NCBI GenBank assembly: GCA_050014495.1
Contig: JBEKDF010000003.1
Span: 60,905 to 124,904 of the forward strand
Length of the DNA: 64,000 nt
Origin: Candidatus Bathyarchaeia archaeon
Lineage (GTDB): Archaea > Thermoproteota > Bathyarchaeia > TCS64
Direction: 5' to 3'
The translations under genes were made by a program, and so were the position numbers. Numbering within the stretch: position 1 is the stretch's first letter; each line of letters starts with the position of its first letter. The notes below the pieces were generated by a model. That model had not been told where the DNA came from and searched no databases. It worked only from the letters and a program-made list of their open reading frames with translations. This document shows positions 1 to 64,000 of the stretch, piece after piece.

Positions 1-567
1 TACAGGGCGGACATAATCCGGGGGGACCTTCTCATCGAGATCCAGACTGGGAACTTCCCTCAGATCAGGGCGAAGCTGGTAAAGCTGCTGAAGGGGTACA
101 GGGTCAGACTCGTGCATCCAGTCCCCGAGAGGCGGTGGGTCATTAGGGAGGTGGACGGGAAGAGGCAGCGCCGGATCTCCCCCCGTATCGGGCGGGTCGA
201 GGAAGTCTTCAACGAGCTCATCTATTGCCCCACGCTGCCTCTGGACCCGAACTTCTCTCTTGAGGTGCTGCTCGTCCACGCCGATGAGGCGCAGTCGGTC
301 AGGTGGAGGGGAAAGAGAAGGACTCGGTACACAGTGAAGGAGAGGCACCTCGTGAAGGTTGTCAGTAGCACCGTCTTCGAGAAGCCTGAGGCCTACTTGA
401 AGCTGATACCCGACATGCATGGCGCGTTCACAGCCCGCCAGCTGAGCAAGGCCACGGGGCTGAGGATCACACTAGCTCGTCGGATGGTCTACTGCCTCGC
501 CAAGATGGGGATGTTGGAAGAGGTGGGGATTGTGGCACGCGCTAAGCTCTATCGGGTGAAAGCTTAG
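1..567 (+). CDS. 5'-truncated putative PD-(D/E)XK-like nuclease with C-terminal winged-helix/HTH
   Basis: Frame +1 is open from base 1 (YRADIIRGDLLIEIQTGNF...), giving a D...EIQ nuclease-like motif. The C-terminus FTARQLSKATGLRITLARRMVYCLAKMG is HTH-like. Confidence 0.55.
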   Translation, partial: YRADIIRGDLLIEIQTGNFPQIRAKLVKLLKGYRVRLVHPVPERRWVIREVDGKRQRRISPRIGRVEEVFNELIYCPTLPLDPNFSLEVLLVHADEAQSVRWRGKRRTRYTVKERHLVKVVSSTVFEKPEAYLKLIPDMHGAFTARQLSKATGLRITLARRMVYCLAKMGMLEEVGIVARAKLYRVKA

Positions 568-897
568 CGAGGGATACTTAATGAGTCAGTGTGCGTCTCG
601 TATGGGCCCGAGTGCGTGAGGTAAGTTTTAACCTACGCGCTTAGATTCTAATCAAGCATAATGGTACCATTAATTTTGTTATTTATTTGATATTCATACA
701 GGAGAAGCCACAGGAGCCAGTACCTCCTAAAATCAATTCCTGACTTTGTAGGTAGGTTGGAGAGTGATGTTGCTGACAGGGAGTTCCTGCAAAGCAAGGG
801 GGTGACCCTGCATGACTTTGGCACTGATGGTGAACTACGGTGATGATGACTCTGCTGATGAGTCTGGCATCAATTGAGATGTTGCAGAATGTGTACC

Positions 898-1338
898 GTC
901 ACCACAGGCTAGTACTGTAGTAGCTAACCACACTTTGTCAGGTACACCCATCGACAGTCATCGACACCCATCAGCAGTCACCCACAGCCACCCACCAGCA
1001 ACACCCATTGCAGAGCCATCAACAAAGCCATCGACACCCATTGCAGAGTCATCGACAGCCATTGCAGAGCCATCGACAGTCACTGAAAGCCAGCGAAAGA
1101 AGCCAACAAAGAGGTCAAAGGAAGAGCCACCCGCAGTCATCGACAGTCATGGACAGTCATCGACACCCACCAGCAACAGTCAAAGAAGAGTCACCAGAGG
1201 AATAACAGACTGTCAAGGAAAGTCAGCAGAAGAAGTCATCAATAGTCACCGACAAGTCACCGAAGAAGTCAAAGGAAGACCCAGCGTCACCCATCGTCGC
1301 GCACGCACCAAGAGAGCAAACACCTGTCACCATCAGTG
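898..1338 (+). repeat. Degenerate ~10-11 bp periodic repeat array (CATCGACAGT / CATTGCAGAG-like units)
   Basis: 20 GTCA tetramers lie between 898 and 1329. (G/C)(T/C)CA recurs at exact 10-bp steps at 937-987 and 1136-1166. A 21-bp unit CCATTGCAGAG(C/T)CATC(A/G)ACA(A/G) occurs three times at ~1005-1079. Confidence 0.85.
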
Positions 1339-1858
1339 TGGTCGCTACGAATCTATCAATAAAATGGTACCAATCATAAAATCTGACTTCATGAAACAAG
1401 CACACCAAAACTCACCACGCTTGTCGAAACGATAAGGATCATAAAGGCAAATAACCCGAAGAAGAATGGTACCATTGTCTGAGAGGAGGCGCTGCTTGTA
1501 CCAGTCAGAGATCCCGAAGGTGATCCTGGGACTAAGGCTTCGATTGTTGGAGTTGATCATTATTAAGGAGGAGGCTGAGAAGGCCTGAATCGCGTATAGG
1601 TTGTCTCACATGCCTACTCGGGGATAAACCCGGTCGGCTCAAATACTCTGATTTCAACTGGGACGCCTTATCTTACTTTCTCGACGAGGGCGAGGACCAC
1701 ATCAACCATCGGTTGTACAATATGGCATACAGACCGCAAGCAAAAGTAAATCAAGAATGAAAAACTAAAAGTACCCGAATGACACTCATTTTTTTGGTCT
1801 TGAATTATTAACCTATAATTAAGCTGGTTTAATTAGACATCTTAGCATTTCTAGTTAT

Positions 1859-2581
1859 GTGGGCAACATTTTATCGTCAGTCGACTGGGGCTCCTGTCCG
1901 CTTAGCCTCCTCAAAAGTGTGAAGGAACTCAAGCCGAATAATCCAGCAATAATCCACATTAGACATACCGAGCGACCCGGCCTATCTGGGCCAAATAGCA
2001 ACAAGCTTCTGAGCACATCGAGGGGGAAAGATGCAGCCATCGAGTTTGGCGAACGCCTATCCGATGATAGGAGCTACCGCGTCTACCATACCATCGTTGA
2101 TAGGTCGAAGCAGTCAGCGGAATCGATCGTCGAAGGAATAAGGAGGAGTGGAAACAAGGCAGAGATCAGTGGGGTGTTTCCCTTCCGAACATCCTACGAC
2201 CCTAAAGCTATGGACAATTATATAGACAAAGTCTTCAAAAAATGTGGAGACGAGGATTTAGCGGTTGCGGAGATGATGAACCGCTGGCTCGCAGGCTTAG
2301 CTCCTCTGGAGATATTCCGGCCCTCCAGTGAGTTCGCTAGGATGGTAGCTGAGTATACTTTGCTCCGCCTAAAAACAGCTGAGCCAGATAACATCGATCT
2401 CTACGTCACCCACGACACATGGGTCGGAGCCACACTCTTCCACTGGTTCGGCTTACCAATTCCCCTCGATGGGATTAGGTTCCTCGATGGATTCATACTC
2501 CAACCCCTCGATGAGGAGATGGCGGTTTGGTTCAGGGCAAAGGCTTTGAGGATAGAGTACCCGCATTGGTGGGGTGGGTAA
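1859..2581 (+). CDS. Histidine phosphatase (phosphoglycerate mutase-like) family protein
   Basis: IHIRHTER (RH motif), DRSKQSA and a C-terminal LYVTHD motif. Confidence 0.7.
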   Translation: MGNILSSVDWGSCPLSLLKSVKELKPNNPAIIHIRHTERPGLSGPNSNKLLSTSRGKDAAIEFGERLSDDRSYRVYHTIVDRSKQSAESIVEGIRRSGNKAEISGVFPFRTSYDPKAMDNYIDKVFKKCGDEDLAVAEMMNRWLAGLAPLEIFRPSSEFARMVAEYTLLRLKTAEPDNIDLYVTHDTWVGATLFHWFGLPIPLDGIRFLDGFILQPLDEEMAVWFRAKALRIEYPHWWGG

Positions 2582-3332
2582 ATAGCTGTTTACTTATCTC
2601 CTCGACGTCAGCGGGTGGATATCCAGAGTAGTACTTGCTGAAGTAGGCGTAGACATCACGCCCTGACTCGAGGTATCTCTTCGCCTTATTGGCCCATTCA
2701 GCTGTCTCTATCCCCCTTTCCACCTCGACAATCCCCCTCTGTCCATTCACGGCTTTTCTGTCTCCTTCGAGGCGAATATAAGCGAAGCTGGCGGTCTCGA
2801 CATTTGCAGCGTCCGACCTGTTTGTCAACGCGAGGGCGACGCCATGGTCTCTGAGTAACTTGTAGGTCTCCTCGGTGAACCAGCGCTTATTCCTGAACTC
2901 GGCGGCGATGAGCCTCTTCTTAGGGATCTTCTCCAACAGGTCGTTGAGGGCAGTGTGAGTGGGCTTTAGGAATGGTGGAAACTGGAGGAGCATTGGCCCC
3001 AACTTCGCCCCGAGAATATCTATGTGACTGAGGAAGACCTCAAGCTTCCCCGAGTCGTAGACGAGGCCGGGGACATGGGTCACTGTCTGTGGGAACTTTA
3101 CAGCGAACCTGAAGTCATCCGGCACCGCGTCCCTCCACGCCTCAACGGTTGAAATGGAGGGTATCCTGTAGAAAGTGGCATCGACCTCGACGGAGTTCAT
3201 CACTTTGGCGTACTCGGTGAGGTACTCAGTGGTCCTTGTCCCCTCTGGGTAGAGCTTACCTACCCAGAACCTGTAGCTCCACCCCATCGTGCCTAGGTAG
3301 GCTACTCGACCCGCTTCTTGAAGAGGAGCCAA
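2532..3332 (-). CDS. DUF72 (YecE-like) TIM-barrel protein
   Basis: YLGTMGWSY..W, VEVDATFYRIP, FRFAVKFP, LGPMLLQFPP, EFRN and YIRLEG motifs. Confidence 0.9.
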   Translation of the reverse strand: MAPLQEAGRVAYLGTMGWSYRFWVGKLYPEGTRTTEYLTEYAKVMNSVEVDATFYRIPSISTVEAWRDAVPDDFRFAVKFPQTVTHVPGLVYDSGKLEVFLSHIDILGAKLGPMLLQFPPFLKPTHTALNDLLEKIPKKRLIAAEFRNKRWFTEETYKLLRDHGVALALTNRSDAANVETASFAYIRLEGDRKAVNGQRGIVEVERGIETAEWANKAKRYLESGRDVYAYFSKYYSGYPPADVEEISKQLFTHPTNAGTLSSKPLP

Positions 3333-4693
3333 TTCTTCTCCCCAGCCTTCCTGAAGCGGACGAGCTCGTAAGGCCCCTTAAGCCGCTCTCCGTGGATGAC
3401 GAGCTCTATCTTCTCCTCCCCCCACTCCTTGGCCTCATAGATGCCTCTGTCCCATATCTTGACAGTTCCGGCGCCGTATTCGCCTTCGGGGATGATTCCT
3501 TCGAAGCCACTGTAGTCTAGAGGGTGATCCTCAACTGCGACTGCAAGGCGCTTGTCCCCTACCTTCTCAGGGGGACCCTTTGGCACCGCCCAACTCTTCA
3601 GAACTCCGTCCCTCTCAAGGCGGAGGTCCCAGTGGAGGTGGCTCGCGTGGTGCTCCTGCACAACGTAGATGTTTTCCTTCAGCTTCGTCGCCTCCCCTAC
3701 GGGCTCGGGGCTCTTTGAGAAGTTCCTTTTCGCGTTGTAGTCTTCGAGGGTCACAGGTCTCACCTGTGATAATGTGCAGTCAAGGGGTTTTTTATCGGTT
3801 CTTAGTCTGATGAAACGCGGGGCACGCAAACGGTTGTCGTCCGTTAGGTTCTGGTAACCCACCTCAGCGATGACCATTGGCTTCAGCCACGTAGAACCAG
3901 AGGGAATGTCGGTTGCTTCGAGCTGCTGCTCCGCCGTCTTATAGGGGCGGAAGGTGGCGAGTAACTCCTGGAGTGACTTATCCGTGAACCCAGTCCCCAC
4001 CCTGCCCACGAATGTGAGTTTATCCCTCTCATATAGCCCCAGCAGCAACGCCCCGAAGCTATAAGCCCTGATCCCCGTCCCCCTCGTGTAGCCGACGACG
4101 ATGCAATCCACCGTCTTGACGCTCTTCACCTTAAGCCAATCCCGGCTCCTCTCCCCGGGGCGGTATGGGCTATCAATCCTCTTCGCCACGACCCCCTCCA
4201 ACCCCTTCGCTACGGCGGCCTTGTAGTAGGCTTCCCCCTCCCCGATGACGTAGCTAGAGACGACGACATGCTTTCCATCCCTAAGCGAATCCCTAAGGAT
4301 TGTCTTCCTTTCGCTAAGTGGCTTACTCGTCAGAGTTATCCCGTCTTTCTCTAAAATGTCGAAGATTACGTAAGTGCAGGGTATCTCGCGAGCCTTATGC
4401 TCTATTTCCCCCTGCTTTGAGGCTTGTAGTCGCTTCGCCACCGCTTGGAAGTCGGGCCTGCCCCCATTCATCACGATTATCTCCCCATCGATAACAACTT
4501 TGGATGCCAACGTGGAGAGCTCTGTGAGTTCGGGGAACTTGCGGGTGATATCGTTGGAGTTCCTGCTCGTGATGCTTAGCGTCTCCCCAATTTGGGCTAT
4601 GGCACGGATGCCGTCCCACTTTACCTCGAAGAGCCACCCCGATCCACTGAAGGGGGCGTCAGTGGGCTCCGCGAGCATCGGCTTGTATTTCAT
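3302..4693 (-). CDS. ligD: LigD-type ATP-dependent DNA ligase fused to a C-terminal 3'-phosphoesterase (PE) domain
   Basis: Ligase motifs EVKWDGIR, IDGEI, FDIL, EGVVAK, WLKVK, VGRVGTGF, then PE motifs YNAKRNF..SPEP, VQEHHASHLHWDLRLE, SWAVPKGP, EDHPLDY. Confidence 0.93.
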   Translation of the reverse strand: MKYKPMLAEPTDAPFSGSGWLFEVKWDGIRAIAQIGETLSITSRNSNDITRKFPELTELSTLASKVVIDGEIIVMNGGRPDFQAVAKRLQASKQGEIEHKAREIPCTYVIFDILEKDGITLTSKPLSERKTILRDSLRDGKHVVVSSYVIGEGEAYYKAAVAKGLEGVVAKRIDSPYRPGERSRDWLKVKSVKTVDCIVVGYTRGTGIRAYSFGALLLGLYERDKLTFVGRVGTGFTDKSLQELLATFRPYKTAEQQLEATDIPSGSTWLKPMVIAEVGYQNLTDDNRLRAPRFIRLRTDKKPLDCTLSQVRPVTLEDYNAKRNFSKSPEPVGEATKLKENIYVVQEHHASHLHWDLRLERDGVLKSWAVPKGPPEKVGDKRLAVAVEDHPLDYSGFEGIIPEGEYGAGTVKIWDRGIYEAKEWGEEKIELVIHGERLKGPYELVRFRKAGEKNWLLFKKRVE

Positions 4694-5487
4694 CTCTTCT
4701 TCATCTGCTGGAGTGTCTCCTCAAGCGCCACCATGAGCTCCTTGACCTCCTCCCTCTTCTCCGGCTTCTCCACTTTGATTATTTCCCCCTTCAACTTCTG
4801 TTTGATGAGCTTCTCCACGTTCTCCCTGTAGGTGTCTTTGTACTCGGTGATGTCGAACTCACCGGTGAGGTTGTCGAGGATCTTAAAGGCGAGTTCAAGC
4901 TCCTTCTTGCCCGGCTGCTTGAGCTCCTTAATATCCTTAACTGTGCCAGGGTCGATGACCTCGTTAGTGTACCTAAGCGTGGTGAGGATGAGAGCCCCCT
5001 TATAGGCATGTATAAGGACTGGGTACTCCTTCGTCCGCATCGTGTAGCGGCCTATCCCCGCCAATCCCTTCTTTTCAAGCGCCGAGTAGAGGAGCCCATA
5101 GGCGTCGCCGCTCTTGTCGGGACCCAGGATGTAGCTACTCTGGAAGTAGAGGGGATCGACCCCGAGATACTGGACGAACTTATCGACCTTTATACGGCGA
5201 TCCGATTCCGGGCGTATCGCGTCGAGTTCCTCCTTTGTAAAGGTGACGAACTCACCCTTCTGCACTTCATAGCCACGGGACACGTCCCCCCACTCAACCA
5301 CCTCGTTATCGTAAGTGCAGACCCTTTGGTATCTGAGGGGGCACCCGTCCCTCTTCCTGAGGAAGTGGAAGCTGTAGCTCTGGTCCCTAATCATGGTGTA
5401 AAGCTTTACGGGCACATTTACAAGCCCAATGCTTATGGTACCGCTCCAGAAGCTCCTCCCCGGCGGAGCCTGTTCCTCTTCGCTCAA
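4690..5487 (-). CDS. ku: Ku protein (NHEJ end-binding)
   Basis: RSFWSGTISIGLVNVPVKLY, RGYE, VDPLYFQSSYIL and EYKDTY motifs; 4-nt overlap with the ligase start. Confidence 0.95.
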   Translation of the reverse strand: MSEEEQAPPGRSFWSGTISIGLVNVPVKLYTMIRDQSYSFHFLRKRDGCPLRYQRVCTYDNEVVEWGDVSRGYEVQKGEFVTFTKEELDAIRPESDRRIKVDKFVQYLGVDPLYFQSSYILGPDKSGDAYGLLYSALEKKGLAGIGRYTMRTKEYPVLIHAYKGALILTTLRYTNEVIDPGTVKDIKELKQPGKKELELAFKILDNLTGEFDITEYKDTYRENVEKLIKQKLKGEIIKVEKPEKREEVKELMVALEETLQQMKKR

Positions 5488-5719
5488 GCCAAATTCCCTG
5501 TTTGAATCTCGGAACCCGCAGCCTTAACCTTTTCACAGTCTCAGTCCAGAAAATACTTGATTTGCCTTAGAAAATCCACTCGTAGTGCGCACAGGTGAGG
5601 AGATCTACGAAATTGGCCTGAAGCTCGCGACGGGAACTACTTAAGTAGCCCCGAATCTCAGCTTCGGAAAGCCTTTCTCCAGATTCTGAGGATTTTAAGG
5701 GAAAGAAGCTCTCAAGAAT

Positions 5720-6559
5720 TCAAGTCTTCTTAGTCTTCCAGAACTCCTTCCAGACGTCAACCCTGTCGAGGACATTATCTATCCTGAGCTTGCTGGGGTC
5801 TAGTCCTTTCAGCTCATCCCATGTGAGAGGGGTTGAGACCGTCGCAGTCGGAGTAGCCCTGAGACTGTAGGGGCATGCCATCGTCCGCCCATGGCCGTTC
5901 TGCGGGTAATCTAGGTAGACAGTACCAGGCCTCTTCTGCGCCTTCTCGGAGGAGACGATTCCCGTCTCTTTAGCGAGCTCAATGCCTAACTTATGGGCGT
6001 AAGCACGGGTTTCGTCAAATGTCTCCTTCCGATCCGTTGGTGCGATAATGTGTAGTCCCCTCTTTCCCGAGGTCTTCACCCATGCCTTGAGCCCCTTCTC
6101 CTTGAGCTTCTCCCTGATCAATCGGGCGACCCTTCCCGCCTCCGCCATCCCCGCTGGGGGTTGCGGGTCAAGGTCGAAGAGAATTATATCTGGGTGATCC
6201 AGCTTATCGATCCTCGCTAGGGGAATGTGTAGTTCAAGAGCTGCGAGGTTGGCTAGCCAGATAAGGGTGTCGAGGTCGTCGCAAACTATGTAATCGAGCT
6301 CTCTACCCGCAGCCTCGGAGTAAGAGTGGTGGAGCTTCACCCAGTCGGGTGTCCCCTGTGGAGCGTCCTTGCCGTAAAAGCCCTGAGTTTCCACCCCATC
6401 CGGATACCGGGTTACGACTAGCGCCCTCTCCTCTAGGAAGGGCAACATCATGGGAGCCACCTTGATGTAGTACTTCACGACATCGAGCTTCCTGACTCCC
6501 ACAACGGGGTAGAGGACCTTCTCCAAGTTCGTGAACTGGACCCTCGTTAGCTTCTCCAT
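5720..6559 (-). CDS. Stand-alone LigD polymerase (archaeo-eukaryotic primase-like) domain
   Basis: TNLEKVLYP, RYPDG, ALELH, FDLDP, KTSGKRGLH, YLDYPQN, CPYSLR and VSTPLTWDEL motifs. Confidence 0.93.
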   Translation of the reverse strand: MEKLTRVQFTNLEKVLYPVVGVRKLDVVKYYIKVAPMMLPFLEERALVVTRYPDGVETQGFYGKDAPQGTPDWVKLHHSYSEAAGRELDYIVCDDLDTLIWLANLAALELHIPLARIDKLDHPDIILFDLDPQPPAGMAEAGRVARLIREKLKEKGLKAWVKTSGKRGLHIIAPTDRKETFDETRAYAHKLGIELAKETGIVSSEKAQKRPGTVYLDYPQNGHGRTMACPYSLRATPTATVSTPLTWDELKGLDPSKLRIDNVLDRVDVWKEFWKTKKT

Positions 6560-6645
6560 CGACTACGTATCTGAATGGAGGTTGAAAAACTGGTACCTGC
6601 ACCTCTCCCTTAAATTCGGGGATACCCCAAACTCGCATGTTAGTA

Positions 6646-7050
6646 ATGGTAACGGTTCTTTTCATCTGCGTCCACAACGCTGGGAGGAGTCAGATGGCGG
6701 AGGGTATATTCAACAGCCTATCAGGTGGTCGCCATTACGCCATCAGCGCAGGGAGCCAGCCCTCTTCCCAGGTGAATCCGGTCGTTATCCAGGCCATGAA
6801 GGAGATTGGGATAGATATAAGCGGCAACAAGCCAAAGAAACTCACCAGCGAGATGGCTTTGCAGGCTGATCTGGCCATAACGATGGGTTGTGGTCCCGAC
6901 GTATGTCCAGTAGCTGGCGGTGAGATGAGGGAGTGGGAGATAGAGGACCCACACGGTAAGCCAATAGAGGGGATCAGAATGATCAGGGATGACATACTCC
7001 TCAGAGTGAAGGCTCTGCTGAATGAGCTAATGTCTAGCTCTTCACACTGA
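6646..7050 (+). CDS. arsC: Arsenate reductase / LMW protein-tyrosine phosphatase family
   Basis: FICVHNAGRSQMAE P-loop, SAG, ITMGC...CP, EDP. Confidence 0.85.
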   Translation: MVTVLFICVHNAGRSQMAEGIFNSLSGGRHYAISAGSQPSSQVNPVVIQAMKEIGIDISGNKPKKLTSEMALQADLAITMGCGPDVCPVAGGEMREWEIEDPHGKPIEGIRMIRDDILLRVKALLNELMSSSSH

Positions 7051-7248
7051 TCTGATCGGGTTCGCCAAGCTGAGTATCGTTCGACTGTATGTAATTCAAT
7101 GCGCGAGCACTAAAGATGTCAGATAGGACTACGTTTTTCTTACACGAGCTCTGAGGCCCTATCCTCGGCTTCGCATAGGTAAGAACAATTAGAGTCATAA
7201 TTTATTTAGAGTAGTCTTATATGCAGCAAAAACCTTCGATCAAATGTT

Positions 7249-8580
7249 ATGATCAAAAAAGCTATAATCATGGGCGCTGCGGGCCGTGACTTCCATAACT
7301 TTAATGTCTTCTTCCGGGAAAACCCCTACTACGAGGTCGTAGCCTTCACCGCCGCTCAGATATCAGACCTTGATACAACCGCTGGTATCGAGAAGCGCAC
7401 ATATCCACCCGAGCTCGCGGGAAAACACTACCCCGAGGGTATACCGATCCATCCCGAGTCACAGCTAGAGCAGCTGATCAAAGACCTGAATGTTGAGGAG
7501 GTCTTCTTCAGCTATAGTGATGTGAGTCATCAGTACCTCATGAATGAGGGGAGCCGCGCTATTGCGGCGGGTGCAAGCTTCACCCTTCTCGGTCCTAAGG
7601 AGACGATGATTAGGTCCAAGAAGCCGGTTATCAGCGTCTGCGCCAGTAGGACTGGGAGTGGAAAGAGTCCGACGAGTAGATGGCTTGTTGATCTCTTGAA
7701 GCGAAGGGGCTTCAAGGTCGTCGTGATACGCCACCCAATGCCCTATGGCGACCTCGTTAAGCAGCGAGTGCAGCGATTCGCAACTTTAGAAGACCTAGAT
7801 AAACAGGATTGCACAATCGAGGAGAGGGAAGACTACGAGCCCCACATAGAACGTGGAGCCATAGTCTATGCGGGCGTAGACTACCTCGACATTATCAAAC
7901 GGGCCGAGGAGGAAGCGGATATCATAGTTTGGGATGGGGGCAACAACGACTATCCCTTTTACTGGCCTAAGATCCAAATTTGCGTCGTCGATCCACATAG
8001 GGCTGGAAACGAACTCACATATTACCCCGGTGAGGTAAATGTTCGCATGGCGGACATTGCAGTAATAAGCAAGGTGAACACTGCCCCTCCAGGTAACGTG
8101 GAACAGGTTCGGAGAAACATCCTGTCAATCAACTCCCAGGCACAGATCGTTGAAACTGACATGGTTATCACCGCGGACGATGAGTCGAAGCTCCTCGGAA
8201 AGAGTGTTCTCGTCGTAGAGGATGGACCAACAGTCACACATGGAGGAATGGGCTATGGTGCTGCGACTATCAAAGCGAGGGAGCTAGAAGCGACAATAGT
8301 CGATCCGCGCCCCTATGCAATGGGGACCATAAAACACGTTTACGAGCAGTACCCTCATCTTCAGAGGGTTCTCCCGGCTGTTGGCTACAGTCCAAACCAG
8401 ATGAAAGAACTTGAGGACACAATCAATGCCACCCCTTGCGATCTCGTGTTATTAGGAACTCCAACCGATCTACGAAGGTATCTGAAATTGAATAAACCTG
8501 CAATGAGAGTGAGATATGAGTTGAAGGAAAGGCAGAGGTGGGAATTAGAGAGGGCAATAATAAGCAGGATGGGTACCTAG
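7249..8580 (+). CDS. COG2403 P-loop protein (cyclic 2,3-diphosphoglycerate synthetase-like / possible arginine synthetase family)
   Basis: MGAAGRDFHNFN, Walker A RTGSGKS, RHPMPYG, TIEEREDYEPH, WDGGNND and EDGPTVTHGGM. Confidence 0.8.
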   Translation: MIKKAIIMGAAGRDFHNFNVFFRENPYYEVVAFTAAQISDLDTTAGIEKRTYPPELAGKHYPEGIPIHPESQLEQLIKDLNVEEVFFSYSDVSHQYLMNEGSRAIAAGASFTLLGPKETMIRSKKPVISVCASRTGSGKSPTSRWLVDLLKRRGFKVVVIRHPMPYGDLVKQRVQRFATLEDLDKQDCTIEEREDYEPHIERGAIVYAGVDYLDIIKRAEEEADIIVWDGGNNDYPFYWPKIQICVVDPHRAGNELTYYPGEVNVRMADIAVISKVNTAPPGNVEQVRRNILSINSQAQIVETDMVITADDESKLLGKSVLVVEDGPTVTHGGMGYGAATIKARELEATIVDPRPYAMGTIKHVYEQYPHLQRVLPAVGYSPNQMKELEDTINATPCDLVLLGTPTDLRRYLKLNKPAMRVRYELKERQRWELERAIISRMGT

Positions 8581-8712
8581 AGGACGTTTATTGCTTGTTA
8601 CTTTAATTTTGACTTATGCGGAGCACTGATCCTAAGACTCTGAAGACACATGAGCCTTAGCCTTAAAGCGTAGCGTGAGCTATGGAGACATTTGTTGTAT
8701 GTTTTAGTTTTG

Positions 8713-9930
8713 TTACTCACTCCTAGCTACCTTGGGAACGTAACCACGAACAGACTCGGGACTAAATTTTAGCATCTTGCCTTCTTCTGCAGATTTGTAG
8801 GCATGCATCATGAGCCGTGTGACAAGTAGGCCATCCCCCCAATCCTCTGTCGGCATCGCGCCACCCCTAAAGCTGTCAACCATATGCCTACACTCTGCGA
8901 CATAGCCGTATGCAGCTGCCTCGTCGGGGACGATGGGCATGAGGCCCTGCTCTGCGGCTTGCTTCTCGATGAAGTCCTCTGACTGCTCTGACTTTATATT
9001 CCTACTCAGGAAGACGTTAAGTTCCTGCTGCAAACTGTTCACACTTATCGAGTACTCCGGGCCGAGGACCTCCATGCTGAGACGGAGACCGGGACCACTG
9101 TAACACCAGCTTACATGCGTCTCTGAGAGGGCGCGCACCCCATCGTCCTCGTAGATAATATCAATGGACGCATAATCCTCAGCGGGAGTCTTAGCATAGT
9201 CGACGGCGTGTTGCCTCCTGAGTTGGGAGAGGGCGGGTTCCCTCGTCCACTTAAGGCTCTGGGTGCTACACTGGATGGTCTTAGGCTTGAGGCTGGCTTT
9301 CGTTTTATCGGGATCGGTCAGTAGGAACCTCGACGCCTCAATGCTGTGGCAGGCCATGTCGAGTAGGACGCCTCCCCCACTCCGACGTGGATCCCAGAAC
9401 CAGGCCATATGTGGGCCGCTGTGCTCCTCGGAAGCACGGGATAGATAAGGCCTCCCCGCGACCCTCGCCCCGTACCTCCAGACAGCATCTCGCCCCCTGA
9501 CGACGCTCGGTGAGAAGACTTGATTCTCCAGGTATCCGTGTAGTAGACCCGTCTTCTCTACACTTTTCAGCATCTCCTCAGCCTCATCTGCTGTCCTCCC
9601 GAGGGGCTTTTCACAGGCGACGCCGACTAAATTACCCCTACCCTGCGTAGCCTCCTCAGCGATGGCTCTTACAGTCTCGAGGCGAGTATAGTTGGGGTTC
9701 ATTATCCACGCCACGTTTACCTCCTTATCCTCCAAAGTGGAGTGTATGTCGGTATAGATTCTAGGCCTTGGTAGACCAAGAGACTCTATGTAGGCTGCGA
9801 GTTTCTTCGCTCCGCTCTCGTGAGGATTGTAGACCGCTGTTATATTGGCGTCCCTGACACCAGTCCAGCTTTGGGCCATGAAGCGGGCGATGAAGCCTGT
9901 ACCTATGAAGGCAACGCCTAGTCTTTCCAT
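8713..9930 (-). CDS. Gfo/Idh/MocA NAD(P)-dependent oxidoreductase
   Basis: IGTGFIA Rossmann motif, CEKP, GGGVLLDMACH. Confidence 0.9.
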   Translation of the reverse strand: MERLGVAFIGTGFIARFMAQSWTGVRDANITAVYNPHESGAKKLAAYIESLGLPRPRIYTDIHSTLEDKEVNVAWIMNPNYTRLETVRAIAEEATQGRGNLVGVACEKPLGRTADEAEEMLKSVEKTGLLHGYLENQVFSPSVVRGRDAVWRYGARVAGRPYLSRASEEHSGPHMAWFWDPRRSGGGVLLDMACHSIEASRFLLTDPDKTKASLKPKTIQCSTQSLKWTREPALSQLRRQHAVDYAKTPAEDYASIDIIYEDDGVRALSETHVSWCYSGPGLRLSMEVLGPEYSISVNSLQQELNVFLSRNIKSEQSEDFIEKQAAEQGLMPIVPDEAAAYGYVAECRHMVDSFRGGAMPTEDWGDGLLVTRLMMHAYKSAEEGKMLKFSPESVRGYVPKVARSE

Positions 9931-10024
9931 GGTTGTTCTTTACACCTCCGATTGATTAAATCTGTTCGTGGAATGTGGGGCCTTTAAGTGGCTTATAGTG
10001 GCAATTTGGGGGCTCTTATTTGGT

Positions 10025-10885
10025 TTAGCTTTGAATGCTCTGGCTCTGGGAACGCTGCTTCGATGTTGAACTGATTCTCTTGAACCCAAGTATCAGAATG
10101 AGACCCAGGATCGCCGTGAGCACGATTGTGGCACCTGAAGCCGTGTCAAGGATTATGCTTATGAGTAAACCTGCTATGACGCTGATTGTGCTGAACACAG
10201 GTGACAGGATGAGGGTATGTTTGAAGGAGCTGCTGACCTGCAGACTCATCAGCGCAGGGATGACTATCATCGCTGAGATGAGAAGAACTCCGACTATAGG
10301 TATCGAGGCTATTACCACGATTCCCGTGAGGACGCTGATTAGGTAGTCGAAGAAGGAGGTGCTAATACCGGAGGCCCTTGCCTGAGACTCATCGAAGGTT
10401 GTGTACTGCAGTTCTTTATAAAAAACAAGAATGACCCCCAGAGTCAAGACTAGGACGACCCCAGCAGTGAGTATCTGTGTGGAGTCGACGAGGAGAATGC
10501 TGCCAAAGAGCAAGCTATCTAAATTGACTCCGAAGCCCCGAGCCAGGCTCAGGAGTACTACCCCGGAGGCGAGCCCCAACTGGAGGATAACTGCCACTGC
10601 TGCATCTCCAGAGATTTTCTTGGAGCGTGTCGACTTCGTTATCCCTATGGCGCCAACGACCACTACAACTGCTGCCGCCCAGAGAGGGACTACGTCTAGA
10701 TAGTAACCAAGTGCCAGACCACCAAAAGCAGTGTGGGCGAGGCCGTCGCCAATGAGGGAAATCTTCTTCAGAACTATGAAGACGCCAAGGACACTACTCG
10801 CCAGGGCTATGATGATGCCCACTAGGAAGGCCCTCTGAATGAAGGGCTCCATAAGTAGACTTAGGAGGCTGCTAAGCATGATCAT
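10025..10885 (-). CDS. znuB: Zn/Mn ABC transporter permease
   Basis: GDGLAHTAFGG, LLFGSIL and TFDESQARASG motifs; multiple TM segments. Confidence 0.9.
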   Translation of the reverse strand: MIMLSSLLSLLMEPFIQRAFLVGIIIALASSVLGVFIVLKKISLIGDGLAHTAFGGLALGYYLDVVPLWAAAVVVVVGAIGITKSTRSKKISGDAAVAVILQLGLASGVVLLSLARGFGVNLDSLLFGSILLVDSTQILTAGVVLVLTLGVILVFYKELQYTTFDESQARASGISTSFFDYLISVLTGIVVIASIPIVGVLLISAMIVIPALMSLQVSSSFKHTLILSPVFSTISVIAGLLISIILDTASGATIVLTAILGLILILGFKRISSTSKQRSQSQSIQS

Positions 10886-11669
10886 TGTGAGTCAGGTGCT
10901 CCAGTGGGTAGTCGCAGACTCTGCCATCCTCAGTGATCTCAATTGGGTAGTCGTACATCCTCGAGAGGACCTGATCACTGAGCTCAGAGGTCGAGCCCTG
11001 GAAGAGAAGCGAACGGTGGAGGAATGCTACCCTGTTAGTGAGTGACTTCACCACTCCTATATCGTGGGTGGAGAGCATCATAGTAATTCCTCTTACTCTA
11101 TTCAGCTCCGCGAGGATCCTATAGATCTCAACCCTGGAGGGGGAGTCCACGCCACTAGTGGGCTCGTCGAGGACGAGGAGGTCAGGGTCGCCGACGAGGG
11201 CCTTCGCCATGAGGACCCGTTGGGATTGCCCCCCCGATAGTTCCCCCATCTTTCTTCTACTTAGTTCATGGATCCCAAGCAGCCTTAGTACCTCCTCAGC
11301 CTTGTTGTAGTCCTCATGCCCGAGACGATGTAGGGGTCCTGCTCTGGGGGTACGCCCCATGAGAACCGTCTCGTAGACAGTAAAGGGGGAGTTGGCTTCG
11401 GCGGTGGCGACCTTCTGAGGGACATAGCCTACCCTACGCAGACCAGATGCGGACACGGAGCCGCCGAAGAGGCTTACTGAGCCACGCTTAGGTGGTGTCA
11501 ATCCAAGCAGCACGTTCAATAGAGTCGTCTTCCCGGCTCCATTTGGCCCAATGATTCCTAGAAAATCTCCCTCGTAGATGTCGAGGGTTATGTGGCTGAG
11601 TGCGTCGACGTCTCCACCGTAGGTTACATCGACATCAACGAATCTTGCAACGGTTTTTTCACTCGACAT
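10872..11669 (-). CDS. znuC: Zn/Mn ABC transporter ATPase
   Basis: GPNGAGKT, GYVPQ, LSGGQ, LLVLDEP, STHD. Confidence 0.9.
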   Translation of the reverse strand: MSSEKTVARFVDVDVTYGGDVDALSHITLDIYEGDFLGIIGPNGAGKTTLLNVLLGLTPPKRGSVSLFGGSVSASGLRRVGYVPQKVATAEANSPFTVYETVLMGRTPRAGPLHRLGHEDYNKAEEVLRLLGIHELSRRKMGELSGGQSQRVLMAKALVGDPDLLVLDEPTSGVDSPSRVEIYRILAELNRVRGITMMLSTHDIGVVKSLTNRVAFLHRSLLFQGSTSELSDQVLSRMYDYPIEITEDGRVCDYPLEHLTHNDHA

Positions 11670-12591
11670 TGTTCAGAGCCACCGTAATATTGTTGGCATC
11701 GTCACGCATAAGGGCGATGTAGTCTTTCCCCGTAACGAGATCAGTGGGGGTCAGACCCTCGATTGGGTTCATGAGGATCAGCGTTGCGTTTGTCTGCCCG
11801 CTTATGGCCTGGGGGATAGCAGTGTTCTCAAGGGACTCATATCCGACATATCGAAGGTGATACTGTTTGATTGCAGAGACTACACCCTGTATATCACTCG
11901 GGGTAGGCTCCTCTTGGAAGGGACCCTGTATTGGGATCTGTGTGAGGTTGTAACGGCTCGCGAAGTAGGCGAAGGCCTCATGGAAAGTGACGAAGTACTT
12001 CGTCTTCGTCGTACTGACCTCGCTTAATATCTGAGCATCTAAGGCATCGAGTTTAGCCTCATAGGTGTCAGCATTGGACCTGTAATAAGCTGCGTTTCCC
12101 GGGTCCGCCCCCATAAGAGCCGTGGCTATATTCTCTACCTGCTGCCGCGCACGAGTTGGATCGAGCCAGATATGGGGGTCAATGGTCTGACCTTGCCTCT
12201 GGAACTCTGGCGGGACGGGTAGGAGGTTTATTCCTTGACTCGTGTCAACAACGATAAGGGAGGGTCTATCTATGGCGGCGAGAAGGCGAGGTACCCAAGG
12301 CTCCAATCCCGCCCCATTGATTATGAGGATGTCCGCTGTGGCCACTTTTTCGATGTCTGAGGGAGTGGGCTCGAAATTGTGTACATCGACTGTCTCGGGG
12401 ACGAGGATAGAGACATTTGCCCTGTTACCCGCCACGTTTGAGGCAAAATCATAGAGAGGATAGAATGTAGTTAGGATGGTGAGACCCCTTTCCTTAGGCT
12501 GCGGTTGCTCCGCTGATGTCAGCGCATATGCAGAGATTGCGATGGCAACAATTGCCACTGCAGATATAGTCGCAATCACTTTGAGCCTCAT
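11659..12591 (-). CDS. znuA: Zn/Mn ABC transporter substrate-binding protein
   Basis: N-terminal TM/signal, DVHNFEPTP, DPHIWLDP, FHEAFAYF. Confidence 0.9.
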   Translation of the reverse strand: MRLKVIATISAVAIVAIAISAYALTSAEQPQPKERGLTILTTFYPLYDFASNVAGNRANVSILVPETVDVHNFEPTPSDIEKVATADILIINGAGLEPWVPRLLAAIDRPSLIVVDTSQGINLLPVPPEFQRQGQTIDPHIWLDPTRARQQVENIATALMGADPGNAAYYRSNADTYEAKLDALDAQILSEVSTTKTKYFVTFHEAFAYFASRYNLTQIPIQGPFQEEPTPSDIQGVVSAIKQYHLRYVGYESLENTAIPQAISGQTNATLILMNPIEGLTPTDLVTGKDYIALMRDDANNITVALNNVE

Positions 12592-12776
12592 AGTTATGTG
12601 ATATACGCACCAATTTATTAATGATTTGAATATTATTATTAATTATTGTTATATAAACAAGATTTTTTTATTAATTATAATTTTATTGATCTCTCAACGA
12701 CAATAAATGCAAAAACTAATAATAATCTGGTTTAGAAGTGGATTAAAAAGAGTACATCTAACAACCTTTTGGATAT

Positions 12777-13679
12777 TTAAAGGAGTTTTAGATCAGCAAG
12801 TATCATTGCAAGACGGTTTCTCCCTTCATCATTGAGGGGTATCTTAGGGCTCCTACTGGTTGCGGCATTGATGACCCCCCGGTGCTTTAGGGTCTCCTTC
12901 TCTATCTCAGCGGTTGCCCCAGGGCTTGAGTGGAAGAAGTCTACCCAGGGCTTGTATCTGGCGTATGCTGCATCAGCTTTTTTTAGATTACCCTTTTTGG
13001 CGTTTATCCAGATCTCCTTAATGAGGTCGGTAAGGCAGGCGCTGGGAATAGTCCCGTCAGCGCCTAGCTCTGCCTCTTGGAGGATTAGCTTAGCCGCCAT
13101 TCCTCCGAATACTGTGACGCGACCAGGCATTAGGCGCTTAATATCGCGGAGCTTGTCGAGGGTGCCTGGGCCTTCTAACTTTATGCTGGCTAGGTTGCTG
13201 TGCTCATCAGCGATGTCGATGTAGGTGGTTGGGCATATGTGTATCCCTGTTGCGTCCTCGGCGTCTTGGAGCATTACTGGGAGGCTGGTGGCACTACAGA
13301 TGTCGGAGATGTGCTTTTTGACAATGGCGCGATTAGGATTATGGTTAAAGTAAGGGACCATTGCTATAATGCCATCGGCACCCCTATCCTCAGCGTGCTT
13401 CGCTAAGCGTATTGCTAGCTCGGTTCCACTGTGGCTCACCCCGAAGAGCAATGGCACACGGCCATCAACCGCTTCAACTGTTGCATCGAGGATGTCCATT
13501 CGCTCATCTTCACTGAACTTGAAGAACTCTCCCGCGATTATCCCGGGGCACAAGCCGTCCGCCCCCCACTTTATATTCGCCTCTATTTCATCGCGCATGC
13601 CCATCACGTCTAGGTTACCTTTTACATCTGTTATGGTGCATAGGGCGGGAAAGACCCCAGCCCAATCAGGCTTGACCAT
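12777..13679 (-). CDS. DapA/dihydrodipicolinate synthase-family aldolase
   Basis: GVFPAL, AGEF, Schiff-base Lys in SIKLE, VFGG. Confidence 0.85.
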   Translation of the reverse strand: MVKPDWAGVFPALCTITDVKGNLDVMGMRDEIEANIKWGADGLCPGIIAGEFFKFSEDERMDILDATVEAVDGRVPLLFGVSHSGTELAIRLAKHAEDRGADGIIAMVPYFNHNPNRAIVKKHISDICSATSLPVMLQDAEDATGIHICPTTYIDIADEHSNLASIKLEGPGTLDKLRDIKRLMPGRVTVFGGMAAKLILQEAELGADGTIPSACLTDLIKEIWINAKKGNLKKADAAYARYKPWVDFFHSSPGATAEIEKETLKHRGVINAATSRSPKIPLNDEGRNRLAMILADLKLL

Positions 13680-13764
13680 GTCTTATTTAGGGCAGTCATT
13701 CCCCTTAACGGTTACCACGAAAAGTGTTTTCTAAGCCTTTGGCGGAGCCACTCTCAGTGATCCG

Positions 13765-16212
13765 ATGACGAGGCTACCCTACTCAAAAAAGAGCCTGAGA
13801 GAGATGGGCCCACAACGCAGCTACGGCCCAGAAGCGACGCAAGCCGCGTTCCTCCTCGGAGGAATCGGTACCGGAAACGTTAGCGTCGGAGCGCGGGGAG
13901 AGCTCCGTGATTGGGAGATATTCAACAGGTCGGCTAAGGGGCAGAGGATGCCATACAGCTTCTTTAGCATCGCGGTGAAAAATGAGGAAAAGGTCTATAC
14001 TCGTGTCCTCGAGTCGCGGCTGACCCCGCCTTACGCAGAGAGCCATGGTTTTCATCCTAGCACCACTGCTGGTCTCCCCCGCTTCGCCCATAGCGAGATG
14101 CGTGGCGAGTATCCCTTCTGTTGGGTTGATCTCTGGGACGATGAGCTCCCATTAAAGATCACATTGGAAGCCTTCACGCCCCTCATACCTCTAGAGCCCG
14201 ATGACTCAGGCATCCCGACTGCCACTCTCACATTCATCGTCAAGAACACAGGCACGACTCCCATCGAGGCCACGATTGTTGGCAGCCTCACCAACGCCGT
14301 GGGCTATACTGGCGTCGACCAGTTTGGCGCCCTAAATACACAAGGATTCGGAGGCAACGTCAACGAACTCCGCAGAGAGCAGGGGCTCACAGGGTTATAC
14401 CTCTGGTCCAAGAAACACCCCGAGGATGACATCCTCCACGGTAGCCTCGCTTTGGTGACTACCAACAAGCACACGACTCATAAGCCTCATTGGTTACGGA
14501 GCGGCTGGTGGGATCCACTTCGAGAGTACTGGGACGACCTCCAAGATGCCAAACTAACCCCCCACGATTACACTGATCCAAGTGAGGAAGGTAAGACTGA
14601 CATCGCAAGCATTGGTGCCACAGAGATAATTAAACCCGGTGAGGAGAAACAGTTTCGCTTCATTCTCTCATGGCATTTCCCAAATAGGGTCAAGCACTGG
14701 GACCAGCGTCTCTGCGCCTGCGGTGGCGACTGTGAGCAGGGTATCGCTCGAAATCACTATGCGACCCGATTCATGGACGCCTGGGAGGTCGCTCGTTACG
14801 TGGTTGACAAATGGGACTACCTCGATGGTATGACCCGTGCTTTCCACGAAGCCCTGTTCAGAAGCACGCTCCCTAAAATCATCCTCGACGCCGCATCGGC
14901 AAACATCACTGTGTTACGTAGCAACACCTGCTTCTGGCTCGAAGATGGCAAATTTCTCGCCTTCGAGGGCTGCTTCGACGACGCCGGCTGCTGCAGTGGC
15001 AGTTGCACCCACGTCTGGAACTACGAGCAGACCCTAGCCTATCTCTTCCCAACACTTGAGCGGAGCATGAGGGAAACCGAGTTCCGCAACGAGACTGATA
15101 CGGATGGCAGGATGAACTTCCGCGCCAGCCACGTTTTCCCTAGCAGTATCAACTGGGACACCGCTGACCCCGCAAGCGACGGCCAGCTTGGTAGCATAAC
15201 CCGTGTATATCGTGAGTGGAAACTTTCAGGGGACACTGCGTGGATGACGGGTCTCTGGCCCCAGGTCAAGCTCAGCATGGAATATAGCATAAGAACCTGG
15301 GATCCCGATTTAGATGGAGTCACCGGAGGTCGTCAGCACAACACATACGACATTCAGTTCTACGGTCCTAACCCTCTAACCGGCATCATTTACCTAGCTG
15401 CCCTCAGGGCAGCCAGTAAAATGGCGGAGGCTGCGGGAGACTACGAGGTCGCCGACCGCTACAGCTACCTCCTAGCTAAGGGAAGCAGGAACCTAGATAA
15501 AGAGCTCTGGAACGGTGATTACTACGAGCAGCGCCTCCCTGACGTCGATGCATACAAATACCAACACGGTGTCGGCTGCCTAGCTGATCAGCTCCTAGGG
15601 CAACTTAACGCCCACCTCGCTGGCCTCGGATACCTCCTACCCCCGCGGAGGGTTAAGAAGGCGATAAGCGCTGTATATCATAACAATCTCCTAACCGACT
15701 TCACCCACCACGACAACTGCCAACGAACTTATGCCCTCAATGATGAGGCTGGCCTCCTCCTCTGCACTTGGCCGCGCGCGCGCGGAAGGCCCAAGATACC
15801 CTTCCCATATAGCCACGAGGTATGGACGGGGATAGAGTACCAGGTCGCATCCCACCTAATCTGGGAGGGGCTGTTAGACGAGGGACTCGCCGTTGTGAAA
15901 GCGGTGAGAGATCGTCACGACGGTGTTAGGCGAAACCCGTGGGACGAGTTTGAGTGTGGCCACCACTACGCACGGAGCATGTCTAGCTGGGGCCTTATCC
16001 TCGCCCTAAGTGGTTACCAGTGCGATATGGAGGATAAGAGGATCAGTTTCGACCCACGGATCAACGAGGGAGACTTCCGATGCTTCTGGAGCACCGGCAA
16101 CGCTTGGGGTATTTATACACAGCAGTTGGACAAAAAGGGCAAGCTCATCTACGACATAGAAGTCCTTCACGGCGTCTTGAAAGACGTCAAGGTAAACGGG
16201 AATACTCAATAG
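13765..16212 (+). CDS. GH116 family glycoside hydrolase (beta-glucosidase/glucosylceramidase-like)
   Basis: LGGIGTG, WEIFN, FEGC...CTHVWNY, HNTYD, EVWTGIEY and RNPWDEFECGHHYARSMSSW. Confidence 0.92.
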   Translation: MTRLPYSKKSLREMGPQRSYGPEATQAAFLLGGIGTGNVSVGARGELRDWEIFNRSAKGQRMPYSFFSIAVKNEEKVYTRVLESRLTPPYAESHGFHPSTTAGLPRFAHSEMRGEYPFCWVDLWDDELPLKITLEAFTPLIPLEPDDSGIPTATLTFIVKNTGTTPIEATIVGSLTNAVGYTGVDQFGALNTQGFGGNVNELRREQGLTGLYLWSKKHPEDDILHGSLALVTTNKHTTHKPHWLRSGWWDPLREYWDDLQDAKLTPHDYTDPSEEGKTDIASIGATEIIKPGEEKQFRFILSWHFPNRVKHWDQRLCACGGDCEQGIARNHYATRFMDAWEVARYVVDKWDYLDGMTRAFHEALFRSTLPKIILDAASANITVLRSNTCFWLEDGKFLAFEGCFDDAGCCSGSCTHVWNYEQTLAYLFPTLERSMRETEFRNETDTDGRMNFRASHVFPSSINWDTADPASDGQLGSITRVYREWKLSGDTAWMTGLWPQVKLSMEYSIRTWDPDLDGVTGGRQHNTYDIQFYGPNPLTGIIYLAALRAASKMAEAAGDYEVADRYSYLLAKGSRNLDKELWNGDYYEQRLPDVDAYKYQHGVGCLADQLLGQLNAHLAGLGYLLPPRRVKKAISAVYHNNLLTDFTHHDNCQRTYALNDEAGLLLCTWPRARGRPKIPFPYSHEVWTGIEYQVASHLIWEGLLDEGLAVVKAVRDRHDGVRRNPWDEFECGHHYARSMSSWGLILALSGYQCDMEDKRISFDPRINEGDFRCFWSTGNAWGIYTQQLDKKGKLIYDIEVLHGVLKDVKVNGNTQ

Positions 16213-16306
16213 CCTTTAACAGCACACCATATAAGCAGGTAGAACCCGTCCACCAATTGTTAAAGGGGGGCAAACAACGGCTACTAGAAAACCCGCCGAA
16301 TCTCAC

Positions 16307-18868
16307 ATGCAGGGTGAGGCGGAACTAGTCTCCACAACCGAGCTACTTACTCTCCCACCCGCCGAGGTCCTGAAGAAACTCGACTCGAAGGATCAGGGCC
16401 TCACCACAGAGGAAGCGGGAAAACGCCTCGAGTTGTACGGAGCGAACGAGGTCGCCGTCCGAAAGAGACGCGCGACCGCTATCGAGTTCCTCCTCCAGTT
16501 CCGCAGTCCCCTCATACTTCTACTGATATTCGCGGGTGCCGTTTCCCTATACTTCGGTGAGGCCATCGACTCTATCATAATATTCACCATTATAATTGCG
16601 AGTGCCTCCCTCGATTTCTACCAGCAGTCGAAGGCGCACCAAGCTGCCGAGCTTCTCCGCTCAAAGCTCATATCCACTTGCACGGCCCTCAGGGATAGTA
16701 ATAAGAAGGAGGTGAAATTCACTGAGGTGGTCCCGGGGGACATCCTCTACTTCTCTGCTGGGGACATGATCCCAGCTGACTCCCGCATACTCCTCGCCAA
16801 AGACTTTTTCGTCAACCAATCAGCCCTCACCGGCGAGTCGTTCCCCGTAGAGAAGATCGCGGTTCCCCTCGTAGAAGCTGGGACATCACTCACCGACTGG
16901 ACAAACATGGCTTTCACAGGGAGCAGCGTGGTCAGCGGGACCGCAACAGCCGTCGTCGGGAGAACCGGAAGTTTCACCGAGTATGGCAAAATAGCGAAGA
17001 CACTCGCCTCCCGGGGCGAAGAAACAGAGATGGAGCGAGGCCTGCGTCGCTTCGGCTACCTCATAATGCAGATAACTTTCCTCCTCGTCATCTTCGTCTT
17101 CTTCGTCAATGCTTTCTTCATGAGGGGACTCCTCGATTCCCTCCTTTTCAGCGTCGCGCTCGCCGTCGGCCTAACCCCCGAACTCCTACCCATGATAATC
17201 TCTGTCAACCTAAGCAAAGGCGCCTTTGCCATGAGCAAACGCGGCGTCCTCGTAAAGCGTCTAAACTCAATCCAAAACTTCGGGAGCATGGACGTGCTCT
17301 GCACAGACAAAACGGGTACCCTTACTGAGAACAAGATCACCTTGGTCCTACACATCGACATCGAGGGCAGAGACGACGATAGAGTCCTAGAATATGGTTA
17401 TTTAAACAGCTACTACCAAACAGGGCTCAGGAGCCCTCTCGACGAGGCAATATTGGCCTTCAGGAACGTTCTAGTATCGGACTACCAAAAAGTCGACGAA
17501 ATACCTTTCGACTTTATGAGGCGACGCGTCTCCATAGTCGTCTCCAAGAACGGGGGTAGGCTCCTGCTAACGAAGGGCGCTCCTGAAGAGATCCTGAGTG
17601 TCTGCGCCCACGCCGACATCGCTGATGGAGCCACCGACCTCATTGAGTCGGTTAAGGAGAGAATAATCACCCAGTATAGGGAGTTAAGCGCACAGGGATT
17701 CAGAGTCCTTGGCGTATCTTATAAGAAGCTAAGAGACGAGAAGCCATCCTACTCGGTAGGAGACGAGAACGATATGGTGTTCCTCGGCTTCGTGGCGTTC
17801 CTCGACCCCCCTAAGCAGACTGCGATGGAGAGCCTCAACCTCCTCAACCACGTCGGCGTCGAACTCAAGATACTTACAGGGGACAACGAGCTCGTCACCC
17901 TCCATACATGCGAGCAGCTCGGCTTCAAGGTGAAACGCGTCGTCCTCGGCAGCGATATCGCCCAAATGGGAGATGAAGCCATTCAACGCGTCGTCGAGGA
18001 GGCAAACGTCTTCGCCAGAGTCAACCCAAGCCAAAAAGACAGGATAATGGGTGCACTCCGGAGGAATGGGCACGTAGTGGGCTTCCTAGGTGACGGCATC
18101 AACGATGCGCCAAGCCTAAAGCGCGCTGACGTCGGGATAAGCGTCGATAATGCAGTCGATGTCGCCAAGGAGAGCGCGGATATAATTCTCCTCCAGAAGG
18201 ATCTCACTGTCCTCCAGAACGGGGTCATAGAGGGGCGTAGAACCTTCGGCAACACCATGAAGTACATAATGATGGGGACCAGCAGCAACTTCGGCAACAT
18301 GTTCAGTGTCGCAGGTGCCTCCCTTTTCCTCCCCTTCCTACCTATGCTCCCCACACAAATCCTCTTGAACAACCTCCTATACGACCTCAGCCAGACCACT
18401 ATCACAACTGATCACGTCGACGAGTCCTACGTCGAGAAGCCAAAGAAGATGAACATCCGATTCATCCGTCGTTTCATGATATGGTTCGGCCCGATAAGCA
18501 GCCTCTTCGATTTCCTAACCTTCTTCATCATGATGTGGGTCTTCTCCGCCTCGCAGGGACTCTTCCAAACAGGGTGGTTCCTCGAGTCCCTTACGACGCA
18601 GACCCTCGTCGTCTTCATAATTAGGACGCAGCTAGTTCCCTTCTGGAGGAGCAGACCGAGTAAATATCTCGTGGCCACGTGTCTCGCAATACTCATATTT
18701 GCATTTGCGTTACCGTATACCCCCATAGGCGCTCTTTTCGGTTTCACTCCACCCCCGCTGATTTTCTATCCGCTTCTCGCTGCCCTTGTATTCACCTATC
18801 TTGCCATGGTCGAGGGTGTCAAACTCCTCTTCTACAGGAGGTACATACACCTCCTCGAAAGCGGATGA
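16307..18868 (+). CDS. mgtA: Mg2+-transporting P-type ATPase
   Basis: TGES, LTPELLP, DKTGT, KGAPE, GDGINDAP and SSNFGNMFS. Confidence 0.92.
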   Translation: MQGEAELVSTTELLTLPPAEVLKKLDSKDQGLTTEEAGKRLELYGANEVAVRKRRATAIEFLLQFRSPLILLLIFAGAVSLYFGEAIDSIIIFTIIIASASLDFYQQSKAHQAAELLRSKLISTCTALRDSNKKEVKFTEVVPGDILYFSAGDMIPADSRILLAKDFFVNQSALTGESFPVEKIAVPLVEAGTSLTDWTNMAFTGSSVVSGTATAVVGRTGSFTEYGKIAKTLASRGEETEMERGLRRFGYLIMQITFLLVIFVFFVNAFFMRGLLDSLLFSVALAVGLTPELLPMIISVNLSKGAFAMSKRGVLVKRLNSIQNFGSMDVLCTDKTGTLTENKITLVLHIDIEGRDDDRVLEYGYLNSYYQTGLRSPLDEAILAFRNVLVSDYQKVDEIPFDFMRRRVSIVVSKNGGRLLLTKGAPEEILSVCAHADIADGATDLIESVKERIITQYRELSAQGFRVLGVSYKKLRDEKPSYSVGDENDMVFLGFVAFLDPPKQTAMESLNLLNHVGVELKILTGDNELVTLHTCEQLGFKVKRVVLGSDIAQMGDEAIQRVVEEANVFARVNPSQKDRIMGALRRNGHVVGFLGDGINDAPSLKRADVGISVDNAVDVAKESADIILLQKDLTVLQNGVIEGRRTFGNTMKYIMMGTSSNFGNMFSVAGASLFLPFLPMLPTQILLNNLLYDLSQTTITTDHVDESYVEKPKKMNIRFIRRFMIWFGPISSLFDFLTFFIMMWVFSASQGLFQTGWFLESLTTQTLVVFIIRTQLVPFWRSRPSKYLVATCLAILIFAFALPYTPIGALFGFTPPPLIFYPLLAALVFTYLAMVEGVKLLFYRRYIHLLESG

Positions 18869-18921
18869 TTCCCTGGGTAAATGCTTTAATCCCTCCTATG
18901 CTCTCGGATGGGAGACAAGTA

Positions 18922-19566
18922 TTGTCATGGGATGCCGAATACTCCAAGAACAGGCAGATTTGGGGGGAGAGGCCGAGCGAGCTTGCTCTCGAAGCGGCGA
19001 AGAGGCTCATCCGCTCTAAAGGCAGGCCTATGAGGGTCCTAGATGTGGGCTGTGGCTACGGTAGGGACACAATCTACATAGCTAAGAGTCTCGGCTTCAG
19101 GATTCTCGGCATCGACATCTCAGAAAAGGCCATAGAGCTGGCGAAGGAGAACGCTGTCAACGCTCTCGCTAAGGAAGCAGAGTTCAAAGTTGTGGACTTT
19201 CGTGAACTCCACGGCTTATTCGATGCTATCCTTGTTTCCAACCTTTATCACCTTCTCAATCCACAGGGTCGGCTCGACCTTTCCCAGCACGTGACGAGGC
19301 TTCTCGCACCTGGCGGCAGGCTCTTCCTTAACGCCATCTCTGTCCGGGACAAGGAGCACTACGGCGTAGGTACACCCGTCCTAGGGGAGGAGAATACTTG
19401 GGTCGATGGGAAATACATCCACCTCTCAACTGAAGAGGAGCTACGCTACGAATTCGCTGCCCTCACCATCCAAGAGCTCTACGAGCACGAATATGAGGAG
19501 CCCCATCCTGGAGCGAGGACCCACAACCACTTGGCTTGGATAATTGTCGCTGAGGAGGCTGGCTAG
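18922..19566 (+). CDS. Class I SAM-dependent methyltransferase
   Basis: VLDVGCGYG, GIDIS, LAPGG. Start uncertain: TTG 18922 chosen; the long 5' extension in the ORF track overlaps mgtA. Confidence 0.85.
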   Translation: MSWDAEYSKNRQIWGERPSELALEAAKRLIRSKGRPMRVLDVGCGYGRDTIYIAKSLGFRILGIDISEKAIELAKENAVNALAKEAEFKVVDFRELHGLFDAILVSNLYHLLNPQGRLDLSQHVTRLLAPGGRLFLNAISVRDKEHYGVGTPVLGEENTWVDGKYIHLSTEEELRYEFAALTIQELYEHEYEEPHPGARTHNHLAWIIVAEEAG

Positions 19567-19725
19567 AATATTATAGGATCACCGAGATCATTAGGAATTA
19601 AATACCCAGTTTGGCAGAACTATGCTGCTCGCGTAACGACTAATCAGGTGTAGAAAGAAGGCATTCAGGTAATGTTTCGAGTTCATGCATGTGGTGATTT
19701 TTAAAATAGATTACCTTCAAAATGT

Positions 19726-19801
19726 TGGTGCGGTCGCCGGGATTCGGACCCGGGTTTCCTGCGTGGCAGGCAGGTATCCTACCAGGCTAGACTACAACCG
19801 C
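19726..19801 (-). tRNA. tRNA-Gly(GCC), CCA encoded
   Basis: Reverse strand reads GCGGTTGTAGTCTAGCCTGGTAGGATACCTGCCTGCCACGCAGGAAACCCGGGTCCGAATCCCGGCGACCGCACCA; cloverleaf with GCC anticodon. Confidence 0.95.
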
Positions 19802-19846
19802 GTGCATCCAGAAATGTTGGGGGCTTGTATTAATCTCTTACCCTGG

Positions 19847-21811
19847 CTACTTCACGAGAAGTGGAAGCAGAAGAAGAGCCGTTAAACATACGAGTTTCAT
19901 GTAGATAATTAGGCTCGGTCCAGCGACATCCTTCATAGGATCTCCGACTGTGTCCCCTACAACGGCGGCCTTGTGCGTATCGCTCCCCTTCCCGCCATAA
20001 AGTCCTGTTTCGATGAGCTTTTTCGCGTTGTCGAGGGCAGCGCCACCGTTATTGAAGAAGACGGCGAGAGCTACCGAGGAAACCGTGATACCTAGCAGCA
20101 GTGCGACCAATGTCTCGGCGCCAAGGAGTAGCCCAACAATGACCGGAGGTATAATTGCTAATAGTCCGGGCCAGATCATCTCCTTCAGAGCAGCCCTTGT
20201 GGAGATGTCGATTGGGCGGGAGTAATCTGGCTCAACCGTCCCCTCCATGACACCGGGGATTTTGAATTGTTTTCGGACCTCATCGACCATTGTCATTGCC
20301 GTCTTTGCTGTAGAGCCAATAGTTAGGCTCGCAACTAGGAAACTGAGTGTGACTCCTACGAAGAGAGCTGCTATGTTCCAAGGGTTGATTAGGCTCAAGC
20401 TTTTCACGCCGGCAAGCTCAAAGTAAGTGATAATGACTGCAAAGGCCGTGAGAGTCCCTGTCGTCATACTGAGTGCCTTTGTATAGGCCTTCATGCTGTT
20501 CCCTACTGCGTCGAGGAGGCCAAGGTTTTTTTCCACCCCCTTCTCGTGGGCCATCTCGCCCACGCCGTCGGCATTATCAACAATTGGTCCGAAGGCGTCG
20601 GCTGACATAATGAAGCCTATCATGAGGTCTGTGCCTATGTTAGCTAGGGCAATAGCGTATAGGCTGTTCCCCGAGATGATGTAGCTGAAGACCGCGGCGC
20701 CAATCACTCCCGAAACGGGTATTATCGGGTTCTGGAAGGCGTAGGCCAGCCCCGTAATCAGAGTGATGGCAGGTCCCCTCTGAGAGGCCTCGGCTATCGT
20801 TCTGACGGGTTTTCCCCTATACCCTGTGTAATACTGGGCGACGAATATTGAGATTAGGACGGCGGTCAATCCACTAAGTATCGAGAGAAATATTGTCACA
20901 TCGTTGAGGAGATAAATTGAAAGAGAGTAACAACCGATAGCGCAGAGAACGAATGTTGTGACCAGTCCTACTAGGATGCTTCGACTTGGATCCTTCTTTA
21001 ATTGCTGGACAAGAAATACACCCGCCACTGAAGCGAGGTAACCTGCTACTGGTAGGATTATCGGGAAGATGATGGCGTTGTAGCCATATCGGCTCACGAA
21101 GGCGGCTCCCAACATCATACCGGTTATCATGTCTCCGCTGAAGCTCTGGAAAAGATCAGCGCCCCTTCCTGCACAGTCGCCTACGTTGTCGCCAACGAGG
21201 TCAGCGATCACTGCTGCGTTACGGGGGTCGTCCTCAGGTATTCCTTGCTCTACTTTTCCGACGAGGTCCGCACCTATGTCGGCGGCCTTTGTGAAGATAC
21301 CTCCGCCAACTTGAGCGAAGAGGGCAATTAGACTCGCCCCGAACCCGAATCCAACTAGGAGATTTGGGTCCTTTAAAAGTAGAAAGAGAAAAGTGACACC
21401 TGCGAGGCTGATAGCCGGCACGGAGAGGCCCATAAGGCTTCCCCCCATGAAGGCTATCCTGAATGCTGTATTCGCTGAGGTCTTAGCTGAGTCGGTGACC
21501 CTAGAGTGTACCTTGACGACGAGCCTCGTTACTGAATATGATGAGAGTATCGACATCACAGCGCCGAAGACGAAGGTTGCCGCTGCCTCCCACCCTAAGA
21601 ACCAGAATATTGCCACTGCAAGGATGGGAATGAATAAGAGGATGACCCTGAATTGGGTGTTCATGTAGGTCGAAGTCCCTCTCTGGATGAACTCTGAGAT
21701 CTGTGTGATTCGCGAGGGCTCAATCCGATGGCTGAATATCCAGCGGTATATCAGGGTCAGTAGCGCGCCTGCAAAGACTATCGTAGCGAAGGTGATCCAT
21801 AAGGGATTCAA
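19847..21811 (-). CDS. hppA: Membrane-bound ion-translocating pyrophosphatase, predicted K+-independent H+ type
   Basis: GGGIFTKAADIGADLVGKVE, EDDPRN, DLVGDNVGD and GDTVGDPMKD. GNSMKA carries Lys at the K+-dependence position. Confidence 0.93.
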   Translation of the reverse strand: MNPLWITFATIVFAGALLTLIYRWIFSHRIEPSRITQISEFIQRGTSTYMNTQFRVILLFIPILAVAIFWFLGWEAAATFVFGAVMSILSSYSVTRLVVKVHSRVTDSAKTSANTAFRIAFMGGSLMGLSVPAISLAGVTFLFLLLKDPNLLVGFGFGASLIALFAQVGGGIFTKAADIGADLVGKVEQGIPEDDPRNAAVIADLVGDNVGDCAGRGADLFQSFSGDMITGMMLGAAFVSRYGYNAIIFPIILPVAGYLASVAGVFLVQQLKKDPSRSILVGLVTTFVLCAIGCYSLSIYLLNDVTIFLSILSGLTAVLISIFVAQYYTGYRGKPVRTIAEASQRGPAITLITGLAYAFQNPIIPVSGVIGAAVFSYIISGNSLYAIALANIGTDLMIGFIMSADAFGPIVDNADGVGEMAHEKGVEKNLGLLDAVGNSMKAYTKALSMTTGTLTAFAVIITYFELAGVKSLSLINPWNIAALFVGVTLSFLVASLTIGSTAKTAMTMVDEVRKQFKIPGVMEGTVEPDYSRPIDISTRAALKEMIWPGLLAIIPPVIVGLLLGAETLVALLLGITVSSVALAVFFNNGGAALDNAKKLIETGLYGGKGSDTHKAAVVGDTVGDPMKDVAGPSLIIYMKLVCLTALLLLPLLVK

Positions 21812-21964
21812 TGTTCAAACCTTTGTTATTTCTAATAGGCAAATCTGTAGAGATGCTGGCTTAACATATACTCCTTGATGTGCCATTACTTGTTCGCTTT
21901 CGGGGTGGATCGAATTTAAAGTTTCTTATTATTTTTGCCTACTTTTGCCTTAATGAAAGCAAAA

Positions 21965-22501
21965 TTAGCTAAAACGACCCTGGCCTTCCCACTTCTTGAA
22001 AATTATCTCAGATGCAACCTCTGCAGCTATCCCACAGACCTTGGGACACCCCTCGTCACCATGTCCGCCGCAAGCGTAGAACGCTTCCCGTTGTGTGGTA
22101 TCTCGGAGGTCGTAGCTACGTCCGTAGATCCCTCTCTGGATGTCCCAGCAGATCGTCGATTTTAATGGCTCCTTAAAGCCAAACTCCTTCTCGACACGTC
22201 GCTGGAACTCGTTGGCTACCTTGTCGGCCTCAGCGCAGGCCGCCGTGTAGGCCGGTGTGTCGGTGATTCTACTTCGCCCCTCAACGAGGCCTACAGCCAT
22301 CAACGCCCCAAGTAGTGCCCCGCATGTCTCACCACGCCTTGCGACTCCTCCACTGAGCACCGTCGCCGCACGAAAAGACTCCGCGTCACCGACTCCGAGT
22401 CCTTCCTGAAGCGCAAGTAGCACAGACTGGCTACAGCCGCTATATTTATCGTAGAAGAGGGCGCGTCTCCTAATCTCCTTCACAAATACCTCGTCGACCA
22501 T
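21965..22501 (-). CDS. C_GCAxxG_C_C family putative redox protein
   Basis: GCSQSV, TCGALLG, TICWDI, GCPKVC. Confidence 0.85.
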   Translation of the reverse strand: MVDEVFVKEIRRRALFYDKYSGCSQSVLLALQEGLGVGDAESFRAATVLSGGVARRGETCGALLGALMAVGLVEGRSRITDTPAYTAACAEADKVANEFQRRVEKEFGFKEPLKSTICWDIQRGIYGRSYDLRDTTQREAFYACGGHGDEGCPKVCGIAAEVASEIIFKKWEGQGRFS

Positions 22502-22587
22502 GGGTGAGTGATGGGTGGTTTCCGATTTAAGACATGAGGAGGGGTATCACCAAGGTTTATATCGGAACATATCCGCTTCCTGGAGGA

Positions 22588-22926
22588 ATGATCGGCCTAC
22601 ATCTTATGCTCGACGGCTTGATGGGTACCCCAGTAACGAGTGAGATGGTTGACTCCATACTGCGCGAGCTCCCCGGTCGAATTGGCATGAAGATTATCGC
22701 AGGGCCAGTCGTCGTGGAGGGTAACCCCTGTAACCCCGGGTGGACCGGCTTCGTCGTAATCGACAAGAGCCACATTGCAATCCACACATTCACGGAGGGT
22801 AACCGAATCAGTATAGATGTCTATAGTTGCCAGCCCTTCGACGCGGAGGAGGTAGAGCACTACCTAAGCCAGAAGATCGCATTGACCCATCTAAACAAGA
22901 GGCTCGTCAACCGATCCGAGGCCTAG
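22588..22926 (+). CDS. Pyruvoyl-dependent S-adenosylmethionine decarboxylase-like proenzyme
   Basis: GLHLMLD, GWTGFVVIDKSHIAIHT and IDVYSC; start at ATG 22588. Confidence 0.8.
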   Translation: MIGLHLMLDGLMGTPVTSEMVDSILRELPGRIGMKIIAGPVVVEGNPCNPGWTGFVVIDKSHIAIHTFTEGNRISIDVYSCQPFDAEEVEHYLSQKIALTHLNKRLVNRSEA

Positions 22927-23090
22927 CGAATCTCAAACACATCTTCCAACCTCTGCTCCGCCTCCTGTGCCGAACGCCTTGCAAAGAGGAGGAATAAAAA
23001 GATTTAAACTGCTATGATTAGGCGCGCGTGGGGTACCCGAGCCAAGGTTTATCAAGAATCCTTCCCAAACCGGTGATAGGTGCAATATAC

Positions 23091-23594
23091 ATGAGCAAAA
23101 AGGACGCAAAGATGGCCGAGAAGTTCAAGGAGTTATCAGTGTTAGAGAACGACTACGCAGTTAAACTCGACACCGAGGTACGCGGTTACGGGAACGAAAT
23201 ATTCAGAGATATTATTGGCTCAATAGCCGTAGACAGCAAGAAGCACTCCGGCCTCTTCAAGGCATGCGCCGCCATATGCAACGGGGACAGTCTCAGCCTC
23301 ACGGAAGACGAGTACAACGGACTTGTCAATAGCCTCAAGAAACACGAGGCAGTCGAAGGCAACATGATAAAGACCGTCGACGACCTCCTAGCGAAGATTA
23401 AGGACGACCGCATCAGGATGATGCTGAATCATATAAAGGGCGACGAGGTTAGGCACCACCTCCTGATCAATAACCTGACGAAGATGGTGGCGAAGAGGGA
23501 GGTAATCCTAGAGAAGGATGTTTGGAACCAGCTCTTCAAGGACGTTCTTACACATGGCCATGCTCCGCCGGATCAGTTTGAGGAACCAGAGTAA
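23091..23594 (+). CDS. Ferritin-like/rubrerythrin-superfamily protein
   Basis: Repeated helical metal motifs LE...DSKKH and HEAVE...DEVRH; GGTGA SD-like site upstream. Confidence 0.7.
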   Translation: MSKKDAKMAEKFKELSVLENDYAVKLDTEVRGYGNEIFRDIIGSIAVDSKKHSGLFKACAAICNGDSLSLTEDEYNGLVNSLKKHEAVEGNMIKTVDDLLAKIKDDRIRMMLNHIKGDEVRHHLLINNLTKMVAKREVILEKDVWNQLFKDVLTHGHAPPDQFEEPE

Positions 23595-23769
23595 TCTAAA
23601 AATCGAACGCATAATTATGGCCATAAAATGGAAATAAATAGAAAATACGGCCCCTTTCAATAACAGGGGCTATTTTTTATGGGAAAACTTCTTTCGTCTC
23701 TTTATAAGGGTTAAATTTAAATAAATTCCCTCTCTTACTAACTATTGCTCGAAATAACCCCAGGAAGAG

Positions 23770-25161
23770 ATGTTACTGAATAGGGAAGATTATCTGCGAG
23801 TGGAAGCAGAGTATGATGGCAGAGGGTTAGAGATTAGGCTAAACGGGGATGCCTACAGGGTCGGTTATCCCACTGGGGTCTGGGGGAGCCTTGATGAAGA
23901 AGCGAAGAAGCTCGTCACTGACCACGTCGCCTTCCTCTCGACGAACTATCTACCCATAGTCCTCGGGAAGAGGGGTGTGATCTATAACACAAGGCAACCC
24001 ATGCTGGAGAGCTTCGCCTTCAAGAGCACCGTCTATGATCTACCCAGCAGCGCCCTCCTCGACGGTCATCCAGCCGTCGAATACATCCGGCGCTACTATA
24101 ACACCGACTTCATCTACGAAGGGGGTGAGACTGTTGTCTGGAGGAAGGGGTACAAGCCAAGGGATAGGGCTATAATCAGCTTTACTAGCGGGAAGGAAAG
24201 TCTCCTAACCCTAGCGGTATGTAGGGAGCTGGGTATCGAGCCCATCCTCGTCAACGTTGTGGAGCCCTCTAATCTCTACGAAGAGAAACACAGGCGTGGT
24301 CTACTCAAGAGGATGGCAGCCGAATTCGGTGTTGAATACCACATGATTCACCACGAACCCGGGGTCTTCCACGACGGACGCAGGATGGGGTACAAGCCAT
24401 CAAGCTTGGGATGGGGGAGCCAACTCCTCTACTATCTAGTTCTTTTCCTCCCCTTCCTGATCCACTCAAAGGCACGATACGTCTTCTTCGGAAATGAGAA
24501 CAGCTGCGACAAGGAGGCACCCCACCCCGAGGGATTTAGGACTAATTATTGCTACGATCAGAGCAGTGGCTGGACTCAACAGCTCGACAGCGCCGCCAGA
24601 ATACTCACAAATGGCTCGACGAGAGTCGGTAGCCTCGTAGGACCGCTGAACGAGATCGCTGTGACTAAAGTCCTACACGAGGGTTACCCCGAACTAGCGA
24701 AGTATCAGATGAGCTGCTTCTGCGAGGACCCACCAGCCGAGGATCACAGGTGGTGCTGTGCATGCAGCAAATGTGCGAGGACTAACGCCTTCATTCGGGG
24801 GTTGGGCTACGACCCTAAGAGGGTTGGGTTCTGGAAAGATATGTTCACTGAGGAACACGCAGGCCTCTTCTCCGCACTAAATGGCTCGCAGACCTTCGGT
24901 TTCGACCGCTCAGGGCTCGGAAGAGAGGAACAGGAGCTTGCCCTCTTTATGGCGGCGCAGAGGGAGCCAGAGAACAGATTCCTCCAGAAGTACATGAAGA
25001 CAAGCATCTATAATGGCATCTCCGGTGAGGGTGGGGCTGGAAACGAGAGGTTCCGCCGCGACTACGAGTTCTACATGACCCCCCAGCCATACCCAGCCAT
25101 CCCCGAGGAGCTCCGAGAAAGGGTCTACAACTTATACAACCGCATCCTACGTGGTAGCTAG
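23770..25161 (+). CDS. PP-loop adenine-nucleotide alpha-hydrolase, MurL/QueC-like, with Cys cluster
   Basis: SFTSGKESLL PP-loop, GNENS, GPLNEIAV, MSCF and RWCCACSKC. Confidence 0.6.
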   Translation: MLLNREDYLRVEAEYDGRGLEIRLNGDAYRVGYPTGVWGSLDEEAKKLVTDHVAFLSTNYLPIVLGKRGVIYNTRQPMLESFAFKSTVYDLPSSALLDGHPAVEYIRRYYNTDFIYEGGETVVWRKGYKPRDRAIISFTSGKESLLTLAVCRELGIEPILVNVVEPSNLYEEKHRRGLLKRMAAEFGVEYHMIHHEPGVFHDGRRMGYKPSSLGWGSQLLYYLVLFLPFLIHSKARYVFFGNENSCDKEAPHPEGFRTNYCYDQSSGWTQQLDSAARILTNGSTRVGSLVGPLNEIAVTKVLHEGYPELAKYQMSCFCEDPPAEDHRWCCACSKCARTNAFIRGLGYDPKRVGFWKDMFTEEHAGLFSALNGSQTFGFDRSGLGREEQELALFMAAQREPENRFLQKYMKTSIYNGISGEGGAGNERFRRDYEFYMTPQPYPAIPEELRERVYNLYNRILRGS

Positions 25162-25433
25162 TTCAACTCAACCTCGAGAGAGTATGCAAATCGATGGAGA
25201 TGCTTCCTCGACTCATATGCTAGACCAGCCCAGGTGACCCGGAACTATCTCCCTCCCCCTGAACATTTACGCACCATTTATTGTCTTGCACGCACTCATA
25301 GATAATGAAATTGAACTTAAAATATGATAATGTTAAAAGTTAGCAAGGGTTTTAGTGATTTTTATTTTAAATTTAGCAGAATTATCACATTTAAAAATGT
25401 TTTTAAATAAAGAACGGCTAAAAAAATCTAGAC

Positions 25434-25604
25434 ATGTCCGACGACGAAAAGAAGTACCGATACCACACCGTCAACCTCCCAGAGAACTTGGCTGCGAAAA
25501 TAGAGGAGGTGATCGCCAGTGGAAATCATGGCTACACTAGCGTTCCCGACTTTGTAAAAAGTGCCGTACGAAGATACCTCAGGGAACTCGGCTACCTAGT
25601 CTAG
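25434..25604 (+). CDS. Ribbon-helix-helix (CopG-like) DNA-binding protein, 56 aa (not in ORF track)
   Basis: Translates to MSDDEKKYRYHTVNLPENLAAKIEEVIASGNHGYTSVPDFVKSAVRRYLRELGYLV; typical RHH pattern; TTTAAA box upstream. Confidence 0.85.
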   Translation: MSDDEKKYRYHTVNLPENLAAKIEEVIASGNHGYTSVPDFVKSAVRRYLRELGYLV

Positions 25605-25782
25605 AATTAGACTCTCAGGCGTCTCTGGGTCGACAACTAGGATGCGCATACTTAAGTTCATTTTTATGACCCCCCATGGGTCATCCCAGATCGTTGTAAG
25701 TATTATTTGGTCATAGAACCTGGTGCCAAATATACTTAATACAGTGCTCGCATTCTAAGGGTCAAAAAAAAGAGGGAGAATC

Positions 25783-26025
25783 CTACTCCTTGATAACATC
25801 GATTTCAGTATCCGTGTGGATTTTGGATGGGAACTTGGCAAGGTAGTGCACCCACTCTTGCGAGACCGAGTCGGGGTGTTCTCTGACAAATTCCTCGTGC
25901 TTCTTACAGTGTCTCCCCCTGCAATTTGGGTCAGCGGAGATCAACATATGCATCCTGAGGGCACCTGGTCCTTGGTCGGTCTGGAGGTTACATCCCTCCA
26001 CGGGACAAACGTAATAAGTGTTAAT
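25783..26025 (-). CDS. Small protein with C2H2-like zinc-finger motif; start codon uncertain
   Basis: The frame extends upstream of GTG 26001 to give INTYYVCPVEGC...GALRMHM...RH. Confidence 0.5.
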   Translation of the reverse strand: MNTYYVCPVEGCNLQTDQGPGALRMHMLISADPNCRGRHCKKHEEFVREHPDSVSQEWVHYLAKFPSKIHTDTEIDVIKE

Positions 26026-26167
26026 TGACGATAATCAAAAGCCATTTGAACCTATAAAAAACGTGGCAAAACATCCTAAACAGAGATTACATCTATTAAA
26101 AGCAAAAAAAATGATATTTAACGTTTAAATATCAACGTTCCCCAACCGAAACCAAGTGAAAAGAACT

Positions 26168-26386
26168 ATGTCTTACAAAGTCGAGATCGACAGGGAGACG
26201 TGCATAGCCTGTGGTGTATGCTACGGAACAGATCCCTCCCACTTCGAAGGCGATTCGGAGAGCAAATCCAAGGTAATTGGCGGAAATAGCAATGGAAAAT
26301 CTGTAGGCACCTTCGACGACAGTGCTAAGGATGATGCCCAACGTGCAGCCGATTCTTGCCCTGTTTTAGCCATAACCATAACCTAA
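26168..26386 (+). CDS. Single-cluster ferredoxin
   Basis: CIACGVC ... SCPV. Confidence 0.9.
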   Translation: MSYKVEIDRETCIACGVCYGTDPSHFEGDSESKSKVIGGNSNGKSVGTFDDSAKDDAQRAADSCPVLAITIT

Positions 26387-26514
26387 ATACAACTCCTTAA
26401 AACAACAAATCATTAACAGTTCCTAGATGCGAAAATAGATCTACCTTAATTATGCATCTACGCGCGCTCCCGCAACAATTAAACATCCGCGGAACAAGTC
26501 ACACGCGACCCCCA

Positions 26515-27510
26515 GTGAAAGTCCTCTGTGCCGGAAGCTTCATGATAGACATTGTGGCTCCCCACTTACCAGCCATCACTCCTCCGGGAGGCCTCATCTA
26601 TGCTCCGAAGGGGATAACACTAAGCATAGGAGGCCACGCCGTCAACGTCAGTGTTGACCTTGCCCAGCTGGGACAAAGCGGCGTCGCAGCAGCTGGCTGC
26701 ATTGGAGATGACATTCTTGGGAGGTACATACAGGAGACACTAGGAGCCATTGGGGTTGAAGCACGCCCCCAGGTGCTCAAATCCACACCGACAGCGAAGA
26801 ACATTGCACTCACGGTGGAGGGGGAAGACCGACGGTTCATAGCCGAGCTGGCAGCAAACACACTGCTCACCCCGGATCACATCGAATTCCTCCTCACGGA
26901 GCGACCGCGTATTTTCTTCCTTGGTACTATTGGGGGCCTAAAGTACATCGATGCAAATCTTAAGAGTCTCTTGGCTGTCGCTCACGCCTCTGGAGCCACC
27001 ACCGTCGTTGATGTTATACAACCGACAGAGCCGGACTGGAGTCATCTCACGAGGGCGATGAATGGCATCGATATTCTCCACCTCAATGAGGAGGAGGCAC
27101 ACCAAGTTACCGGGCTCGTTGACCCAATTTCCGCAGCGAGAAGACTCAGAACTGGAGGAGCCAACACGATAATCGTCACGAAGGGCTCCTCTGGCCTCTT
27201 TGCCCTGCGAGGTGATGCGGAGATTATCATGCCTGGCTTCAGGATCGAGGAGGTTGACGCGACGGGAGCGGGGGACGCCCTCTGTGCCGGGCTCATCCAC
27301 AGTCTCATGGAGACGGGTAACCCCTCCGAAGCCTCAGAGGACGAGTTCATACATGCTTTACTCGAGGGACAGGCAGCGGGCGCGGCCTGTGTTACCTCCG
27401 CGGGGGCTACGACGTCCGTCAACTCCAAAAGCGTCAAGGCCCTGCTCCGGGAGCAGGGGGAAGCGATCTTGAACTCGGCCACTCTACGTCGAGGAAATAT
27501 ATCGAAGTGA
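26515..27510 (+). CDS. PfkB family carbohydrate kinase
   Basis: GGHAVN, IGDDILG, LNEEEA, VTKG and DATGAGD; start at GTG 26515. Confidence 0.9.
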   Translation: MKVLCAGSFMIDIVAPHLPAITPPGGLIYAPKGITLSIGGHAVNVSVDLAQLGQSGVAAAGCIGDDILGRYIQETLGAIGVEARPQVLKSTPTAKNIALTVEGEDRRFIAELAANTLLTPDHIEFLLTERPRIFFLGTIGGLKYIDANLKSLLAVAHASGATTVVDVIQPTEPDWSHLTRAMNGIDILHLNEEEAHQVTGLVDPISAARRLRTGGANTIIVTKGSSGLFALRGDAEIIMPGFRIEEVDATGAGDALCAGLIHSLMETGNPSEASEDEFIHALLEGQAAGAACVTSAGATTSVNSKSVKALLREQGEAILNSATLRRGNISK

Positions 27511-28211
27511 CTGCTATGATTGAAGGGGGGCGAAGGATACCCACGGGCTCGGCAAGTCTAGACACCCTTCTATCTGGTGGCCTAGCCATGGGAGGAGTCA
27601 CCTTCGCATATGGTGAGCCCGCCACCGGTAAGACAACCCTCGCCATCAGCGCTGCAGCCAACCTCTTCCGACTCAATCACGCCGCCAAAGTATTATACAT
27701 AGATTCGGACGCGAAGTTCACTCCCACACGACTCACACAGATGACTGGGGAAGAGGTAAGCCTCAGACGTCTCGTCTACATTCGTCCATCGACCTTCGAG
27801 GAACAAGCTGACTCCATAGACAACCTCCCAGACCAACTACAGCATGGCGACCTCGTATGCGTTGACTCCGTCACAGGTTTGTACAGAGTCGAGACGGGAG
27901 ATACGCAGAAGACATTCTCAGAGAATAAGGAACTGAACAGACAGCTCGGCTCCCTTAAGGAGACTGCTCTCACAATAGGTGTCGCAGTCTTGCTCACGGG
28001 ACAGGTGAGGAGTGTCCTCGACTCCCCTGTACCCGCCATCGAACCAGTCGCACAGCGCCTCCTCCGATATTGGAGCGACACAGTCATTAGGATCGATAGC
28101 ACAGCGACCCAGGGAGTAAAACAGGTCACTCTCGAGAAACCGGAGGTCCTCAGGGGAGCGACTAGAGTCGCGATAACTCAGACGGGAATAGGAGAGGAGC
28201 AGCGTTGGTAG
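27507..28211 (+). CDS. radB: RadB-like RecA-family protein
   Basis: IPTGS.SLD.LL.GG, GEPATGKT, YIDSD, VDSVT, TGQVR, YWSD; lacks the RadA N-terminal domain. Confidence 0.8.
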   Translation: MTAMIEGGRRIPTGSASLDTLLSGGLAMGGVTFAYGEPATGKTTLAISAAANLFRLNHAAKVLYIDSDAKFTPTRLTQMTGEEVSLRRLVYIRPSTFEEQADSIDNLPDQLQHGDLVCVDSVTGLYRVETGDTQKTFSENKELNRQLGSLKETALTIGVAVLLTGQVRSVLDSPVPAIEPVAQRLLRYWSDTVIRIDSTATQGVKQVTLEKPEVLRGATRVAITQTGIGEEQRW

Positions 28212-28690
28212 ATCCGGTCATCTGGTTCTTAGATACGATATGGCTCTTCCTGCCTGCCTACTTCGCCAACGCGGCCCCTGTTCTCCTACACGGTGGCGGA
28301 CCCCTCGACAGGGGAAGGAGTTGGAGTGATGGGAAGCGGATCCTCGGTGATCATAAGACCGTCTTCGGCACACTCGCGGGAATAGCCGTCGGGTCTCTCT
28401 TCGCATTAGCTCAGGGGAATTTCCTGCAGGGATCGCTCTTCGCTATAGGCGCGATAGGCGGTGACCTTGTCTTCGCGTTCATAAAGCGGCGATTGGGACT
28501 AGAGCCAGGCAAGCCTCTTCCCCTATGGGATCAGGTTGGCTTCATCATCCTAGCCATCTTTCTAGGGAGTCTAGTTATGCCTAGCCCCACGTGGCAACAG
28601 GATGTCGCCATGATTGTAACGACTATCCCGGTACATTATGTTTCTAACCTCTTCGCATGGGGGCTAAATTGGAAGAAGGAACCATGGTAG
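28205..28690 (+). CDS. carS: CDP-archaeol synthase
   Basis: PAYFANAAPV, PLD.G....DGKRILGDHKT, GDL..AFIKRR, WDQ, KKEPW. Confidence 0.92.
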   Translation: MVDPVIWFLDTIWLFLPAYFANAAPVLLHGGGPLDRGRSWSDGKRILGDHKTVFGTLAGIAVGSLFALAQGNFLQGSLFAIGAIGGDLVFAFIKRRLGLEPGKPLPLWDQVGFIILAIFLGSLVMPSPTWQQDVAMIVTTIPVHYVSNLFAWGLNWKKEPW

Positions 28691-28737
28691 AAACAGATGA
28701 TGCATTGACAAAGACCCTTAAAACATCGTTCAAGACA

Positions 28738-28755
28738 TTAGAACAGCCGTTCTAA
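28738..28755. promoter_or_regulatory. Perfect inverted repeat TTAGAAC-N4-GTTCTAA, candidate operator
   Basis: Read directly; lies just upstream of a TTTAAA box in the carS-RHH intergenic region. Confidence 0.45.
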
Positions 28756-28874
28756 ACCCTCTCTTTAAATGGGTTGACCCCCATTATCTACTTCGGAAAA
28801 ATGGAAAATCGGTAAAGGTTTTACGCACGTAGGAGCATTAATCGAATTGGAAACTTCGGACCAGGAGGCAGTGC

Positions 28875-29441
28875 TTGTCTAAGCGTAAGATGCTGGCTGC
28901 GGAGGAGGACCTGGCTAACAAGGTCGCTGAGCTGGCGGAGAAGCGCGGCCTCACGGTCTATCAGACCGTGAACGATATCCTCGAGCAAGCGATCCGGGCA
29001 GAGGAGCAAGGCCTCAACCTGAAGGAGGCTGTTGACCGCCGAGGTGACATGGAGCATGCCCGCGAGATGGGTCTAACCTTCACAGTTGAGCACCTATACT
29101 ACCAGGTCGTTGACGCCGCTTATAGCAAGGATAAAGAGAGGATTCGTCAACTCTGGAGCGACATGGGCTTGTGGTACGGCAAGTACTTCAAGAACAAGGG
29201 AGGCGAGCCCGTCAAGGGCCTCACCGAGGCCCTCGGCTTCCTTACCCACGGCAGCCAATTCACAGCTGAGAGGGGGAAGCCGGACGAACTCATAGTCAGC
29301 TGCATAAACGAGCGCTACTCGAGGGGCTACACTGAGGTCTTCGCAACCTTTATTGAGGCGGCATTCCAAGTCCTCGGTTATAAGACCTTGGAGAATGAGG
29401 CTAGCCGAGGGATAATACGGATACGACTCGCGAAGGAGTGA
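28875..29441 (+). CDS. N-terminal RHH-like domain plus V4R-like C-terminal domain protein (paralog 1)
   Basis: KMLAAEEDLANKVAELAEKRGLTVYQTVNDILEQAI; W..MGLWYGKY motif shared with the next gene. Confidence 0.6.
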   Translation: MSKRKMLAAEEDLANKVAELAEKRGLTVYQTVNDILEQAIRAEEQGLNLKEAVDRRGDMEHAREMGLTFTVEHLYYQVVDAAYSKDKERIRQLWSDMGLWYGKYFKNKGGEPVKGLTEALGFLTHGSQFTAERGKPDELIVSCINERYSRGYTEVFATFIEAAFQVLGYKTLENEASRGIIRIRLAKE

Positions 29442-29445
29442 TGGG

Positions 29446-30030
29446 TTGACTAAGAAGCAGCCAGAGGATACGAAGCTCCTGATGCTCCCGAGTGAGCTTG
29501 TTGATAGACTGAGGGATGCCTCCAGCAGAAATGGGACCAGCCTCTCTGGCTATGCCATCGAGGTCCTAGAGGAGGCTTTGCGAGCTGAGAAACTTGGGGC
29601 TCGCCTAGGTGAGGCGGTGGAGGCTTACCGAATGGATGAAATTCACAGGGGGGCGGGGGCAATGGTCGTTCCTAGGAGCAGTCTAGGGCATCTCGTGGAG
29701 GATCTGAACGGCCACGGGGAGAATATCTCTGCCATCTGGGAGGAGGCTGGTCGATGGTATGGTCGCTTCCTGACAGGAAAGCTCGCGGGGGACGAGGTGA
29801 TGCCGTTCCTCCGCAGGGACCTGCTTACTAGCTGGAACCTAGACGAGGTCGAGATATCTGATGGCGATGATGCGGTGCTAAGGTTCACGGGCTTCGGGAT
29901 GTCGGAGGAGTTCACTAAACTCCTCCTTAGCTATGTCCACGGTTTAATGGAATCCCTTGGATACGCTGAGGTTGAGATAGATAGTCTACGGGGCATGGCC
30001 ACGATTAAATACATCCGACACAAAATGTGA
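29446..30030 (+). CDS. N-terminal RHH-like domain plus V4R-like C-terminal domain protein (paralog 2)
   Basis: KLLMLPSELVDRLRDASSRNGTSLSGYAIEVLEEAL; WEEAGRWYGRF; similar length and C-terminus to the previous gene. Confidence 0.6.
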   Translation: MTKKQPEDTKLLMLPSELVDRLRDASSRNGTSLSGYAIEVLEEALRAEKLGARLGEAVEAYRMDEIHRGAGAMVVPRSSLGHLVEDLNGHGENISAIWEEAGRWYGRFLTGKLAGDEVMPFLRRDLLTSWNLDEVEISDGDDAVLRFTGFGMSEEFTKLLLSYVHGLMESLGYAEVEIDSLRGMATIKYIRHKM

Positions 30031-30224
30031 TTTTTTTATATCAAGAAATCAATTTTTGATAGAATAGCATTTATTTTTGATATTTTTAAATTATGCGTTA
30101 TTTAGGCTCGTTTTCGCTAGTTTATGAATAATATCGACGTGCATAGTTTTTGGTTCTCTATTTTCTTGAAAGTTGATTGAAAATACATATTTCTTGTTCT
30201 TTTTTTTTGAGACAATCCACTTTA

Positions 30225-30285
30225 CTGTATACATTGTCCATTATCTGTATACAAAGGCGGGAAGCTGTAGACATACGCTTAAGTA
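30225..30285 (+). promoter_or_regulatory. Three CTGTA(T/G)ACA boxes at 20-bp spacing followed by TATA-like CTTAAGTA
   Basis: TGTATACA at 30226-30233 and 30246-30253, TGTAGACA at 30266-30273, CTTAAGTA at 30278-30285. Confidence 0.7.
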
Positions 30286-30307
30286 TGATCACCGGGTTGT
30301 CTTCTCA

Positions 30308-30358
30308 ATCGTCGAGGTAGAGTAGGTTAGAGACTTCTCTGACCCTCTACCAGACGAT
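30308..30358 (+). other. Long 5'-UTR stem-loop of the surface-protein transcript
   Basis: ATCGTC/GACGAT, GGTAGAG/CTCTACC and GGTTAGAG/CTCTGACC (one G-U) pair around an ACTT loop. Confidence 0.65.
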
Positions 30359-30365
30359 AAACAAG

Positions 30366-32846
30366 GTGAAAAATGAAAAAATGAATGGTAAAAAAACTCT
30401 ACCATTGTTAGTAATTGCTACTCTAATGCTATCACTTCTACCTTCAATTATGTTTGCTCATGCTGCTGCATCAATCACTTCTCCAATTTTAGACACACAC
30501 TATCAGAAAGGTGACACCATTAAAGTAATAGGTACTGGTGTGGTTTCTGGAACAACCGTCCAACTATACTGGGATGATGCCACTATCGCCTGGAACGGCG
30601 TAAAGGGTCTCACGAACTCAACCACCGGAGCCTCGGATGGTACATTCGAGGTCTGGATGGATGTACCTGACGCCATCTATGGCGTCCACTACCTCTGGAT
30701 AAAGGACTCCAGTGGCAACTTTGCGTCCCTAGAGATTCTTGTTGAACCTCTACTAGATTTGAGCTCCAGCTCAGGTCTCGTGGGAGATTCTATTACTGCT
30801 AAAATGTCTGGTTTTGCGAAGTCCGCTGCCATCACCCTTACTTGGGATGGTAATAGCCTAACTACCGCAACAGCTAACTCACTCGGTACAGCGACAGCAT
30901 CGTTCAAAATTCCAGCGGATACCTCTACACTTCACACAGTTACAGCCTATAACGTAACCGATACAACCCCACCCGTAACTGTTTCTACTACCGCTGGCTT
31001 AACTATAGGCCCCGTAATAACTGTGAGTCCTACTTCCACTAGTGTGGGTTCGCTTGTTACGATCACAGGCAGAGGCTTCTATGGCACTGCAGCCTTCATC
31101 CCCGCTGTGACACTCGTTCTTGGAACTAGTGTATTCCCCGCCTACATCACTACTACTACTCCCATAACACTTGACTCAACAGGGAGAATCAGGTTAACCT
31201 TCGTAGTTCCCTCGGTTGTCGATACGAGTGATAGCTACGTAATTAGCATCACCGTTAGTACATACACGGCCACTGCAGACTTTGAGGTAACGGCGCTGTC
31301 AGATATCACTGTCACTCCTGAGTGGGGTGCTACGGCTTCCTCAATAACCATCACTGGTGTGAACTTCCCTAAGATTAGTGGCAAAGAAATTGACATTACC
31401 TTAGGTACCATACCTGTTGGAACCGTAAATACTCTATCTGATGGTACATTCAGCAAGGTCTTCAGAGTTCCTGCGACTGAACTAGGTACACAGACTCTAC
31501 TCGCTCAGACGGCTGACGCCTACTTGGTCTACGCTACTACTAACTTCAAGGTTGGCTCCATGAACATCATCCTAAGTGATGACTCTGGTCCAACTGGACT
31601 GAATGTTGGCATCACTGGTAATGGCTTCCAATACCCGGGATCATTTAATGCAACTATAGGCGACACGACTCTAGATGTCACTGGTACAGTTTCAAGTGCC
31701 GGTTTAATCAATGACTATTTCATGGTACCACAGTTACCGGTTGGCACCTACACAATTACTGTGTGGGATGTCGCCTCTGAGATCATGCTAACTACTCAAT
31801 TCAAGATAACTTATACAACACAAGTCACACTTAATGTTCCTAGCGCACCAAACGGATATAACGTAACATTCACAGGTATAGGGTTCTCTTCTACGGCCTT
31901 GAACGATCTTAATACTCTGATCTACAACACAACTAGTACTGGCGCTACTGATTGGTGGATGCCAATCACCCTGCTTAACAAAGCAACCAACGTCGCCCTT
32001 CATGCACAAACAGATGACAACGGTAACTTCACCGCTTACTACGTCGTTGACGACTCAGATACCATAAGCAAGGGTAACTACTTATTCAACGTTACAGACG
32101 CTAGCGGCGACTATTCTGTCACCGTACCCTTCGTTGTTGGCGCCACCCACATAGTTGCTACGCCTCGGAAGGCCTCCTTCGCAATTGGGGAAACAGTCTC
32201 CTTCACGCTGGAGCACACATTCGGTTTGACAACTAGCTACTTGAAGATCTACGACCCAAGTGGGAACATATACTACCGTGGAGATCCGCTCGCCATCTGG
32301 ACGAGTGTGGGTACATACAAGGTTGCACCCTACTCAAGCCAGACCGCTGGTGGTAACCCAATGACACTCGTCGATGATGCACCTACTGGCACGTGGTCCT
32401 GGAAGTGGTACGATCCAGTCGCTGATGAGAACGTCGCAACTGGTACCTTTAATGTGACCGCTTCAGCAGCTATTCAAACTGATGTAGCGATCGCTGCCCT
32501 AGCCACACAGGTAACGGCTCTCACAAACAACTTAAACACTTTGAGCACGACCGTTAGCACCGTCTCATCCACAGTTACCGCCGCGTCTGCAGCCGCCACC
32601 GCAGCTTCACAGGCTGCAACAGCCGCCGCGACTGCAGCAACAGCAGCGAGCACCGCTGCCACCGCCGCAGGCGGGAAGGCAGATGCCGCGACCACCGCAG
32701 CGAACACAGCCGCAACCGCAGCACAGGGCGCACAGTCCGCAGTAAACGGCCTCACGACGCTAGTCTACGCAGCAATAGGCGCAAGCCTGGTGGCTGCACT
32801 AGCAGCAATCGTGGCGCTGATGCAGATCAGCCGCAAGATCGCGTAA
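30366..32846 (+). CDS. S-layer-like cell-surface glycoprotein with Ig/IPT-like repeats, Ala/Thr-rich stalk and C-terminal membrane anchor
   Basis: Signal peptide; repeated G..IT..G.GF beta-rich modules; many NxS/T sequons; AATAA-rich helix; C-terminal TM LVYAAIGASLVAALAAIVALMQISRKIA. Start may be ATG 30381. Confidence 0.8.
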   Translation: MKNEKMNGKKTLPLLVIATLMLSLLPSIMFAHAAASITSPILDTHYQKGDTIKVIGTGVVSGTTVQLYWDDATIAWNGVKGLTNSTTGASDGTFEVWMDVPDAIYGVHYLWIKDSSGNFASLEILVEPLLDLSSSSGLVGDSITAKMSGFAKSAAITLTWDGNSLTTATANSLGTATASFKIPADTSTLHTVTAYNVTDTTPPVTVSTTAGLTIGPVITVSPTSTSVGSLVTITGRGFYGTAAFIPAVTLVLGTSVFPAYITTTTPITLDSTGRIRLTFVVPSVVDTSDSYVISITVSTYTATADFEVTALSDITVTPEWGATASSITITGVNFPKISGKEIDITLGTIPVGTVNTLSDGTFSKVFRVPATELGTQTLLAQTADAYLVYATTNFKVGSMNIILSDDSGPTGLNVGITGNGFQYPGSFNATIGDTTLDVTGTVSSAGLINDYFMVPQLPVGTYTITVWDVASEIMLTTQFKITYTTQVTLNVPSAPNGYNVTFTGIGFSSTALNDLNTLIYNTTSTGATDWWMPITLLNKATNVALHAQTDDNGNFTAYYVVDDSDTISKGNYLFNVTDASGDYSVTVPFVVGATHIVATPRKASFAIGETVSFTLEHTFGLTTSYLKIYDPSGNIYYRGDPLAIWTSVGTYKVAPYSSQTAGGNPMTLVDDAPTGTWSWKWYDPVADENVATGTFNVTASAAIQTDVAIAALATQVTALTNNLNTLSTTVSTVSSTVTAASAAATAASQAATAAATAATAASTAATAAGGKADAATTAANTAATAAQGAQSAVNGLTTLVYAAIGASLVAALAAIVALMQISRKIA

Positions 32847-32855
32847 ACAAATCCC

Positions 32856-32875
32856 TATCTTTCTTTTTTTTCTCA
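32856..32875 (+). terminator. Archaeal oligo-T terminator
   Basis: T-rich tract TCTTTCTTTTTTTTCTC directly after the surface-protein stop codon. Confidence 0.6.
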
Positions 32876-32938
32876 TTTCAGATCCCCAGCGGAAGCTGGG
32901 ATCACTCTTTCGACATTTTTTTAAACCACCGAGTGTAG

Positions 32939-33922
32939 GTGCGTAGGATGCTCTCCCCCGTCGTCGTTGGTGCTCTAACAGAGACGGGGGTCATCATAAT
33001 CCTCTGCGTAGGCTTCACCTTCACCTACATGGTGGAGAAGTTCCCAAACTTCGCCCACACCGCCGTCGCTACGATTGGAACCGTGTTGAGCTTCTCCCTG
33101 GTTAAGATTTACGGCGTCGAACCCTACTGGACGATTCCCTTCTCGATGGTGTTCTGTGGTCTAGTTGGGCTTCTCCTCTATGTCATGATCGTTCGCCCGA
33201 TCAAGGCGACTGGGGGTCGGGAGATCACACTAACCTTCGCTTTCTTCGTCGTCGCAGTGATGATAGGATCCCTCGTCAACATGTACAGTTACTGGTTCCT
33301 CCTGAGTCAGGGTTCCCCAACCTCCGGGTTCAGCCTCGTCTCCAACGACTTCCAGTGGGGGGGATACCCCGGAATCCTCCTTGTAACACTTCCCATCTGT
33401 GCCGTTCTAGTCGCCGCCCTGTACCTATTCCTCACAAAGATGAAGCAGGGCATCGCCTTCAGAGCCGTCGCCGAGGATGAGACCCTCGCATCAAGCCTCG
33501 GCGTAAACATCAACTTCATCCACTTACTAAGCTGGTTTATAACTGGGGCCCTCGCTGGCCTCGCAGGGGCGGTGATCCCCCTTTGGCAATACACTGGACT
33601 CGGCTACAGCGACGCATTTCTAGTGATCGTAATGTCTGGGAGCGTCATTGGTGGCCTCGGCAGCGTTGCCGGGGCAGTGATCGGAGGCTTCCTCACCGCT
33701 GTCTCCCAGAAGGTGCTCACGGCACTAACCATAGCCGTCTTCGGCATACAAGCAGCGGACTACGAGTCTCTTTACCCCACGATCTTCATATTTATCGTAC
33801 TCATGCTCGAGCCACATGGAATAATGGGAATCTTCGAGAACCCACATCACCCCATCAGGACGCTTAAGAATGATATAGCTCGTGTCATTAGTAAGTTATC
33901 AGCGTTAATCCACGCCACTTAA
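32939..33922 (+). CDS. Branched-chain amino acid ABC permease (LivH-like)
   Basis: GFTFTY....PNFAH, G.AFRAVAED..LA..LG, GGLGS..GA.IGG, PHGIMG. Confidence 0.88.
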   Translation: MRRMLSPVVVGALTETGVIIILCVGFTFTYMVEKFPNFAHTAVATIGTVLSFSLVKIYGVEPYWTIPFSMVFCGLVGLLLYVMIVRPIKATGGREITLTFAFFVVAVMIGSLVNMYSYWFLLSQGSPTSGFSLVSNDFQWGGYPGILLVTLPICAVLVAALYLFLTKMKQGIAFRAVAEDETLASSLGVNINFIHLLSWFITGALAGLAGAVIPLWQYTGLGYSDAFLVIVMSGSVIGGLGSVAGAVIGGFLTAVSQKVLTALTIAVFGIQAADYESLYPTIFIFIVLMLEPHGIMGIFENPHHPIRTLKNDIARVISKLSALIHAT

Positions 33923-33947
33923 ATGCGATGCCGCAGTCCTTTAGGCG

Positions 33948-35771
33948 ATGCCCGAGTCGAGCGAGGGTTGGAGGAGCCTCTTCCCCTACGACCCCTATCC
34001 TCAGCAGGTCGACTTTATGAATGATGTCGAAGGGACACTCAGCATGGGGGGCACCCTCTTCGCGGAGGCCTGCAACGGCTTCGGTAAAACCGTATCAGCC
34101 ATCAGCGCTCTGCTCCCCCTCGGTAAACAGATTGTCTACGCCACAAGAACCCACGAGCAGGTCCGCCAAGTCCTGGCTGAGGTAGAAAGAATCAACATCC
34201 ACGCCAACGCATCCTACACCGCCGTAAACCTGGCGAGCCGGGATCACCTGTGTCTGAACTCCGACTGCCGGGGTCTACCGAGCGGGGAAGCACAGGAACT
34301 CTGCGGAGTCCTTCGGAAAGAAGAGAGGTGCCCCTATAGATCCGATTTCACGGAGGCACCCACTGGGCTCCCAAAGGTACTCTCTGTTGATACCCTAATC
34401 GCCACAGGAAGAAGAGCAAGACTCTGCCCTTATTTCTTAGCCCGGAGGGTCGCCAAGACGCGACGCCTCACAGTATGCCCATATCCCTATGTATTTGATC
34501 CTAAAATTAGGCTGATGACCGGCCTCGATCTTGAGGGAAAAATGCTCGTCCTCGACGAGGGTCACAACGCTGACCAGATTAGCCAAGATACCCTAAGCGA
34601 TACTCTCAGCGACCGAAGCCTAGCTGCCGCCTCAGACGAACTAAGATCCGTCGGCCTCAACAAGACCCCCCTCAGGAGACTCGAAGACCACCTAGCCGAG
34701 ACTGTAACAGACCAGCCCACACTAGTTAACGCAGAGGAAGCGTACAAGAACATCGCCACAGCTCTAGGAGGAGACCTAACTACATTCACCGAACACTACA
34801 CCCCCGCTGTCGAGTCCATCCGGGAGAGGAAGGAGAAAGCCGGTGAACCACCCCTCAGCTACCTAAATGGCGTCATCAACTTCATAGAACTACTCATCGA
34901 GAGCCGTAAAGACAAGTACATCGCCATCTATCAGAAGGGGAGATACGGCTCGAACCAGCTAGAATACCGCTGCCTCGACCCCAGCCTCGCCATAGGCCCC
35001 GTAATCACCGAATCAGCCGGCACACTCATAATGAGCGGAACTCTAAGCCCCCTCCCCCTATTCGCGGAGATCCTAGGCCTACACAGAGCCAAACTCAGAA
35101 GCTATCCCGCCATCCAGACAAGTGAAAAGATCAAGATGACTATCGACCCACGTGTTACAACTGCCTACCGGGACAGAACCCCCGAGATGATCATCCAAAT
35201 AGGCGAGACAGTTTCCGCTACTCTTATCAATGTCCCAAATGGCTCGCTTATCTTCTTCCCTCAGCGCGACCTAATGGAGAGGAGCCTCGACGCCTGGACC
35301 CACATCGGACTTGTGAAGGTCATTGGCGGACGTCCCTATCTCAGTGGCAAGCCATTATTCCGTGAGGGACGAGACGCCCATGCTAATCAGGATACCGTGA
35401 TAAGATACAAGGCCGCTGCTGTCACCCCTCAGGGCGCAGTCCTCACCTGTGTCTTCCGTGGTAGGAATAGTGAGGGGAGCAATTTCCCCGATGATCAATG
35501 CCGCGGAATATTTCTAATTGGTGTCCCCTATGCGAACTACGGTGACCCTCTCGTAAGGGCACAGATCGCATACTATGACCGCCGCACCCCTGGCCTCGGC
35601 CACAGATGGTACACCATGGACGCATTTAGAGCTGCTAACCAGGCTCTGGGCCGAGGCATAAGAAGCCGAGAAGACTGGTGCCACTATTGGCTGTTGGATC
35701 AACGATACGCCCAGCATAGTGACCTAATAAGTTCCTGGGCTAAGGGCGCTGGACCTACGATCTCAGGTTGA
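33948..35771 (+). CDS. xpd: XPD/Rad3/DinG-family Fe-S DNA helicase
   Basis: FPY..Y.QQ Q-motif, NGFGKT, RTHEQ, Cys cluster with CPY, DEGHN, MSGTLSP, SEG.NF, NQALGRGIR. Confidence 0.9.
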   Translation: MPESSEGWRSLFPYDPYPQQVDFMNDVEGTLSMGGTLFAEACNGFGKTVSAISALLPLGKQIVYATRTHEQVRQVLAEVERINIHANASYTAVNLASRDHLCLNSDCRGLPSGEAQELCGVLRKEERCPYRSDFTEAPTGLPKVLSVDTLIATGRRARLCPYFLARRVAKTRRLTVCPYPYVFDPKIRLMTGLDLEGKMLVLDEGHNADQISQDTLSDTLSDRSLAAASDELRSVGLNKTPLRRLEDHLAETVTDQPTLVNAEEAYKNIATALGGDLTTFTEHYTPAVESIRERKEKAGEPPLSYLNGVINFIELLIESRKDKYIAIYQKGRYGSNQLEYRCLDPSLAIGPVITESAGTLIMSGTLSPLPLFAEILGLHRAKLRSYPAIQTSEKIKMTIDPRVTTAYRDRTPEMIIQIGETVSATLINVPNGSLIFFPQRDLMERSLDAWTHIGLVKVIGGRPYLSGKPLFREGRDAHANQDTVIRYKAAAVTPQGAVLTCVFRGRNSEGSNFPDDQCRGIFLIGVPYANYGDPLVRAQIAYYDRRTPGLGHRWYTMDAFRAANQALGRGIRSREDWCHYWLLDQRYAQHSDLISSWAKGAGPTISG

Positions 35772-35952
35772 GACTCCATAAATTCCCCCAAAAACATAAT
35801 TCGATATATTAAGTCAGCAACCGTAGAGACCCTACTCGGCGTGCGTTATGTCAACTAAGAAAAGCAGCTTAGTTATTTATCCTATGCTCCTCAAATCATT
35901 TTTATAAAAATAAATCGAGCTCCTTTTTTTATAGATTAAGGCATATAATATT

Positions 35953-36846
35953 TTGATGTATTTGGTAAAACCTCCAGCCGCACCCGAGGCTTTTAGTTTA
36001 TTTGGAGAACCCCTCGACCAACAACCCCCTCGCCCCGAGTTGGTGGAGAAGAACAAAACCCTATACAATGCTGCTCTACAGGATTGGGAGACAAACTCTG
36101 ACGATGCTGACAAAATAATTTGGCTCGGTCGACGCACCGCATATCTCGGCCGGATAAGGGAAGCCGCTGCCGTATTCAGCCTAGGTATCAAGGCCCACCC
36201 AGAGGACCCAAGAATGTACCGCCACAGGGGGCATCGATTCATAAGCCTCCGCCTCTTCGACCAGGCAATAGATGACCTGGAAAAAGCAGGAGAACTCATC
36301 GAGGGGACAGTCGACGAGGTTGAGCCCGACGGGATCCCCAACGAGCGCAACCAGCCAGTCAGTAGCCTTCATTTCAACATCTGGTACCACCTTGGCCTAG
36401 CTTACTACCTAGTCGGCGACTACGAGTCCGCCCTCAGCTGCTACGAGGAGTGCCTAAAGGTCAGTGATATACCCGACAAGCTCGTCGCTACGACCCACTG
36501 GACCTACATGACCTTACGTCTCCTGGATAGAAAGGAGGAAGCCGAGGAGCTACTAGCCCCCATCACTGAGTCAATGGAAATTATCGAGAATCAACAGTAC
36601 CACAAGCTCCTACTGATGTACAAAGAGTTGGTGACCCCTGAGCAGATTATGGAGGAGGCGAGAAAGCTTGGGCCACTTGCGGTCGCTACTGTCGGTTATG
36701 GCGTTGGTAACTGGTATGTATACAACGGGCATGAGGAGAAGGCAGTGGAAGTATATAACGAGATCCTCGATACTGGGGGCTGGGCAAGCTTCGGATACAT
36801 AGCGGCTGAGTCAGACCTGAAGTGGCTAAGCCTACCACAAGACTAG
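35953..36846 (+). CDS. Tetratricopeptide repeat protein
   Basis: TPR-like helices YRHRGHRFISLR.FDQAI.DLEKA and WYHLGLAYYL.GDYESAL..YE. Confidence 0.8.
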   Translation: MMYLVKPPAAPEAFSLFGEPLDQQPPRPELVEKNKTLYNAALQDWETNSDDADKIIWLGRRTAYLGRIREAAAVFSLGIKAHPEDPRMYRHRGHRFISLRLFDQAIDDLEKAGELIEGTVDEVEPDGIPNERNQPVSSLHFNIWYHLGLAYYLVGDYESALSCYEECLKVSDIPDKLVATTHWTYMTLRLLDRKEEAEELLAPITESMEIIENQQYHKLLLMYKELVTPEQIMEEARKLGPLAVATVGYGVGNWYVYNGHEEKAVEVYNEILDTGGWASFGYIAAESDLKWLSLPQD

Positions 36847-36932
36847 TCACGCGCGCAAGAGCCTAGATCAGGGATACCTAATACCGCATTCGATAAGTAG
36901 CCGCTCTCCCTAACCTCGCAAAGGGGGACAAC

Positions 36933-37115
36933 TTGGAGAAGAAAAAGGAAGACTACATTCGAGAATATCTCGGATCCGCAGACAAACTAGGAATTAAGCT
37001 CAACCCACCGGAGGAGGCCATCTTAAAGACAGCCGAAATGGCGTGGGTTGTGGATTCCTATGAGGTCAAACCCGGTGACGAACCCGCGGACGAACCAAAG
37101 AAAAAGGAGACTTGA
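36933..37115 (+). CDS. Small protein coupled to amidase (GatC/AtzG-like partner?)
   Basis: 60 aa; stop overlaps the amidase start; ends in ..DEPA.. Confidence 0.5.
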   Translation: MEKKKEDYIREYLGSADKLGIKLNPPEEAILKTAEMAWVVDSYEVKPGDEPADEPKKKET

Positions 37116-38419
37116 CAGTGGAGCCATTTCAACTCACCGTAACAGAATCTGCGGAGAAGATACGATACGGGCAGCTTACCCCTACGGAGATTGTCGAATC
37201 TCTCCTAGGTAGAATTGAGGAGCTCGAGCCGAAAGTCGATGCCTGGGCCACCATCGATACCAGAGGTGCCCTCAAATCAGCAAAGACCCTGACGAGGGAA
37301 GCAGCGGATGGAAGGTTGAGGAGTCCGCTCCATGGCATCCCAGTCGGGATCAAAGACATCTTCAATACGAAGGGGTTAAAGACGAGAATGGGTTCCCCTC
37401 TTTTCTCCGACTATGTACCCGAATCCGACGCAGCTGTTGTTGCGAATCTGAGAAGAGCTGGGGCGATAATTCTAGGTAAAACGGAGACAACCGAGTTCGC
37501 ATACCTCGACCCCGCACCAACGAAGAACCCTTGGAACATGGAATACACTCCCGGAGGCTCAAGCAGTGGGTCAGCAGCAGCTGTCGCGTCTCGTATGTGT
37601 CCCCTCGCATTTGGCACACAGACGGGTGGCTCCATCACCCGCCCTGCCTCGTTCTGTGGTATACCAGCGATGAAGCCAACACACGGTCTTCTAAGCACCG
37701 AGGGAATATTCCCCCAGTCGTGGAGCCTAGACCACGTTGGTTTCATGGCGAGATCGGTTGAAGACCTATCAACAACACTCCAAACCCTAACGGGGATAGA
37801 GCCCCCTAAGACGACCAGAAAGCCAAAGATCGGCCTAGCCAGTAGTTACTTTAACGAAGCCGGGACAGTCGATATCACATGTAATTATAATAAATCAATA
37901 GAGCGGCTTAAGAGGAGTGGAGCCCAACTAGTAGAAATCGAGCTGCCCGAATCCTTCCGAGTAGTTCATCCCTCCCACAGAGTGATCATGTTCGCTGAGG
38001 CCGCGGCTGTCCACGAGGTAATGTTTAGGAAAAACCCCTCATCCTATCGACAAAACATCCAGGGCGAGGTGTACTCGGGGCTTCTCATACCCTCATCGAC
38101 CTACCTCCACGCACAGAGAATACGTGGGAAGTTTATACGAGAAATTCAAGCAACGATGGAGAGCATCGACGCGCTGCTGACCCCAGCGACCATAACGCCT
38201 CCTCTAAAGGGCCTCACTTCCACTGGTGACGCTGCTTTCAACGTCCCTTGGAGTTTCAGTGGATTCCCAACTGTGAACGTCCCCTCCGGGCTAAACGATG
38301 AGGGTTTACCTCTGGGAATTCAGTTAGTGGGTAGGCCCTTTGAGGAGGCGAATCTTCTGGGTGTAGCATTATGGTGCGAAGAGGTTCTCCTCTTTAACAA
38401 TGAAGCACCTCTCAGATAG
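37112..38419 (+). CDS. Amidase signature family (GatA/AtzE-like)
   Basis: HGIPVGIKD, GKTET.EFA, PGGSSSGS, GTQTGGSI.RPA, GLPLGIQ. Confidence 0.92.
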   Translation: MTVEPFQLTVTESAEKIRYGQLTPTEIVESLLGRIEELEPKVDAWATIDTRGALKSAKTLTREAADGRLRSPLHGIPVGIKDIFNTKGLKTRMGSPLFSDYVPESDAAVVANLRRAGAIILGKTETTEFAYLDPAPTKNPWNMEYTPGGSSSGSAAAVASRMCPLAFGTQTGGSITRPASFCGIPAMKPTHGLLSTEGIFPQSWSLDHVGFMARSVEDLSTTLQTLTGIEPPKTTRKPKIGLASSYFNEAGTVDITCNYNKSIERLKRSGAQLVEIELPESFRVVHPSHRVIMFAEAAAVHEVMFRKNPSSYRQNIQGEVYSGLLIPSSTYLHAQRIRGKFIREIQATMESIDALLTPATITPPLKGLTSTGDAAFNVPWSFSGFPTVNVPSGLNDEGLPLGIQLVGRPFEEANLLGVALWCEEVLLFNNEAPLR

Positions 38420-38446
38420 AAACTTTTCCTCGTCACAAAGGCTCAA

Positions 38447-39223
38447 TTACCCTACAGTCTTTATCTCTCTTCCATTCTCGATAGCTACTAACTCAATGAG
38501 GTGGGCGAGACCACTCGTCTCAACCTTCTTTCCAATGACCTCCTCGATCTGGAATACACCCGCTGGATTGTCCATGTAGATCTTTATACTAACCGCTTTC
38601 TCCTTGCCCCTCTCCAAATCGACTCTCTTGATGGCGGTCGCAGAGATGCTATGCATATCCACCTTCCCGCCTCTGTATGGTATCCTTGCCCGCCCCTCCG
38701 CCATGTCAGTACCATCGGCAACCTTTGCTGCACCTGCCTCAATGCTAAGCGCCTGAATAGTGTCCTCATGAGCGTAAATTGCGTGCATGGTCTCACACTT
38801 CATCTTTAGCACAAGCTCGGGTTCATCCGGGTAAACTGTGGAGTACATTCTCTCCAAGATTGGGGCGGCGAGGTAACAGCTGTGCATGATATGATCCATC
38901 CTGTGAACACAGTTACCTATGTCGTGGAGGTAACTACCCACCATCGTCACGAGTTTAGCCCCCTCCAGGTCGCATATCCCATTGGCAACCGTCGTGGGCT
39001 CTACGACACTTTGAACAAGATCAAGTATCTCCAAGCTACTACCAGCGGCTATCCTAGCGTGAACGGGGCCATGGTCGTTATAATTCAGTCTCTTAACAAC
39101 CATCTCATTCGACATCTTAAGGTATGTTTGCACCTCAAGATCCCCTTCGAGCAATTCGAATACTCGACGAACGCGGGGCTCCTCAAGGTGATTAAAGATG
39201 AGGCGATTCGTCACTGTTACCAA
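38447..39223 (-). CDS. HD-domain phosphohydrolase
   Basis: YNDHGPVH, YLHDIGN, ADGTD. Confidence 0.85.
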   Translation of the reverse strand: MVTVTNRLIFNHLEEPRVRRVFELLEGDLEVQTYLKMSNEMVVKRLNYNDHGPVHARIAAGSSLEILDLVQSVVEPTTVANGICDLEGAKLVTMVGSYLHDIGNCVHRMDHIMHSCYLAAPILERMYSTVYPDEPELVLKMKCETMHAIYAHEDTIQALSIEAGAAKVADGTDMAEGRARIPYRGGKVDMHSISATAIKRVDLERGKEKAVSIKIYMDNPAGVFQIEEVIGKKVETSGLAHLIELVAIENGREIKTVG

Positions 39224-39280
39224 GGTGATCAGGATGTACCAGAGGCATCGGGTGATAAACGCCTATCGAAGCCTGGGGCT

Positions 39281-40372
39281 TTAAACTCCGATGTAAGGCA
39301 CGAGAACAACCGCCGTAATAAAGGCGAGCAAACCCGCAGTCACGGCTACCGCGGCTGCGACGAGTATCGGCCTGGTCCCAAGGCTGAGTATACTCTTGAA
39401 GCTTACCTTAGAGCCTACACCCGCGAATGCTGTGGCGAATGTAAATGGAAGAAGACTTCCTGAGATGAAGCCCTTAATGGTAACCCAATCTATGCCCAAA
39501 CCCAGAAGTAAGGCCGTATTCACATCCAATAATGCGCAAACCAGTGAGCCGATCGTGAATGCTACAGCGAAGAGAGGGACGACAAATGACCTCCGACCAC
39601 CTGCAGTTTTCTCGCACCTCGAACAGTACCACGAGAGGAGAAAAACAACGGGTCCGATCATGAATATCCTCACAGACTTAATCAACATGGCAGCTTGCAC
39701 CGCAGACGCGTTGACAGCACCAGCAGCTGCGATCACCTGCGCCGTCTCATGTACACCGGCACCAACCCAAATTGAGTAGGCGTTCAAGTTACCGCCAAGC
39801 AACCCGTTTACGGGCGTGTAAAGGAAGAGAAAGGGGTAGAGAAACATCGAAACTAGCCCAAACAGGGTTATTCCAGCCACCGCGAGACCCGACTCCTCCT
39901 CCTTGGCACCGATCGCTGGTGTTAGGGCCGCGATCGCGGATGCGCCACAAATCGCAGTGCCGACACCGATCAGTGACGCAAGCCGGTGGCCAATCCTCAG
40001 CCTCGCACCAAGCCAAAGGCTCAAGCTAAGCGCTGCAACTATCACGACAAAGGCGGCGATGACACCTACTCCAACCCGAGTCCAGATAAGCGCACTCGTC
40101 ACAAAGCCGAGTACAGCCACTCCGATCCTCAGAAGTTGCCCGGAGCAGAAACCAATCCCCGTCTTCATCGAGCTTCTATACCCGATAAGGTTCGCGATCA
40201 CGATACTGATGACGAATGCCCACATCATCTGGCTTACCGGTTTGTAGAACCCCCAGATGATGAACGACACTATAGCAATAACCAGGCAATAGGCCACGCC
40301 CGGAATTGCCCTAAGGAATGCTTCGGAGTTGGGTAATGAGACCAAGGTTCTCTGAAGAGGAACTGCGAGCAT
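39281..40372 (-). CDS. YeiH/UPF0324 family membrane protein (putative sulfate exporter)
   Basis: LLRIGVAVLG, GTAICGASAIAA, GAGVHETAQV, KSVR. Confidence 0.85.
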   Translation of the reverse strand: MLAVPLQRTLVSLPNSEAFLRAIPGVAYCLVIAIVSFIIWGFYKPVSQMMWAFVISIVIANLIGYRSSMKTGIGFCSGQLLRIGVAVLGFVTSALIWTRVGVGVIAAFVVIVAALSLSLWLGARLRIGHRLASLIGVGTAICGASAIAALTPAIGAKEEESGLAVAGITLFGLVSMFLYPFLFLYTPVNGLLGGNLNAYSIWVGAGVHETAQVIAAAGAVNASAVQAAMLIKSVRIFMIGPVVFLLSWYCSRCEKTAGGRRSFVVPLFAVAFTIGSLVCALLDVNTALLLGLGIDWVTIKGFISGSLLPFTFATAFAGVGSKVSFKSILSLGTRPILVAAAVAVTAGLLAFITAVVLVPYIGV

Positions 40373-40387
40373 CTAAATGTTTCGCGG

Positions 40388-41152
40388 TCAATCGCGTTTA
40401 CTGACAGGCATAGCTACCGTGAAAGTCGTCCCTTTCTCCAACTGGCTCTCAAAGGATATGTCGCCACCATGAGCCTCTACTATCCTCTTGGCTGCGGCTA
40501 GTCCCAGGCCGAACCCGCCTCTCTTCTTTGTACCGAATGCCACGAAGATTTTCTCCCTCACTGTTTCAGGGATTCCAATACCTGTGTCTCGTACGCTTGT
40601 GAGGATTTTATCACCTTCGATCCGAGTCATAATTGCCAAATTTCCACCGCTCGGCATCGCCTCGACAGCGTTCTTGATAATAATTGTGAAGACCCGCTTA
40701 ATCTTGTTGAGGTCAATTTTAGTCTCTGGTACACCTTGATCAAGATCAATCGAAATCTTGATGGTTTGGGGTAACTGGGAGTCTTCGAGGGCCTTCGTAA
40801 GTAGCTTGTTGATGTTTCCCGGCATCGGTGTTATCTCGTAACCTCGATAATACTCTCTAAAGCTATCTAGGAGGGAAGTCGCCTGATTCAGTGCTTCACC
40901 TATCTTTGGATAGTAGGTCGTATCCCCTGGTTTCCGCTCCATGAGGAAGAGGCTGTTTGTTATGGTCTGAAGAGGGCTCCTGAGGTCGTGAGCGAGCTCC
41001 GTGGAGAGTCTTGTTAACTCAGCCTGAAACTCCACTTTAGCCATTTCCCGAGCGCGTCCATCGACATCAACGAGCAGCTCCTTATACCTACGCTCACTTT
41101 CAACTAGGGCCTTCCTTAATTCCTCAATGGAATCTTGTTTATTCTCCCTCAT
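40388..41152 (-). CDS. Cytoplasmic histidine kinase (HisKA+HATPase), no sensor domain
   Basis: H-box AHDLRSPL, N-box KNAVEA, G1 DTGIGI, G2 GFGLGL, HGG. Confidence 0.9.
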   Translation of the reverse strand: MRENKQDSIEELRKALVESERRYKELLVDVDGRAREMAKVEFQAELTRLSTELAHDLRSPLQTITNSLFLMERKPGDTTYYPKIGEALNQATSLLDSFREYYRGYEITPMPGNINKLLTKALEDSQLPQTIKISIDLDQGVPETKIDLNKIKRVFTIIIKNAVEAMPSGGNLAIMTRIEGDKILTSVRDTGIGIPETVREKIFVAFGTKKRGGFGLGLAAAKRIVEAHGGDISFESQLEKGTTFTVAMPVSKRD

Positions 41153-41270
41153 GAACCCACCTTAGCACTCTACAGACCCGGATACTCTATTTTCAACTTA
41201 TGGATTTAAAATATGACAACCTTTTTACCACGCCCAGCGGAAAGTCTATGCTACCATAGAGGTAGAAAAG

Positions 41271-42140
41271 GTGAGCAAGAATCAGTCAGCTTCGATGGCC
41301 GTCGTTGGCGGTTTCATCGTCTTCTGTTTGATGCTTTCGGCTTTCTTCCTCTCTGGATCAGTTGCCATCCTATCGAACGCCCTTGAATCCATAACAAATA
41401 TCATAGCTTCTTTCATGATGGTTATCTCGATACACATATCGAAGACACCAGCTGATGTAGATCATCCCTATGGGCATGAAAAGGTCGAGAATATCTCCGC
41501 CTTCGTAGAGGGAGCCCTAGTTATTGTCGCAGGTATTCTCATTGCTTATACAGCGTTAGGCAGACTCTTCAATCCCGTCGAACTCGGTAGTCTAGATCTC
41601 GCACTAGGAATAACCTTAATCGCTACTGCCATTAACGGTGGTCTTTCGATGTACTTGATGAGGTCTTCAAAGAAACATGGCTCAATGGCGCTTGAAGGCG
41701 ATGCAAAACACCTCCTGACCGATGTCCTCTCATCAATCGGTATCGTTGTCGGCTTGTTCATAGCGAGCCTCACGGGTTGGAAGATCCTTGATCCACTCAT
41801 AGCTATAGTCGTAGCAATATTGGTCTTCAAAATGGGTTCAGATCTCGTATTCAAGGCAGGTAACGGGTTATTAGATCAGTCGGCGGACGACGAGCAAACG
41901 AGAATTGAGAAACTCCTCAACGATCACCACCCCGAGTTCATTGACTATCACAATGTAAAGACTCGTAGAAGCGGGAACAAGGTTTTCGCAGAGCTCCACC
42001 TCACCGTAGACCCAAACATATCTGTCCAGAAGGCTCATGATCTCACGAAACACTTGGAAGAGGACCTCCACAAGGAACTCCCAGAGGTTAGCCTCACAAT
42101 ACACGTCGAGCCGCCCAAGGCTCATGGCGAAACAGACTAG
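41271..42140 (+). CDS. Cation diffusion facilitator (FieF-like)
   Basis: PAD.DHPYGHEKVE, DAKHLLTD, LDP, IHVEP. Confidence 0.9.
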   Translation: MSKNQSASMAVVGGFIVFCLMLSAFFLSGSVAILSNALESITNIIASFMMVISIHISKTPADVDHPYGHEKVENISAFVEGALVIVAGILIAYTALGRLFNPVELGSLDLALGITLIATAINGGLSMYLMRSSKKHGSMALEGDAKHLLTDVLSSIGIVVGLFIASLTGWKILDPLIAIVVAILVFKMGSDLVFKAGNGLLDQSADDEQTRIEKLLNDHHPEFIDYHNVKTRRSGNKVFAELHLTVDPNISVQKAHDLTKHLEEDLHKELPEVSLTIHVEPPKAHGETD

Positions 42141-42188
42141 CTGACCTTTTCAACATGAAGATGTACAAATAAGCAAAGGTGATACATC

Positions 42189-42965
42189 TTGGGAGGTATT
42201 CTTGACAAGTTCTCGTTGAAGGGGCAGGTAGGTGTTGTTACAGGTGGTGGCCAGGGACTTGGTAAGGTATTCAGCCTCGCGTTCGCCGAGGCTGGAGCCA
42301 GCGTCGTAGTTGCCGAGCTTAACCCAGATACTGGCCCGGAGACCGCCAAGGAGATTGAGGAAAAAGGAAGCGAAACGCTCTTCGTCGAAACCGATGTTAG
42401 AAATCGTATCAGCATAGAGGCGATGGTGGATAAGACCGTAGATCGATTCGGGCGGCTAGACTTCTTGATGAATAACGCTGGTATTGTGAAGTGGTGCCCC
42501 GCCGAGTCCGTCACTGAAAAAGATTGGAGAGAGGTAATAGATGTCAACCTCAACGGCCTCTTCTACTGCAGCCAGGCTGCCGGGAGACAGATGATTAAAC
42601 AGGGTGGAGGCCGTATAATCAACATAGCCTCCATGTCCGGCTACATAGTTAACCGCCCACAACAACAGGCGAGCTACAATACCTCCAAAGCCGCCGTCAT
42701 CCACCTGACAAGGAGTCTCGCCGCTGAATGGTCGTCTTATAACATCAGGGTCAACGCCATTGCACCCGGCTACATGGACACCGAGATGACCCACAAGGCA
42801 TTCGATGACCCCGCATATGGTACCATCTGGACAGATGGTACACCGATGAGACGCCCAGGCAGACCAGAGGAACTGGCACCCCTCGCGATCTTCCTAGCCT
42901 CAGAAGCATCCAGCTACGTAACAGGATCAACTATTCTAATAGATGGAGGTTATACAATCTGGTAA
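42189..42965 (+). CDS. Short-chain dehydrogenase/reductase (sugar/polyol type)
   Basis: TGGGQGLG, NNAG, ASMSG, YNTSK. Confidence 0.92.
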   Translation: MGGILDKFSLKGQVGVVTGGGQGLGKVFSLAFAEAGASVVVAELNPDTGPETAKEIEEKGSETLFVETDVRNRISIEAMVDKTVDRFGRLDFLMNNAGIVKWCPAESVTEKDWREVIDVNLNGLFYCSQAAGRQMIKQGGGRIINIASMSGYIVNRPQQQASYNTSKAAVIHLTRSLAAEWSSYNIRVNAIAPGYMDTEMTHKAFDDPAYGTIWTDGTPMRRPGRPEELAPLAIFLASEASSYVTGSTILIDGGYTIW

Positions 42966-43027
42966 TCTCCAAATGCACTCAAACCGATTGAGTTCTCAGA
43001 TAAGTTTTTACGGTCCACGCCCCGGGA

Positions 43028-44272
43028 TTGAACCGGGTGGATTTTACGAGTAAGCGGGAGCTCCTTGTAAGCAAGATTGACAATGGGATCGTCATAGACC
43101 ACATCCCCGCAGGGAAGGCGTTTCAGGTCCTTCGCCTATTAAAGATTGAGCCAGACGCTCAGGCCTTCATAGCACAGAACGTGGATAGCAAGACGATGGG
43201 GCGAAAGGACCTCATAAAGGTCGAGGGAACATACCTGACAAGCAAGCAGATAGATCTTATAGCCTTCTTGGCCCCCGAGGCTACCCTAAACATCATCCAG
43301 GACTGGGAAGTCAAGGAGAAGAGACGGATACAACTCCCAAAGCAGGTCGAGGGCATATTCAAGTGTCCCAACCCCCTTTGCCCTACTAATGCACCATACA
43401 CACCTCCCAAGACTATCTTCAAGGTCGAGAAGAGGGAGAGGATCGAGGAGACGCAACTGCACTGCACATACTGTGGCAGTATCACATACTACGGCCCTGT
43501 GCTCGAACAACTCACGAAGGATGGCATAGCCATCGAGGGCAGTGGCCTAGTCAGTCAGGAGAAGATTGAGCGCGTTCTCCTCGACGCCCTCATAAAGGGT
43601 GGTGCCCTTAGGTTCCCACCCACGCCAAAAGAGGCATTCACCCTGAAGAGTGGGCGCAAGAGTCCCTACTTTATCAATCTGGGTGCCCTCACCGACGGAG
43701 AAAGCCTAGCCAAGCTCAAGTGGGCATTTGCCAGCTACATAGCTCTACAGATGGAGAAGGGAGAGATACCAGACTTCGACTATGTCTTTGGCCCAAGCTA
43801 CAAGGGCATCAGCCTCGCGGCTCTCACATGCGAGGGGCTCCGAGAGCTCTTCGGGATGAAGAAGCGCTTCTTGTATGATAGGAAGGAGGAGAAGAGCTAC
43901 GGGGACATGACCGCTGATAAGGTCATAGTAGGAGCCGGCTACTACAAACCGGGGCAACGCATCCTCGTCGTCGACGACACTATCACCACTGGCGCCACCA
44001 AGATAGACACATTCGAGAAGCTAGGTCTGCTCGAGAACCACAAGGTCGTTGGCCTTGTCATCGCCGTCGACAGACAGGAGAAGATGGGGGACTCCGAACA
44101 CATAGAGGCAAAGACACCCAGCGAGAGCATAGAGGAGACCCTCGGCATCAAGGTTTTCAGCATACAGAACATAAGGACCATCTACAGCCTCATCAAAGAC
44201 GGTCTAGATCCCGAGATGAAGAGACTATGGCTCGAATACTACAACAAGTATGGGGCAGTTAAGCTCGAGTAG
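43028..44272 (+). CDS. pyrI-pyrE: Fusion of aspartate carbamoyltransferase regulatory subunit (PyrI) and orotate phosphoribosyltransferase (PyrE)
   Basis: N-half: NGIVIDHIPAG, KDLIKVE, CPNPLC...CTYC. C-half: FTLKSGRKSPYF, FGPSYKGI, DRKEEK, VVDDTITTG. One uninterrupted frame. Confidence 0.9.
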   Translation: MNRVDFTSKRELLVSKIDNGIVIDHIPAGKAFQVLRLLKIEPDAQAFIAQNVDSKTMGRKDLIKVEGTYLTSKQIDLIAFLAPEATLNIIQDWEVKEKRRIQLPKQVEGIFKCPNPLCPTNAPYTPPKTIFKVEKRERIEETQLHCTYCGSITYYGPVLEQLTKDGIAIEGSGLVSQEKIERVLLDALIKGGALRFPPTPKEAFTLKSGRKSPYFINLGALTDGESLAKLKWAFASYIALQMEKGEIPDFDYVFGPSYKGISLAALTCEGLRELFGMKKRFLYDRKEEKSYGDMTADKVIVGAGYYKPGQRILVVDDTITTGATKIDTFEKLGLLENHKVVGLVIAVDRQEKMGDSEHIEAKTPSESIEETLGIKVFSIQNIRTIYSLIKDGLDPEMKRLWLEYYNKYGAVKLE

Positions 44273-44309
44273 GCAACATATTTTATTTCGCCTCTCCGCT
44301 CCCACTGCC

Positions 44310-45692
44310 ATGGAGCTTTTCGACGTCCTAGTTGTCGGCTCAGGCTCAGGCATGACAATAGTGGAGGGAGCTATAAATAAGGGTCTCAAAGTCGCACTCG
44401 TAGACAAGGATCCCCTCGGGGGTACATGCCTCAATCGAGGGTGTATCCCGAGCAAGATGATAATTTACCCAGCCGATGTTATTCAGGAGGCCAGAAGGGT
44501 CTCATCCCTCGGAGTCAAGGCGACCATCGATGAGATTGACTTCAAGGCAATAATGGGTAGGATGCGCGCTAGCGTCTCCAATGACAGGCATCACATGGAG
44601 GAAGGCGTCGGGAGAATCAAGAACCTCAACTACTACCCGGTTCAGGGTGAGTTCGTCAGCGACTACGAGATGAAGGTAGGCGAGGAGACAATCGAAGCGA
44701 AAAACGTCTTCCTCGTCTCTGGGGCCAGGCCCGAGATTCCTCCGATCAAGGGTATTGAGAACGTGAATTACCTCACTTACAGAAATGTCTTCGAACTTGA
44801 GGCTCCCCCGAAGAGCTTAGTGATCGCAGGTGGGGGTTACATCTCCTGCGAACTCGCTCACTTTTTCAGTGCAATCGGCGTCGAGGTGACAATTGTCAGC
44901 CGTAGCCCCAGGCTTCTACGCCAATTTGAACCTGAGGTAAGCGAGACGCTCATACGGGCTCTGCGTACCAGAATGAAAGTCCTCACATCGACAGAGATGA
45001 AGAGCGTCTCCGAGAAGAGTGGGATTAAGACCGTGACAATCGCTGACTCGGAGGGGGAAAGGACAATAGAGGCAGAATCCCTGCTCGTTGCCGCGGGTCT
45101 GAGAGGAAACTCGGACATTCTGAATACAGAAAGGACTGGGGTGAAATCGGATGATCGCGGCTACATTATCGTAAATGAGTTCTACGAGACCTCGAAGCCA
45201 CGTATATGGGCATTTGGGGATGCTATAGGTAGAGGCATGTTCAAACACGTCGCGAATAGGGAGGCTGAGCTTGTCTGGCATGCTTTCGATAACGGTCATA
45301 GACAAGCATTAGACTTCGATAAGGTTCCATACGCAGTTTTCAGCTGGCCCGAGGTCGCTGGGGTGGGGATCACTGAGGAGGAGGCTATCAAACGCAGGCT
45401 GAAGTATCTCGTCAGCTTCTACCCCTATTCTGAAACGGCTTATGGTTCCGCAATGGGGGAGGAGGAGGGCTTCGTGAAACTACTCGTCGAGGATGAGACA
45501 TATAGGATACTGGGGTGCCAAATAGTCGGTCCGCAGGCTCCTATACTCATCCACGAGGTAATAGTAGCTATGAATGCGGGTGATGGCTCTGTCTACCCCA
45601 TATTAGACGCGTTACATATTCACCCATCACTATCAGAGGTTGTTCAGCGATGTGTCTGGCACCTCCAAAAACCTGGTCACGACAATGCATGA
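44310..45692 (+). CDS. Dihydrolipoamide dehydrogenase / mycothione reductase-like flavin disulfide reductase
   Basis: GSGSG, GGTCLNRGCIPSK, GGGYI, HIHPSLSE; start at ATG 44310. Confidence 0.88.
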   Translation: MELFDVLVVGSGSGMTIVEGAINKGLKVALVDKDPLGGTCLNRGCIPSKMIIYPADVIQEARRVSSLGVKATIDEIDFKAIMGRMRASVSNDRHHMEEGVGRIKNLNYYPVQGEFVSDYEMKVGEETIEAKNVFLVSGARPEIPPIKGIENVNYLTYRNVFELEAPPKSLVIAGGGYISCELAHFFSAIGVEVTIVSRSPRLLRQFEPEVSETLIRALRTRMKVLTSTEMKSVSEKSGIKTVTIADSEGERTIEAESLLVAAGLRGNSDILNTERTGVKSDDRGYIIVNEFYETSKPRIWAFGDAIGRGMFKHVANREAELVWHAFDNGHRQALDFDKVPYAVFSWPEVAGVGITEEEAIKRRLKYLVSFYPYSETAYGSAMGEEEGFVKLLVEDETYRILGCQIVGPQAPILIHEVIVAMNAGDGSVYPILDALHIHPSLSEVVQRCVWHLQKPGHDNA

Positions 45693-45750
45693 TCACGCGT
45701 GAGCGTCTATTTGGTATTATCTTAATAAAAAGGGCGGAGAAAGTCTCCTC

Positions 45751-46101
45751 TTACTTGGTAGCGATGGTGTACTTGACGCCTAGTGGGGCTAACGCCTCGT
45801 CTATCTGTTCGATGAGTTGGTTGATCTGCTCGACCTTCGGCTCCTTGAACCACTCGAAGACAAAGTCGTAGTCCCCCATTTTTATACCGCTCTTACTAAT
45901 TATCGTGGCACAGCGCTTCTCCGGGATTTCGCCAACCGTCGAGAAGTAGTTCATTACGCCCTCCTGTGTATTGAACTGGGGCGTAGCTGTCTCGATCATA
46001 GAGTCCATTATGCACACCTCTGGCGTGTTGATCGCAAGCTTCTCGAGGGCCCTCATAGCTTTAAGAAGTGGCGGCCCGTAGATCCTAACATAGCTCTTCA
46101 T
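45751..46101 (-). CDS. Hypothetical protein
   Basis: 116-aa ORF with protein-like composition and a GAGG SD-like site; no family recognised. Confidence 0.6.
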   Translation of the reverse strand: MKSYVRIYGPPLLKAMRALEKLAINTPEVCIMDSMIETATPQFNTQEGVMNYFSTVGEIPEKRCATIISKSGIKMGDYDFVFEWFKEPKVEQINQLIEQIDEALAPLGVKYTIATK

Positions 46102-46166
46102 TTCTGGAACCTCATGTAGGCTGAGGAGTTTATATTAATAAAATTTGGGTCGGCGATAGTCGCTGC

Positions 46167-46643
46167 TCAGAACATCTTGAGTTGCCTCTCAATCTCAGCA
46201 TAATCAGGCTCAACTCCGGGATTACTTGATATCCACTTCCACTTGAGTACGCCTTCAGCGTCTATTATGAAGATGCTCCTCTGGGCCACGGTGTAGCCCT
46301 TGAGCCCCGCGAAGTCGCGTAGCTCTACGCCGTACGCATTAATGGTCTCACGAGCGTAATCGCTTAGGAGGGGGAAATTTAGGGCGTTGTCTTCGTGGAA
46401 ACCCTTGAGTGCAAAGGGATCATTCACGCTTATAGCGACGACCTGAGCATTAAGAGTCCCTAGTTTTGCTAAAGCGTCGCGTAGAGTGCACATCTCTTTG
46501 TCGCAAACTCCAGTGTATGCTCCGGGGAAGAAGGCTAATACAAGCTTCTTTCCCATGAACTCCTTTAGGCTCCTCTTCTTTAATGTATAATCAAAGAGTG
46601 TAAACTCTGGAATCTTCATGCCTACCTCAACCATATTCATCAC
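46167..46643 (-). CDS. Peroxiredoxin (Bcp/AhpE-like)
   Basis: FFPGAYTGVCDKEMC, ISVND, FPLLSD, RSIFIID. Confidence 0.92.
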   Translation of the reverse strand: MMNMVEVGMKIPEFTLFDYTLKKRSLKEFMGKKLVLAFFPGAYTGVCDKEMCTLRDALAKLGTLNAQVVAISVNDPFALKGFHEDNALNFPLLSDYARETINAYGVELRDFAGLKGYTVAQRSIFIIDAEGVLKWKWISSNPGVEPDYAEIERQLKMF

Positions 46644-46651
46644 CTCCAGTT

Positions 46652-48052
46652 TTACACCGAGGGATTTAACATGCGAGGTTTACTACTCTCGAGTGTGTAG
46701 CTTAGGGATTTCCATGAGTTCATTCCGCCGAGCAGGTTGAAGACGTCCTTGAAGCCTCGGTGTTTGAGAATGCTCGCAGCTAGGCTCCCCCTACCCCCCC
46801 AACTACATGTTAAGACTACAGGTTTCTCACTCGAGATTTTTCCGACATTCTCACTTATTTGGCCTACATAGAAGTTGATTGCACCCGGTATGTGCCCAAA
46901 ACCATATTCTTCTGCATCACGAACATCAATAATTGTCACCGCATTTCTACTGAGTAAATTCTTCAATTCTGGGGCTGTTAGCACACCGGAGGACTCAGTT
47001 AGGTTACCCTTGTTTCTCCAGGCATCGATGCCTGGGCATAAGTAACCAATTATATCCACAAACCCGATCCTGTTGAGGTATGTAATTGCCTTCTCAGCAT
47101 CTTCCTTTCTCTCTAAAACTAGGATTATTCTCTTATCATAGCCTACAACCCAGCCTGGATAGTAGGATGAGCCCTCCAACCAAATGTTTAAAGAGCCGGG
47201 AATATGGCTAGCTGCGAATGCATCAGGGTTCCTAGTGTCGATGATAATAACATCTGGTTGCTTCCAGATTGCATCGAAGTCCTGCACCTGTATTTGCTTA
47301 GGCTTGGTTGCGTTCCGTAGTAAAGGTGGGCCATTTAGGTTCCATTCCTCCATTCTGGAGAAATATGGGGGTCTAAGCATCTGATTTTCAAGCATCGTTT
47401 TTATGAAAACCTCCCTACTGAGACCTACTAGGGGGTTAGTCAGTCTTTCGATGCCAATACTGGTTACATCCCTGTCACTAATCCGGTTACCACAGATGCT
47501 GCCCGCCGTGTGTGCGGGGTACACCATAACTTGATCCCCGAGTGGTAGTAATTTTTCGTGGATGCTATCGAAAAGAAGGCCGGATAGTTTAGACCAGTTC
47601 TCAGGTCCCATTAAATCTGTTCTGCCCACGTCGCCGGAGAATAGTGTGTCACCCGTAAAGACCATTATAGGCTCCTGATTCAGCCTAGTATCCACGACGG
47701 CGTAACAGAAGCTTTCGAAGGTATGCCCTGGGGTGGCAATTGTCATTATTCTGAGCCGCCCGATGTTGATTAATTCATTACCTTTGAGACTTTGATCTCC
47801 GTATCCGAATTTGAGATCCATACTATGGCAAATCTTGGCTTCAGTTATCTCTTTGAGCTCTAGGCTCCCGATGACGTAATCCTCGTTACGATGTGTCTCA
47901 AGTATGTACTCTATCTTTGCGCAGTCTTCCTTGGCTAGATCTATGTAGACCTCCACGTCTCTCCTCGGGTCAATAACAACAGCTTCCCCTCCATCGCTGA
48001 GATAGTAACTCATATGTGAGATGCCATGGTCTTTTATCGACTCGAGCCTCAT
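46652..48052 (-). CDS. MBL-fold hydrolase (persulfide dioxygenase-like) with two rhodanese domains
   Basis: IDPRRD, ETHRNEDY, TPGHT, FTGDTLF, YPAH.AGS.CG, then DTR..HIPG and DVR..HIPG..CSWGGR. Confidence 0.88.
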   Translation of the reverse strand: MRLESIKDHGISHMSYYLSDGGEAVVIDPRRDVEVYIDLAKEDCAKIEYILETHRNEDYVIGSLELKEITEAKICHSMDLKFGYGDQSLKGNELINIGRLRIMTIATPGHTFESFCYAVVDTRLNQEPIMVFTGDTLFSGDVGRTDLMGPENWSKLSGLLFDSIHEKLLPLGDQVMVYPAHTAGSICGNRISDRDVTSIGIERLTNPLVGLSREVFIKTMLENQMLRPPYFSRMEEWNLNGPPLLRNATKPKQIQVQDFDAIWKQPDVIIIDTRNPDAFAASHIPGSLNIWLEGSSYYPGWVVGYDKRIILVLERKEDAEKAITYLNRIGFVDIIGYLCPGIDAWRNKGNLTESSGVLTAPELKNLLSRNAVTIIDVRDAEEYGFGHIPGAINFYVGQISENVGKISSEKPVVLTCSWGGRGSLAASILKHRGFKDVFNLLGGMNSWKSLSYTLESSKPRMLNPSV

Positions 48053-48057
48053 CGCTT

Positions 48058-48927
48058 CTACCTCGGATCAGATCCCTTAACAACTGGGTTCCGCGGCCTA
48101 CTGCTCCACTCCGTCCAGCTTCCCTCGTAGATCGATACCCTTGGATACCCTAAGAGGTATCTAAAAATAGTGAATTCATTAGTCGCCTCTCTACCGGTTC
48201 CACAGCTGCAGATTATCATCTTGTCCTTAGTAGCCCCAGCTTCCTCAGCAAGCCTCTTTATCTCAGGAAGCGGCTTTAGAAGTGCCTTATTTTTTTCATC
48301 CATAAGGCTTGCCCAAGGTAGGTTTACCGCGCCAGGGATGTGCCCCAATTTTATCCATGGCCCCGCCTCCCCCCTATAGATGTTTGATGGACGGGCGTCA
48401 AGGAGTATCACCCCCTCCTTATCTTTCAACTCCTTAACCCTCTTCATATTGAGGAAGAAGTCCTCCTGAAGCGACGGTTTAAATGATACTGACTTTACTC
48501 TCGGGAAGACCTGGCTCGTTCTCCTCCCCTCAGCAATCCACTTATCCATTCCGCCATCGAGGAGGTAGACCTTTTTATGTCCCATCCTCAACAGGACATA
48601 AGCAACCATGCACTGCTCCAGACCATCCCCCCAGCCCCTCCACCCTCCCTTTGCGGTGTAGATTACGACGGGTTTATCGTTGCTAATTCCTACCCTCCCA
48701 AAAAGTGAGGCGACAAGTCTCGGTTGGAGTATTACTGCCGGTAACCCCCTCAAAGGTGCACGTAGGGTCTTCTCCTCCAGCTCCACAGAGCCTGGTATGT
48801 GTGCGAGGAAATAGTCATGACAGTCCGGCTGCGTGTCGAGAACCGTCAAATCGTTTCCTAGGTGCTCCTCGAGCCACTCTGTTGAGACCCACCTTAGATC
48901 ACCGCTCCCCCTCGGTTTATCAACCAT
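48058..48927 (-). CDS. Tandem-domain sulfurtransferase (rhodanese/MST)
   Basis: VSTEWL, HIPG, LDGG..W, LDAR, active loop CGTGRE, YEGSWTEW; start at ATG 48927. Confidence 0.92.
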   Translation of the reverse strand: MVDKPRGSGDLRWVSTEWLEEHLGNDLTVLDTQPDCHDYFLAHIPGSVELEEKTLRAPLRGLPAVILQPRLVASLFGRVGISNDKPVVIYTAKGGWRGWGDGLEQCMVAYVLLRMGHKKVYLLDGGMDKWIAEGRRTSQVFPRVKSVSFKPSLQEDFFLNMKRVKELKDKEGVILLDARPSNIYRGEAGPWIKLGHIPGAVNLPWASLMDEKNKALLKPLPEIKRLAEEAGATKDKMIICSCGTGREATNEFTIFRYLLGYPRVSIYEGSWTEWSSRPRNPVVKGSDPR

Positions 48928-49040
48928 AGAAATCAAAAAGATCATTGGAAACCGGAATAATAACACTTTTTGATTGTCAGCTCGGCTAAAGGCATCAACC
49001 CTCATTTGCGCATATTGTATCAATAAGATAGGTGCGATGA

Positions 49041-49406
49041 ATGCCGAAAATAGACGGTCTTGTTACCTTTCTTTATTTCGACGACCTAGAAAGGGCGACA
49101 CAGTTCTATAGGGATGTCATGGGACTGAAGATCACATTAGATCAGGGATGGGCGAAGATCCTGAGGTTGACTGACGGTGCTAGTGTTGGGTTAGTCGACG
49201 GTAAAAAGGGGAGTCTAAGGCCTAGTAAGGATAAGCCCGTGATGATCACAATCCTAGTTCCAGATGTGGATGCTTGGTACGTCCACTTCAAGAGCTGGGG
49301 TATCCCGACCATGAGTGAACCCCATGATGAGCCCTCTCTTAAACTGCGACAGTTTATGCTAAAGGACCCAGAGGGCTATGTAATAGAGATCCAGCACTTC
49401 TATTAG
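49041..49406 (+). CDS. VOC/glyoxalase family protein
   Basis: DLERATQFYRDVMGL, DVDAWY, KDPEGYVIEI. Confidence 0.88.
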   Translation: MPKIDGLVTFLYFDDLERATQFYRDVMGLKITLDQGWAKILRLTDGASVGLVDGKKGSLRPSKDKPVMITILVPDVDAWYVHFKSWGIPTMSEPHDEPSLKLRQFMLKDPEGYVIEIQHFY

Positions 49407-49468
49407 AATATCTGCCCGATTTCTATTGGTAAAGCATAAATTACCGGCTTCGTGGCTCATCTGGATAA

Positions 49469-50794
49469 GTGATGAGTGTCAAGTCACCGCACCAGTATTA
49501 CGATGAGATACTAGATACGTTACAAGAGCATCACAACGCATTCAATAGATACATACCCCTGATAGCGAGTGAGAACGTGCCTAGCCCTGCGGTGCGAGAG
49601 GCGCTTACCACAGACTTCGGCAACAGGTACGCGGAGGGCTGGGTTGGTGATCGCGTATACGCGGGGTGTGAGTATATAGATCGGGTGGAAGGCGCCTGCA
49701 TCGAGCTGGAGAAGAAGCTCTTTGGCGCCGAGTTCGTTGACCCCCGCCCCATATCAGGCGTAATATCAAACCTCGTAGTCTACACAGCCTTTACAGAACC
49801 CGGAGATACTATAATGGCGCTACCAATAACTTGCGGTGGGCACATAACCTACGGGAGGAAGAACCTAGGCGGCACTGCTGGCGCCGTAACTGGCCTCGAA
49901 GTGGAATACCTGCCCCTCGACTATACTGAATTGAATATCGACGTCGACAAGACTGGGCAGAGGTTAGTCAAACTAGTGGAGGAGGGTAAAGCTCCGAAGC
50001 TTGTGATCTTCGGAGGCAGCGTCTTCCTATTTCCCCACCCTGTTAAGGAGCTCGCAAGTGTGTTCCACGACGCTGGTACTATGATCCACTATGATAGTGC
50101 CCATGTCAGCGGGCTCATTGCGGGTAAGAGGTTTCAGGATCCCCTCAGGGAGGGTGTTGACACCGTTACGGTCAGCACTCACAAGACCTTTTTTGGCCCT
50201 CAACATGGAACAGTCCTCAGCTGGGACAAATATGCAGAGCCCATAAAGAAGGCAACACTACCAGGTCTGGTAAGCAATCACCACCTCCATGCCCTTGCGG
50301 GTGTCGCAATAGCTTCGGCTGAGATGCTCCAGTTCGGTGAAGCCTACGCTACGCAGGTCATAAAGAACAGCAAGGCCCTCGGGCAAGCTCTCTATGAGCG
50401 GGGCTTTAAAGTTCTTGCCGAGCACAAAGACTTCACAGAGAGCCACATGCTCCTCATAGACGTAACGAAATACGGTGATGGGGGTACAGTGGAGAAGAGC
50501 CTGGAGAAGGCGGGTATCATAATCAACCGTAACCTACTTCCATGGGATGTAAAGGAGGGGCGCCACTACATGAACCCCGGTGGCATCCGCCTGGGGACTG
50601 CCGAGCTCACCCGCCTAGGCATGGGTGAACAGGAGATGGTGGAGATCGCTGAGTTGATGAAGCGAGTTGTCGTCGATGGAGAAAATCCCAAGAGTGTCAA
50701 AGAGGATTCAGCGAATATTCGCAGTGGATTCGAGCATGTCCACTATTGCTTTGAGAACGCCACCAAGGCCTATCAATACGTCAAGATCAGATAG
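49469..50794 (+). CDS. glyA: Serine hydroxymethyltransferase (archaeal type)
   Basis: LIASEN, RYAEG, GGH, YDSAHVSGLIAG, STHKTFFGPQ, GIRLG. Confidence 0.95.
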   Translation: MMSVKSPHQYYDEILDTLQEHHNAFNRYIPLIASENVPSPAVREALTTDFGNRYAEGWVGDRVYAGCEYIDRVEGACIELEKKLFGAEFVDPRPISGVISNLVVYTAFTEPGDTIMALPITCGGHITYGRKNLGGTAGAVTGLEVEYLPLDYTELNIDVDKTGQRLVKLVEEGKAPKLVIFGGSVFLFPHPVKELASVFHDAGTMIHYDSAHVSGLIAGKRFQDPLREGVDTVTVSTHKTFFGPQHGTVLSWDKYAEPIKKATLPGLVSNHHLHALAGVAIASAEMLQFGEAYATQVIKNSKALGQALYERGFKVLAEHKDFTESHMLLIDVTKYGDGGTVEKSLEKAGIIINRNLLPWDVKEGRHYMNPGGIRLGTAELTRLGMGEQEMVEIAELMKRVVVDGENPKSVKEDSANIRSGFEHVHYCFENATKAYQYVKIR

Positions 50795-50865
50795 GCTCCT
50801 CTGGGAATAGTTTCTTAACATTCGGTCTCGATATTCTAACCTGTTCTATTCAGGAGAAGTATACC

Positions 50866-52014
50866 ATGGATGAAACTATTGTAAGGAGACTCGTCGATGC
50901 AACGGGCTGCTCCGCTTTCCTAGCATTCGGAGCGGATAACTTCCGGTACCTCACTGGTGCCACCCTCCCATTCGCGGAGAACTATCCCGAGAGGCAAGCC
51001 GTGGCTATAATCCCCTCAGAGGGGAACACTTGCGTGGTAGTTACACCCGTCGACTGGCTTCAAGCTGTTAAGGATCAGGAGTGGATGGAGGGAGCTGTCG
51101 CCTATGATGAGAACGAAGGTCCACACCCCGCAGCATTCGTCAAGACCCTCTCCAAGACCCTCACAGAGATGGGGCTGAATAAGGGAAAGTTAGGGTACGA
51201 CGCTGAGCGCACCTCTGCGGGCCTCGTTGAGGCCCTGAGAGCCAGCACGAAAGCGAAACTAACGCCCGTTGACGGCGTTCTCTCCGAGGCGAGGATTACC
51301 AAAACCCCTGCGGAGGTTGCTCTCATTGAGAGTAGCTGTGAGTTCGCCGACAGGGGAATAATCCACGCCTTAAACCACCTCGAGGGAACCCTTTGGGGGC
51401 CTGGTTATACCATACCTGAGTTTGCGGAGCGCGTTAGGGTACATGCCTTCGAGAGCGGGGCTAGTGGTGTGGGCCACATCGCGGTGACGATGGGTGACGA
51501 TACTCGTCTTGAATACACCCCGCATCGCGGCGACGTCGACGAGGACATTCTAATTCGCACCGATATAACAACTAGCAGCATGGGCTACTGGTCGAGCATA
51601 AGCAGGATGGCATACACAGGCTACGCACCCATCGAGGTTGAGGATGCTTACGCTGAGAACCAGGCGCTCAAACTACTTGCGGAGAGCCTCCTCATACCTG
51701 GCACAAGATGCGACAAGATTTACGCCAAGATTAAGTCTGAGGCGGAGAAAGCTGGAGTTAAGCTACATGGCTCAATCATTGGTTATGGAGTTGGCTGCAG
51801 CCACTTCGAGGCTCCTTTTCTCGTCGAAGGATACCCGGAGGAGTTGAAGCCGGGTAACGTTATCGCCCTCGGAGTCTCCACCCTCGGCCCTCGAAGGGAG
51901 ATCTACGTAGACCGCGACGTTTACGAGATCACCAACGAGGGTGCAAGGAAGCTCAGCTGGTACCGCAACTGGGACACAATCTACGAGGTGACCGGCTTCA
52001 GGGCCGTCCACTGA
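50866..52014 (+). CDS. M24/creatinase-fold protein lacking canonical metal ligands (paralog A)
   Basis: NFRYLTG, R.TKTPAE, GYGVG...EAP; the usual His and Glu ligands are replaced. Confidence 0.8.
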   Translation: MDETIVRRLVDATGCSAFLAFGADNFRYLTGATLPFAENYPERQAVAIIPSEGNTCVVVTPVDWLQAVKDQEWMEGAVAYDENEGPHPAAFVKTLSKTLTEMGLNKGKLGYDAERTSAGLVEALRASTKAKLTPVDGVLSEARITKTPAEVALIESSCEFADRGIIHALNHLEGTLWGPGYTIPEFAERVRVHAFESGASGVGHIAVTMGDDTRLEYTPHRGDVDEDILIRTDITTSSMGYWSSISRMAYTGYAPIEVEDAYAENQALKLLAESLLIPGTRCDKIYAKIKSEAEKAGVKLHGSIIGYGVGCSHFEAPFLVEGYPEELKPGNVIALGVSTLGPRREIYVDRDVYEITNEGARKLSWYRNWDTIYEVTGFRAVH

Positions 52015-52019
52015 GGAGG

Positions 52020-53177
52020 ATGAATGAGATGGAACTTTACGAAAAGATTTGCATGGGTGTAAAGGCCTCGACCTTCGATGCCGTCCTCGTGACGGGCTCA
52101 GATAACTTCGCCTATATGGCTGGAGCCTCAATTCCGTTCCTGGTCCTCTACCCCGACTCACCGGTGGCTGTCCTCTGGCCGAGGAGAGGTGACCCGACAA
52201 TTATCACTCCTGAGGAGTGGGAGGAAACTGTGGTAGCTCTAAGCAGTGTCAAAAAGGCAAAAACCTACTCAGGTGGAGTCGACGCTTTCGTCGAAACTGC
52301 CGCCGGACTCCTCAAGAATAAGAAGGAGGCTAGGGTTGGCATCGACCTACTCAGGGTCCCTGAGGCTACGATGGAGCTACTCAGGAAACATCTTCCGAGC
52401 GTCGAATGGGTTAGCTGCGACGGACTCATCCGCGAGTTACGCTCTGTTAAGTCGGATGACGAGCTTGAGTTACTTGAGGACGTCGCCTATAAGGTAGATC
52501 ACGGCATCTTTGGTACACAACACCACGTCCTCATAACGAGTATACGAAGCGAAATGAGCCTGGGCGAGGAGATCAGGGTCCACTGCCTTGAGCGGGGCCT
52601 CGATGTTATCGGTGGACATAGCATAAGTCAGGGAGCGAGCGGCGCTAACGCCACAAAGTTCTGGCCACGTGCCCCCTATTACGGCATAGGTTACGAGAAA
52701 AAACTCGTGCAGGGAGAATTCGTAAGAATGGAGGCACTATACAGCCTCGACAGCTACTGGGGAACTGGAAGCCGACTAATGACGCAGGGATACCCAACAT
52801 TGAAGCAGAGGGAGGCCTACGACCACCTTGTCGCGCTTAGGGAAGCCGCAATAACCAATATGATGCCTGGCACAAAGTGTAGCGAGGTCTACTTGGCGAT
52901 GAAGGCAGCGGCGAAGGATAGAGGAACCAAAATCGTCGAAAAACTCGCCCTTGGTCACGGCATCGGAGTCGCTGATATGGAGGCACCCTACATCTCAGGC
53001 AAGGACGACACAGTTCTGTGCGTGGGGATGGCATTCGTGATCCGCCCCGTCATTGAAGGCCCCGAAGGAGAGCTCCTCTGGAGCAGCGACACAGTCTTCA
53101 TCGAGAAGGACGGACCGCACGTTGTAGGCTGGTATAAGGACTGGCGCGCACCCTACATCGCTAACTACACACTCTAG
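52020..53177 (+). CDS. M24/creatinase-fold protein (paralog B)
   Basis: NFAYMAG, RSVKSDDE, GHGIG...EAP. Confidence 0.8.
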   Translation: MNEMELYEKICMGVKASTFDAVLVTGSDNFAYMAGASIPFLVLYPDSPVAVLWPRRGDPTIITPEEWEETVVALSSVKKAKTYSGGVDAFVETAAGLLKNKKEARVGIDLLRVPEATMELLRKHLPSVEWVSCDGLIRELRSVKSDDELELLEDVAYKVDHGIFGTQHHVLITSIRSEMSLGEEIRVHCLERGLDVIGGHSISQGASGANATKFWPRAPYYGIGYEKKLVQGEFVRMEALYSLDSYWGTGSRLMTQGYPTLKQREAYDHLVALREAAITNMMPGTKCSEVYLAMKAAAKDRGTKIVEKLALGHGIGVADMEAPYISGKDDTVLCVGMAFVIRPVIEGPEGELLWSSDTVFIEKDGPHVVGWYKDWRAPYIANYTL

Positions 53178-53187
53178 GTGCCGAGGT

Positions 53188-54138
53188 GTGTCACTAAGTA
53201 TTGGAGGAATCGAGGTTCCGCCGGGGACCCGCAGCAAAGGCTACATTAGTATATGCGAGGCTTCAACTCATGAGGTTAGGCTCCCTTGGGTGGCTTTCAA
53301 CGGCTTCTTCCCAGGTCCAACTCTTTGCATCCTCGGGGGCGTCCACAGCCTTGAATGCACACCGATCGAAGGGCTCATGAGAATAATTGAGGAACTCGAC
53401 CCCTCCACGATGATGGGTAGGCTCCTCATAGTCCCCGTTGTTAACACAACCGGATTCGAGGCCCGTACCCCCTATGAGAACCCATGGGACCACCTAAACC
53501 AGAATAGGGTCTGGCCCGGTGACCCCGAGGGTCCTCTTACTAAAAGGGTAGCACACACCGTATGGACGGAGTTCCTCAGTAGGGCTGACGCCGTCGTCGA
53601 TGCCCACTCAGCCGACCTCGGCGAGGACGCGACGCGTAGCATCTACATATTCAAAACGGGGGACGAGTCCCTCATGGCTAGGATGCTCGAGATGGCTGGT
53701 TGCTGGGACATTGACTACGTTGAGACCACAGAGATCACTGGGAACACTGGGGAAGTTGTGGCCCGCATAGGAATCCCATGCGTCATGACGGAGGCTGGCG
53801 CACCCTACCCGATAAGAGAGAAGGACGCGTGGTGGTTCGCCAAGGGAGTCTACAACCTCATGCGCCACCTCAGCATACTTCCCGGTGACCCCATAATGAG
53901 AAAGGTGCCCGTCGACCCCGAATCGAGACGCCTCTACGCAGTCCATGGTGGGGTGTGGAGAAAACTTGTGGAGGTTGGAGGCAAGGTAAAGGAAGGGCAG
54001 CTACTCGGCTCCGTCTACAGTCTAGTCGGGGACAACCTCCAAGAGGTAAATGCACCATACGATGGCACGGTCACCTTCTTGCGAACCCACTTTAGCGTCA
54101 ACCAAGGAGACACCCTACTATGGCTCACCCGAGTGTGA
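53188..54138 (+). CDS. Succinylglutamate desuccinylase/aspartoacylase (M14-like) deacylase
   Basis: GGVHSLE, VPVVN, NQNRVWPG, DAHS, TEAG, C-terminal AP.DG barrel motif. Confidence 0.88.
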   Translation: MSLSIGGIEVPPGTRSKGYISICEASTHEVRLPWVAFNGFFPGPTLCILGGVHSLECTPIEGLMRIIEELDPSTMMGRLLIVPVVNTTGFEARTPYENPWDHLNQNRVWPGDPEGPLTKRVAHTVWTEFLSRADAVVDAHSADLGEDATRSIYIFKTGDESLMARMLEMAGCWDIDYVETTEITGNTGEVVARIGIPCVMTEAGAPYPIREKDAWWFAKGVYNLMRHLSILPGDPIMRKVPVDPESRRLYAVHGGVWRKLVEVGGKVKEGQLLGSVYSLVGDNLQEVNAPYDGTVTFLRTHFSVNQGDTLLWLTRV

Positions 54139-54406
54139 TACGGAGCAGCACTCAAACTATCAACTTCTCCCCACCCAGACACTAATCAGCTAAGATCGCG
54201 TATGCATTGACCTTTAATGGTCCTCCAACATTCACCAATCTTTTTCTTCCTAAAACTTTAATAAAGTTAGTAAGTAGGAGAAAGTTTCGCACTAGAAACT
54301 ATTCGAAATATAATTTGAATCTCATTCAAAAAGGAAACGAAGCGACACCTCTTTTATACGGCATGCATAGGTTTGACTTGAGGCGACCCCACGAGGAGTG
54401 CCTATA

Positions 54407-55618
54407 ATGTTCGACTTTCTAACTATAGATGACGTAGACGTGAAGGGGAAGAGTGTCTTCCTCCGTGTGGATATCAACAGCCCCCTTGACCCGGCTTCGA
54501 AGCGGATATTAGACGATGCTAGAATTCGGGCGACTGAGGCAACCCTGAAAGATCTCAGGGAGGCGAAGGTAGTGCTTGGCGCACATCAGAGCCGCCCAGG
54601 TAAATTCGACTTTACTAACCTCGAGGCTCATGCCAGGGTCCTCCAGATGTATAACAATGGGAAAGTGAAGTTCGTAGAGGACATAGACGGCCCTAAGGCT
54701 CAGGAGGCCATTAAGGCTTTGAAGATTGGTGAGGTCCTCGTCCTCAACAACCTCCGTATGCACAAAGATGAGAACCTCGATGCGCCCCCAGAGAAGTTAG
54801 CGGAGACGGAACTTGTCAAAACGCTAGCCCCCTATTTTGATCTATGCGTGAACGATGCCTTCGCAGCTGCCCACCGCGGCTCCGCGAGCCTCACCGCATT
54901 TGGCGAGGTTATGCCCATGGTAGCGGGGCGACTCATGGAGAAGGAGCTCAGCGCCCTCAACAAGGTTATCTACAACCCCGCCCGCCCAACCGTCTATCTG
55001 CTCGGAGGAGCCAAGGTAGATGACCGCCTCCCCGTCATAAACCGCGTCCTAAAGGACAAGATAGCTGACCACATCCTAATCGGGGGCCTAATCAGGGATA
55101 GCTTCCACATGGCTGGAGGCGCAATGCCAGAGAGATATGCATCCCTGAAAGAAGAAGATAAGAAACTCGTCGACGAGGCAGGAACCATTCTTAAAAAATA
55201 CAAAAAGAACATAGAACTCCCCATCGACGTAGCCCTCGACACCAAAGGAGGCCGAATCGAGGTACTCACCACCCAGATAACCGATGAGACGAACATCTAC
55301 GACATCGGCCTAAACACGGTGGCGAAGTTCAGTAAATTCATCAGGGAAGCGGGCACAGTCGTCGCCGAGGGCCCCCTCGGAATGTTTGAACGCCGAGGAT
55401 TCGACGTGGGCACAAAGGAGCTCCTCCGAGTGATGGCGGAGGCACCTGGTTACACCGTCGTCGGCGGAGGTCATATGGGTGGCCTAGCCAGTATGCTCGG
55501 TATTGAGGACAAGATGAAACACGTCAGTACCGGTGGTGGCGCAATGCTAAGCCTCCTTGCAGGGGAGGAGCTCCCAGTAATCGAAGCTATGGCTAAGGCG
55601 AAGAAGCGATGGGGCTAA
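54407..55618 (+). CDS. pgk: Phosphoglycerate kinase
   Basis: RVDINSP, AHQSRPG, NDAFAAAHR, LGGAKV, GPLG.FE, HVSTGGGA. Confidence 0.96.
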   Translation: MFDFLTIDDVDVKGKSVFLRVDINSPLDPASKRILDDARIRATEATLKDLREAKVVLGAHQSRPGKFDFTNLEAHARVLQMYNNGKVKFVEDIDGPKAQEAIKALKIGEVLVLNNLRMHKDENLDAPPEKLAETELVKTLAPYFDLCVNDAFAAAHRGSASLTAFGEVMPMVAGRLMEKELSALNKVIYNPARPTVYLLGGAKVDDRLPVINRVLKDKIADHILIGGLIRDSFHMAGGAMPERYASLKEEDKKLVDEAGTILKKYKKNIELPIDVALDTKGGRIEVLTTQITDETNIYDIGLNTVAKFSKFIREAGTVVAEGPLGMFERRGFDVGTKELLRVMAEAPGYTVVGGGHMGGLASMLGIEDKMKHVSTGGGAMLSLLAGEELPVIEAMAKAKKRWG

Positions 55619-55627
55619 ACCACCCTT

Positions 55628-56137
55628 TTAAATCCGCTTAAGTGCCACGAGCTGCATCTGCGCGTATATTGGCTGCTCCTTAAACCTAATTAGAGGTATA
55701 TAGTTCCAGGGGAGCTTGCTATAGCTACCGAAGAGTCTATCCAACTTTGTCGCAAGGTAGCTCTCACCCAACTCATTAATAGCAATTGTGAGATCATCGA
55801 GAGCTTCGTTGAGCCACCCAGTTCTAATAGGTGTTTGGAGGTTCTGAGCCTGTATTGAGTAACTTATGAGGTCCGGATCTTTGAATTTGGTGAAGACTTG
55901 GTCTCGCCTGTTGACCATGCACTCGAGGGAAAGGCTTGCCTGCTTCTCCGATAGACCAACTTTGCGAGCTATCTGTTTAACTTTGACCGGTTCCCTAATT
56001 GGTGAGATTGAGACCTCGTCTAAGATCCTCCTGGAATATGGACCGAATGGCATCTCATCGAGTTCCGCGGGTGTCATAAGCGTGAAGGAACCTTCGTTAA
56101 GTTTCCTTACTGCCTCGATTCCAATTATTGGTCCCAT
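55628..56137 (-). CDS. Hypothetical protein, possible HTH segment
   Basis: 169-aa ORF with AGGTGA SD; VKQIARKVGLSEKQASLSL. Confidence 0.5.
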   Translation of the reverse strand: MGPIIGIEAVRKLNEGSFTLMTPAELDEMPFGPYSRRILDEVSISPIREPVKVKQIARKVGLSEKQASLSLECMVNRRDQVFTKFKDPDLISYSIQAQNLQTPIRTGWLNEALDDLTIAINELGESYLATKLDRLFGSYSKLPWNYIPLIRFKEQPIYAQMQLVALKRI

Positions 56138-56297
56138 TTTATCTCACCTAGCCTCAATCTAAGGCTTGGTCTCTACCCCGAAGACACCCAATAATGAACT
56201 GGACTTCCTACAATTTTAGCTTCACTATTTTGAAGTCCCCTACGAGCCCTTATTGGGGATAAAGATAAAACAAAGGCGCTACGATTAACCGGGTGCT

Positions 56298-56376
56298 GGG
56301 ATCGTGGTCTAGCTTGGTCTAAGATACGCGGCTTGGGCCCGCGTGGTCCCCGGTTCGAATCCGGGCGGTCCCACCA
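56298..56376 (+). tRNA. tRNA-Pro(TGG), CCA encoded
   Basis: GGGATCG...CGCGG-CTTGGGC-CCGCG...GTTCGAATC...CGGTCCCACCA. Confidence 0.95.
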
Positions 56377-56439
56377 CCTTCATTCATCACAGGTTGATGA
56401 TGATTCGAACATTTTTTTAGTAGCTGGGCACAGAGCCGA

Positions 56440-56784
56440 TTGAGTGATACAATGGAGAAGACTTTGAGTCCATGTGGGTTGGACTGTGGCTCATGTGAAT
56501 GGCATACAGGGGGAAGACAGCCGAGTTGCTCTGGATGCATCGAAATAAAGGGGAAGCCCTTCTGGGGGACATGCCCGACTTACGCTTGTGTCCAGGAGCA
56601 TAAGGAATCGCACTGTGGCTCCTGTGATGAGTTCCCATGTGACAAGTTCGTGGAGATGTTCGACCCGAATGACCCTGAAGGTAAGAGGAGCGCCGTCTAC
56701 AGAGCAGGTATAGAAGCCTACCGTGCAAGGCACGGCGACGAGAAGGCAACTGAGCTGATCAGAAAAACTACCAAGGCCCACTGA
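56440..56784 (+). CDS. DUF3795-like Cys-rich protein
   Basis: PCGLDCGSC, CSGC, CPTYAC, HCGSCDEFPC. Confidence 0.8.
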   Translation: MSDTMEKTLSPCGLDCGSCEWHTGGRQPSCSGCIEIKGKPFWGTCPTYACVQEHKESHCGSCDEFPCDKFVEMFDPNDPEGKRSAVYRAGIEAYRARHGDEKATELIRKTTKAH

Positions 56785-56833
56785 GGCGTCAGCTGAAAAG
56801 TTATATTCACCCCCTACGCCTTTCACTCTGCGC

Positions 56834-56906
56834 GCCGGGTTGGCTGAGCGGTTTAGGCGGCTGCCTGCAGAGCAGCTATACGGGGGTTCGAATCCCTCGC
56901 CCGGCT
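56834..56906 (+). tRNA. tRNA-Cys(GCA), CCA not encoded
   Basis: GCCGGGT...GCTGC-CTGCAGA-GCAGC...GTTCGAATC...GCCCGGCT. Confidence 0.93.
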
Positions 56907-57105
56907 CTTTTATTTAAAACTAAAAGATATGAATCCGTTGGCTGTTTTAACTTAATAACCGTTTTCGTTGCTTCTATATTCTATCATATATCCAGCGTTT
57001 ACTAAATGCGTTTAGATTTATCATAACTTAGTTCGATGTAAAAATCGTGCTCGAGTGGACCGACCATAACTCACCTTCTACTCGATAAAATGCGCGTGCG
57101 CCAAG

Positions 57106-57476
57106 GTGGAGGCTATGATACAGTTGTCCGTGAGTGGCGCTCACGGCCTTGACATAGATGAGAAGAGTGGACTCGCCTACGTCGCATGTGATGGGGGAGC
57201 TGTCATCACAGTTGATCTAGGGAAGAGGAGAGAGTTGGGTAAGGTGGAGATTCTGCCCAATCCTGATGTTGCATGGTTGAATGTTAAGCGAGGATTGCTC
57301 TATTGTGCCAACTCGAAGCCCGGTGTGGTTCAGGTCATTGACGTTAAGAAGATGAGGATAGTGGAGGAAGTACTAACCGAAGAGGGCTGCCATACGATTA
57401 CTTTCCATCAGGAGGCTCAGATTTTACACGCTTCCTCCCCAAGAGCTGCAGGGTAGCCTTCTATCGGGAATCCTAG
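57106..57476 (+). pseudogene. Fragment of YncE/YVTN-like beta-propeller protein, probably 5'-truncated and frameshifted
   Basis: Blade motifs AHGLDID...AYVAC, PDVAW...LLYCAN and GCHTITF. After ~57430 an alternative frame reads FLPKSCRVAFYRES*. Confidence 0.55.
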
Positions 57477-57511
57477 CTGCTCCCTAACTCAGTTGTTTTG
57501 TAAATAGTCAT

Positions 57512-57536
57512 ATAAGTAGATAATCTATCTACATAT
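57512..57536. promoter_or_regulatory. Imperfect palindrome ATAAGTAGAT-N5-ATCTACATAT, candidate operator
   Basis: Read directly; overlaps the TATA region 11 nt upstream of the chrB-like start codon. Confidence 0.5.
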
Positions 57537-57547
57537 TGTGATAAATC

Positions 57548-57997
57548 ATGAAATGGGTAACACGCGCTGGTGCGATGGTTGATAGAATAGCCTGTCCGTG
57601 GCTAATCAACAAGTTCGTGGATTCCCACGCCGAGTTCCTCTATGTCTCCGCTGGCATGGTGAAGGATGTCGTCGACAAGGAGAACGCTATACCGTTCGAC
57701 GCTGAGGGCGTCGAGTTGAATCACTATCAGGAGGATGGCTTCGAACACGTCAGCTTTGACGCCATAATCAAGAAGTATAACCTGAAGGATCCAGCGCTTT
57801 TGGAGTTGGCGAAGATCGTGAGGGGAGCGGATGCATCGAATCCTCACGATGCCCCACCGGAATCGGCAGGTCTCAAGGCGGCTGCTAGGGGTTTCAAGTT
57901 CATGTGCAAGGATGACTACGAGAATATTTTGCATCAGTTTCCAACTTACGACGCATTGTATCTCTACTGTCAGCTGAAGGTGCAAGCAAAGGCATAG
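57548..57997 (+). CDS. Chromate resistance protein ChrB C-terminal-domain (ChrF-like) protein
   Basis: MKWVTR....DRIACPWLI.KFVD..AEFLYV, IPFD, SFDAII, IVRGAD, YDALY. Confidence 0.9.
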   Translation: MKWVTRAGAMVDRIACPWLINKFVDSHAEFLYVSAGMVKDVVDKENAIPFDAEGVELNHYQEDGFEHVSFDAIIKKYNLKDPALLELAKIVRGADASNPHDAPPESAGLKAAARGFKFMCKDDYENILHQFPTYDALYLYCQLKVQAKA

Positions 57998-58037
57998 CGT
58001 GGATAGGTTTTCCGCCAAAATATATAATCTTATGCTG

Positions 58038-59861
58038 TTATTTGTCCGTCTCTAGTGTTAGTGTCTGTGATTTTATCAGTCTAAGATACTTTTCATTCGT
58101 TTTCAGGAGCTTACTGTGTTTTCCAAATGCGACGAGTCGGCCCTCGTCGATTACTATCACCTTGTCGGCGTTCTCACATGTGGAGGCGCGCTGAGTGATT
58201 ATCAACGCGGTTCTGCCCACTAGAAGCCCATCGATAGCCTTACGTATGAGGGTCTCGGTCTCCGCGTCCACATTGCTAGTAGAGTCGTCGAGGATGAGGA
58301 TCGAAGGGTTCATGAGTAATACTCGGGCGATTGCGACCCTCTGTCTCTGGCCCCCGCTGAGAGTGACTCCCCTCTCTCCAACCTCCGTGTCGTATCCCTT
58401 TGGCAGAGAAGCTATGTAGTCGTGGATCTGTGCAATCTTAGCAGCTCCTATGATCTCCGCATCAGTCGCGTCTGGCTTACCGAACATGAGATTTTCCTTG
58501 ATCGTAGTTGAGAATATGTAGATATCCTGAAGAACGATACCAATCTGTCCCCTGAGAGACTTCAGTGACGCTTCCCTGACATCGTAACCATCGACTAGAA
58601 CTGTCCCTTTAGTGGCATCGTAGAATCTGGGAACCATCTCGGTCAGAGCACTCTTACTGGAGCCGACGAAGCCGATGATTGCAACCTTCTCCCCATGTGA
58701 GATCATGAGGTTAATATTCCGTAGGACCTCCGATGTCTCGCCATAGCTGAAGGAGACGTTCCTGAACTCTACCTCGCCCTTTAACCTCGGGAGTTCGATG
58801 GGGTGTTCGGGCTCGGGCACGTCTCTGCCTATGTCGATGACCTCGTAAACGCGACGAGCACTCACCAACCCATCCTGGTACCAATCAATGAGCCTAGCAT
58901 ACATCCTCACAGGCCCAGCCATCTGAGCGAAGTATGAACCGAAGAGCACCAACTCACCCAAGGTAAGACCGCCTCCAGATACCAAGATGCCACCGAACAC
59001 CAGAGCCAAAGCTATACCAACAGCTGTAACTACGGCGCCATTAGACGTGTAGGCCGCCTGAATCTTCAAGGTCTGCAAACTCTTCTCAACGTATCCCTGG
59101 TTCTCCTTTTCAAACCTAGATGCAAAGCTGTCCTCCTGACCGAAGCCCTTTATGAGTTTCTGGGCTGTGATCCCTTCGACCAGAACATCATTGAGGGTGT
59201 CATACTGAGCCTTCGCAGCTAACATGCGGCTTCTGACGCTATTCGTGTAAAACCATGTTGCCAGGAAGATGAAGGGGAGTGGAATCAGGGTTATTATCGT
59301 TAACTCGGTGTTAATGGATAGAAGGATCACAATTGCGATGACCAACTGCACGGTCATTCTGAAACTCTCCCTCACCGTCTCGGAGTAGAAGAGATCGATG
59401 GCATTCATGTCGCTGGTAACTCGACTGACGATCTGGCCGGTCCTGACTTGGCTCAGATAGCTGAACGACTTACTAATGAGGGCTTCATACAGTTGCTTTC
59501 GTAGATCACGGAGGATGTTCTGGCTGAGAATGCCACGGGTGTATCTGTGAATCACCGTTAAAATTGATCTAACGACGGCAATCAGAATCATTAGGCCTAC
59601 AAGGATGATTAGTAGACCGTACCTATCCGTGACACCCGTCCAGTTCTTGATGATTTCGAGGAACCAGTTCATATCTCCGGGAACGGGGACTAGGATGTAG
59701 TCGATGACTAGCAGAACGAGGAGTGGAGTAACTAGGTTGAGTACGCTCCAGATGGATGTGAGATTGATCAAGAAAAAGATGCCCATGTAGGGTTTGATCT
59801 GCCCCAGTAGTCGCTTCGTCAGACTCCCGCTACTGGGGTTATAATCCGTCAAGGCTTGCAT
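58038..59861 (-). CDS. ABC exporter half-transporter (TMD+NBD), degenerate NBD
   Basis: Walker A GFVGSSKS, LSGGQ, Walker B ILDDS, switch TQR. Confidence 0.92.
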   Translation of the reverse strand: MQALTDYNPSSGSLTKRLLGQIKPYMGIFFLINLTSIWSVLNLVTPLLVLLVIDYILVPVPGDMNWFLEIIKNWTGVTDRYGLLIILVGLMILIAVVRSILTVIHRYTRGILSQNILRDLRKQLYEALISKSFSYLSQVRTGQIVSRVTSDMNAIDLFYSETVRESFRMTVQLVIAIVILLSINTELTIITLIPLPFIFLATWFYTNSVRSRMLAAKAQYDTLNDVLVEGITAQKLIKGFGQEDSFASRFEKENQGYVEKSLQTLKIQAAYTSNGAVVTAVGIALALVFGGILVSGGGLTLGELVLFGSYFAQMAGPVRMYARLIDWYQDGLVSARRVYEVIDIGRDVPEPEHPIELPRLKGEVEFRNVSFSYGETSEVLRNINLMISHGEKVAIIGFVGSSKSALTEMVPRFYDATKGTVLVDGYDVREASLKSLRGQIGIVLQDIYIFSTTIKENLMFGKPDATDAEIIGAAKIAQIHDYIASLPKGYDTEVGERGVTLSGGQRQRVAIARVLLMNPSILILDDSTSNVDAETETLIRKAIDGLLVGRTALIITQRASTCENADKVIVIDEGRLVAFGKHSKLLKTNEKYLRLIKSQTLTLETDK

Positions 59862-59900
59862 ATCCTCATTCGTATAAAATAGTTGAAAGGTGGAGCATTA

Positions 59901-61772
59901 CTAAGCTATTTTCACGAGCTGCATCTCGCACAGGCGCCTATACAGCTCGTTCCTCTTGAGCAGCTGAGAGTGAGTCCCCTCAGCCTGGATCTCACCCTGA
60001 TACAGGACGATGATGCGGTCAGCGTCACGCACGGTGCTTACCCGATGCGTTACAATGAGGATTGTCCTATTCTCCATCTCAGTCTTCAATGCATTCTGGA
60101 TAAGCTGCTCGGTGTATGGGTCAACGCTGCTCGTAGCCTCGTCAAGTATGAGTATCTTCGGGTCAACTATGAGTGCCCGAGCTAGACAGACAAGCTGGCG
60201 CTGCCCATAGCTCAGGTTGTTACCCCTCTCACGCACCTCCTCATCGTAACCCTTAGGCAGCTTCATGATGGGGTCGTGGATCCCAACGAGCTTGGTGATT
60301 CTCAGCATATCCTCCTCGGAGGCCTCCGGGCGACCAAACTTGAGGTTGTACCTGAGCGTCCCCTGAAAGAGGTAGGGCTCCTGAAGGACAATGCCGACTT
60401 TGTGGCGGAGCGATTTTAGCTTTACCTTCTTGAGGTCTAGCCCATCTATCAGCACCTCACCAGAATCTGGGTCGTAGAAGCGTCCCACGAGGTTTATGAT
60501 GCTGGACTTCCCCGAGCCGGTTGGACCGAAGATCGCGAGACGCTCTCCCGGCCTCGTCTTGAAGTTGATCCCCTTGAGAACCGGCTGATCCTTGACGTAG
60601 CTGAACTTCACATCCCTCAGCTCGATGATCCCTTCGCCCTCTGGGAACTCGACGGCATCAGGCGCTTCACTCACATCAGGGTTGATGTCCAGCACAACGA
60701 AAATCCTCTCCGCGCCCGCTAAAGCAGCCTGTATCCCGCCATAGAAGGTGCTGATGTTGTTGATTGGGGTCAGGAAGCTGTCACTGTACTGAGTAAAGGC
60801 CACGAGGTTGCCGAGGCTCCTCGCCAGGGCTACGACCTGCTGGCCTCCGACGAACCATATCAGGGCGCTGATGATCGCCGTGAAGAATCCGACGGTGGCC
60901 TCGTAGATGTTCGCGGTCACCTCGGCTCTTATCTGAGCCGTGGCGTTGGCCTGGTTTACCTTGTTGAAGTCGGTGAGGCTTCGCTCCTCCTGAGCCATCG
61001 CCTTGGTAACCTTGGCGCCGTACATTAGGTCCTGAACCTTTGCGGTCATGGAGGCGATGTTGAGTCTGGCAATCCTCCATCTGTTGCGTACGTACTTGTT
61101 CAGAGTCCACGTAACGATCATTATGATCGGAGCCAAAGCTATCGCCACCAGGGCAAGCTGAACATCCAAAAAGAACATCGTGACAAGTATCGCTACGGCG
61201 GTTAACAGGTCGGCGACGACACCGATCATGCCCGAGGAGACAAGCGTCCTCATCGCCTCCGCGTCGTTTGTGACCCTTGACACAAGCTTACCCGTGTTAC
61301 CATACTCGAAGAAGTTCTGGCTCAGTTTCTCAAGTTGTTTGAAGAAATCCGACCTTATGTCGGCTATCATGTGGAAGCCGAGCTTGTTGATGTAGTACTC
61401 CTGGAGGCTCATTACTATCCATAACAGAACGCCAACACCAACATAGACCAGTCCAGCGGAGACGATATTTGTCCAGACGTTCGGTGATCCGCGGGTTACG
61501 AATGAGGAGATCCCCAGCATTATTCTAACGAGCCACTGCTCGTTCGCCTGGGGCTGATTACTGATGAAGTTATCTAAGGTGACCATGTAGATGAACGGCC
61601 CAGCCAAGACTAGAATCGTCTTCAGTACTATGATGAGGCCGACGCCGCCAACGAGGGGTCTGTGTCGGAACATGTAATCCTTCACTATTCTCTTGATTAG
61701 CTGCCAGTCGGTGAACTTTCTCTGCGTTGACTCAAGGGAACCCACGTCGTATCTTCCAGAGTATTCCGCCAT
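59901..61772 (-). CDS. ABC exporter half-transporter (TMD+NBD), consensus catalytic subunit
   Basis: GPTGSGKS, LSYGQ, ILDEAT, THR. Confidence 0.93.
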   Translation of the reverse strand: MAEYSGRYDVGSLESTQRKFTDWQLIKRIVKDYMFRHRPLVGGVGLIIVLKTILVLAGPFIYMVTLDNFISNQPQANEQWLVRIMLGISSFVTRGSPNVWTNIVSAGLVYVGVGVLLWIVMSLQEYYINKLGFHMIADIRSDFFKQLEKLSQNFFEYGNTGKLVSRVTNDAEAMRTLVSSGMIGVVADLLTAVAILVTMFFLDVQLALVAIALAPIIMIVTWTLNKYVRNRWRIARLNIASMTAKVQDLMYGAKVTKAMAQEERSLTDFNKVNQANATAQIRAEVTANIYEATVGFFTAIISALIWFVGGQQVVALARSLGNLVAFTQYSDSFLTPINNISTFYGGIQAALAGAERIFVVLDINPDVSEAPDAVEFPEGEGIIELRDVKFSYVKDQPVLKGINFKTRPGERLAIFGPTGSGKSSIINLVGRFYDPDSGEVLIDGLDLKKVKLKSLRHKVGIVLQEPYLFQGTLRYNLKFGRPEASEEDMLRITKLVGIHDPIMKLPKGYDEEVRERGNNLSYGQRQLVCLARALIVDPKILILDEATSSVDPYTEQLIQNALKTEMENRTILIVTHRVSTVRDADRIIVLYQGEIQAEGTHSQLLKRNELYRRLCEMQLVKIA

Positions 61773-63595
61773 CAGTCATCAGCCTCCTGGTCCATGGTGA
61801 GGGTCTGTGACTCGATCAGGCTACGGTACTTCTCACTCGTCCTAAGTAGCTCAACGTGTTTGCCGATGGCGGCGATGTGCCCCTCATCGACTACAACCAC
61901 CTTGTCGGCGTTTTCACATGTTGATGCACGCTGAGTGATTATCAGCGCTGTTCTACCCACCAGAAGCGCGTCGATGGCCTTCCGAATGAGAACCTCCGTC
62001 TCCGCGTCAACGTTGCTTGTTGAGTCGTCGAGTATCAGAATCGATGGGTTCATGAGCAACACTCGAGCGATGGCGACCCTTTGCCTCTGGCCTCCGCTGA
62101 GGGTGATTCCCCTCTCCCCAACCTCTGTGTCGTACCCCTTTGGTAGAGAGGCTATGTAGTCGTGGATCTGCGCGGCCTTAGCGGCTGCGATGACCTCCTC
62201 ATCCGACGCATCAGGCTTACCAAACGTGATGTTCTCCTTGATTGTCGTTGAGAACATGTAGATGTCCTGAAGAACTATCCCAATCTGGCTACGCAGAGAC
62301 TTTAATGATCCATCACGCACGTCGAAGCCATCAATCAAGACTTGGCCGGCGGTCACATCGTAAAACCGTGGTACAAGCTCCGTCAATGCGCTCTTACCTG
62401 AGCCGACGAAGCCAATAATAGCCACCTTCTCCCCCGATTCAACCTTGAAATTAACATCCTTCAGAGTCTCGGCTGCGCCGTAGCTGAAGGAGACGTTCCT
62501 GAACTCTATCTCACCCTTGAGCCTCTGTAGTTCGATGGGGTGTTCGGGTTCGGGCACGTCTCTGCCTACGTCGATGACCTCGTAAACGCGGCGAGCACTC
62601 ACCAACCCGTCCTGGTAGAAATCGATTAGGCGGGCGTACATCCTAACGGGCCCAACCAGTTGGGTGAAGTATGTTCCGAAGAGCACCAGTTCACCCAAGG
62701 TTAGGCTGCCCCCAACCACTAAGGTTCCGCCGAACACGAGGACCAGGGCTATGCCGACTGCGCTGATTAGTGTGCCGGAAGGTGTGTATGCGGCCTGAAG
62801 TTTGAGGGTCCTCAGGCTCTTCTCGACGTATCCCTGGTTCTCCTTTTCAAACCTACTACCAAAGGTTTCCTCTTGGCCGAAACCCTTGATTAGTTTCTGG
62901 GCCATGATTCCCTCGACTAGGACGCCGTTGAGGGTGTCAAACTGTGACTTTGCGGCGAACATTCGGCTCCTGACCCTCGGCAGGTAGAGCCACGTAGCTA
63001 GGAAGATGAATGGGAGCGTGAGCAGAGTGATGCCCGTCAACCCAGGATTAATGAACAGGAGAATAATGACCGCGATGACCAGCTGAAGGGTCATTCTAAA
63101 CGTCTCCCTGAGTGACTCCGAGTAGAAGAGATCGATGGCGTTCATGTCGCTTGTGACTCTGCTAATGATCTGACCAGTCCTGACCTGACTGAGGTAGCTG
63201 AATGACTTGTTGATCAGGGCGTTGTACAGATCCCGGCGCAGATCGCGGAGAATCTTCTGGCTTAGAACCCCACGGTAGTATCTGTGTATGACGAAGAATA
63301 CGAATCTTGTAATGGCGAGTAGAATGATGAGGCTGACAAGAATGACCAATAAACCATACGGATTCGTGACTCCCGTCCACTGTTTGATCAATTCTAGGAA
63401 CCAGTTCTTATCCCCAGGAACCGGCACCAAAACGTAGTCAATGATGAGCAAGACGAGGAGTGGAGCAAGCAAACTATAAACACCATCCCTACCAAAAGCC
63501 GTGAGATTGATCAAGAGATATGTCCCCATGTAGGGCTTGATCTGTCCCAGCAGGCGCTTCGTCAGGGTCCAGCCACTTGGGTTATATTCTGTCAA
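61772..63595 (-). CDS. ABC exporter half-transporter (TMD+NBD), degenerate NBD; close paralog of 58038-59861
   Basis: GFVGSGKS, LSGGQ, ILDDS, TQR; same 607-aa length with long identical stretches. Confidence 0.92.
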   Translation of the reverse strand: MTEYNPSGWTLTKRLLGQIKPYMGTYLLINLTAFGRDGVYSLLAPLLVLLIIDYVLVPVPGDKNWFLELIKQWTGVTNPYGLLVILVSLIILLAITRFVFFVIHRYYRGVLSQKILRDLRRDLYNALINKSFSYLSQVRTGQIISRVTSDMNAIDLFYSESLRETFRMTLQLVIAVIILLFINPGLTGITLLTLPFIFLATWLYLPRVRSRMFAAKSQFDTLNGVLVEGIMAQKLIKGFGQEETFGSRFEKENQGYVEKSLRTLKLQAAYTPSGTLISAVGIALVLVFGGTLVVGGSLTLGELVLFGTYFTQLVGPVRMYARLIDFYQDGLVSARRVYEVIDVGRDVPEPEHPIELQRLKGEIEFRNVSFSYGAAETLKDVNFKVESGEKVAIIGFVGSGKSALTELVPRFYDVTAGQVLIDGFDVRDGSLKSLRSQIGIVLQDIYMFSTTIKENITFGKPDASDEEVIAAAKAAQIHDYIASLPKGYDTEVGERGITLSGGQRQRVAIARVLLMNPSILILDDSTSNVDAETEVLIRKAIDALLVGRTALIITQRASTCENADKVVVVDEGHIAAIGKHVELLRTSEKYRSLIESQTLTMDQEADD

Positions 63596-63616
63596 ATGCC
63601 CAAACCTGATCCTAGA

Positions 63617-63642
63617 TAGATATATTAGTGATATATGTAGAT
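63617..63642. promoter_or_regulatory. Imperfect palindrome TAGATATAT-TAGTG-ATATATGTA between divergent ABC and PadR genes
   Basis: Read directly in the 67-bp divergent intergenic region. Confidence 0.5.
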
Positions 63643-63662
63643 TTTCATCTTAGGTGAGTGAG

Positions 63663-64000
63663 TTGACTACGATCCTGCCTCGGGAAGAGAGGATTAGCCC
63701 AGTTCAGATGTGGCTATTGTTTGTTTTATCTGATGGGCCTGATTATGGCTATAACCTAATCCAGCGTCTGGATCGGATGTTCCTTGGGTACTGGAAGCCA
63801 AAAGCCGGAACAATATACCCAGCCCTGGATAAGCTCACAAACGAGGGCCTCATATCGAGAAGCCACGAACACAGGGAGGAGGGCTTGGATAGACGTAATT
63901 ATACCATCACGCCGGAAGGTGAGGAGGCTCTACGTAAGGGGATGGATCGCTGGAGCCAAGTCATGGAATATGTTGAACTCTTTGGCGAGAGGCACAGGGC
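63663..64000 (+). CDS. PadR family transcriptional regulator (3'-truncated by window; not in ORF track)
   Basis: TTG 63663: MTTILPREERISPVQMWLLFVLSDGPDYGYNLIQRL...WKPKAGTIYPALDKL..EGLI...RRNYTITPEG. Confidence 0.9.
   Translation, partial: MTTILPREERISPVQMWLLFVLSDGPDYGYNLIQRLDRMFLGYWKPKAGTIYPALDKLTNEGLISRSHEHREEGLDRRNYTITPEGEEALRKGMDRWSQVMEYVELFGERHR

Follow-up and report, generated by a model that had tools for sequence, protein, structure and literature searches.

Why should a short word be written in one direction on one side of a point, and in the opposite direction on the other? The question arises in the window analyzed here, i.e., 64,000 nucleotides of Candidatus Bathyarchaeia archaeon DNA (contig JBEKDF010000003.1), in which TGAC starts at positions 741, 774, 803, 813 and 847, and GTCA occurs 20 times from 898 to 1326. 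A sequence-only reading had taken this polarity flip, together with two nested inverted repeats, for a bipartite inverted architecture, and had suggested a chromosomal locus or, alternatively, a long RNA with pairing arms. All strings it named were found where it had placed them, both inverted-repeat pairs are exact and nested, and the bipartite architecture is real, with arms that co-vary among copies. What bears these arms is a small mobile cassette of an archaeon, with two genes and here in a broken copy; a chromosomal origin or terminus is unlikely. We conclude that the observation is real, and that it concerns a relic copy of an undescribed cassette showing an unusual form of a known process.

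Anatomy of the window copy

We collected the features of the window copy in Table 1. The insert lacks att sites and has replaced a host gene save for 43 nt. This lost gene is full-length behind the gene at 1–567 in 9 of 11 loci of relatives, which the window matches up to 608–610. In one of the 11, the right neighbour lies within about 190 nt of the left neighbour, and none carries the cassette. The left neighbour (1–567) is a conserved gene of unknown function with a weak C-terminal helix-turn-helix (HTH), present in 17 of 18 genus genomes, and its right neighbour varies among relatives. Further along, positions 3302–6559 hold an end-joining set, i.e., a ligase with a LigD phosphoesterase domain, Ku, and a LigD primase-polymerase. 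Nearby Ku/LigD was rejected as a mark of carriers: Ku occurs in 15 of 18 genus genomes, ORF-A matches in seven.

Table 1 Features of the cassette copy in the window (positions count from the first letter of the window).
Feature	Position	Strand	Remark
Remnant of convergent host gene	568..610	-	last ~43 nt; rest lost at left junction of insert
Junction zone with GC-alternating words (610, 635)	610..640	.	putative scar
Perfect palindrome AATGGTACCATT, repeated site of cassette	660..671	.	clusters flank other copies
AT-rich tract at truncated 5' end of insert	669..697	.	composition, 90% A+T
ORF-A conserved N-terminal domain, 5'-truncated remnant (PDFVGRLESDVADREFLQSKGV)	697..837	+	profile matches E 4e-12, 1e-13
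Left arm, Asp-rich linker codons giving TGAC/TGAT	791..880	+	frameshift ~833-836; in-frame TGA 875-877
Inverted repeat 1 (outer), left half	822..833	+	one listed difference in related strain
Inverted repeat 2 (inner), left half	845..855	+	three listed differences in related strain
Near-palindrome of the sequence-only reading	868..881	.	contains in-frame stop; not conserved
Centre common to all copies (reads EG.P..AST..AN)	881..935	+	dyad axis GG-N4-CC-type word ~890-897
Right arm, ~28 imperfect ~10-nt units (CAGTCATCGA, GAGCCATCGA, CACCCATCGA)	936..1297	+	T-poor; open in ORF-A frame
Inverted repeat 2, right half	1043..1053	+	one of the 10-11-nt units
GC-alternating junction closing right arm	1298..1306	.	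ORF-A C-terminal part missing compared with intact C-termini
Inverted repeat 1, right half (1327-1338), plus insert	1327..1355	+	alignment to C7 copy
Second palindrome copy, imperfect	1363..1374	.	sequence
Third palindrome, contains ORF-B start codon	1465..1476	.	invariant synonymous positions in ORF-B copies
ORF-B pseudogene	1466..1760	+	stop 1586-1588; frameshift before 1623

GCGCGCGC is 24-fold above expectation in non-coding DNA of the genome (348 non-coding versus 66 coding sites). It lies at many junctions of cassette copies, here within 610–640 and 1298–1306. The window copy was probably cut down at such GC-type junctions, and it is a relic. AATGGTACCATT covers the ORF-B start codon, and more copies of this palindrome cluster around both genes. 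The centre aligns across 24 copies with a single 3-nt gap class, has the GG-N4-CC word exactly in 14 of them, and is without codon-position bias. In the right arm, unit spacing is 10 nt in 14 of 35 intervals, and 10 is the top autocorrelation lag in 7 of 10 copies.

Polarity of the oriented words

Polarity is confined to the feature, as opposite words stand outside its edges (GTCA at 585, TGAC at 1384). Perfect TGAC/GTCA splits, i.e., at least three words per side and at least 12 in all, were found in only 13 of 61,108 600-nt windows of the genome, 12 of which are the present locus or its paralog on contig C16. Moreover, polarity is kept in homologues: in ten copies, TGAC and GTCA counts were 31 versus 1 in left arms, and GTCA and TGAC counts 71 versus 5 in right arms. 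The inversion itself hence stands, but its centre had been misplaced at the near-palindrome, since the axis of the family is the GG-N4-CC-type word.

Two inverted repeats of at least 11 nt had probabilities of 0.003, 0.012, 0.03 and 0.062 in 2,000 shuffles keeping 2-, 3-, 4- and 5-mers, respectively, in a test for which the arms were picked post hoc. They thus go beyond 2- and 3-mer shuffles, but not clearly beyond 5-mer shuffles. The two exact repeats are therefore less special than the polarity, and represent a word that both arms share rather than sites of a special kind. A closely related strain shows four listed differences from the window in the left repeat arms (830, 846, 849, 855), and at least four within 868–881; the exact strings are therefore not conserved.

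Oriented words that invert about a centre beside an AT-rich tract had suggested a chromosomal origin, terminus, translocase-guiding or partition locus. This is highly improbable for a mobile remnant that is multi-copy and patchy (7 of 71 genomes), has pieces on nine contigs, and is missing from the orthologous site in all 11 loci of relatives. The arrays span 0.6 kb and not chromosome arms, the only Cdc6_C match lies on another contig (C29:20256–20522), and GC skew per 10 kb along contig C3, one of 92 contigs in the assembly, shows no switch here.

The two-gene cassette and its distribution

In ORF-A (697 to about 1300), a conserved N-terminal domain is followed by an Asp-rich stretch, then by a short centre, and finally by repeats of low complexity. 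We found 12 longer homologues, eight of which (P0269–P0276) have an open N-terminal domain, linker and tail. ORF-B is a small four-helix protein of 80–95 residues (predicted model pLDDT 86) with 207 homologues and 247 clusters at 50% identity; an intact 94-residue copy lies on C16. Pooled pairwise counts near synonymous saturation gave rough dN/dS values of about 0.26 for the ORF-A N-terminal domain (13 sequences), 0.15 for ORF-B (60 sequences) and 0.9 for the centre. The ORF-A N-terminal domain is under purifying selection. In ORF-B, all 60 copies selected for Val-Pro have GTA as codon 2 and CCA as codon 3, whereas codons 6–8 vary synonymously.

The ORF-A profile matched 7 of 71 genomes of the family, all within this genus, and ORF-B 9 of 61, the genomes surveyed being incomplete, so that a miss means not found. 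Within the genome of the window, centre matches at E < 0.1 lie on nine contigs, dispersed and diverged. Two named Bathyarchaeia records carry the start of ORF-B, and DNA matches come mostly from peat metagenomes, so that the host probably lives in peat. Neither ORF has a family in Pfam or PHROGs, and protein-atlas matches for the cassette proteins all stayed below 0.9. Viral contigs held no relatives, named phages none of ORF-A, and plasmids none of ORF-B. Fold searches with ORF-B yielded nothing beyond generic helical bundles (best Z 7.7, rmsd 4.2, 86 aligned), those with ORF-A nothing usable (model pLDDT 52), a blank which is no evidence of a new fold. Longer fused ORF-B forms were absent bar one chance read-through. 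Distant relatives upstream of ORF-B have an N-terminus that weakly resembles an HTH, with matches to Sigma70_r4_2 below the cut-off in 3 of 12 members (best E 0.007), and the HTH-like alignment had no PDB sequence match. No RNA holders are listed for the stretch, which has no bearing on expression, and a promoter and terminator scan, bacterial in type for an archaeal host, remained at chance level.

Integration is best visible in genome G009 (contig C78, locus L170). Here, ORF-A and ORF-B make up a unit of 1,373 bp, flanked on either side by a 24-bp direct repeat identical to the end (3') of the RNase P RNA gene. Directly behind the RNA gene, an element encoding a tyrosine integrase (PF00589, E 2e-16) and a restriction-type protein precedes the unit. 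The C26 copy of the window genome also lies directly 3' of the RNase P RNA gene, as do those of L047 and L041, the latter possibly the same organism as C26. A degenerate att was found upstream of one C7 copy, and degenerate att-like sequences on G000 C26 at 29271 and 38905. Among the 14 genus genomes with the gene, the cassette was found immediately 3' of it only in that of the window, within the stretch covered. No terminal repeats were found in 75 metagenome loci, and no tRNA in 59 of 60 loci. As to an IS or MITE, the 948 ORFs in the neighbourhood of 75 ORF-B loci included no recurrent transposase, and the ends of the window copy appear to be deletion junctions. The cassette itself has no replication gene. 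It presumably moves with a neighbouring integrase, and its layout in G009 fits a cis-mobilizable element as described in PMC5704250. By that definition, the unit could itself have arisen from something larger by decay.

The 3' end of the RNase P RNA gene resembles an integration hotspot, with tandem att copies in G009 (L170 being G009:C78:1–7522), and in about 6 of 14 genomes integrase-like starts or remnants were seen by eye behind it (L156–L169). Other settings were noted, where labels such as ribbon-helix-helix, ATPase-like and virus-like were partly assigned by eye. L142 (7030–15738, G048:C24) is an integrated element with integrase, D5-type primase-helicase, ParB-methylase, ORF-B homologue and HATPase gene. 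L092 (1–15172) is a virus-like run of small genes, among them a PAPS reductase, a DNA methylase and an ORF-B homologue which, like that of L142, is a more distant one; this array is absent from the viral contig scans. In L061, L062, L087, L089 and L091 a lone ORF-B starts at a palindrome-like site and is followed by another after 212–257 nt, possibly a minimal unit. ORF-A is inverted relative to ORF-B in L052 and L117, with palindromes at the joints. In L020 (2203–2601, G000 C9) and L006, a ribbon-helix-helix-like gene (PF01402, E 0.04) starts at a TGTA[AT]TACA palindrome. On C9, seven such palindromes cluster around ORF-A pieces, a second pair of a gene with its own site.

Complementarity of the arms copy by copy

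The word that fills the arms differs among copies and agrees between the two arms of each, i.e., left/right GATGAC/GTCATC in the window, GGTAG/CTACC in L136, GGTGCAG/CTGCACC in L047 and GAGGGCG/CGCCCTC in L042. L041 and C62 have CCACC on the left and GGTGG on the right, hence a reversed composition with complementarity kept; C26 is of the same type. We compared each left arm with its own right arm and with those of other copies. With each of the 18 independent groups among the 24 copies represented once, own arms shared 5.1 inverted 7-mers and arms of different copies 1.8 (p < 5e-5); without G-rich copies p was still 5e-5 or less. Direct and reverse-only controls were flat at k = 6 and 7 (p 0.26–0.95). 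The complement-only control was weaker yet significant (p 5e-5 to 0.005), therefore composition contributes part of the signal. These tests omit four centre matches with a lost, duplicate or rearranged left arm, as well as matches below 11 bits or with a right arm shorter than 60 nt, and k-mers overlapping five 6-bp palindromes were masked. Host DNA showed no excess within own segments, neither coding (0.86 versus 0.85) nor non-coding (1.03 versus 0.94; 600 samples each).

The matches are many-to-many, with no single hairpin register, and 5 of 24 copies have no inverted match of at least 8 nt. In a genome-wide scan of 102,773 windows the C37 copy had the top inverted score (26), and the window copy scored 10. 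As 140 loci reach a score of 8, many of them AT-rich, the single window copy is not unique by score; the family pattern is. Regions upstream of ORF-B in metagenomes scored at least 10 in 11 of 46 cases, compared with 1 of 200 host regions. The second-highest score of the genome belongs to G000 C13:32581, where three tandem TTTCTAACG units face three reverse-complement units about 250 nt off.

Could the reading frame produce the pattern? On this account, Asp codons yield the left TGAC, and stop-free 10-nt repeats permit only GTCA on the right. Left-arm TGAC is indeed read as xxT-GAC in 21 of 22 cases (10 copies), and stops number 7 in the ORF frame versus 27 and 38 in the others (14 copies). 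The right-arm 10-nt unit is read in all three frames, and sense-strand TGA words are therefore barred. The exact repeats moreover fade to P 0.06 under 5-mer shuffles. Coding hence does account for the polarity as first described. However, it predicts that an arm matches that of any copy equally well, and own arms match about three times better; complementarity also holds in the C26/C62/L041 type, where composition is reversed. As a full account, coding alone was largely refuted by the own-arm versus cross-copy comparison and is quite improbable. In 13 of 18 copies, stops lie between the N-terminal domain and the right arm, and the arms match nonetheless.

Selection might instead preserve pairing between the arms, either in RNA or while the cassette is a single-stranded DNA intermediate. 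Duplexes of own arms exceed cross-copy duplexes in stability by about 10 kcal/mol on either strand, mean folding z over 24 copies is -1.4 on the plus and -2.1 on the minus strand, and minus-strand G-U-type mismatches are in excess (36 versus 18). Yet plus-strand G-U pairs are not (14 versus 19), and the enrichment of G-U on the minus strand is equalled by that of other mismatches. Also, the arms lack a single register, the consensus structure for the centre is empty, and the window copy folds at z -0.2 and -1.4. We hence regard selection for pairing as unlikely. The long RNA of the sequence-only reading is a weak candidate: there was no Rfam match, folding z was -1.7 and -2.6, sense-strand G-U was not in excess, and pairing registers were many-to-many.

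Inverted templated copying as the probable origin of the arms

The reading we prefer, at a probability of roughly 0.55, is that the arms stay reverse-complementary through repeated short inverted templated copying around a fixed centre, with slippage amplifying the units. Polymerase template switching or fold-back repair would copy short patches, inverted, from arm to arm, so that copying rather than selection would make the arms match. Slippage would amplify the 10-nt units, and the ORF-A linker would tolerate almost any sequence. Frequent unwinding of the cassette at its centre might, as a guess, be the source of a high local rate.

Several observations suggest such events, beside the own-arm excess, the many-to-many matches, the arms that match in spite of stops, and a word that does not follow the protein. 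Perfect inverted 9-mers are 7-fold enriched (57 versus 8), whereas one-mismatch forms reach about 2-fold or show no enrichment, which points to recent and exact copying. Words are swapped at colinear units, GTCA to GACA in 10 of 16 between C16 and C7, and [CT]CATC to CTACC in 5 of 9 between L004 and L136, whose left arm carries GGTAG. In the C37 copy, the centre lies on the opposite strand between 34-nt arms that are 88% complementary. This is the one clear inverted centre among about 28 centre matches; it is a spacer inversion, which PMC8604942 counts among the outcomes of template switching. On C9, a weaker inverted centre match (E 0.9) is a hint only. In the window, the last 8 nt of the right half of the outer repeat open a 25-nt insert (1331–1355), at a 4-nt junction match. 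This insert is absent from the homologous stretch of a C7 copy and may be of templated origin.

The related strain differs from the window at 47 of 1,868 letters over 1019–2886 (2.5%), but by at least 13 substitutions and 11 inserted bases within 830–890. Though different, the left arm of this strain again has 8-mers that could pair with the right arm, where their complements stand at 1011 and 1065 and, by eye, at 1017. By eye, in the rows listed, its ORF-A frame runs through the flip.

Against templated copying, the divergent patch of the strain could come from a paralog. The arms are 50–500 nt apart, and published cases prefer short spacers: this preference is stated in PMC8604942, and spacers were searched up to 70 bp in PMC5941160, as far as the accessible text of both goes. 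A pure mutational process leaves the confinement to one gene unexplained, and word swaps at many sites could equally reflect selection for a new binding word. Templated copying is weakened by the length of the spacers, by the small number of events that can be seen directly, and by the lack of a reason for a high rate at this spot. Origin-linked template switching has reportedly been observed. It could supply the reason for the rate, and the origin idea could thereby be right for the cassette itself.

Oriented binding sites for a protein of the element, head-to-head around a central site in the gene's own linker, are the most serious alternative, although we consider them only a tentative one. 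Such an arrangement would be similar to ori-lambda; lineages would shift the word to escape incompatibility, and selection together with conversion would change all sites. The unit spacing of about 10 nt agrees with this, as do the dyad word at an axis without codon bias, the consistent word swaps, the lambda precedent (PMC6022878, from the text available) and the distant relatives upstream of ORF-B with their HTH-like N-terminus, where arms are inverted as well. In contrast, the word is uncoupled from the retained N-terminal domain (69 nt, 18 copies; Spearman 0.15, p 0.07), e.g., 87% N-terminal identity goes with a 5-mer cosine of 0.18, and 59% with 0.77. Left-arm positions are not fixed, and the centre is no more conserved (61%) than the N-terminal domain (63%) or the right arm (60%). 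The cassette lacks a replication gene, ORF-A has no significant link to the HTH-bearing ORF (E 0.31), and an HTH that might read the word is missing from most copies.

The cassette may also be a self-templating diversifier. A targeted process would start from the central dyad, each arm would template the other, and a new 5–8-nt word would spread to dozens of units on both strands. We regard this extension as speculative and slightly less likely than binding sites.

Comparison with known systems

Homogenized arms and inverted spacers are products of template switching in the published work as far as covered here (PMC8604942, PMC5941160, PMC8794818). The cassette resembles such repeats in its exact reverse-complement patches, clustered multi-base changes and inverted spacer, all in coding DNA. 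The own-arm excess was found in the comparison above, and spacer inversion (C37) and the insert at 1331 in few cases. In contrast to the single short repeats with short spacers reported there, the cassette has two low-complexity arms of 100–400 nt that match many-to-many, and the whole repeated word changes per copy.

Concerted palindromes in coding DNA occur in nematomorph mitochondria (PMC6649704). There, too, both arms lie within a protein-coding gene and evolve in concert. The nematomorph palindromes are perfect colinear hairpins with a mean spacer of 37 bp, lie in conserved protein regions and occur genome-wide, whereas those of the cassette are imperfect, repeat-based and confined to the disordered linker of one mobile gene.

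Cis-mobilizable elements (CIMEs) arise from decay and tandem accretion, according to the available text of PMC5704250. Like these, the G009 copy lacks an integrase, lies between two att repeats, and forms a tandem with an integrase-bearing element behind a stable RNA gene, at its 3' end; this copy is the only one with att repeats of that kind. Unlike them, the cassette is archaeal, targets the RNase P RNA gene and recurs with the same 1.3-kb layout, and most copies, including that in the window, lack att and sit at unrelated loci.

In phage lambda, too, the origin has its repeats inside a gene of a mobile element (O), in the part that joins two domains. They are four 18-bp iterons, accompanied by an adjacent AT-rich region in the gene and by the partner P (PMC6022878), whereas the cassette has about 28 short units with dyad polarity and no partner that we found, and binding to it is putative.

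Significance

In the open literature, taken without supplements, we found neither the cassette nor co-variation of arm words described, nor any archaeal integration at the RNase P RNA gene, and RNase P goes unmentioned in the accessible part of PMC10848311. Known concerted evolution of inverted repeats concerns perfect hairpins. Here, the whole repeated word changes on both sides, copy by copy, within a gene. The roughly two dozen independent outcomes form a natural series to separate templated mutation from binding-site selection. If the self-templating diversifier were true, each lineage would rewrite its linker, or switch the specificity of its own origin, in few steps. For the Bathyarchaeia, whose record of mobile elements is thin, the finding contributes a small cassette that had gone undescribed and a further integration target, the RNase P RNA gene.
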